A stretch of DNA of 62,699 nucleotides, filler included, from Kipferlia bialata (taxonomy: Eukaryota): the NCBI GenBank assembly GCA_003568945.1. It is 6 parts of 6 records of this genome, joined end to end, with 100 filler letters (N's around TTAATTAATTAA, not from the genome) between each part and the next. Parts side by side here need not be neighbours in the genome. Positions count along the whole stretch, not along the records: positions 52,798 to 58,069 come from BDIP01001004.1; 5 more parts are not named here. The stretch is one strand, 5' to 3'. Shown here piece after piece: positions 1 to 62,699 of the stretch. The notes under the pieces are model-generated. The model ran no database searches and was not told the origin of the DNA. It worked only from the letters and a program-made list of their open reading frames with translations. Positions within the stretch are counted from its first letter, which is position 1; each line of letters opens with the position of its first letter. Position numbers and translations under genes: made by a program.

Positions 1-51
<51 letters not shown>

Positions 52-190
52 GTAGCCACCTCAACCACACACAAGGACATACATAGGACGGGAGAGGAAG
101 GTATACAAAGGAAATGGGGTCTAGTAATGACGCCGCAGGGTCAGTTGACCACCCCTGACTCAATCTGAGTGTTGATACGGTTGTCCCTAC

Positions 191-411
191 CTGGGTGTAT
201 CTCTGATGGTGGAGGTGGGCCACTTCAGGTTCTGGGCGCTGGTGTATTCCCTGCTCACCCCCTCCCCGCAGGCAGACCAGGTCCACTCAGACACAGCCTC
301 AGCCTCATCTCTACAGCACGTCTCCTCCACATTCACCTTCACACATACAACTCCAGTCTTGAGAGGGGTGGAATCCAGGAGGATGTTTGCACTCGGGGCA
401 AGCGTCATCTC
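191..411 (-). CDS. Probable internal exon of an uncharacterised gene running off the contig start
   Basis: Open minus-strand frame (…MTLAPSANILLDS…RDTP) bounded by a TAG acceptor and a GTAG donor; no recognisable family. Confidence 0.3.
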
Positions 412-558
412 CTAGTACCAATACAGTGACTGTATGAGGGGCAGGGATGCCTATGGGGTCACCCAGGTTGGAGAGACGTCTTCACGTCTGTCTCTCCACG
501 TTTCATCCGATCTTTTCCGGCCTGATATCAGCAGGGTCCCCTCTCTTCTGTCAGAGTG

Positions 559-1176
559 ATGGAGAGTCTGCCTGTGGACACTGTGACCTACATCACTGCT
601 AGTCAGCTGTCTGGGTGGCTGCGTGATGCCTCCACAAGGGCCTCCTGCCACGTGGTGGATGTGAGGTGAGCGTGTATCTATACCTATAGTGTCTCTATCT
701 ATACCTTCCCATACCAACTGTCAGGCAGGAGGACAGGGAGGCCGGGTGGATCAAGGGGTCTGAGAATGTGCCCATTGACCGGCTCGATGAGCAGCTCGAG
801 TGGCTGTTAGGTTAGTCTCCATTACATAGTGAATAATGATATTTCTTGTATTCTAAAGATATCATGCACCTAACTGGAAGGGCAGAACCGCCAGAAGAGT
901 GCGATTGTCTTCCACTGCATGTACTCCCAGGTCAGGGGACCCAAGGCCGCCATGAGGTTCCTTTCCCATTGCAACAAGGACACTAGGTATTATCGATGTT
1001 AATGTGCAACACACACACACATTCTCTCTCTCTCTCTCTCTCTCTCTCCCCCCCCCCCTTCTCCCCTAACTCACCCCATGCCTCGTAAGGTTGCCATCTG
1101 CATTCTGACCGGGGGTTATGTGGACTTTGCCGAGGCCAACCCTGATCTGGTTGTCGAGGGTAAGGGGTACTGGTGA
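559..1176 (+). CDS. Rhodanese-fold Cdc25-like phosphatase / arsenate reductase (ACR2/Ych1/Ibp1 type), about 4 exons
   Basis: Hand-spliced: MESLPVDTVTYITASQLSGWLRD…VVDVR/QEDREAGWIKGSENVP…/IVFHCMYSQVRGPKAA…/ICILTGGYVDF…GKGYW*. HC(X5)R active-site loop plus 'VDVR', 'GxIKGS' and 'LxGG' rhodanese motifs. Confidence 0.85.
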
Positions 1177-1626
1177 GACATACACCAGATCCCCTCCCTG
1201 CTCTTGCGGGTGAGTCGTTCCATCCCGACAAACTTCCAGCACTTCAGTAGCCCTCGTCTTTCACGGGTTGGGGGGAGATGGAGAGGCATCCTATACCCCA
1301 CTCATCCATACCACATTAAGAGCTCGGAAATGATGTGTTTCGGCAGGTATTGACTGCATCGCTTCAGCCTTAGTGATTGAAGTCCCCTTCGACTCATAGG
1401 TGTACCAGTGACTTCCGTCCAGTTAACACGATATATTACTAGTAGTGATAGGGTCTCAGCAGCAATAGACACAGAGGTGGGCAGTATCAAGCCAGGAACG
1501 GCATTGACAAGTATTGAATACACCTCGTGACAAGCTGAGACTGGGAAGAGTATATATATAGAGATAGATCCACACACCCTCAGACGGGTATCCACACATG
1601 ACACTCTGCACACTAGACAGCCCAGA

Positions 1627-3371
1627 CTAGGCCGTGACCACCCTCGGCTTCTTGAGGAGCAGGGACCTCACCGTCGATGTCTCGTCATAGTCTCCAAGGT
1701 GGTACCTGGGGTGGGTACACATATACATATATGCATATAGACATATATAGTTAATGTACCTTCTGATAAGGAACCTGGACCAGTAGCTAGTGAGCATGAC
1801 CTGGGACACCAGCCACACATAGGCAGCAATGGAGAATATCCACTCATAGCTGGGGTCAGGGACATGAAAATGGTGTGGGGTGAACGCATACATACACATA
1901 TATATACATATACTTAGGTATATACGTACAGTCCGAAGCTGAGCATGAAGTGGCCTGGGCAAGGAGACATCAGGGAGCAGCATGTGCCATAGTAGTCACA
2001 GGGGACAGGCTCAATGGGGCTAAGAGTAAGTGGTGAGAGGATGGGGAGGAAGTATACTTACAACTACCAGAAAGAGATAAGAGAATGAGAGAGACGCACC
2101 CATAGTCCAGGTAGAGGGTCCTAGCCACACACAGAAGCAGGACCAAGATGGCAAGAGACCCGGCGATACCTGAGGTGAGACATTAGATCGAGAGAGTGGA
2201 GTTGAGATGACTCAGACCCCATACCGGATATGCTGCGTCTGACGCGTGTGTATGCTGTGACAGTGAGGCCCTGGGACTTGGCCTGGGTCAAGTGGTGCTC
2301 AAGACCGTGCTGAGGCATCAGTGGGGGAGGGGAAGAGAGGGAAGGGGGGTAGAGGAAGAGACACACCTTGACGAAGAGACCTGCCACGACCAAGGTGCCG
2401 AAGGTGATGAAGGCACATGTGTTGTGAACATCCACACTACGGCAGAGGCCTCCAAACACAGGGTAGGGGTCAGGGTGGAATATACCCACTCCCATGAGAG
2501 CAAGTCCTAGGGTGAGAGGATAAGATATGGATATATAGATATGCAGATACGGACTGTCACAGCACATTGAATGTGCCGCATACCTAGCACCAGCCCACTG
2601 AACACAGTGCCAGCAGCACACTTGGCCTGCCTGTGGATGGGGTGGGCAAACACCTAGGGGTTGGGGGTGGGGGGGGGATAGGCAGTGCAGAGGGTTATGC
2701 ACATAAATAGTGATATCAGTGTGGAAATACCCATATATATATAGACAGATAGACCGCACCAGACTGACAGCAAAGAGGCCTATCATGATGCAGAGACCGC
2801 CACACACAAAGGCTGCTGTGAAGTACATGCACCCCTCAGGGTTCATGTCACATGACCCGGCATCTGATATGTTGACAGCCAGTCTGGACAGGCCCTCCAC
2901 AGGGACATAGGTGCTGGGATAAGAGGCATGCGCTAGAGGGGGAGGGGGCATAGGAGAGACATCTACTACCATGGTAACAAAAGGGATGACGCAATGCTCC
3001 ACCAGATCCAATTACCTTATCCTCACCTGTTAGATATAAAGTACAGGACCACAAAGGCGGCATTGAGGGGAATGAAGAGCCAGAGGGCAATGCCCAGAAT
3101 GGCCGGAAGCCAGTCATACTTGACTGCAATCTTCCAAAAGGGCCTTGCTGGGATAAGCACAAAGAGAGTGGATACTGACCATTGAATCAATGCACATATA
3201 TAGACCCACTCGTGCTATATCTACGGTGTCTACCGATACCACTTCCCTTGCGATGCAATACACAATTGATATAACTGCTATACCTATGAAAATATGCATG
3301 AAGTCCACATAATGACGACAGACAAAGGCTCTTTGTATACTACTCAATGAACCAACCTTTGTATGGCACAT
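1627..3371 (-). CDS. Frag1/DRAM/Sfk1 (TMEM150-like) multi-pass membrane protein, multi-exon; start uncertain
   Basis: Several hydrophobic helices with 'NISDAG…PEG', 'HNTCAFITFG' and 'YEWIF' motifs typical of the family; ends KKPRVVTA* at 1627. Confidence 0.6.
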
Positions 3372-3694
3372 ACAGATTCTCCCTGTCTACAAACTCAGAC
3401 ATAGACGGTTCCCGCACAACCTGGGTCTGGGTCACGTCAGCACTCATCGGAGGTACGGCAAGAAGGCAGGGTTTTCAAGAAGCAATCAATCAATGTGACT
3501 GCACTGACTATCGTGTTTTCGAGGTTTTTCCCAAGGGTTCATCTAGCAACGGCCCTGCTAGTAACCCGCTGTGTGATGCTGGGGCAGGATGTTGATCCTT
3601 CGAATAACACATATCAGGCAACTATTCCTCTATGACATGATATATGAGTTCGATTAATGAATGATTGCTCCTTAGGCCAACAGGATGCTCTCTA

Positions 3695-5040
3695 TTACTC
3701 TGCCTTCCTCTTGCCTGTGGGTGGCTGTGACACCGACCTCTTCTCCTTGGTGTCTGGGTCTCTGTCTAGGGGGACAGCGGCAGGGGGTCTGGAGATGTCC
3801 AGCTTGTTGGCCCCCTTCCACCCAGACTGCTGCTCCCCACTGTCCCGGATGTCGCCACGCACATTCTGAAGGGTCAGAGGATGGGCATACACACTGTCTA
3901 TGTGATAGGTTGAGAGAGGGGACAACATGCCGCACCTTGAACACTATGCCATACACCATCTTGACAATCTGCAGGGACCAGTACACAAACAGGAGGTAGA
4001 TGCCTACAAGGCCCACAGGCCATGTGTACTTGCCCTGGGGTGAGGGTGACATACACGAACTCAGTCACTAACAGCCCGTGACAAGCCGATAAGACCAAAG
4101 AGATGATAATAATACCTGCAAGAAGGCATAAGGGTGCCTCTCATCCAATATAGACCCTGCTTGGCTGAAGTGCTTCCAGACCGGCACAAACATGTATGGG
4201 TAGTATACCACCCTGATGCCGATGAAGGACAGGGCGAAGATACCGAAAGAGTACACGCTCACATACCTGGGGTGAGACATAACAGAGGGACACGCATACA
4301 CAGAGATGCACCCGAGGTAAGATATGGTATATATATATAGCAGCATGATCCCGTACTCTCCGAGTGTGTAGTTGATGAGCTTGGACAGCTCTAGGAAGAC
4401 ATCGGAGAAGTCAGCTATGCAGGCCAGGAAGACACCGAATCGGATGTACTGCATTCGATAGGAGCAGACTAACATGGCGAGGGTGATGCCTGGAGGTTAA
4501 GAGAAGGGGGGGGGGGTTGTCTAATACATACATCGCTGATGGTAGGAACTCGAGTCAATGATGTAGATTATGAATCTATATGCGGCAAATACAATACACG
4601 ACACTCACCATGGTGTAGCCACATCACTAAGGTGTCCGAGTACCCCTTCCTACCAGTGAGGGGAGATAGAGGAACAAGTCAAAGAGAGTGACTTGGAGAG
4701 TAGAATAGCAGTCCTCTTCATATGATATGGTATTCCTCTTACCTGGAGTCACCTGCTAGGAACAGGCAGGCAACGACGTATGTGGACACCTGCATGATGT
4801 AGTACCAGCGGTAGATCTCCCTCCAGGGCGAACCACCGTAAGGGGCGTCAAACACTATCTGCCATGAGTCGGATGATAAGACACATGATACTGACAAAGC
4901 AATGCACCATCAGTACACTCATGACCAGGAGATACTACTTGAGACTCAACCAACCTCGTAGCTATCTACAAATATCCCATCCCCACACCCGATGTACAGG
5001 CCGACCAGGTAGAGGATGGTGTACTGGCCAAAGTAGTAGG
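3695..5040 (-). CDS. Lag1/LASS (TLC-domain) ceramide synthase, 5' part missing
   Basis: Exons give RKGYSDTLVMWLHH/GITLAMLVCSY…IADFSDVFLELSKLINY…FIGIRVVYYP…YWSLQIVKM…GDIRD: Lag1 motif (HH, DxxD) and C-terminal DxR. Confidence 0.85.
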
Positions 5041-5087
5041 CTGGGGGTAGGAGGAATAGAAATGAGGGAGGTGGAAGGAGGGGAGAG

Positions 5088-5119
<32 letters not shown>

Positions 5120-5166
5120 AACCCCCCCCCCCCGCCCCCCCCTTAATACATTACCCTTACTCCTAG

Positions 5167-6379
5167 GTGGAGGTGTCTGGTATGGTAGCTATGCCGCTGC
5201 TGAGGCCCAGAGGGTCATGACATCATCCCCCGCTCCCTCCTGCCCCCTGTCTGTGGTGACCAAGATGACTGAGGCCGACACCCCTCTCTTTGACTTCCCC
5301 CAGTCTGTCACAACATGTGTCCTGCCCTCACCAGTCTCCACAGTCAGTGTCAACACATACCCAGCCAAGGTATCACTCTTCGTGTACCGCCCCCACTGAC
5401 TATCATCATTAGTGCATGGGGACTCTACCTCTCTCTCTCTCTCTCTCTCCCCCCTTACCCCCTCTCTGACCCCCGTAGACCATGACTGCTAGGAGTGACA
5501 GGGTCACTGTGGTAAGGTCTCTGGCAGATGCATACACCATGGAGGATATCGCACAGGCTGCACAGCTCGTGGGGGAGTCATCACCGTCATGGTCCCCCTC
5601 TTCACCTTCTTCTCCCTCCTCCCCGTCCCTCCCCCCTGTGTCAGTCGATGCAGCTGAGTGCGTGCCCTGGGTTGTCCTCAGTGCCCTCTACTCAGAGTTC
5701 CCGCCCTTCCTCATCCCCCACCTCAAGGGCCAGTTCCAGGGGCACAGGCTGGCAGTGGATGTACAAGTACGTAATACATGATTGTATTGTATATATATAT
5801 GCATCTGTATGTGACTTATGCCAGGGCTTCCTGAGGCAGAGACAGGAGGATGGGTCCATCAAGCATGTGGCCCCCACCGGTCTCTTCGACCACATTGACT
5901 GGGTGGACATGGTGAAGCTGGATGACAAGGTGTGGCAATCATGGGTTCAGTATAGAGTATAGAGTGCGACGTCGTATGTAAGTGTCCTTAGTAACCCTCA
6001 GGAGTGTGAGACCATAGTCAACACCATGCTGGTCCCTCCCGCCACCCCAGGCCTTGACTCCAACGCCTGCACCCTCTCCTCTGCATATCCAGCCACTCTA
6101 TTCCTGCTATCCCACGGCAATGGAGTGCGTGTGTACCTAGATGGTAGGTGTGTATCTTCTGTGACCCCATGGGAGGGCATCACTGTGGACATCGAGTGCC
6201 GCACAGGGAGGGGCGACACCATCACTGGCTCCATGTGTTATGCCCTGTCCTGTGGCCTAGACATACCCCGTGCCCTGAGGGTGGCTGGGGTGGTGGTGAC
6301 ACAGAAGCTGCAGACGGTGGGGGTGGGGTACCAGGTAGGGGCAGAGGGCGAGGCCCAGATACAGGCATGTGTAGAATAG
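5167..6379 (+). CDS. PfkB/ribokinase-family carbohydrate kinase, extreme 5' end missing
   Basis: GGGVWYGSYAA…AVDVQ/GFLR…MVKLDDK/ECE…CRTGRGDTITG: N-terminal GG, 'DxQG' and the C-terminal TGxGD anion-hole motif. Confidence 0.75.
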
Positions 6380-6647
6380 ATAATTGTAACAGAGTTACAT
6401 AACGAAACGCGAGGGTTGTTGATGTCTTAAAGGGGAGAAGACATCAGGAAAGGAGTGAATAACTGGGTTCTCTTTAATACACTGCTTGGACTAGGCCCTG
6501 CAACACCTGAACGGTGCCATGACAGGGCCCCTCACACTACACACTCAGCAATAACAAGGACCCGGCCCAACAGACCAGATACATCACACAATACACACAA
6601 CACATAAATGATTCAACAGGTTAACAGCGGGGGTTGGCATACATCCT

Positions 6648-7374
6648 TTACAGGAGGGGGCACCATCCCTGGTTGCTCTGCTTGTCGCTAGAGCCGCTGA
6701 GCTTCCAGATCTCCCTGACAAGCTCGGTGAAGGACTCAACGACGTTGGTCCTGTCACGGGCTGAGGTGAGAATGAGACAACTATTATATGTACTAACAGT
6801 ATACACACATTTTAATCAGAACATGAGGGAGACATACATACACAAGCAAAGCCCTATACACATACAAAAGAGACACAATATACCAGCTATAGCCTACTAC
6901 AGTCTCCATCCACACAAATCACGTACCAGATGTCTCGAAGTGTGGCACTCCGAATGACTCTGCAAGCTTCTTGCCCTCGTCTGTCTCGACCTGGCGCTGG
7001 TTGGTCAGATCACACTTGTTGCCCACAATGACGATGGGGGCTGAGGAGGCGTCCTTGACCCTCAGAACGTGGTCACGAAGGGACACAACCTCCTCGAAAC
7101 TGGACCTGCTGGTGATGGAGTAAACGAGCAGGAAGCCGTCACCCTTGTCCAGGTACTGGTCTCTCATCGAGATGAAGGCCTGCTGGCCTGCAGTGTCCAG
7201 AATGTCAAGCATGACGGTCACATCGTCCACCTTCATGTGCTTCTTGTAGGTATCCTCGATTGTGGGATCATAGTCCTCAATGAAGTACCTCTGGACAAGC
7301 TGGATGGTCAGAGCACTCTTTCCCACACCACAGCTACCCAGAACAACAACAATGTGCTCTCTGAGAGTCGACAT
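6648..7374 (-). CDS. RAS: Ras-family GTPase, 2 exons (7374-6927, 6760-6648)
   Basis: GSCGVGKS, effector loop YDPTIEDTY, DTAGQ, NKCD, ETSA across the intron, C-terminal CaaX CPLL*. Confidence 0.95.
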
Positions 7375-7541
7375 TCTTCTGAAGACGATGCTGATTATCG
7401 CTGACAGTGAGGTCAAGACCTTTTGACACAAAGTGAAGGGCAGGGTCGCCTTCCAGACAACTGAGCACACCCTCTCTTGTAATGCACCAGTCTGTGCTAC
7501 TGGTACTCTGTTTACTATTCCTACAGACACTTGCAGTTAGC

Positions 7542-8261
7542 ATGGGGAAGGATGACACCCGCCCCGTGATCATGGTGCAGATGGGGTCCTTCAACCCAGT
7601 CACCCTGTCCCACCTGCTTGTGATTGAGCAGGCCAAGGGGCACTTTGAGCACAAGATGGGCCGGACGGTGGCAGGGTGCCTGATGTCCCCTGTCAGCGAT
7701 GGGTACCGGTGGCGGAAGCCCAACCTGCTTGACGGTGTGCACAGACTGGCCATGCTGGAGGGTGCCCTGGCCCCCTACCCCCACATTGCAGTGGATAGCT
7801 GGGAGTGCAGCCGGGCAGAGTGGACCAGGACCAAGGTGATCCTGGACCACGTGGCAGAGGACCACCCCGGCCACGCTGTGTGCCTGGTGGCTGGGATCGA
7901 CATGCTGGAGTCGATGGTGGACACCTCCATCTGGAACCCCAAGGACGTGGCAGCCATCCTCGACACATACTACATATACGCACTCCCCAGGCCAGGCGGC
8001 ATTGGCGGGAGGGACACGGAGGAGGTGAGGGACATCATTGCCCACACCCCCCACATGGCGGCCCACCTGCCCCACATCCAGATTGACACTGAGGCCATCC
8101 AGTCTGTGGTCAGTTCTAGTCTGGTCAGGGAGAGGGTGGGGCAGGGCATGTCGGTCAGGTTCATGGTGCCCGACCCTGTGCTAGAGTACATCGAGGCACA
8201 GGGTCTGTACCTGCCCAAGGTGGAGGCAGAGGCAGAGGCAGAGGCCGTGGTGGATCTGTAA
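7542..8261 (+). CDS. NMNAT: Nicotinamide/nicotinate mononucleotide adenylyltransferase, intronless
   Basis: GSFNPVTLSH, SPVSDGY, HRLAM, WE…WTRT, VSSSLVR, VPDPVLEYI…LY eukaryotic NMNAT motifs. Confidence 0.95.
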   Translation: MGKDDTRPVIMVQMGSFNPVTLSHLLVIEQAKGHFEHKMGRTVAGCLMSPVSDGYRWRKPNLLDGVHRLAMLEGALAPYPHIAVDSWECSRAEWTRTKVILDHVAEDHPGHAVCLVAGIDMLESMVDTSIWNPKDVAAILDTYYIYALPRPGGIGGRDTEEVRDIIAHTPHMAAHLPHIQIDTEAIQSVVSSSLVRERVGQGMSVRFMVPDPVLEYIEAQGLYLPKVEAEAEAEAVVDL

Positions 8262-8672
8262 GCTTAGTCAGTGTAGTAAGACATATGGATAACCCTGATG
8301 TGTTAAGTATTTGCACTCGTCTTCGGATGTCTGGTTGGTGTGCTACCAGTCTCTATTGAGTTTGCAGTCACCTGGGAGTAGTTGAGGAGTGGTCGGCTGG
8401 GCCGTAGCATCTATCAATCCCACCCATGTTGATATCCGCTATTCCGACATTCTGGCCGTACAATATTGATAGTACACCAGCAACCATAGTGACAGGTGAA
8501 AATAGAAGGATATCTATGATTGTCGGTGGCGTGTTCATAGATGTATGTCTCATATGTATGACACTGTTACAGTGTAGGAGAAGGATATTGGATTATGTTG
8601 TTTTTGGAGGGTTTATTCTTGTTGTGATACTGGTCCAGTAACTGGATGATAAGCCTCCTTCACCTGAGACTG

Positions 8673-9514
8673 ATGAGTACCATCCCAGAGGCCGTCACGG
8701 CCACAGAGTCCGCCCCAGGACACAGCGTGAATGCCTACCTGCGGCACAAGCTGTACCGCCTGGAGTGCGAGAGGTGGGTGGCAATGTTCTATTGACCTTG
8801 TAATTGATTGTGTGATGACGCCCCCCTCTAACAACCAGGGACTCCATGCAGACCAGGGTGGCTAGACTGGAGGCCAAGAGGAACGTGCTGAACCAGCAAG
8901 TGAGGCAGCTGTGGGAGGAGTCCATTCTGCTACAGGTGGGTGGGGCATGGTATAGTGGTGGGTCTACAGTGTGATGAGTACTGACTGTAGGAGAGCTCCT
9001 GCTCCCTGGCCGATGTCATCAAGCCACTGGGGGACAGGAAGGCACTGGTCAAGGTGCACCCAGACGGCCGCATGATCGTGGAGGTGGATCGCAAGGTATG
9101 GGTTGAAGTGTGTGTAGTATACTAGTGTATGATACGTACTGTTCCTCATACCCAGGTTGACATGGCAGAGGTGGTGGCCAACGCTAGGGTGGCCCTGAGG
9201 TCTGACTCCTACAAGCTGGTGCGTGTGCTGCCCAGCCAGGTCGACCCCCTCGTGGCATTGATGAAGGTGGGGGGAATGTGTGGAAGCTTCACTCCTGGTT
9301 AAGGGTGGTTTCGTATATATATATATATATACCTGTATCAGTCATGTATATACTGGTGCTAGACACGTTGTGAGGTCTTTGTTTCGCATGTGTGTTGTAC
9401 CAGGCGTCATTTAGAATTGTACCTGTTTCTCTGTGCCACTCTCCCTCACCCCAGGTCGAGAAGGTCCCAGACTCCACATATGATGTCATTGGAGGTCTGG
9501 ACAAGCAGATCAGG
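8673..9514 (+). CDS. RPT6: 26S proteasome AAA-ATPase Rpt6 (PSMC5), 5' five exons, truncated by a gap
   Basis: [16 protein letters not shown]…LVKVHPDGR…[46 protein letters not shown] is the Rpt6 signature. Confidence 0.92.
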
Positions 9515-9587
9515 GTGAGTGTATCATTGTATATATATCTCTCTCGCAAATATAGAGGCGCTTCTTCAAGTCCCCCCCCCCCTCTCC

Positions 9588-9618
<31 letters not shown>

Positions 9619-9860
9619 CCTCTACNNNNNNNNNNNNNNNNNNNNNNNNNNNNNNNNNNNNNNNNNNNNNNNNNCATCAGGGGTTTTTCATCGTCCCCCC
9701 CCCCCCCCCCCCCCCCTCTCTCTCTCTCTTCTTACTCCACTCTGTATACACTATGTCTCATCATCAGGAGTTCTTCATCGTGCCCAGACACCCTCTCTCT
9801 CTCTCTCTCTCTCTCTTCTATGCACTTCATATTGTTACACTATGCCTTCCTAACCCCCAG

Positions 9861-10669
9861 GAGTTCTTCATCGTTCCCAGACCCTCTGCCCGGGGTGACA
9901 ACCCATGGGACAAGTATGTGCTGGGGGGGTGCAAGACTAAGCTGTTCTCAAGGTGAGCATACCACTATTTGTGTACGCTAGTGCTATAGTCCAGGTGTCT
10001 TACGTTTCTCATCATTCTCCACATCTCTCTCAATCATTAGGATGGAGCAGCTAGTCATCTTTTCCAATGTATTATTAGTGATACGTGTAGCATGTGTGTC
10101 TTTACCCCAGAAAGGAGCAGCTAGCCATCCTGACCGATATATATGATGATTGTTTATTTTACTATACTATGTACTTCGATACATAGAATCATATATACAT
10201 ATAATCTAACAAACATATATATGTATACTCTAACCATAAGGAAGGAGCAGCTGGCCATCCTGACCCTGGGCAAGAGCCTCTCATTCCTGAGGGATGCACA
10301 GGACCATCAGTACAAGGTATATATACACTATAAGTATATATATATATATATATATATATGGTGTATATATATTCATATGTATATGTGTGTTTGTATTTAT
10401 GAGCCTTTCTTTCCTCAGAGATGCACAGGACCACCAGTACAAGGTATATATGCATGCACACACTATACTCTATATATGTATATATATTCATGTGTGTATG
10501 TACAAAGATTGGTGTGATAATATACACAGGACCACCAGTACAAGGTATATGTATTCATAGTAAAAATGTATTTCCAATACATACCAGATTCATCTCGCTG
10601 TCTCCCTCTCTGTCCATAGATGTAGCCCGTCTTACAGCAGCTCCCCCGCCCCCTCCTCTCTGAGAAACG

Positions 10670-10702
<33 letters not shown>

Positions 10703-10824
10703 AACTATATTAGTTTACGTCTCGTCTCACCCCAGCTCCCCCGCCCCCTGCTGTCTGAGGCACGTCTTGCAGGGGCATTCACAGTTGACAAGGCAGAGCC
10801 AGAGAGGGTGGCAAGGTGGGATAG

Positions 10825-10867
<43 letters not shown>

Positions 10868-11072
10868 ATCACAGTGGACAAGGCAGAGCCAGAGAGGGTG
10901 GCTAGGAACACTTGTATATTTCTCTCTCTCTCTCTCATACTCATTCTTTCCTCTCTCCTTGACGTGTCGCCAAATACTATTGTCTGTATACACTCTTCAT
11001 ATACAATGTGTATTACTGTGCATTGATACTGATACCAGCCGTGTCATGCCCTTTGTGGACGTGGCCTACAGA

Positions 11073-11109
<37 letters not shown>

Positions 11110-25568: not shown

Positions 25569-25870
25569 ATGCTGACGTGAGTGCTGATTGACTGTACAGG
25601 CATCAATGGGGACCGGACGGGGAGGGGGGGGAGTGGGGAGGGGGCATGCAGAAAAGTATGGGCTAGAGCACGATACCAGTTATCCTACCTGCAAGTGTGG
25701 TCGGAGTCTAGGCCTGTTTGTTGGTTTGTGTCTGAGAGTAACAGTTGAAGAGGACAGCCACCGTGATTCGGAGGTACACTGCCACTAACTGTGAACCCTT
25801 CTTTTTGCCACGAAGGCAAAGAGCGCAAGACTAGAACGCAGGTTCAGAGTCTCTCTCTATCCTCTCTATC

Positions 25871-26050
25871 ATGGCTGAGGATAGTATTTCCATGGAACTG
25901 GAGGCGCAGGCAGTCATTGTTGCCAACATACAAGCCGTTATGGCCAGAGTGGGTGTGGAGGCTGGGGACCAGAGCATCTTCCAGGGCCTCTCTGCCTGCC
26001 CTGCCTTCCTGTCCATCCTGCCCTCTCTCGTGGAGGCACTGGGTACCCAG
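25871..26050 (+). CDS. First exon of a hypothetical protein, truncated at contig end
   Basis: ATG, GC-rich codon pattern, ends at a CAG|GTGAT donor; no family recognised. Confidence 0.4.
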
Positions 26051-26281
26051 GTGATCCCACATTCCCTAGTTTATGTGTATTCTGCCTACCTCACCATGTG
26101 GGTGGAGCATAGAGCGCATTCTTTTAGGTTAATCCCCCCCCCCCCTCCCACCTCATTCCTTCACCCCAAGACTCCGCCACCCGATAGTACATAGCAACTA
26201 TCCCCCCCTCTCTCTGTCTCCGCCATAACTAAATTTAAATACACCAAGTACTCAGATTGTATCTCACCAGATACTCTCTCC

Positions 26282-26328
<47 letters not shown>

Positions 26329-26372
26329 NNNNNNNNNNNNNNNNNNNNNNNNNNNNNNNNNNNNNNNNNNNN

Positions 26373-26384
26373 TTAATTAATTAA
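26373..26384. other. Artificial contig linker TTAATTAATTAA
   Basis: Identical N-flanked spacer. Confidence 0.95.
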
Positions 26385-26847
26385 NNNNNNNNNNNNNNNN
26401 NNNNNNNNNNNNNNNNNNNNNNNNNNNNAGAGAAATAGGTATGTTAAAGATGTGTGTATCCCCCCCCCCCCCCCCACACTCATACACACATCACCTACAC
26501 ATTTCTCTAACCGCTATCTCATAACATCGATACCTGTCACACGTGATACATATTCACTGCATTGTACTCCTCAATTATTCTAGTGCATCATACAGACTTT
26601 GGATACCATTCTCTCTCTCTCTCGCCCCCCCCTCCCCTCTCTGCGTTGACACTTATGTCTCCCCATTCTTGAGTATGTATGAGTATGTATGAGTATGTAT
26701 CCTCCATATCTGTATGCGAGTTATACATTCGCATTCACAAGAACAGCTTCGAAGTCCTGCCACTGCTGAAGTATATTGAGTGTTGTTCTTTGACCTAATT
26801 CACACCTGTTTCAACCGATAACAAATCAACTGTTCTGACACCAGAAT

Positions 26848-27945
26848 ATGTCTTGTCCTCTGGCAATGGAAGAGGCAGAACAGCTCGAATACGTGAGACT
26901 GGATTCGCCTCCAGACGAGACTCTCAGGGGCGCTGTGCCTTGTGGGGATGGACAACTTGTTGGCTTAGACAGCGCGAGAGATGTGTGGATCTTCAGACTT
27001 GTAGAGCTTGAAGAGGAGAGTGGTATTGCCATGGAAGAGAGGTATGTTTGTACCAGTGAGAGAGTGGCCTCCTTTCAGGCTGTCCCAGGCCGATCATGCA
27101 AGTGGCAGTTTGGGTGTGTAGGAGGGCGTGTATTCTTCTACTCGACGTCACACCGTTTCCTGGCCATATTGGCTCTTGACAACATGACTTGGACCTTTCA
27201 GCCAGGTCTGTCGTTGCCTGGGATAGGGAAGGTCGAGTGTCTGTGTGACATCAGTTATGCGATGCTGGGAGGGCACTTTGTTATCATGGGACTTATCCAC
27301 AATGCGGAGACTTTTCAGCCACGAGATGAGAGATCCATGTGGAGCCTTGACACTGACAGTGACCCTGAAGACTTGGCTTTCACTCCCATTCAATGTGTGG
27401 TCCCGGATGCCGTGAGTTTGGGCGGAGACTATGGGCAATTTGCGCCCAGTGGTGATACCGGATACGCCCTAGATGACGAGAGAAGAATATGGTCTTTCTC
27501 CCTGTCTGAGGGTTGGTCACGGCAAAGCACTAAGGGAGTCGGTGACTCGGCATATCTGTTTGAACGCTTCATCCAAGTAGGCCGATTTGTCGCTGTTGCC
27601 GAAGTGAAAGTATATGATTTGGAGGGATGTGGGTATTCTCGCCAGTGCTTCATCGCATTCGACACTATCTCTGGCACATGGAGGCTATGGGACGTCTCAC
27701 GTCCGGAGCGGTTCGACTTCCTAAACGTATTCCCTTCCATTGGAGTGTTGGCCTCCGGCAGTGGGTCGTGCTATCTAGTGCCGGTCAACATGGAGTATGA
27801 GTACCCTGACTTTTCTCTTAAGTGGGCGACAGATCCCTCTTCCACTGAGACTGGGGCATTACTAGCACCAGCTGAGTGGCTGTGGGGGGACGAATCCCTC
27901 TCACAGACAGACACTTCCCAGGATTCGGAGTCAGAATCGGACTAA
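26848..27945 (+). CDS. Intronless hypothetical beta-rich (kelch/beta-propeller-like) protein
   Basis: 365-aa ORF with W-terminated beta repeats and an acidic tail; clear paralog of 31998-33098. Confidence 0.75.
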   Translation: MSCPLAMEEAEQLEYVRLDSPPDETLRGAVPCGDGQLVGLDSARDVWIFRLVELEEESGIAMEERYVCTSERVASFQAVPGRSCKWQFGCVGGRVFFYSTSHRFLAILALDNMTWTFQPGLSLPGIGKVECLCDISYAMLGGHFVIMGLIHNAETFQPRDERSMWSLDTDSDPEDLAFTPIQCVVPDAVSLGGDYGQFAPSGDTGYALDDERRIWSFSLSEGWSRQSTKGVGDSAYLFERFIQVGRFVAVAEVKVYDLEGCGYSRQCFIAFDTISGTWRLWDVSRPERFDFLNVFPSIGVLASGSGSCYLVPVNMEYEYPDFSLKWATDPSSTETGALLAPAEWLWGDESLSQTDTSQDSESESD

Positions 27946-28475
27946 GACCCCATCTAAAACCAGTTCACAGTCTAGCGTGTGTTTGTCGGAGGATCAGTCC
28001 ACTGGACTGAGAGTACAGTAAGTGAGACTCAATCTCAGTGTCCCGGTGGTGTCGCAAGTACGGTATTAGTTGGCAGCGAATATAGACACGACAGAATCTG
28101 TTAGGAGGTTGCCATCCCAATGCATAGCCCACATTTCACAAGTAAAGAGGTCCAGTCTATTTCATACAACTCAGCCTACTATGTGATATACGGCATTCTA
28201 GTACAGTGTAATAGAGTGTGTCACAGGTATCACACTATTCAACTCCTACCACCTCCACCAAATATCTTCATCATAGCGGGGGTCAGCTTGCTCTCTGAAC
28301 AGCTGGTTCCCTGCATCTTTCAGCGAGGATGCAGTGTTTACACACATCATGCCAGGTGTCACCTGGCCCAGGTGACAAGAGTCTGAGATTCTGACTGATT
28401 GTTTTTGGCTCAATGTAACTACACCCTTTTGTGTCGGTGCAGGTTGACAAGGAGCTCCTCTTCATCTCCACAGTG

Positions 28476-29054
28476 ATGCGCGTCCTGACTCTGTGCTGCC
28501 TGGCTCTGGTCTGTGTCGCATTGGGCATGTCTGTCCCATCTAGGCACCCCGGGGTGTACTACTGGGGAGTCCCAGACTCAACTCTCAAGGTACATGTTTA
28601 GACAGTACATCCGTTGTTGAACTTAGCCTTCATCTCTCACCCCCAGCTCGAGGTCTTCGGCGATTACACCTGTGACGCCACAGCTGACTTCTGGTATGTT
28701 TTGGTATCCACGTACATTCCCCCCCCCCCCCTCCCCCTTTACCACCCACATACACATTACAATATACCTCCTCTGCTTCTGTTTGTCTCTCCGTCCCTCT
28801 TACCCCAGGCTCAATGTGGTCGAGCCCCTCATTGACCCCTCCAACCCCTATGGTCCACTTGCCATCAGCCAGTTGGCCGTGGTCTACTACCCATTCAGCC
28901 TGCCCTACCACGCTGCATCATTCTCGGCATCCAAGGTATATATTAGCTAATATATATATATATATATATACTTTCAAATATATTGGCTGGTTTATACATA
29001 CTATGTATGTACGTCTGCCCTACCACGCTGCATCATTCTCGGCATCCAAGGTAT

Positions 29055-29101
<47 letters not shown>

Positions 29102-29221
29102 CATATACATACATATGTACATATACCTACTATATATACTCTGCATCATTCTCGGCATCCAAGGTATGCATACGTGTGTTGACTTTCCTCTCTCAATATT
29201 CATGTTATAATCTTCTTTGTC

Positions 29222-29268
<47 letters not shown>

Positions 29269-29410
29269 CCTCCCCCCTCTTCCTCTTGGTCCTCAGGTAA
29301 TGACCACCCTTAACCTCATACATCCGGAAATATGCATTTTAGTATATAGCAACACTCTAGCTACTGACACCAAGGTCATGTCCACCCTTCACCACACAGA
29401 AGCACAATAT

Positions 29411-29450
<40 letters not shown>

Positions 29451-31730
29451 TTATATATTCATTTTGTCTTCTCTGACATAGGTCATGACCACCCTTGACT
29501 CCCTGAGGGTGAACTCCAGCCTCTTGAACGACAAGGAACAGCACGCAGCACACAAGTATCTCTTTGAGAACCAGGTATCCATTCTCTGTTCAAATGTGGT
29601 ATTCAAACCCCAGTACTATCAACATATCGGGAGATTGAGCTTCACCTCTCTTTCAGCGACTGTTGAGATATGTTGAAGCCATACCACACTCTGTCATTGG
29701 AGTTCAGTGTGCACTAGCATCATTTTATTGATTGTATGTGCCATACCATCTATACCATCTGTACCATCTATTTCCTATACACTCAGGCTGTGCTGTACAA
29801 TGATGCTACCCAGCATGCTGTCACTATATTACAGTATACATTAGCATGTTCGTATTAACAATGTGTCCTTTAGATACTACTTTCTACCCCGTAGGCTGTG
29901 TTGTACAATGACGCCACCCACAATGTCACTAGACCTCCCGACACCCCTCCCTCTCTCTCCCCCTCTATCTCTCTCTCCCCCCCCTCTCCCTCTCTCTCCC
30001 TTACATCCAGGCCGTGCTGTACAATGATGCCACCCACAATGTCTGTTGCATCATTATATTGATTGTATTGATCATATCATATGTCATTAACCATCTGTTT
30101 CCTCTACCTTTAGGCTGTGCTGTACAATGACGCCACCCAACAATATGTCACTCTATTACAGTTTACATTAGCATGTTCGTGTTAACAATGTGTGCTTTAG
30201 ATTCTAGTTTCTACCCCTTAGGCTGTGCTGTACAATGACGCCACCCACAATGTCACCAGAGACGACATCGAGCAGACAGTAATGGATATAGGTGAATACT
30301 ATATATGTGTATTGTATATATATTGTATATATATTGTTATATATACATGTATGTGACCAGAGACGACATCGAGCAGACGGTGATGGACATAGGTGAGTAA
30401 TATTGTGTTTGCATATATATATATATATATAAATGTATATTCATATATGTGTGTGTGTATACTGTATGTCTATTGATATATATATATATATATATATGTA
30501 TGTGACCAGAGACGACAAATTGAGGAGACGGTCATGGACATAGTTGAGTACGATACTGTACACACACACAACGACACTATAGTGTCACTCCCAGTCTATG
30601 TTTGATATGCGTATCACTCTCTCAACCCCAGTCTGTGCCACCCCTGAGATATCATATATTATATATGTGTTTGAATATATGTATATATATATCATATATC
30701 ATATATATACACACAATCTCTCACCCCCAGTCTGTGCCACCCCCGAGATATCTGACACTGTATACTATACCGTATTAAAACTACACATACTATATAAATA
30801 CTATATATGTATATATCTCACCCCCAGTCTGTGCCACCCCCGAGATATCTGAGACTGTCTGCACTGCCCTGCACAATGGCTTTGCAGACACAGAGAGTGA
30901 CACACGGAGTGTGTGGAAGGTACACATACATACATACAAATATTTATATATATATATGTGTGTGTGTGTGTCAGCTGCCGGACACTGTCAAAACCACCTA
31001 TACACACTCTGTATCCACTTTGTGGTCACTGTATGCTCTACTACTATGTGTCTGTGAGCACGATGTATCCGGTACCTACCCATTCACTATACAGCCACAT
31101 AATGTACCCTATATACCGTGTCCCTAATGTCTTACCCCCAGTACAGCTGTGAGCACGGCGTGTCTGGCACCCCCACCACCCATGTCAACGGGGTGGCATT
31201 CCAGGCACCATTCTACTGGGGAGTGGAGGTGAGCACTCCATATACTACTATATTCGTATGTATACCCTCTCTGTGTCTGTGGGGTCATCATTCTACTGGG
31301 GTATAGAGGTACTCACATATATATATATATACATCTATATACCTATCAATACTCTCTCCCTGTGTCAACGGGGTGGCATTCAAGGCGCCATTCTACTGTG
31401 GTGTGGAGGTGAGTACTCTGTATACTAGGATTACTATATACGTATGTATACCCTCTCTTTGTCTATGGGGTCGCCATCACTCTACTGGGGTGTAGAGGTG
31501 GGTACTCGTACACACACACATATAAACACATATATATATATGTGTATTTACAATATGTATACTAATTGATACCCACTATACTCTGTCGAGCTGATGGCAT
31601 TGCATTGGGGAGTTGAGATATGAGTATACTACCTTGCACATTATTGCTCTATAGATACATCACTCACATCCAGGAGTGGACCAACTTCCTGCTGGGTCTC
31701 CTGGACACACCATACTCTGTGGACTTGTAG
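28476..31730 (+). CDS. Secreted thioredoxin-fold DsbA-like protein, multi-exon
   Basis: Signal peptide MRVLTLCCLALVCVALG; LEVFGDYTCDAT (single Cys); PFSLPYH; K/YSCEHGVSGTPTTHVNG (cis-Pro GTP motif); ends PYSVDL*. Confidence 0.75.
29780..30550 (+). repeat. Echo arrays around one DsbA-like exon (4 upstream exon-start copies, 2 downstream exon-end copies)
   Basis: AG|GCYGTGYTGTACAATGAYGCYACCCA repeated; GTGACCAGAGACGAC…ATGGACATAG repeated. Confidence 0.9.
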
Positions 31731-31997
31731 GATCAATCAGGACCGAGAGAGAAGTTTCCTATCGTTGGAGACAGAATATACTTGTACTAATTTTGAATGA
31801 ATATAGTATTTGTCAACACACCATACCCTATGTACCTCAATTGTCCTCCTAGTGAATGCCACTATAAGCAAGAACTTGAAGCTCTGGTGGAGGTATTTAT
31901 AGCATATTTAACACTTCTCCCCCTTAGCCTCAAGCTGGTTGTTAGCGCTCCTACTAATTGGATTCCGATGACAGTCTATTATTCACTGTGAAGTCCC

Positions 31998-33098
31998 CTA
32001 GGCCACAAACGAGGACGAATCCGAATCAGACCCAGACTCTTCCGTGTCAGACTCATCGAGTGCAGACTCGATCCTCTGAATCTCAGAGAGTGATGGGTCC
32101 CTAGCCCACTCTTGGGAGGAGTCCGGGTACTCACACTCAGGTCTAATGTGTGGGATGTAGAGGTATGTGCCGGTTTGCAAAGAGTCGGTCAGGGCAAGTA
32201 CACCTCCATCTGGAAACACAATTTGGAGGTCGGGACAATATGAGGATGCCATACCCCAGACTCTCCACTTCCTGGTGATTGTATCGAAAGCGAAATAGCT
32301 TGGACGGTTCGATCTGTCATCTCTCCAAGAAATGTACACAGGACCAGCAGCAAGGAATCGACCCACTTGCAGGAATGTATCTGGTTGTCCAGAACAGTAC
32401 CTAGGAACCCCCTCTTGTTCTAGCTCACACCACCCATCAGCCATAGAGAACGACCACATGTGCGCCTCGCTGTCATGAATGCAGTACAGTGTATCACCAA
32501 CAACACAGTGGTGACGCACTCGTAGTCCAGTAGGTGTGTCACAGGGCACATCTCTTAGTACCCAGTCCTCTCCGTGGATATCGAAGTACCACAGAAGAGT
32601 CTTAGTCGTCCAAGTACCATAGACCCAACCGCTAATAGTTTCGGTGACTATGAGTACTAGGGCCTCTCCGACAACGGCACATGTCAAGTGTCCATCATAG
32701 TCCAACTTCTGCAAACCAACCGTTGTGCTCCACTCCATACTGTCCAGAGCTAGCGTGGCCAAACAGCCCCATCGGGCCGAGTAGAAGAAGGCAGTCTCTC
32801 GGTTACAGTCAAACACCCACTGGCGCCTGTTGAATACTTCCATCTGGGGAATACTCGGAAAGGACGCTACCTTCTCACCCTTGCACTCGTATCTCTCACT
32901 GCCTGTCTCTTCCCCACTCCCCTCTTCAATTTCGACTAGGCTGAATACCCACACAACTCCATCATCGTCTAGGCCTAGGAGTTGTCTTGCACCACAAGGT
33001 ACAGCACCATTGAGTGTATCTTTGTCACACTCGACTGATAGCCTCACGTAGTCAAATGGATCTGGCTCCATTGTTCCAGGTACATCGTCCATACCCAC
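31998..33098 (-). CDS. Intronless hypothetical beta-rich (kelch-like) protein, paralog of 26848-27945
   Basis: 366-aa ORF sharing YVRL, GAVPCG, QLxGLD, ERYxC, QVGRF, AFDTI, EYPD and an acidic tail with the plus-strand copy. Confidence 0.75.
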   Translation of the reverse strand: MGMDDVPGTMEPDPFDYVRLSVECDKDTLNGAVPCGARQLLGLDDDGVVWVFSLVEIEEGSGEETGSERYECKGEKVASFPSIPQMEVFNRRQWVFDCNRETAFFYSARWGCLATLALDSMEWSTTVGLQKLDYDGHLTCAVVGEALVLIVTETISGWVYGTWTTKTLLWYFDIHGEDWVLRDVPCDTPTGLRVRHHCVVGDTLYCIHDSEAHMWSFSMADGWCELEQEGVPRYCSGQPDTFLQVGRFLAAGPVYISWRDDRSNRPSYFAFDTITRKWRVWGMASSYCPDLQIVFPDGGVLALTDSLQTGTYLYIPHIRPECEYPDSSQEWARDPSLSEIQRIESALDESDTEESGSDSDSSSFVA

Positions 33099-34227
33099 AG
33101 TAGCAGACTAGGGGTGAGACACAAAGATGCACACATGAAATTATGTGTAGGTAAGGACAATGCTATACAATAATGTATCAGATCTGAGGGTTGGGGATGG
33201 GGGGTTGGGGATGGGGGGGGGGGGGGGGGGGGAAGAGTGGTCGGGNNNNNNNNNNNNNNNNNNNNNNNNNNNNNNNNNNNNNNNNNNNNNNNNNNNNNNN
33301 NNNNNNNNNNNNNNNNNNNNNNNNNNNNNNNNNNNNNNNNNNNNNNNNNNNNNNNNNNNNNNNNNNNNNNNNNNNNNNNNNNNNNNNNNNNNNNNNNNNN
33401 NNNNNNNNNNNNNNNNNNNNNNNNNNNNNNNNNNNNNNNNNNNNNNNNNNNNNNNNNNNNNNNNNNNNNNNNNNNNNNNNNNNNNNNNNNNNNNNNNNNN
33501 NNNNNNNNNNNNNNNNNNNNNNNNNNNNNNNNNNNNNNNNNNNNNNNNNNNNNNNNNNNNNNNNNNNNNNNNNNNNNNNNNNNNNNNNNNNNNNNNNNNN
33601 NNNNNNNNNNNNNNNNNNNNNNNNNNNNNNNNNNNNNNNNNNNNNNNNNNNNNNNNNNNNNNNNNNNNNNNNNNNNNNNNNNNNNNNNNNNNNNNNNNNN
33701 NNNNNNNNNNNNNNNNNNNNNNNNNNNNNNNNNNNNNNNNNNNNNNNNNNNNNNNNNNNNNNNNNNNNNNNNNNNNNNNNNNNNNNNNNNNNNNNNNNNN
33801 NNNNNNNNNNNNNNNNNNNNNNNNNNNNNNNNNNNNNNNNNNNNNNNNNNNNNNNNNNNNNNNNNNNNNNNNNNNNNNNNNNNNNNNNNNNNNNNNNNNN
33901 NNNNNNNNNNNNNNNNNNNNNNNNNNNNNNNNNNNNNNNNNNNNNNNNNNNNNNNNNNNNNNNNNNNNNNNNNNNNNNNNNNNNNNNNNNNNNNNNNNNN
34001 NNNNNNNNNNNNNNNNNNNNNNNNNNNNNNNNNNNNNNNNNNNNNNNNNNNNNNNNNNNNNNNNNNNNNNNNNNNNNNNNNNNNNNNNNNNNNNNNNNNN
34101 NNNNNNNNNNNNNNNNNNNCTGGCATTTCTGCATAGTGTGACCCCATTACCCCACCCCTTGTCTGTGCCCCCCCCCCCCCCCTCCTTCCCGTGCCATCTC
34201 TCACCCATGTCTGGACCTCCATTCCAG

Positions 34228-35027
34228 AGCACCTGCTCCTCTCCCTCTTCGACCTGTTTGACTCCCATCTGCAAGGGTTCCTCGACTTCACAGATGTGTT
34301 TGGACTCGTGGCCCTACTGCTGGCACAGAAGACAGGTCAGAGGCTGTCTGCTATCAGGGTTGCGTTCTCTTTCCGTATAGTGATTCATACTCCCCCTTCT
34401 TGCGTCTGACCCCCAGGCTGCCTGGTGCCGTATCTCTTCCAGCACCAGAGCCAGCTGTTCAGCACCCTGTCCCAGCACGGCACAACCCCAGACGCCACGG
34501 TGCAGGTATGGACACACAGTCACTTATGTGTATAGTGTATTGTGGTCTTTTGCATATGGCGCCACCCCCACCCCAGGCCTCCAACGTCACTGCGTTGGCC
34601 AGGGTCCTGGGTGTCAAGGCACACAGGGTGCAGGCAGTCCTCAATGACATGGGTATGCACGGCACTACCCCCAAACCCCAATCCCTCCCATTCCCCGCTA
34701 CCATGTATGCCTCTGTCCAGTCTCACCCCTCAGGTCTCAGGGGCGTGCTGGCCTTTGACGTCGCCTCCTTCAACACCATCCTCTTCACCCTATTCACAGA
34801 CTGTGACGACAGGGTTTGGGCCGCACAAGGTATACATGCACAAGAGTATCGCTCCCACATGGAGTCACCCCCCCCCCCCTTCTGATGTCAGGGCGAGCCA
34901 CCCCCTACATCCCCTTCGAGACCCTCAGGTCCCTGGGCATCAGCCACCACGCCCTGGGGTCAGAGGACTTCCGGTGACACCTGCTTTCTATGCACCCACT
35001 CTCCCTAGGGAACACACCAATCGATAG
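34228..35027 (+). CDS. EF-hand protein resembling EFCAB9; 5' end in a gap, 3' end uncertain
   Basis: Spliced LFDLFDSHLQGFLDFTDVFGLVALLLAQKT/GCLVPYLFQHQSQLFSTL…LARVLGVKAHRVQAVLNDM/GLRGVLAFDVASFNTILFTLFTD; pattern matched from memory to EFCAB9. Confidence 0.55.
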
Positions 35028-35719
35028 TGTGGCCGTGGGTAGCGACCCATTGGATGGTCAGGGGTATGCCCGGGGCCCAGCACTACAGGGATCCTGCCTG
35101 GATGTGTTTTCTATTGTATCAGGCCAAGGCACCCCTGGTCTCTGTCTGGGTACTGTCTGTAGCCACCAGTGGCACAGGGTGCATGTCCCATCTGGTCATG
35201 AGACATGTATGTGCTGTGACCCATACCTCCAGGTCAGGGAACAGGTCTGAGAGAGATGTCCTCCTATGTAGACGGAGTACCCAGGTCACATATCAGGCCA
35301 TTCGATGTGTAGAGAGAGTAAGGAGAGAGAGAGAGAGAGGGGTCCCAGGTGGTGCATGACCTAGCACTCTCTTCTAGGTGCAGGTGGTGTGGCCGCGAGC
35401 CCCCCTTTTCCATGTATTATTAATAGCCCCATTGGGCACCAAGAATATACCGTATCTGTATGTATATTTATATATGTCGATGATTTGACCCAGACCCAGA
35501 CCCAGAAGTGAGTTTCAATCATCGAATTCACGAGGTGAAATGCCTAGTCAAAAGTCCGTTTCCAAGCGATTGGGATTGCAGTGTCGGGTCTCTCCACTCT
35601 TTCACCCACATCAGCTGTGACCACTGACACCTTGATATCACCTTGATATCACCTTGGTGAGCTGTACGACACCGTCCAGCCGGTTCTCAGTCCGATAGGC
35701 ATCGGCCCCTGAAAATATC

Positions 35720-36858
35720 AGAAGAGGCCGGCACTGGGTATACCTGACCCCCATGCAATACTCCATCCAGCCGGCATGTCTCCTGGACGACATTGCCTCT
35801 GGAAAGGGGGCCCTCCACCTCCACTCATTCCTAGCCATGCTGGACAGCCCCTCAGAGACACTGGTGAGTGCAGGATACAGGTCTTAGACTAATTCGCGTG
35901 ACGGCGCACTTTCTCCATGTGCACATATTCGTATCTCTGTGCTCAAGATAAACCGTATAAGAGCTTATATCCTTACACTTGACCTCTTGGTTGCATATGA
36001 TAGCAGATACTTGAGCAAGACACCTATTTGTGTGCCTCTCAGTATATAAATATCCAAACTATCTACCGTTTTACCTCCCTCCACCTATCTCTCTATCGCT
36101 GACCACAGACTGCAGAGCGGTTGACATGTCTGGTCCTTATAGCCCAGAACACGTGCCAGGCCAAGCAGGTAGCCTGATCTGTCAATATCTGCATGGGTAT
36201 CAACTGGTAAATTGGCAGTGTGAGGTGTTTCCATTTACACTATACACGCGCCTCATCCCCAGGACACGTGCGATGCTCTGTGCGCCCATCTCAGGGCATT
36301 CTCTGCATCACTCTGCCCCTCAAGTACTGTGTCGATGCAACTCATGGAGAGGGCCCAGACGGTATGTGTCTAGAAGGGGATTGAGTGGCTGTGGCCTGAT
36401 GATTAGTCTCCCAGCCTGTATCTACCCCCTCTGACCCCAGGCCATGTGGGCTGTCGAGAGAGCAGTGCTGCCAGCCAGTGCTAGAGATGTAAGTGGTATA
36501 TATATGTGTGTATAGATACTGATGGATGTGGTACTCTCAGTCCCTGTGTGTGTCTCTCTCTCTCTCTCTCACCCCAGGACATGTGTCTTGTTGGCAAGGG
36601 CATCTGTGACAGCTGGGGGGACAACTCAGTGGTGGGTGGTATTTGTGGTATATGTGTGTATCACCCCCCCCCCCCTCCAACCTACAGTCCATGGCGTATA
36701 GCCCCACCTGCCCCCCTCCCGCCACAGACATGGTACCCAACAAGTCGTACATCCCCGACACGCCCTCCCCCTCTGTGCCTACAGTGGACAGTGAGGATGA
36801 GAGACCCTCGGCATCACCTGGCCCCTCCAGCAGGTATCCCTCTCCACTTCAATCTCTG

Positions 36859-36892
<34 letters not shown>

Positions 36893-39455
36893 GTGTACTA
36901 TACTAGTCCTTGTGTCCCACCCCAGGCTGACCCCCTCCGACCTCGCCCCCTCCATCCCTGAGTACTCCGGTGAGCTGGATGCCCTGGTGGCCAGTATGCA
37001 GATGGAGGCAGAGGCAGAGGCAGAGGCAGAGGCAGAGGCAGAGGCAGAGTGTCCGGCCCTCGCATCTCCCTCCAACCTCTCAGACAGATCCTACAGGACA
37101 CCACCACAGGTGCACACTCTGTATGTGGATATAATCCCCCCACTCCTTCATTCATCTCCTCTATCTTCCCCCTTACCCCCAGGACGGATACCCCGTCCCG
37201 TCTCGATCATCTGCCTCACCCAGACACACCTCGGAGGAGTATGAGGCTGGGTATGAGGGGGAGAGTGGGATGGACACTGACATGGCAGTCAGAGGGGGCA
37301 GGGCACCCCCCCTGAGTCGTAGTGGCAGGCTTGCTGCATCGTACACCGACCCCCACCCCTACTCCCCTGCCACCATGCACCGGAGACTGCAGGACAGGAG
37401 GGGGAGGGGGGTGTTCCTCAACGCCTCAGAGATGGACGCACAACGCAGACACTCGGATGTACTACTGGGCAAGAGTCAGGTACCACAGGGAGACTGGGTC
37501 TGGATCTCTCTCTTTCTGCTGCTCTCAATAAGTCTGACCCCAGATCTGTCCCTTCACGCTGCTGGACTCCACCCCCCCTCCCTCTGCATCGGCCATCGAC
37601 TCAGACGGTGAGGACACCCGCACCCACATACACCCCACCCACCCATCCCCCTTACCCCAGAGTCCTCCAGACACCTGCATGACTATGATGCTAGGGACTA
37701 TGAGCCTCCCACCTCTAGTAGGTGTGTACACAGGGGTGGGGTGAGAAGCCAGGCTGACATGATATCACTCTCTGGCCTCGTACCCGGCAACACCCCCCCC
37801 TGCCTGGAGATGTCCCCCCTGCCCCCCATCCCTGCCCAGGCGCCTGCCCCCTGCTCCTCCCCCCAGAGCCCTGTGCACCGGGTGATAGATGTGCCTGCCT
37901 CCCCCCTCGCTGTCCCGGGCATAGTAGCCCAGGTGGAGCGGCACTCGACAGAGGACATACCAGTGACCCTGGTGCTGCCTGAGGGGTACCTGCATACTAG
38001 GGAGAGACGCAAGGAGAGGGACAGGGAGAGAGAGAGGGACTGCCCCCTTGACACCCTGGCTAGGGTGGTCAGACAGTGCAAGAGAGGTAGGAGAGGAGTG
38101 GATATGGTGATAGTTTCGCGTTATGCATTCACTATTGAGTCTGACAATACCCCCAACCCCACCCCAGGCCACATATCCATAGTGGTGGGTCAGAACCCAG
38201 AGCTGTCTGTGCCCATGGACGCCCCCACCTGCCTCACCCTCTCCCTCCTGTCTGTGGGTGTCACTGTCCTGGGGGCACCCAGGGCCACACACTGCGCACA
38301 CTGCGGAGACGGCTCTACACGGTGGGTGGGAGTGAGTAGTGTTCCTGTTGTGTACCCTCCCAAGCCCTCTCACCTGAAGGTACTACTGCTCCCCCTCCTG
38401 CTGGGTGGCAGATGCCACAGTCAGACACGCGGCAGGGACCTGTTGCATGCCAGGTATGAGTGTATTGTATATAGAGTGTGAGAAACATATAGTATATGGG
38501 CATATGATACTGATAATGTGTGACACTGATCCCAGGGTGTGACGCACTGGCCAAGGCCCAGACCCCCCCCTTCTCCACAGTGAGTGGGGGCGAGGGGTGC
38601 AGCGGCATGAGCAGCGGGACGGGGTCCGAGGGCAAGTGCCAGCCCCGGCTGTACTGCAACCTGTGCATGCACACCCATGCCTCCAACACAGTCAGGTGGC
38701 CACGCTGCTGGACGTCTACGTGATATATATATATATATATGTTGAGATGCCTCTGTCTGGGAGTGTTTCGCTCTGGTCTATGGTCTATGGCCTCTGCCCC
38801 TCCTCACTATCAGGCAGGTCCTGGGTCTATGTGCCCACCCCATGTGTCCTCAGGAGCCAGCCGAGAACAAGCCCTGTTGCTGCCGGTCGCACTTCATCCT
38901 GTGGAGGAGGGGGGAGGGGCTGGGGGAGGGGGCGGTGGAGGCCGTGGAGGCTGAGATGAGGAGGGAGAGGCTGGCCATGAAGGCCAAGCGGAAGAGTAGG
39001 AAGGAGGCTAAGCAGAAGGCGAAGGAGGAGAGAGAGGGCAGAGAGGCCAAGGAGGTCGTGAAGCCCACCCCCCATACTGCCCCCCTCCCCTCTGCCCATC
39101 TGAGTAGCCCCCTGACGCCCTGTGCCCTACCAACTGCACCTGGCACCACAGGCACACAGTGCAGGGCCACCCTGCCCCTCCCCCTCCCCCTGCCTGTCCC
39201 TCTCCCCCTGCCATTGCCTGGGTCACCTGCCTCCAGGCACAGACCCGCACCCTCTGCACCCAATGCCTCTGCCCTCGCATCTGCCCTAGGGTCTGCCCCA
39301 GGACCGGCCACACAGGCCATGGTCCCTACTGCTATGCATAGTGCACTAGTGCCCCCTAGGGTGGGGCGGACAGTGGCCCAGTGGGGGGAGAGCTATGCCC
39401 CACACACTGTGACAGACAGACACATTGTAGAGGACACCGACGTATTGTCGCCCAG
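35720..39455 (+). CDS. Hypothetical multi-exon Pro/Ser-rich protein with a MYND-like Cys cluster; ends uncertain
   Basis: Chain of GT-AG-bounded exons with (EA)n, HCAHCG…YYCSPSC…H…C, YCNLC and a K/E-rich helix. May be more than one gene. Confidence 0.45.
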
Positions 39456-39470
39456 GTACGAGTACTTCAC

Positions 39471-39519
<49 letters not shown>

Positions 39520-39563
39520 NNNNNNNNNNNNNNNNNNNNNNNNNNNNNNNNNNNNNNNNNNNN

Positions 39564-39575
39564 TTAATTAATTAA
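39564..39575. other. Artificial contig linker TTAATTAATTAA
   Basis: Identical N-flanked spacer. Confidence 0.95.
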
Positions 39576-40388
39576 NNNNNNNNNNNNNNNNNNNNNNNNN
39601 NNNNNNNNNNNNNNNNNNNTAGGAGGAGATATATATATATAGACAGAGAGAGAGAGGATGGGTGAAGAGAGGAGCTTGGATTCTACCGCTATGTGTATAT
39701 ATTTAAGGAAGAGAGTGGGGGGTACACCATACGAATGGACAAACTAGATATATATGCTATTGCGTGTGTTCGTGTGTATATACATATGGCAGTCAGATAT
39801 GCCAATATGTGGATCATACCACTTACTTACATCCCACAGACATGTGTGACAGTATACTAGACACCTTACTCCACATATACCTGTATACATACACATGATC
39901 CACTTCTGACACTTATCGTTTACATCAGTGTCACTCTAATCAATCAACATCAGTACATGTGTCTCCAGTCACTGTATGCACCAACGCAGACACACCTTGA
40001 CCACAGCAATCAGGGGCGTGATGCCATTGATAACTGACTCCGACATAGGCAGTGTATGTGCCTACGGGACGTTGACGTGGAGAGACAACACGAACGATTG
40101 AGGAGACCGAATCGGGATAAACCCTTCGGTCAAAAACAGACTAATCACAACAAAAACTGTCAAAAGGGTTAGAAGCTTGCTCAAGTGACTCTGCAAAACC
40201 TGCCTTCTAACAACCTAGTGTACACAGTTACACAGGTTGTGGGTATCTAGATAGAGCCACACAGACCACACACCAGCACTGAGCAGCTGTGGGTGCTGGA
40301 GTGGAGCACTGGCGGTGTCAGATTGTGTCCTGTGAGTCCAAGTGACCCATATAGACTATAGAGTATAGACCCAGTGCCTTCTGTCTAG

Positions 40389-43300
40389 ATGTCCATGCGT
40401 GGCGGTGGGCGTAGCGTGCCCCTGAGGTCAGGGGCCAGACCAGGCTCCGGCAGTGGTGCCAGGCCCCTGAGTGGGGCCAGGAAGAGACCAGGTACTGAGA
40501 GTGTGTATGCAGTACTATATATGAATGATCATAAGTGTTTCTCGGATAGCATGTACTATTATACAGGTCGTGCTCACTGTATGTGTGTTTTATACGCATA
40601 CAACTGCTCTGTATGTGTTATATGAGACTTGGGATATGATACTGGGTGTGTATTTGACATAAGTACATGGGGATGTATCCTCTCGATTACCAGGAGTCCT
40701 CTCTCCACCTACGTATATATACCCATTAATGCTGCATGTACTGCATATTGGTGATATCCATTCGTGTGCGTGTCTCTCTCCCACCCCCGGGTACCCTCTC
40801 CCACTTCCACCTGTACATGAATGTGCATTGACTACATGTTGCATACAACTCTGATTACATGTATCTCTCTCTACTCTATCCTCCACCCCCAGGTACCCTC
40901 TCCCTCTCCTCCCCTTATACTTCTTACTTCCTATACACATTCACTGCATGCCTATACTCTTCTCTATCGTCCATATACATCTATTGACCCCAGGCGCCCT
41001 CTCCCTCTCCCATATACGGAGACTGACTATATAAACATATATATATACATCTATATATACTGACCCCAGGTGCCCTCTCCCTCTCCTCCCCCCTGTCCTC
41101 CAACATGGGACTGATGGTGTCACCAGGCAGAGGTAACACTATATAGTAGTACATGTGTATATTGTGATAGTGTATATATGGGACTCATGTTCTGCCCTGG
41201 AAGAGTTGTGTCTGTGCATTACTTCATATGTATTACAGTGTATTAGTATTGATGTGAATACACTTTGAGTATTCATGTGCATATATGGTTGCACTACTAT
41301 GTATATACCCTGACCCCCCAGCCCCTGCCCCCTCAGGCACCCCTAGTGTGTCTAGTGTGGCAGGGGAGAGAGAGAGAGAGAGGCAGAGAGAGGGGGGTGG
41401 GCCCCCCGCGTCACCAAGGTATATCACATATATATATTCTATATATATATGTTATTCTATACCAGGTGAAATCTTCGCTCACCCCCAGCCGCCAGCCCCT
41501 CTCCCTCTCCCTGTCCCGTACCCTTATGCAGTCCCCGCCCTATCCTATGCCCCATACGGTGGGACCAGCATCCACGCTAAGGCCTAGGTATACATACGGT
41601 TTATATATATATATATATGCATATATGTATCAGTCCCCGCCCTACCCCATGCCCCATACGGTGGGGCCTGCATCCACGCTGAGGCCGAGGTATAGTATAT
41701 ATGTATGATGTGCATACTGTATACTATGCTTCTAACCCCCAGCCATTCCATTGCGGAATATGGATGCCATCGATGGATACTATATGTATGTACAATCCTG
41801 TCTATATTACAATGCATTCCTACTCATCCCTAGCCCTGTCCACTCCATGCGCAATGTTGATGACATTGTGAGGAGTGGGATGGGACTATATACACATATA
41901 TATATGTATATATNNNNNNNNNNNNNNNNNNNNNNNNNNNNNNNNNNNNNNNNNNNNNNNNNNNNNNNNNNNNNNNNNNNNNNNNNNNNNNNNNNNNNNN
42001 NNNNNNNNNNNNNNNNNNNNNNNNNNNNNNNNNNNNNNNNNNNNNNNNNNNNNNNNNNNNNNNNNNNNNNNNNNNNNNNNNNNNNNNNNNNNNNNNNNNN
42101 NNNNNNNNNNNNNNNNNNNNNNNNNNNNNNNNNNNNNNNNNNNNNNNNNNNNNNNNNNNNNNNNNNNNNNNNNNNNNNNNNNNNNNNNNNNNNNNNNNNN
42201 NNNNNNNNNNNNNNNNNNNNNNNNNNNNNNNNNNNNNNNNNNNNNNNNNNNNNNNNNNNNNNNNNNNNNNNNNNNNNNNNNNNNNNNNNNNNNNNNNNNN
42301 NNNNNNNNNNNNNNNNNNNNNNNNNNNNNNNNNNNNNNNNNNNNNNNNNNNNNNNNNNNNNNNNNNNNNNNNNNNNNNNNNNNNNNNNNNNNNNNNNNNN
42401 NNNNNNNNNNNNNNNNNNNNNNNNNNNNNNNNNNNNNNNNNNNNNNNNNNNNNNNNNNNNNNNNNNNNNNNNNNNNNNNNNNNNNNNNNNNNNNNNNNNN
42501 NNNNNNNNNNNNNNNNNNNNNNNNNNNNNNNNNNNNNNNNNNNNNNNNNNNNNNNNNNNNNNNNNNNNNNNNNNNNNNNNNNNNNNNNNNNNNNNNNNNN
42601 NNNNNNNNNNNNNNNNNNNNNNNNNNNNNNNNNNNNNNNNNNNNNNNNNNNNNNNNNNNNNNNNNNNNNNNNNNNNNNNNNNNNNNNNNNNNNNNNNNNN
42701 NNNNNNNNNNNNNNNNNNNNNNNNNNNNNNNNNNNNNNNNNNNNNNNNNNNNNNNNNNNNNNNNNNNNNNNNNNNNNNNNNNNNNNNNNNNNNNNNNNNN
42801 NNNNNNNNNNNNNNNNNNNNNNNNNNNNNNNNNNNNNNNNNNNNNNNNNNNNNNNNNNNNNNNNNNNNNNNNNNNNNNNNNNNNNNNNNNNNNNNTTATA
42901 CTATAGGGAGAGAGAGGGGGGGAGGCAGGTGCAGACGGCTAGGCCAGGTGGGTACACATTACACTGTTGTAATATATACATGTATACTGTATATTAATTT
43001 GTGGGGTATAGAGAGATATGAGTAAGGGGAGGCAGGTGCATACTGCTAGGCTGGGTAGATACTGTATGTACTGGAAGAACTCGTATAATTATGGAATGTG
43101 TACCAATAGTGTTATGGTGGTCACATATTCATTCATAGTCATCTCTATACTATTATTACTATACATCCTACCCCCAGACCTCAGACCTGCCAACACCGCC
43201 CCCCACCCATATGAGTATTACACTAGTATTTACGTGTACCAGTATTATATGTATCATTTATACACCTCTCACCCCAGGCATCCGACGTGCCAACACGGCC

Positions 43301-46300
43301 CCCCACAGGAGTAGAACGGTCAGACCACCCACCAGTGGGGGGACAGGTACATATCATATATATCATAGGCATAGCAGTGTCAGTGTCACTATCACAGTGG
43401 TATCAGTGTCAGTCGCCATAGTGATACATCTGTACATCTATACTGACACAGGCACCCAGAGGGGTAGGAGACAGAGACCAGAGACAGCACCAATGCCCAG
43501 GGGAAGGGGGAGGGGGAGAGTGGAGGTATGTATCTAGTGCATATTTGTGTATATGTATGTATGTATATATATATATACTAACCCACAGGCCAGACTGGAG
43601 GTTGCCATGTATATGTGTATGTGTGTGAGTACTCATATATTGATGTATAATTATGTTAATGTCTCACTCTAGGCCCGACTCGAGGTTGCCAATATAAATG
43701 TGTATGTGTGTGTGTTCAGTATATATAATTATTGTATACAATATCAATATATACATATACACATGTCTCACTCTAGGCCAGACTCGAGGTTGCCTCTCTA
43801 CATATATATATGTGTTTGTGTCTCCCTCCAACTCTATATCTCTCTCTCTCGACACTTCTTTCACCCAGTATATGTATGTGTGTATGTATCTATATCTATA
43901 TATAGATATATATAGATAGATATATATATGTATATATATATATATACTAATTAGTGTCACTCCCCCCAGGCCCGGCTCGAGGTTGCCTCTCTCCTCAAGG
44001 ACACCAACATGGGGCAGCTGATGGAGACTAGGTATAGTGTGAGTACACATATATATAGAGAGAGGGATATATAGAGGGTGGTAGAGAGAGGGGGGGGGGA
44101 GGGCGCCAACATGGGGCAGTTGATGGAGACGAGGAATGATATCTGATTAAAGGTCTCATATACCCTATGTTGTGCATACTCTCCTACGCCCAGGAACCAT
44201 GCCGTGAATGCATAGATATATACATATTGACATATGAATATAGGTGTTCTATTTCGTATTCACACACATTCTCTTTGACCCCAGGAACCGTGCCTCTGTG
44301 GATGATGTGAGCATATATATATACATGTTGACTAATATATATATATATATATATATATACTATTCTGTATATATACATATGCATTCTATCTAACCCTCTA
44401 GGAACCGTGCCTCTGTCGATGATGTGAGCAGGTGGTACCTGGACCAGCTAGACAGGTATAGTTGATGTATAGATAGATAGATATGTATTGTAGATGTATG
44501 GATGGATGGATATTCATACATATATAGATATGTGTATATATACATGTATTATGTATAGTAGGTGCTACCTGGACCAGCTGGACAGGTACCGTTTATGTCA
44601 CATTTGTACACAGTATTCCATTGTCGATATATGGCTCACCCTTTAGAGTCAGTTCCACCTCTTCAGGCAACATCCATCGTGGCAGTTATTCATTCTTAAT
44701 TTCCTACTGGTTTATCACTCAATAGTATTCTGCATACCCTCACCCTAGAGTCCGTTCCACCTCGTCTGGCAACAGATACCTGATATATATGTATGCCATA
44801 CATACAAGTATATTCTTATCATACCCCACATCCATTGCATCTCATTGTAGAGTCCGCTCCACCTCGTCTGGCAACAGACACCTCAGGGAGAGGATGTCAT
44901 ACAACATGCACCTGGACCTACTGGCAAGGTATGAATGCGAATGGCCACCTTGTGGATATATGTATATATTATATTCGACCTGCATGCCACTCTTATCCCA
45001 GGATCAGTGCGTCTGACATGTCGTACAGATGGCCCTTCTCTCTTTTCCCCTCTTTCTCTAATCATATACATCCCTCTCTATATACTCTTACCCCAGGATC
45101 AGTGCCTCCGACATGTCGTATGGGCACCTTGTGGAGAGGGTCAGACAGCAGATGGAGGGGGAGAGAGAGAGAGACAGGGCGTCCCAGGTCTCAGACAGAC
45201 AGGAGATGATGACGGAGATTGTCAGGCTCCAGAGGGACATTAGGTACCTAGACGACTTTCGTATACATAAATATGTGTATGTTGTCTCTCTCGCTTACCC
45301 CCAGCATGATAGCATACATGTGATATATAGCTGTCTGTGTGCTGTGTATATGAATATAATCTATTCTCTAACCATTTAATGTCATGTCTGAGTCTGTGAC
45401 CCTGGAGAAGAGAGTATATATATTCTTAGCATGTTTATATGAGTATCATACACTCTAACTCCTCAGTGCCCTGTCTGAGTCTCTGACCCTTGAGAAGAGA
45501 GAGTGTGTATATACTATATACATCCAATATATATATATATATAATAACTGTAGTCTAACCTCTAGTGCCCTGTCTGAGTCTCTGACCCTTGAGAAGAGGG
45601 CAGCCATCAAGGAGGAGGCGCTGGTGCAGAAGCTGAGGGCTCAGGTATGATATATGTATGTATATATATATATTACTATATTGGTACATATAGTGATGGA
45701 ATGGGTATGGATACATGGTATCCAGGAGGAGGCACTGGTGCAGAAGCTGAGATATATGTGTGTGTATGTGTGTATGCGTATATAGATATACGCAGTGTGT
45801 ATGTATTGATATATACACGCCATAACCCTCTAGGCAGCTGCCAGGGACATGCGTATTAGACACCTGGATACCGTATATATACCATATACATCATTATATA
45901 TACGTATATATTGTATAGTGTATGTGTATAGTTTGTAGGCATACATCTTATTCTAGGCCGCTGCCAAGGACATGCGCATTAGACACCTGGAGGCCCAGCT
46001 GGCAGAGGAGACTAGCCCCAGGGCAAGGCTCGAGACGGAGGTATGTGTATGTGTTCTGTACACTACATATACTGTACGATATGTGTACAGTATACAGTAT
46101 CACCCATTGTCACTCACCTTGTAGGTCCGTGACCATGTGAATGACCTCAATGTCTATCTATATATTAATACACTCCTGTATATTCATTACTAATGACTCT
46201 CTCCAACCCTCTAGGTCCGTGACCATGTGAATGACCTCGAGGGCCTAGCCGAGTTCACCCTGCCCTCCGATGCTGAGGACTGGCAACCGAGTGAGGCACC

Positions 46301-46316
46301 TGACGACGTCAATTGA
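40389..46316 (+). CDS. Hypothetical protein with an R/P/S-rich N-terminus and coiled-coil C-terminus; spans a 1-kb gap
   Basis: Exons give RPGSGSGARP…RPETAP…MMTEIVRLQRDI/SALSESLTLEK…KDMRIRHLEAQLAEE…APDDVN*. Confidence 0.55.
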
Positions 46317-47414
46317 TGGATTGATGGGTGGGGTCATCATTGATTGATTGATTACTGATCGTCAAAGATTCATGTATGGATTCATGTATAATAGATAGAG
46401 GGGCACCGGATGTGGACGTCAGAGTGAGAGGATTCACTCGTTTCTGTATTTGAATATGGATATGTGCTATACTACACCTGTGCCCGTGCTTACAGTCTAT
46501 TATAGCGTTCTTATAGGTGTCAAGATTTACCTGAGCTCTAGACTACTGTTGGGATTCCCAAGTGGAAGGTGCTCTACCCTGGCAAACCACAAGGCTAAGC
46601 GTGAGTGAGGGATCTGTGGACGTGATGAAGCGCAGAATAGGTTGTTCGAGATGCCAAGGCTCTGACAGACACTGTAACACAGTCAAGTAGATTGTAACTA
46701 GTATTATGTTCTGCAAAGTTGACTCAGCAGCCACTGTCGTAGCTAGAGAGTGTCATTCACTTTGTATAAGACTCTTACAAATACATGAGTGTTCCATTTG
46801 TCTATTCATGCGTCGAGAAACTGGTGGGAAAGAGACTATCCCCTACACCCTTCTCTCAAAGTCCTCTGCTGTGAGTACCCCTCCCTGCCTCGTGACACAC
46901 TTCAGCCTTGAGGATATCAGAACACTATTGACTTGAGATTATACATCATTCTGACATATATTGCTTTGGGACTCATTTTTACTAGTGATCTGTAGTTAGT
47001 ACGTCCCAGTTTGAGTAGTCTTCGCAAAGCGTGTCCAGGTGGAGCCTGACTGCTTGACTGTCACGTGTATTCTCTCGCAGCGGGACGGTATCAGTATAGG
47101 TTAATTACATCCTCGAAGGGTCACTTATGACAAGAGACTGCCTAATTAGTAATATTTACAGGAGAATCGAAACAGAAATGTGTATTGGCCTTGAATCCAA
47201 ACGGAGAATGGAAACAACACAAAACTGATCCGTATTATCCGTTATTTCGGCTAATCCAACCCTCTCATACAATAGTGATACTTGAGTAATGGCACATATT
47301 TGGCATGGTCTGAAAGGGCATAGAACCTCTTCTTCTCTATTGGAATAGAATCCCACCCAATACAGCATATACAACATCCCCAACAATACCAGCGTTCCTG
47401 TGTTTCGTGCACTC

Positions 47415-48888
47415 TTAGTGTCTCATGTGTGTGTCTACCCTGGCATTGATTACATCCGTGTCCACCTCTAGGAGGTAGTGACACCCAAACACAGAGCGAT
47501 AGGGGCCGAGCTGGTACACCTTGGGGGGATATGTATGGCTGGTTCCAATGTGGGGTATGAGATCACGTGGTGGGTACTCCCTGCTCATTCGAAACAGTGT
47601 GACACCTCCTGGGGTAGGTGTGTCTACACGAATGAGGTCATGAGGTTAACTCTATACTACTTGAGTTTCCATGAAATTACGGGCTTAAGTCAGGAGATTG
47701 ATAGATGTACTCTTTCACATGGTGATATATCTACCTGAGACACAGTCCAGAACGTATATGATGCCTCCGAATATGCGCACGTCGATTGTGCCATACACTC
47801 CCACTCTGGCAGCCAGTGAGTACGGGGCCTCACCAACAGGGGTGTTGCTGGCACAGATTGTTGCGGCCACATTGCCTGTGTAAAGGCGGTGAGAAAGTCT
47901 CCAGCCCACCTCTGGAGAGAACATCAGGTCAAGTGTGTCTTTCCACAATGCGGTTACCCCCACAGCCCTCAGGTGGTCACCCGTATCGTCCCAAGGGGTT
48001 ATGGTTTCCAAATTCACTCTGTGTATTAGGGGTACACGCATGTTGGATGGCGTCATGTCCTTCCACTGTCTACTGTCTGGATTGAAGGACGCAGTAGCCG
48101 TGCCCTCCCCTATCCCAGGTATGACACGTGTACCTGTCACAACCAGCTGGCCTTCACACTGAAAGGCCTTTCCATAATCAAGCACACGTGGCCAGTACTC
48201 TTTATCCGTCTCTGCAGGGGGTGTCACTTCTTCCCACTCTCTTGTGTCACTGTGGAATATGTGGAGGGAGTATATGTCACGTCTAGGAGCGTATGACGTG
48301 CAAGACTCTCTGCTGTACCCAAGCACATAGACGTCTCCCCCGACAACAGTGGTCAGGCTAGGACCTCTCCTGTCTGGCCAGGGGTATGTCTCAAGGGTGA
48401 CTTGTACATCACTGTCTGACAGGGTGTCACTCTGGTGGGTGGGGAAACTCAGGACTCCACAAAGAGGGTGAAGGGAGTGGTACCTGACAAAGACCTAGGG
48501 AAAGGGATGGATAGAGGCAGAAAGACATCGCAATGACCTCAGAATCCAATCCAAGCATACAAATATGACACCTAAGTATACAGTTGAGTACCTCGTTGAC
48601 TCCTATGGGGTAGAATGCTGTCATACACCTATCCGCCTCTGGTGATGGTTCCCCATCGCAGGACACCAGGTCAATCTTGCGGAAGGAGAAACCACAGCTA
48701 TTGTCAAATGGGAACTGAGACCTCTCCTCGGCCTCCAGTGCAAGTTTCTTTCTTGCTCTCTCGGCTTCCTCCTCTGCCAGTCTCACTCTACAGTCATAGA
48801 GGGGTCCAGTATCGGCCTCTGTATCAGAACATTGGGTGTCTGACTGGGAGTCCGTCCATCCCGAGTCACCCTCACTCATGTCACTCAT
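47415..48888 (-). CDS. Hypothetical kelch-like beta-propeller protein, few introns; 3' exon structure uncertain
   Basis: Acidic N-terminus; TTVVGGDVYVLG, HSDTREWEEV, FNPDSRQWK, IFGGIIYVLD kelch-like strands. Confidence 0.6.
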
Positions 48889-49681
48889 TGTCACTCTTAC
48901 CCTCGGACTTGGGTACAAATGTTAGTGTGCGGTGTTCCAAGAGTAGTGTCACGTCCCGAAAATTCCAAGTCAGGTCCAATAGTGGGCTGATTGAAGTTAT
49001 TGGTTTATGGTAGAGAGACTCAGCATAGACCAGCACCATGTGTCCAGTCTACAGTTTGACTCCTTCAACAGTGCCGATGTCTAGCTGTAGTGACTCTGGA
49101 CTGTACAGTGCACATAGACTATACACTGTATAGTATACAGTGCATGTACAACTAAATAGGAGGATAACTGAGTTACAACTCCTCTAAGTCCAACCTACAC
49201 TCGGGATATCAAGCGTAGCATGGTACTGATGCGACTCGCTCCCCACCTTACAGTTCCCATATCAAGAGGGTCCTAGAAAGGTATGACGAGATACCATCGT
49301 ATATACATTAGAGAGAGACTCCTCTTATCTATACCTGTATCATCTACCAGTATATCAGAGTCAAATCCCATTCAGGCACTCGATCTATTCACAATACTAT
49401 TCATTCACAGTAGACTCAGTCTACTGTAGAGTGTCATCCTATTAGGAATTGCCTAGGTCCTCCTAAATACTGCCTCTACCGGTACCTCTCCTCCCCAGCA
49501 GACAGAGGCACCTCTTAGTATCACTTTGCACAATATAGTACATCTTGCCACACTATATCTATTCACAATTTCATTCCTTCCTTCATTCATTCATTCATAC
49601 TGTCTTAGCAGTCCCTGTCATAGCAGACAGAAACCTCCAACTGTATACAGTGCTTCATGCACTATACAGAATATAGTGTAT

Positions 49682-51429
49682 CTACCAGTACATCTCCTCC
49701 CCTGGGCATGGGTGGTCTGGGTGGACGGGGCCAGACCTGACACCGGCCATGACAAGCTGGCACCTGGGGTAAGGGGGATACGCAGTCTATTAACACAATA
49801 CAAACATCCAGTAACTATACCACATAGTTATATGTGTATGCCATGGCAGGCTGGCACCAGATAATGAGGGGGGGGGGGGGGGGCAATCAAGGCCTCCAGT
49901 TGCTACACTATACACGTTTGTATTCAATATACATACAATACCTGAAGCCTGCCAGCCTAGGGATGGCCACGTCTATGTCTGCCTTATATATATTCTAATA
50001 TGTNNNNNNNNNNNNNNNNNNNNNNNNNNATGTCTGCCTTATATATATTCTAATATGTATATATGTATACACACACACACACACACACGTATATATATAC
50101 AACTATACCTGAAGTCTGCCAGCCTGGGGATGGCCACATCTATGTCTGATACCTCCTTCTGGGACCACAGGCGCTCGGCAACAGCAGCGGCCCTGGGGGT
50201 TAGTATATATATATACTTACATATGTATGCTGAGAGTATACTAAACTCGGCAACGGCTGCGGCCCTGGGGGTTGGTATATATTTATATATATATATATGT
50301 ATGCTGAGAGTTTCATGAGCTCGGCAACAGCTGCGGCCCTAGAGAGTCAGAGAGTCCAGTGATGGTACATGTATATATATATACAAATATATATATATAG
50401 TTATAGACGCTCGGCAACAGCTGCGGCCCTAGAGAGTCAGAGAGTCCAGTGAAGATATATGTATATATATATACATATATATATATAGTTATAGACGCTC
50501 GGTAACGGCAACGGCCCTGCAGAGTTAGGAACATGCATGCGTGGAAACGTATTATGCACCACTATCACATGTATGAATCCGGGCCATATCCAGGTGTCAA
50601 TGTTGTATATATCTATAGTATAGATTCTCTATATAGTATACTTATATCTATGAATACTACCAATGTACCTTGGCCACATCCAGCTGTCGATGTTGGATGC
50701 ATCTCTCTCTCTATAGATATCCCTCTACTCATATCCCTGTACTATTATTACTATACATATATGTACATAAATATTACCTTGGCCATATCCAGCTGTCGAT
50801 GTTGGCAGCGTCGATGGCCTCACCCCACATGGGGACCTCTCCTCCTGGGGTAAGGGTATACAACATCTACACTGTATATATATACACAATCCATAGTATC
50901 TGTCACATACCACACCGGGACCTCACCGCTTAAGGTGAGAGTGGTATGTATACGATAAGAGTTAGAGAAGACATACCCAGGATCAGGGCACCCTCGTGCT
51001 CATATACACATATATAGAGTATACACATATATACATGTATAGATACATATGTATACATATACCATCCACAAACCCAGAATCAGTACCTCTTCGTGCTAAT
51101 CAAGGTAAGAGTAGAATAATGTATGCATAGTACTGTATAGTTAATACACATATATGCCACCCACCAATGATCAGTGCCTTCTCGTGCTCGTCTAGGTCGA
51201 CACCCATACATATAATTTATATATCAATAATATATATAATTACAGTATATATATATATATATATACATGTATCATACCCAGAATCAGGGCCTCCTCGTGC
51301 TCGTCTAGGTCGAGGCCGGCGGTGGGCTCGTTGCTAGGGTTGGCATGTGTGTGAATATCGTGTATACTATATCCAATCTATTTCAACTCAGTATATAAAT
51401 TTATGTATAGTATTAATATATATATATAC

Positions 51430-51462
<33 letters not shown>

Positions 51463-52277
51463 CTATCTACCTGTAGAAGTTCTGCCAGGTGTCAGCAAAG
51501 AAGAAATGGTATTCAAATATTAGTAGTACATATTACATACCTATATCATGTATATGTATATATCAATAAACACTATATATACTGTATTCTAAACACTATA
51601 TACCTGTAGAAGTTCTGCCAGGTGTCAGCAAAGAGGTAGTGCGTGGGGTATCCTGGGATCTGCTTGTCCAGGTACCAGCCGCCTACAGTGAGGGGGGGGG
51701 GGGAGTGAGTACGTATGAGTGCATGTATATAGGAGGGGAACGAATATGTACGATGACTACCTGACAGTAGACCCCTGTACCCTGCCTTGACAACATATGC
51801 TATATACATCATACAATAATCATACTACATTGAATACTCTATGATATATTCGTCAATACTGACCTGACAGGAGTCCCCTGTACCCTGCCTTGACAATGTC
51901 TCCCAGGGTGGCCTGGTCCTCCCAGGACTGGGGGTGAGGGGGATATATAAACATATGCGTGTGTATGTGTGTATGTGTATGTATGAGAACGTGCTATACT
52001 AGAGGGAACGTATTCTCTTACAGTGGTGGTGCAACAGAATGATAAAACAACAGACAATAATACATGTATGTATACATATACAATACGCTTATATATGCAC
52101 CCACCTGCACAATTGTGTCGAGGGGGATGGGGTTTCCGTTCTGGAAGGTCTCCTGCCACACAACCTGGCTGGGGGGTGAGGGGGGTTACCACAACATATC
52201 CACATGTATATACATATACACTATTATCTCACGTGACCCCCTCTGGCATGACTGTGTTGAGTGTCTCTCTCTCTCCT

Positions 52278-52319
<42 letters not shown>

Positions 52320-52430
52320 CATATACACCATTAACTCACGTGACCCCCTCTGGCATGACTGTGTTGAGGGTCTGTGTGAAGTATCTCCACAGTCCATGCA
52401 CATCACTGATGTCATGGGCAGCCATCCAAG
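49682..52430 (-). CDS. GH20 beta-N-acetylhexosaminidase, 3' half
   Basis: Spliced QVVWQETF…GYRGLLS/GGWYLD…TWQNFY…ILG/GEVPMWGEAID…IWP/RAAAVAERLWS…PRLADF/RCQLVMAGV…HPC, the HEXA/HEXB C-terminal signatures. Confidence 0.9.
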
Positions 52431-52651
52431 CTGGGGGTGAGTGCACACATAGATACATATATGATATATATATTCAAGGAGACAATTCATGGCTGTTACC
52501 ATATTACGTATCCATGAATACCCACATCATATATATACTCACATCACGTGACAACAACAATGGATGAATGTATGTTTAACACAATTGTAGGGTGATCATA
52601 GACTGCCATCCAGTCGGAAAGGATATATGGAATAGGATGTGAGAGAAAATG

Positions 52652-52697
52652 TGGACAATCAGGGAATTGAACCCCGGGCCTCGTGCATGCTAAGCAC
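52652..52697 (-). tRNA. tRNA-Ala (AGC), 3' part; 5' end lost in a gap
   Basis: Minus strand GTGC-TTAGCAT-GCAC anticodon arm, CGGGG-TTCAATT-CCCTG T-arm, acceptor 3' …TGTCCA, then a TTTT tract. Confidence 0.8.
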
Positions 52698-52741
52698 NNN
52701 NNNNNNNNNNNNNNNNNNNNNNNNNNNNNNNNNNNNNNNNN

Positions 52742-52753
52742 TTAATTAATTAA
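52742..52753. other. Artificial contig linker TTAATTAATTAA
   Basis: Identical N-flanked spacer. Confidence 0.95.
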
Positions 52754-52899
52754 NNNNNNNNNNNNNNNNNNNNNNNNNNNNNNNNNNNNNNNNNNNNGGG
52801 GGGTTATGGGGTAGAGAGAGAGGGGAAGAGAGGTAGGGGGCAGGGGGGAAGACATAGAGAGAGAGACAGATAGAGAAAGGGAGATATGTGTATTCATAC

Positions 52900-53530
52900 C
52901 TATCAGCGGGGTGTGGGTATGGGTAGCCACTGTACACCTCGTCACAGACCAGGTCCCACAGCACACTAGTCTCAGATAGTCCATCACAGGTCCTAGATGG
53001 TCCTAGCACCCTAGCAGCTACTGGAAGTACCAGCCCAGCCACGCTAGGGGGCAGGGTGTGGATACCCTTGAGATAGGCTGTGACAACATCAGACGGAGAG
53101 GGCTCAGTTGACTCTGAGAGACTGGAGGGACTAGAGGGACTACGGGGACTTCTCGAGACTTCAGGAGTGTTCCAGAGTGCCAGCAATGGGTGGGGTGGGG
53201 TCTTGTCCCTGTGTGTCAACAAACAAATATCGAGTACATATACAAGAGAACCCTCAGATACATATAGAGTTATACTGTGTCACCTGGTATTAATGTTCAA
53301 ATGAATACATAGGTGTGTACCTGAAGCAGTGTGCGGCCAGACTACTCCTCAGAGAGTATATCGAGTATAGTAAACAGTACTTACTCATATACATACATAC
53401 TACGTCACTAGGTATTGATGCTCCGTGTGTGAATGAAGATACTATGTCACTAGGTGTGAATACATATGTGTACCTGAAGCAGTGTGCGGCCAGACTACTC
53501 CTCAGGGGCTCAACCAGCACAGAGGCCATG
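52900..53530 (-). CDS. Hypothetical protein fragment (at least 2 exons)
   Basis: MASVLVEPLRSSLAAHCF ends at CAG|GTAC; a second long open exon DKTPPHPLLALW…YPHPADR ends at a GTATG donor. Confidence 0.4.
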
Positions 53531-53789
53531 CCCCACACACTCTCTCTCTCTCTGTCTCCCTCTTTGAACTAACTGTCTCTCCCTATCCTCCCTCTGTCGT
53601 CCAGTCAGCTGCCCAACTACCCGTTACCAGTACAACTGGCTCTGGAGTCAGCACAGATACCCTACTGCACCTACACTCTGCTTATAAAAGAGGTGCTAGG
53701 CTAGTTTGTACTCATATATATGTGTTCTGAAGAAGGGTGTAGCTCTTTTTGTGCCTTGATAGCTCTTCCTGTCTTCTCCTCGATGACCC

Positions 53790-55372
53790 ATGGAGGAAGA
53801 CTCTGACGAGGATGTGTTTATAACCAAGCAGGAGTGCAAAATGTATGCCAAGTACATGATAGCAGTGGGGTGAGTTGATGTTTATATATGAGATATTCTA
53901 ACAGTGTATCCTTGTCTCACTGCCAGGCACCGTTGCTGGAGAGTGCTATCTTTCATGGGTCTTCCCGATGGCCTAGTGATGACTGAGGAACAGAAACTGA
54001 AGTCTTTCATCTCTCTGAGGTTGGGCATGGGTCTGCAGATGAGATGTTCAAGGTATGGAGCACTGTATAAAGTAGATATATAGTATATATAGTATATATA
54101 GTATATATAGTATATAGTGTATATTCATAGTGGGGATGGGTCTGCAGATGAGATGTTCAAGGTATGTGTAATATATGGTATATGAAGTATACATGTGGTA
54201 TATATAGTATATAGTGTATATATATAGTATCTATCTCTCAGGATGGGAATGGGTCTGCAGAGAAGGTGTTCACGGTTTGTGTCATGTGCTATAGTTCAAT
54301 GGATATATGTATTGTATATTGTGCAAAGATTTTTATAGTGGAAATGGTGCATGGAAGGTGTTCATGGTATGTATCACGTGCGAATATTATACTCTTAGTA
54401 GATATAGTATGGGTAGCACATCGTATATATATACAGTAGAGATATTTGATACACTGGACGTATATCATGCATGTATACTCTATATCTGGAGAGGAAGTGT
54501 ACAAGAGAATTAACCAAATATGAGCCTCTTTGTTTGTGTTCTCTCTCTCTCTCTCCCTCTCTCTCTCTCCCAGCTCTCAGCTCGGTCGTGATTCTTTTGT
54601 CATTTATATAATATATATATATAATATATATATATAATATATATTGTATTGTGTACCACTATTTATTATTGTTTATATACAATATAGTATTGTATATTGT
54701 ATTATATATATCGCATGTGGCTGTCTCTATACTTCTTCTGTATTCCTCCTCACCCAAGCGCGAAGTGGGGAGCCCTTGACTATGGAGCTATAAAGCATGG
54801 GTATATGCCAAAGGTACTGTAGTCAATACAATAGTATTTCATAATTATAATGGACAATACATTAGTTTTACATACATGTAATTTTACTAGATACAACTGC
54901 TCTCTTTAGTAGTATATATGTGTGTGTGTTTATCTAGTTGCATGCATAACTCTGAGAGGTTTCCAACCATACACTATAAATGGGGTATTCTTCCATGCCA
55001 AGTAGGTCTTTACAAGTGTCCGAATTGTACATATATATATATCCTTATCAGTGTCGTCACTGTTTATGTATTATGTCTAGTTAAATCCTCTCTCTCTCTG
55101 GGTCATCTTTTCGTTGTACTATTCTCTCTCTCCCTCTTGCTCACTTGGAAACTTCCTCGGAGTCTTATGTTCGTATGGGCTCCCAGATCTTCTCTCTCTC
55201 TCTCTCCCTCTTGTTAATTCCTTAGGAATTCTCCGAGGTGTTCTATGCTAATGTTCGAAAGTATGGGCCGCCAGATCCATCCGATCGGCTGACAGAACTT
55301 AAGCAGTGGAGGCGCCTCTACAAGCCACTTCTTCCATTACTCAAACTGGCGCTCCATAACAACTTCATCTAG
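53790..55372 (+). CDS. Small hypothetical protein (4 exons), copy A of an inverted paralog pair
   Basis: MEEDSDEDVFITKQECKMYAKYMIAVG/HRCWRVLSFM…GLQMRCS/AKWGALDYGAIKHGYMPK/EFSE…DPSDRLTELKQWRRLYKPLLP…*; exon-for-exon match to copy B. Confidence 0.8.
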
Positions 55373-55967
55373 TATCTTCCATATATGTAGAATGGACCAT
55401 CTGAGTATCTTCTAGAGATATGTAAATATTGCGTCTAGATAGTGCTCCAGATTCTGGAGTCCAGAACAACTACCTCTGGAGAAAGGTCCTTTCAAAGGAG
55501 GCGCATATGTAAGTTACATAATGTAACCTATTTCTTGGAAGAGTCTTCTAGGGAAATCCACTGAGAATCTCAGTTTGAGATGTGCAGTGCACATTGTGCC
55601 CTACTCTTAAGAATGGGTCTGGGAGATAACCCAACAAGTATAGTATACTTTGATAGTATACTGCATACTTAATTATTGAGCTAACAAACAGAATACAGTG
55701 AGAATACGAGTCGTATGACCTGACTCAGAAGTGGAGGAGCACCGCAAGTTGCTGTCAGCAACTATGGCCATATACATAGTCAGCAGACGATTAACGTGCT
55801 CCCATGATCACAATCCTCGCCCCCCCACTCAGTGTTAGTCACACTGTGACTCAGTCTCAGATACAAAAGTATCCCCCAATTTCCTTCCCACCAACTCCTC
55901 TGAGTCCAGTGGCTCGCTGTGGTAATTCTCTATAAGACAACGGCATACACATGTTCCTTCTTTCTCT

Positions 55968-57471
55968 CTAATAGTAGTTGTTCTCTAGAGCCAGTATAAG
56001 ATATGGAAGAAGTGGCTTGTAGATGCGCCTCCACTGCTTAAGCTCTGTCAGACGGTCGGACGGATCGGGATGTCCATACTTACGAAAACAACCATAGAAC
56101 TCAGAGGAAAATTCCTAAGGAGTCAGGGGGGGGGGGAGAGAGAGAGAGAGACGGGATATAGTACGAGACACATTCATTATCGACACGGAGAGAGTACCAA
56201 AATAGGAATACCTCTTTATGAATTACAAAAACCAACACAATGATACAGTCAACAAGAAGAGGGTACCAAAGTATATTTATAGATACTGAACACAGGGATG
56301 GAAGAATAGCACATACGTAGAGGAATGACACATACCTACAAGGTATGGAAGTATACACTACTCTTAACTGAGATATTCTTGAACACACATATATGAGAAT
56401 ACCTTCGGAAGATACCCATACTTCACAGCACCACAATCGAGAGCTCCCCACTTTGCTCTGTGGTAAGAGAACATAACATAATAATATAATAAGAGAACAT
56501 GGAAGTACAGATACAGTAACCATGGTATTACATGACGAAATACTGACAGCACCAGTAGACATACGACTGCGGTGAGAGTTGAGAGAGTGACGGGTAGTAC
56601 ATGAGGCTCGTACCCCCTCCCCTCCCCCCCCCCTTGTCCTGAGAATGCTGTCAAAAGTAGTAATGAAGGCTCAAATTGAAGGAAATGCCCATGGTAGAAT
56701 AGAGCAACACACAGTGTACACTTCCACCCCCAGATATAGTATACATATATATGAGTGTTACACTTCAAGTATCGATACATCTGAAGTCTCTAACTGCTGA
56801 AAACAAAATATTATTATACATTATACATTAACAATATACTATATAGCACTACACGTACGGTGAACACCTTCTCTGCAGACCAATCCCCATCTTGAGAGAG
56901 ACCAGAGACCTCACTTTCTGTTCCCTAGTCATCACTATGCCATCGTCAAGATCCATGAAAGATAGCACCCTCCAGCAACGGTGCCTGGGAGTGAGATAGG
57001 CATACAATGGAACAATATACTGAAAAGGCAAATTGAGGCACAAACACATATATAGACATAAATGTATCCAAAAATAGTACAGACAGCAACCACATACTGA
57101 TAAAATACTATGTATCCAACACGCTGTAGCCCAAGTGAATGGCAGGGAGACATGCATTCAAGATCTAGATGTAAATACCATATCCATACTATCAATGATA
57201 CATGGTACAATGATACAGTTAAGTAAAAATATTCCATCCCAGCCGATGCGTAGGAAGATACTGTACACACTCAGATCATACTAGTATAGAGATCATACTA
57301 GTATAGAGATGAAGCTATGTGTTGAAGAATGACAAAATGTAGTAGCAAATATGTATCAGAACTCATATATGTAGAGAGTATCTTTACTCACCCCACTGCT
57401 ATCATGTACTTGGCATATATGTCGCACTCCTGCTTGGTTATAAACACCTCTTCGTCAGAGTCTTCGTCCAT
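55968..57471 (-). CDS. Small hypothetical protein (4 exons), copy B of an inverted paralog pair
   Basis: MDEDSDEEVFITKQECDIYAKYMIAVG/HRCWRVLSFM…GLQRRCS/AKWGALDCGAVKYGYLPK/EFSS…DPSDRLTELKQWRRIYKPLLP…*; same intron positions as copy A. Confidence 0.8.
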
Positions 57472-57617
57472 CAAGGAGATATGCTTATAGAGACGAGATC
57501 TAATTGTAATTGCCGGCAATGTCAGGACTAGCCCCTTACTAACTCTAGGAAAAACTGACGTTTGCCCAACGGTATTTAGGGACTCGGCATTGACGAGCTT
57601 TCATGCAGGGTTACAGT

Positions 57618-57904
57618 ATGAGTGGTGACCCCCCTGGGATGATTCCCACGGCATACTACATCAAGTTTGGCAGGTATGCACCTACATGCATTGTGTGGCG
57701 TGTATTTATGCTGCAGGGGAAAGGGTTTCTACATCAGTATATACCATGTTATTTCTGACCCTAGGGAGTCCAGCAATGCCATTGCCAGAGAGATGCTGGC
57801 AGGGGAGGGCATCAGACTGCCAGAGACACTCCCTGCCTCTAGTGCATCTGCCTCCAGACCTGCCATCAAGTCCAGGACATACTCACGCAGACCACCTCCC
57901 AAGG
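57618..57904 (+). CDS. 5' exons of a hypothetical protein, truncated at contig end
   Basis: MSGDPPGMIPTAYYIKFG/RESSNAIAREMLAGEG… joined by a GTATG…CTGACCCTAG intron. Confidence 0.4.
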
Positions 57905-58020
57905 GTATGTGTTTGATAGCTCTCTCCTTATCTCTCCCTCTCTGTCACTACCCACCCAGGGTGTGTTCTCTCTCCATGTCTCTTTCATTCATTCTTCCTA
58001 CCCTCTCTCTCACATCTCTC

Positions 58021-58062
<42 letters not shown>

Positions 58063-58113
58063 ACCCCCCNNNNNNNNNNNNNNNNNNNNNNNNNNNNNNN
58101 NNNNNNNNNNNNN

Positions 58114-58125
58114 TTAATTAATTAA
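58114..58125. other. Artificial contig linker TTAATTAATTAA
   Basis: Identical N-flanked spacer. Confidence 0.95.
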
Positions 58126-58254
58126 NNNNNNNNNNNNNNNNNNNNNNNNNNNNNNNNNNNNNNNNNNNNGAGGGGGAGGAGGAGGGGGGGGGGGGGGGGG
58201 GGGGAGGGGGGGGGGGGGGGGGGGGGATGATGGTGACAATGGACACTCTCGTAC

Positions 58255-60171
58255 CTGGAGGAACATGAGCCTGATCTGCTGGGGGGAGTAGATCTCGACA
58301 CTCTGCCCAATGGTGACAAAGTTCTTGAGGGACTTGCTCATCTTGCACCCCTTGATGTGGAGGTGACCTGAGGGGTAGGGGAGGGCAAGAAGAGGGAGAG
58401 CAGAGGGGTCATATCCAGGCACGGTGTAGTCTCCACACGTCATAACTAGACTAGTATGAGTGAGATACCAGCACCATACCTGCGTGCATGAAGTAGTTGA
58501 CGGCCTGTCCCACCAGGGAGTGGGCCTCAGACTGGGCAATCTCGTTGTCATGGTGGGGGAACTGGAGGTCGATGCCACCGGTGTGGATGTCGAGGACCTG
58601 AGTGAGTAAAACACCGGGAAAGGAGTGCACTAATGTTTCATCAACAATAATTCTACACTGATAACTCGATTCATCATTGTCTATCCAACAATAGACAATT
58701 CAATGTCGTATCCATATATGTGTCTGCCTACCTTGCCAGCGATGCAGTGGGAGATGGCGGAGCACTCAATGTGCCAGCCGGGCCTGCCCTAGGGTAAGAT
58801 ACGAGAGTGGGGGATGGATGAGAAAGACACACAGCATGCCCCTACCTCGCCCCAGGGGCTCTGCCAGACAGGCTCGTCAGGCTTGGAGGCCTTCCAGAGC
58901 ACAAAGTCGTTGTCGTGGAGCTTCTCAGAGGCTGCGGCCTCAGAGGTCAGAGCACCCTCACCCTCCTGGAGAGCAGCCTGAGGGTGAGTATATATATGTA
59001 TATAGAATATAATGGAGTGAAGGGCAGGGGCGTGTATTACTAGAACGGTACCTGGTCGTTGATGCCGTCTGGTCTGAGCTTGGGGTATGTGTGTCCGGCC
59101 TCGAGGAATGCCTTGATGTTGAAGTACACACTCCCGGAGGGGGCGGCATAGCCAAACCCGTTGTCGATGATGGTCTGGATGAATGTGATGATGGCATCCA
59201 TGTGGGTGGTGACCCTGGCAGTCAGAAGGGGGTTCTATCACAATGTATATATATATGATATAGACATGTCACAGAATGAGTGTATTGACAATCTGTATGA
59301 CTGGGCACCTTGGGACGTGTGTGGCGTCCTTGACCCCCAGAGACCTCATGTCAGCCAGGAACTCAGCCTCGTACTTCTCAGAGATCTGGACATCAGTCAC
59401 ATCACAACACATGGGGGTTGAATAGCTAGTGGGGGGTGATTATCGCATACACAATAATGTAACTGGCTGACCCCCACCTTGGCAATCTCAGTGCCGAATC
59501 CCCTCTCTGCGCTCCTCTTGATGATCTTGTCATCCACATCAGTGATGTTCATGATGTAGTCCACGTCCAGGCCGAACCAGGCCTCCATGATACGCCTGGG
59601 GTATCAGAAAAGGGCAGAGGGGAGGGGAAGGGGGGGGGGGAGGGGAGTAACATCATCACGAGTCTATGGTGACAGGAACCCACTAACAGGAAAGATATTC
59701 TATAGAAAACACAACATATATACAGACTGGCCTACTGATACGACTTGACACACCTCACAGTGTCGAAGGCAACGTATGTCCTGGCATGTCCCATGTGGGA
59801 GCAGTCATACACAGTGGGTCCACAGATGTACCACTTGACCTTGTTCTCCTCCTGTGTCACAAGCTCACACTGCAGTGAGGGGCTGACATATATATATATG
59901 GTATACTAGACTGGTAGACGTGACGGGTCCTTGATACAACAGAATGGAGACCACAGCCACTAAGTACGCCACTGCTAGAGAATCATCGTACTCACATTAG
60001 GAATAAGATCCAAGAACCAGAATTTATGACAAGTGGTGTCAATAATAGAGAGAGTGTATAGATACACAGGAGGAGAACTGATAATCCAGCACTCACCTTC
60101 TTCTTGAGAAGGGAATTGGACACATTGATTCCAGTGCGGAATCCAGCAGGCTCAGACCAAGACTCAGACAT
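58255..60171 (-). CDS. CARS1: Cysteinyl-tRNA synthetase, 5' portion
   Basis: [74 protein letters not shown]. Confidence 0.97.
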
Positions 60172-60360
60172 GACTCGGAGTGTGTGGGCGAGAAAGGATG
60201 CGGTGCTGTGACTCTTGCCCTAGACCCCTAGATCTGAGACAAACATATTCAGTGAATCAGTCTGAGACATGTCTCCACTGTAGGCTTCAAAAGGCCTGTG
60301 GTGTATCCTGGCCTAACAGAGGTATACTGTGACTGCCCTGCTGTTGTGAGGCACCCCCTG

Positions 60361-60527
60361 ATGTCTCAGTCAGTTGGTGCAGCTGGGTCACGCCTCCCCC
60401 CTGGGGTTCACCATGGTCTCCTGTATCCTCTACTGGGAGATGGGCCTCGTGCATTCATAGGCAAGTGAAATTGACATGCTTAGTGAGGGAGTCTGTGTCA
60501 CACACCCAGTCCTAAAATGATGTTGCA

Positions 60528-60564
<37 letters not shown>

Positions 60565-61992
60565 AAACAACTACAGTTCTGTCATAGTCAACACGATTCA
60601 TAGATAGTCTCTGAAACACCTCTACTCGTTCCCTCAATAAGTGATGTGTGGCACCCAGTGGCTGACAAGTAGCTTACCTGTTATTGCAGACAATGCACTG
60701 TTCGCGTTTCCAGCATTCTCACTTGTATACATATACTTCTAATTTGTAATTGCTTCTGTCCTCACCCAGCTGGTGTTATTAGTGGGATGTGCTCATGTGC
60801 GGTAATGAAACCCCTTGACGTTGTATGCCGTAGGTATGCATTGGTAGTGTGTGTATTTATGTGCGTATAGTGCCGTGTTTGTCTCTGGCTGACACTGACA
60901 AGAGGTACCAGGCGGGAGTCTCTGTTACAAAGGACCCCTCTATGTCTCCATACACTGCCTACATGGATGAGAAGACCAGCACGGTGCAGCGTATCCTTGA
61001 GACCTTTGACCCTATCAGAGCCGCAAAGGGGATCGTGACAATTGGACGGACAGAAGGTTGGTGACATGCAAATATAATGCATTGATCTACTAGTATATGT
61101 AAGGTCTCTTTCTATTCTATTGTAGTACCTTGACCTGCAGGTGTGTCCAAACTCTATGAAGGCCTTCAGCCTGCCTTGATTGGGTCTGCGTCTGCCTGGG
61201 GTCTCTTCCACCTCATGTGAGTGGTAGTCCTATGATGAGAAATTGCTATGTTTTATCCCAGTAGTAACTGACACTCAGTCACAACTACAGCACCTCACTG
61301 CTGCACTTCCCTGTTGCCCCTGCTCTCTCCTCCTTCCTGTCTAGCGTCAGTGCCGCAATGCTCACCAACTGCATAGTGGCGCCTCTGTTTGTGGTCAAGA
61401 CTAGGTACATATATTAACAGAGTATAGAGTGTCTGTGATGAATACCGACGAGTCCCTCTGTGAATGGATATGCCTCTCTGTATACCTATCCCACCCCAGG
61501 ATGGAGGTGAGGTTCAAGGACAGCGGGGTCAGGGAGGGCCTGGTCACCACTGGCAGACAGATAGTGCAGACAGAGGGGGTCAAGGGGCTATACAAGGTGG
61601 GTTCTACACATAATGATGCGATGTATGAGTCTCTCTTACCACAGGGCCTCCCTGTCTTCTTGCTGGGCACCCTCTCAGTCGGTATCCGCTACACCCTTCT
61701 GTCCTCCTTCTCCTCTATCCTCGAGGCCAGGCATGGGTCAGGCACCATCCCTGCTGGCGAGAAGTTTGCAGCCAGCCTCGCTGCCAAGGGCATATCCTCT
61801 GTGGCCTTCTACCCCCTACAGGTGATACGCATTATGCAGAGAGCCAGTGTCCAGCGGCTGTCGATAGCTGACTGTAAGTCTACCCTCACCAAGGGGGGCG
61901 GGATGGGCCTGTTCTCCGGCATAGGGTTGACAGGCCTCAAGATCCTGCCAGCAGCAGGGATTAAGGACACCATATATGGGGCACTCTTCTAA
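60361..61992 (+). CDS. Mitochondrial carrier family (SLC25) protein, folate/FAD/NAD-carrier-like
   Basis: Three repeats PLDVVCR/RYQ, PLFVVKT/RME, YPLQVIR; EGVxxLYxG twice; GLQPALIGSASAWGLF resembles the SLC25A32/Flx1 group. Confidence 0.85.
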
Positions 61993-62317
61993 GTAAGAGT
62001 GTATTCACTACCTAGTAGTCATTGAGTAGAGACCAACCCGTTATAGATTAGCATTAGCACTGGCGCATATATAGCCACGAACAACTACACGGACACAACG
62101 ATTTATGTCTACAATAAATATATATCCCACAGTACCTTGAAGAACACTAACCAAATACAAATGAGAACAAATAACGAAAACATCACACACACATACGCAA
62201 AACCAGGCTGAAATAGCCAGGCGACTCGCAAGAAAGGAACAAGCTCACGCTTGAGCACCTGCAAGTACAATCTCGCGCATAGCCTCAACGCCTAATAGGA
62301 AAGTAGAGGGAAGGGGC

Positions 62318-62699
62318 TTAGACCTTGAGGGGGAAGTCCTTCTCCCAGGAGAAGGCAGAGGTGGAGCGACCGAAGTGGCCGTGGACGGCTGTGCCCTGGT
62401 ACCTGGGGGCCTTGAGGTCGAGCCAGTCGACGATGGCGCCGGGCCTGAGGTCGAAGGAGTCAACGACGATGCTCCTGAGCTTCTTGTCGGTCATGTCAGT
62501 CTTGGCAGACCCGAAGGAGTCGACGTGCACGGCAAGGGGCCTGGCGACACCGATGGCGTAGGAGACCTGGACCAGCACCCTGTGGCAGAGACCGGCAGCC
62601 ACCAGAGACCTGGCAATGGCACGGCAGGCGTAGGAGGCAGACCTGTCCACCTTGGTGTAGTCCTTGCCGGAGAAGGCGCCGCCTCCGTGGGCACCCCAT
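62318..62699 (-). CDS. MAT: S-adenosylmethionine synthetase, 3' end
   Basis: HGGGAFSGKDYTKVDRSASY, VQVSYAIG, FDLRPG, GHFGR, WE motifs. Confidence 0.97.
   Translation of the reverse strand, partial: WGAHGGGAFSGKDYTKVDRSASYACRAIARSLVAAGLCHRVLVQVSYAIGVARPLAVHVDSFGSAKTDMTDKKLRSIVVDSFDLRPGAIVDWLDLKAPRYQGTAVHGHFGRSTSAFSWEKDFPLKV

What the first reader, a model, noticed from the sequence alone, without database searches (positions are those of the whole stretch)
54012..54375. A distal echo preserves the ancestral exon state shared with the paralog
Seen: local exon end TCTCTGAGGTTGGGCATGGGTCTGCAGATGAGATGTTCAAG|GT. The nearest echo (~54132) is almost identical. The second echo (~54234) reads TCTCTCAGGATGGGAATGGGTCTGCAGAGAAGGTGTTCACG|GT and matches the inverted paralog (TCTCTCAAGATGGGGATTGGTCTGCAGAGAAGGTGTTCACC|GT, ~56858-56898) at CTC, ATG, AGA AGG and CAC. 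A third echo (~54340-54370) is more decayed. Inference: here echoes are age-ordered outward from the exon and act as a fossil record of earlier exon versions. This also argues against a simple assembly artefact.
Basis: partly seen in the sequence, partly recalled or inferred. Interest (0 to 1): 0.85.

Follow-up and report, generated by a model that had tools for sequence, protein, structure and literature searches.

The report
Old exon ends stacked inside introns
In the protist Kipferlia bialata, three copies of an exon's end sit in the following intron and one matches the neighbouring sister gene better than its own exon; such copies differ from their exons mostly at silent positions, so they are likely pieces of once-working gene versions, only loosely ordered by age.

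Summary
Observation confirmed. The locus is a Kipferlia bialata orphan gene pair (A = KIPB_004629, B = KIPB_004630). Three copies of A's second-exon end plus donor lie in the next intron; RNA contigs splice past them. Over 41 nt, echo 2 sides with B at 6 sites and with A at 3; echo 3 shares the B state at 3 of them, so these are most likely ancestral bases. Mis-assembly is unlikely; copying from B is not excluded. In 28 other arrays of the window, divergence rises with rank (41 concordant, 18 discordant, 15 tied; p=0.007), but only 12 are monotone, so age order is a tendency. Passive fossilisation does not fit: exon-versus-echo differences are 5.9 times commoner at silent than at amino-acid-changing sites (a dead copy predicts at most 2), and identity collapses just past GT/AG. 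Echoes therefore likely coded for protein in a diverged allele or homolog until shortly before being placed in tandem. Echoes occur in 40 of 58 modelled introns. The scan noted similar echoes earlier in sea-urchin genes, with a weaker silent bias.

The parts
53790..53869 (+). Gene A (KIPB_004629) coding exon 1
   Evidence: Joined exons translate to P0001 exactly; X3 contig joins it to the next exon
53927..54052 (+). Gene A coding exon 2; its last 41 nt are the source of the echoes; live donor at 54053
   Evidence: X2 and X3 contigs end at 54052 and continue with exon 3 letters
54053..54130 (+). Spacer 1: live donor plus AT-rich sequence with a 9-nt microsatellite
54131..54161 (+). Echo 1: 31 nt, 1 difference from the live exon, followed by GT
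54162..54233 (+). Spacer 2, similar to spacer 1 in its 3' half
   Evidence: 7 substitutions in 64 aligned columns, several gaps
54234..54274 (+). Echo 2: 41 nt, open in the exon frame, 37/41 identical to paralog B and 34/41 to exon A; 22-nt exact run shared with B
54275..54338 (+). Spacer 3, whose first 15 nt resemble the intron start after echo 3 and B's intron start
54339..54366 (+). Echo 3: 28 nt, decayed (3-nt deletion), keeps the B/E2 state at sites 29, 30, 33
54367..54758 (+). Rest of the intron (392 nt), the likely original intron; first about 140 nt collinear with B's 401-nt intron
   Evidence: local alignment p=0.004; lengths and blocks; whole-length global score not above the shuffle maximum
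54759..54813 (+). Gene A coding exon 3
55226..55372 (+). Gene A coding exon 4 with stop
56859..56984 (-). Paralog B (KIPB_004630) coding exon 2; no echo in the intron after it
   Evidence: B-type RNA contig in X2
55968..57471 (-). Paralog B, whole coding span (exons 57471-57392, 56984-56859, 56457-56403, 56114-55968), convergent with A
   Evidence: Joined exons translate to P0002 exactly; 76% protein identity to A

Best explanation
Echo 2 is a copy of the exon end plus splice donor that lies in the intron and is skipped in the assembled RNA, and it likely keeps the bases shared with the sister gene because it was still a working exon end, in an earlier version or another allele of the gene, until shortly before it was placed there. 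Shown: three tandem units of exon end + GT + 64-78 nt spacer in gene A only; use of the first donor; a strong silent-site bias and a sharp loss of identity past GT/AG in the window's other arrays. Inferred: each unit arises when repair synthesis copies about 100 nt across a splice junction from a homologous template (a sister chromatid, or an allele already diverged about 15-20% at silent sites) and rejoins without homology at its other end, leaving two exon ends in tandem; the one attached to the exon body is used, the other becomes intronic and only then starts to decay. New units form mostly next to the exon, which gives a loose outward age order that multi-unit duplications and copying from different alleles scramble. 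Which of the two copies is the incoming one cannot be told from these data.
For: Focal: site table and tree; E2 reads as an intact peptide intermediate between A and B; A's intron minus the three units is 392 nt against B's 401; RNA contigs of two studies use the first donor. Window (28 arrays, 75 echoes, five stop-free gene models): differences at 4-fold sites 84 of 406 against 53 of 1518 at 0-fold sites, ratio 5.9 (bootstrap over arrays 4.1-8.7), the same direction in all 5 genes and for all four bases; echo-versus-echo ratio 3.5 (2.1-5.2). Next to the junction, exon side 23 of 290 events against intron side 108 of 290, intron greater in 27 of 29 arrays; unrelated introns 46%, A-B orthologous introns 21 of 60. 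GT/AG intact in 69 of 78 echoes. Non-synonymous decay rises with rank (15/681, 25/610, 24/437; p=0.011). Metamonads are reported to lack canonical NHEJ and to rely on HR (PMC8516963, passages).
Against: No diverged donor allele was seen: DNA contigs laid on exon 2 show only A and B letters, so the required allelic diversity is assumed. Intron flanks are more diverged (37%) than silent sites (16% for rank 1), more than the model predicts. In 8 of 27 arrays adjacent spacers are clearly homologous and in several of these decay is even across the unit, which is plain tandem duplication. At the focal locus E1 fits recent simple duplication (p=0.13). The family has no outgroup, so sites 6, 10 and 40 are polarised by parsimony only. 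One window, arrays curated by hand.
Confidence: 0.45

Rival explanations
1. Simple tandem duplication at the exon, then passive decay, strictly age-ordered: echo 2 was frozen before six substitutions hit the live exon.
For: Rank trend p=0.007; adjacent-pair distance rises outward 46/14/14, p=0.0003; focal order 1, 7, 8 differences; gene A is weakly constrained, dN/dS 0.38, so a run of exon changes is possible.
Against: Silent/replacement ratio 5.9 where this model allows at most 2; intron flanks far more diverged than exon parts; shared states not nested (4 of 18, 4.6 by chance); focal clock test p=0.001-0.06 (post hoc).
Confidence: 0.17
2. Echo 2 was copied or gene-converted from the inverted paralog B, 2.6 kb away, so its B-likeness is borrowed, not inherited.
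For: 22-nt exact run shared by E2 and B; the topology joining E2 with B is not rejected (AU p=0.21) and a clock model favours conversion by 1.2-6.5 fold after allowing for E3 (4-75 fold before allowing for it).
Against: No site joins E2 with B to the exclusion of E3, and site 15 joins E2 with E3; three A-locus states (8, 18, 41) are interleaved with the six B-like ones; spacer 3 is no closer to B's intron than the other spacers. Even if true, sites 29, 30, 33 stay ancestral by E3.
Confidence: 0.22
3. Echoes are under present-day selection for coding: as minor alternative exons (E2 contains a 33-nt in-frame AG...GT segment) or as spare exon ends swapped in when repair deletes the sequence between exon end and echo.
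For: Silent bias, few indels (4 in 2358 nt) and kept GT/AG also fit present selection; E2 segment 54242-54274 is 33 nt and in frame.
Against: RNA contigs skip the echoes here and at one other locus (contigs show the main form only); E2 lacks the branch-like motif found in 36 of 41 real introns and has a GTT donor seen in 1 of 41; echoes have no excess of a second splice site (donor type 2 of 35 against 11 of 70 controls; acceptor type 11 of 43 against 21 of 86); 2 stop-creating changes among echo differences.
Confidence: 0.13
4. Assembly artefact: alleles or reads of A and B were stitched in tandem.
Against: The longest exact word shared by any two copies is 31 nt, and 22 nt for E2 and B; E2 carries a base found in neither A nor B; X1 shows no third version of the first 85 nt of exon 2, and an X1 contig stops at 54056, exactly where the 31-nt exon/E1 word ends; contig depths over A and B are alike (390-444).
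Confidence: 0.03

Closest known systems
Human F7 intron 7 37-bp VNTR with silent 5' pseudo-sites (PMC1557585; abstract and outline seen)
   Same: The first unit spans the exon-intron border, downstream copies carry donor sites, and the most upstream donor is used.
   Different: F7 is one minisatellite of near-identical 37-nt units; here units are about 100 nt (60-193), few (2-5 echoes), occur at both donors and acceptors in 40 of 58 modelled introns, and their intron parts are strongly diverged.
Intron gain by tandem genomic duplication (review PMC3443670; passages seen)
   Same: A short local duplication involving exon sequence and a splice signal.
   Different: No new intron is created: A and B share the same three intron positions; the existing intron only grows.
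One-sided invasion / SDSA and MMBIR template switching (PMC9299229 and PMC4888836; passages seen; in the latter one-sided invasion appears only as a reference title)
   Same: Synthesis primed by homology at one end and rejoined otherwise at the other would give the unit structure proposed here.
   Different: Described there for gene targeting and rearrangements, not as a genome-wide source of intronic exon-end copies; the link is my inference.
Dinoflagellate relict spliced leaders (search listing only; the age-ordered decay is recalled, not read)
   Same: Stacked copies of a gene-end motif read as a record of past events.
   Different: Those come from reinsertion of spliced cDNA; here no echo runs on into the neighbouring exon (best 7 of 12 matches among 71 echoes) and the GT/AG is kept.

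Membership tests
Junction-spanning repeat with silent pseudo-donors (F7 IVS7 type) | First unit spans the exon-intron border | tested here: met
Junction-spanning repeat with silent pseudo-donors (F7 IVS7 type) | mRNA uses the most upstream donor | tested here: met
   X2 and X3 contigs, main form only
Junction-spanning repeat with silent pseudo-donors (F7 IVS7 type) | Near-identical units along their whole length (minisatellite) | tested here: not met
   Intron side 108 of 290 events against exon side 23 of 290
Junction-spanning repeat with silent pseudo-donors (F7 IVS7 type) | Copy number varies between individuals | not testable with these tools
   No second isolate's DNA
Intron gain by tandem genomic duplication | The duplication creates a new spliced intron | tested here: not met
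   Same three coding introns in A and B; echoes lie inside one intron
Dead tandem duplicate decaying neutrally | Silent/replacement divergence from the live exon at most 2 | tested here: not met
   5.9, bootstrap 4.1-8.7; measured on 28 other arrays, not on the focal one
Dead tandem duplicate decaying neutrally | Divergence rises with distance from the exon | tested here: inconclusive
   Trend p=0.007 but 12 of 28 monotone
Ectopic gene conversion from paralog B | A contiguous tract sharing B-derived states, excluding the local copies | tested here: inconclusive
   22-nt exact run, but no site groups E2 with B against E3; AU p=0.21
Cassette micro-exon | Acceptor with branch motif, usual donor, in frame | tested here: not met
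   In frame and AG present, branch-like motif absent, GTT donor
Cassette micro-exon | Inclusion in mRNA | tested here: inconclusive
   Main contigs skip it; minor forms cannot be seen in contigs
One-sided homologous repair from a diverged allele | A donor allele matching the echo and its intron flank exists | not testable with these tools
   No whole genome held; only A and B letters in X1 over exon 2

The most novel reading that the evidence does not exclude
Kipferlia bialata builds much of its intron length by serially stacking working exon ends from diverged alleles: a repair process in a lineage without NHEJ copies about 100 nt across splice junctions between homologs, so most introns hold an archive of past coding alleles from which substitution order and lost allelic diversity can be read in a single genome.
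Probability: 0.35. Interest if true: 0.8.

Novelty: new variant of a known kind. Interest (0 to 1): 0.62.

Why it matters
Copies of splice junctions inside introns are known as rare oddities. Here they are the rule in several genes, and they carry a protein-level selection signal that a dead copy should not have. If this holds genome-wide, it identifies how introns grow in the intron-rich fornicate (124,912 introns, PMC5874029), gives thousands of natural tests of first-donor / last-acceptor choice in a reduced spliceosome (87 of 174 proteins found, PMC6679479), points to exchange between diverged homologs in a protist whose sexual life I found nothing on, and lets substitutions be polarised for orphan genes that have no outgroup. 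It also warns that echo rank is not a safe clock.

Tried and rejected
No whole genome is held, so the genome-wide test was replaced by a window-wide one. Outgroup search failed: exon query found only P0001, P0001 found only itself and P0002, HMMER over 1.84 billion representatives found only P0001, no Pfam family for 2 of 2 proteins. No listed run is on record as RNA ('no RNA holder listed'; X2 and X3 are guessed RNA, though their contigs are spliced). Contigs were laid only on 52810-54070; the echoes themselves were not covered. Spliced-RNA template: rejected as far as tested, no echo continues into the neighbouring exon. Base-composition cause of the silent bias: rejected, the excess holds for A, C, G and T. 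Junction-adjacent bases as cause: ratio 5.4 after dropping 3 nt next to the junction. Whole-intron global alignment of A (after E3) with B was not above the shuffle maximum (98.5 against max 112.5); only the first 140 nt and the length support collinearity. The gapped spacer measure was too permissive (unrelated introns scored 0.31) and was replaced. No tRNA in the window. Paper searches for a prior description and term look-ups in PMC5874029 ('duplicat' 0 hits) and PMC9860276 ('Kipferlia' 0 hits) found none for this species; the library lacks most subscription journals and I read no supplements.

Full report
Setting. The window is a string of scaffolds separated by N linkers. The exon in question encodes part of a 135-residue protein that the database labels KIPB_004629 of Kipferlia bialata, a free-living fornicate; its convergent inverted neighbour is KIPB_004630, 76% identical. 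Four coding exons each, joined by coordinates, reproduce both proteins exactly. A and B differ at 72 of 408 coding bases, dS 0.41, dN/dS 0.38. They have no other relative in either protein search and no Pfam match, so there is no outgroup.

Observation. It is as described. Against the live exon end, E1 differs at 1 of 31 sites, E2 at 7 of 41, E3 at 8 of 28 plus a 3-nt deletion. E2 differs from B at only 4 of 41. E2 sides with B at six sites, with A at three interleaved sites, and is different from both at site 15, where it agrees with E3. E3 has the B/E2 base at sites 29, 30 and 33 and a third base at site 40; it does not cover sites 6 and 10. A maximum-likelihood tree separates exon+E1 from E2+E3+B with 98% support; grouping exon A with B against the echoes is rejected (AU p=1e-5); the three arrangements of E2, E3 and B cannot be told apart (AU p 0.79, 0.21, 0.09).

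The echoes are intronic and specific to A. Contigs of X2 and X3 (guessed RNA, two studies) stop at 54052 and continue with exon 3; X2 also holds a spliced B contig. A's intron is 706 nt; after E3 392 nt remain, against 401 nt for B's intron, and their first 140 nt align in order (p=0.004), although the full-length alignment is not significant. So the three units were most likely added in A after the gene duplication. Mis-assembly is unlikely: no two copies share an exact word longer than 31 nt, an X1 contig ends exactly where that word ends, and X1 shows no third version of the upstream part of the exon.

Is rank an age order? A self-comparison listed 158 local repeat pairs. From these I curated by hand 29 arrays with two or more echoes (13 donor, 16 acceptor; 78 echoes; one partial copy beside an N gap dropped; single-echo sites not used in the rank tests). 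The live copy was confirmed by stop-free gene models: a 31-exon ABCA transporter, a gamma-tubulin-complex-like gene, and three others (gene names are my reading of the translations; the last exon of one model and the first of another were dropped because their borders were unsure). Without the focal array, farther echoes are more diverged in 41 pairs, less in 18, tied in 15 (permutation p=0.007); donors alone p=0.09, acceptors p=0.03; only 12 of 28 arrays are monotone and the nearest echo is strictly closest in 11 of 28. Neighbour-to-neighbour distance also rises outward (46/14/14, p=0.0003). But states shared by some echoes are nested outward in only 4 of 18 cases, 4.6 expected by chance (one multi-allelic row of 19 left out), and some repeats cover two units at once. 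Rank is a tendency, not a clock.

Are they a record of other exon versions? Yes. Where two or more echoes share a base that differs from the exon, 28 of 30 differences are synonymous (11 of 11 where all echoes agree); among single-echo differences 42 of 96; chance gives 24-29%.

But not passive fossils. If only the live exon were protected, silent sites would diverge at most twice as fast as replacement sites (the null used in earlier scan note e1-9861148, which prompted this test). Observed: 84 of 406 at 4-fold sites against 53 of 1518 at 0-fold sites, ratio 5.9 (bootstrap over arrays 4.1-8.7), in all five genes and for each base; between echoes, neither of which codes now, 89 of 383 against 95 of 1421, ratio 3.5 (2.1-5.2) (one search gives 4.6-6.0 by site counting). 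Identity also breaks at the splice site: 88-97% on the exon side, GT/AG kept in 69 of 78 echoes, then close to the level of unrelated introns within about 7-13 nt. Conversion from the live exon resets the age of a site but keeps the ratio at 2 (argument, not simulated). The echo's replacement sites must therefore have been protected while its silent sites and intron flank diverged: either it coded for protein in another lineage until recently, or it is selected now. Present use as an exon has no support. Replacement differences, which should count time since becoming intronic, rise with rank (p=0.011).

The focal locus in that light. Under passive freezing the coding exon would have taken 6-7 changes while dead E2 took 0-1 (binomial p 0.001-0.06, post hoc). 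If E2 was a working exon end until recently, its intact and near-ancestral state is expected. Copying from B explains it about as well on rates (likelihood ratio 1.2-6.5 after allowing for E3) but has no site in its favour. This gene is too weakly constrained and the stretch too short to decide; the window-wide signal was measured on other arrays and is carried over by inference.

Mechanism, inferred. Units have a median spacing of 101 nt and exon parts of 10-55 nt. Repair synthesis of about 100 nt that is primed by homology and rejoined without it would give such units; only those crossing a splice site leave the reading frame intact. A sister template gives identical units (8 of 27 arrays have clearly homologous spacers); a diverged allele gives the silent bias and foreign flank. 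Metamonads are reported to lack Ku-dependent end joining (PMC8516963, passages). No such allele was seen here.

Prevalence. An 18-nt junction word recurs in the adjacent intron in 40 of 58 introns of seven gene models, five of which were modelled because they had echoes; controls: 3 of 1160 foreign introns and 1 of 116 wrong-end words. Introns with echoes have a median of 346 nt, those without 113.5. No such repeats were found in 0-8, 24-28, 32-40 and 56-62 kb, so density varies between genes.

Comparison and verdict. It works like the F7 intron 7 pseudo-donor array (PMC1557585, abstract) but is not a minisatellite, and it is not intron gain by tandem duplication (PMC3443670, passages). My nine searches found no description in this species. 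The finding is real and its fossil reading is right in spirit; strict age order and passive preservation are not. New variant of a known kind; interest 0.62, mostly for the window-wide selection signal.

Noticed in passing
window 13237-23167: A 31-exon ABCA-type transporter model is open in one frame; 21 of its 30 introns carry echoes, one array with five (17517-18197).
   Followed up: yes
window 10241-12853: Gamma-tubulin-complex-like gene (name from my reading of the translation), 5 of 6 modelled introns with echoes; cut by a scaffold linker at 13125.
   Followed up: partly
window 53302-53352 and 53457-53505 (minus strand): Single donor echo in a hexosaminidase-like gene; an X2 contig skips 53208-53472, confirming that this echo is intronic.
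   Followed up: partly
window 53660 and 53783: An X2 contig runs on for at least 255 letters beyond 53660, and an X3 contig has 26 letters before 53783, that fit nothing in the laid stretch; possible distant 5' exons or chimeric contigs.
   Followed up: no
window 54480-54503 and about 56715-56735: A short block of about 20 nt is better kept between the A and B introns than its surroundings.
   Followed up: no
window 16385-16477: Two identical 38-nt stretches flank a 13-N gap; probably an assembly overlap, so that copy was left out of the counts.
   Followed up: partly
window 29717-30260, 31183-31499, 19403-19761: Repeats that cover two or more echo units at once (83-85% identity), showing block duplications within arrays.
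   Followed up: partly
window 26839-27945 (+) and 31998-33107 (-): Two long intron-free ORFs of about 368 aa that look like paralogs of one another by eye; no local repeats in them.
   Followed up: no
window 53870-53926 versus 56985-57391: The first coding intron is 57 nt in A and 407 nt in B, with no echo detected in either.
   Followed up: no
window 13125-13224, 26329-26428, 39520-39619, 52698-52797, 58070-58169: 100-nt linkers of N with a 12-nt core mark scaffold joins or gaps.
   Followed up: partly
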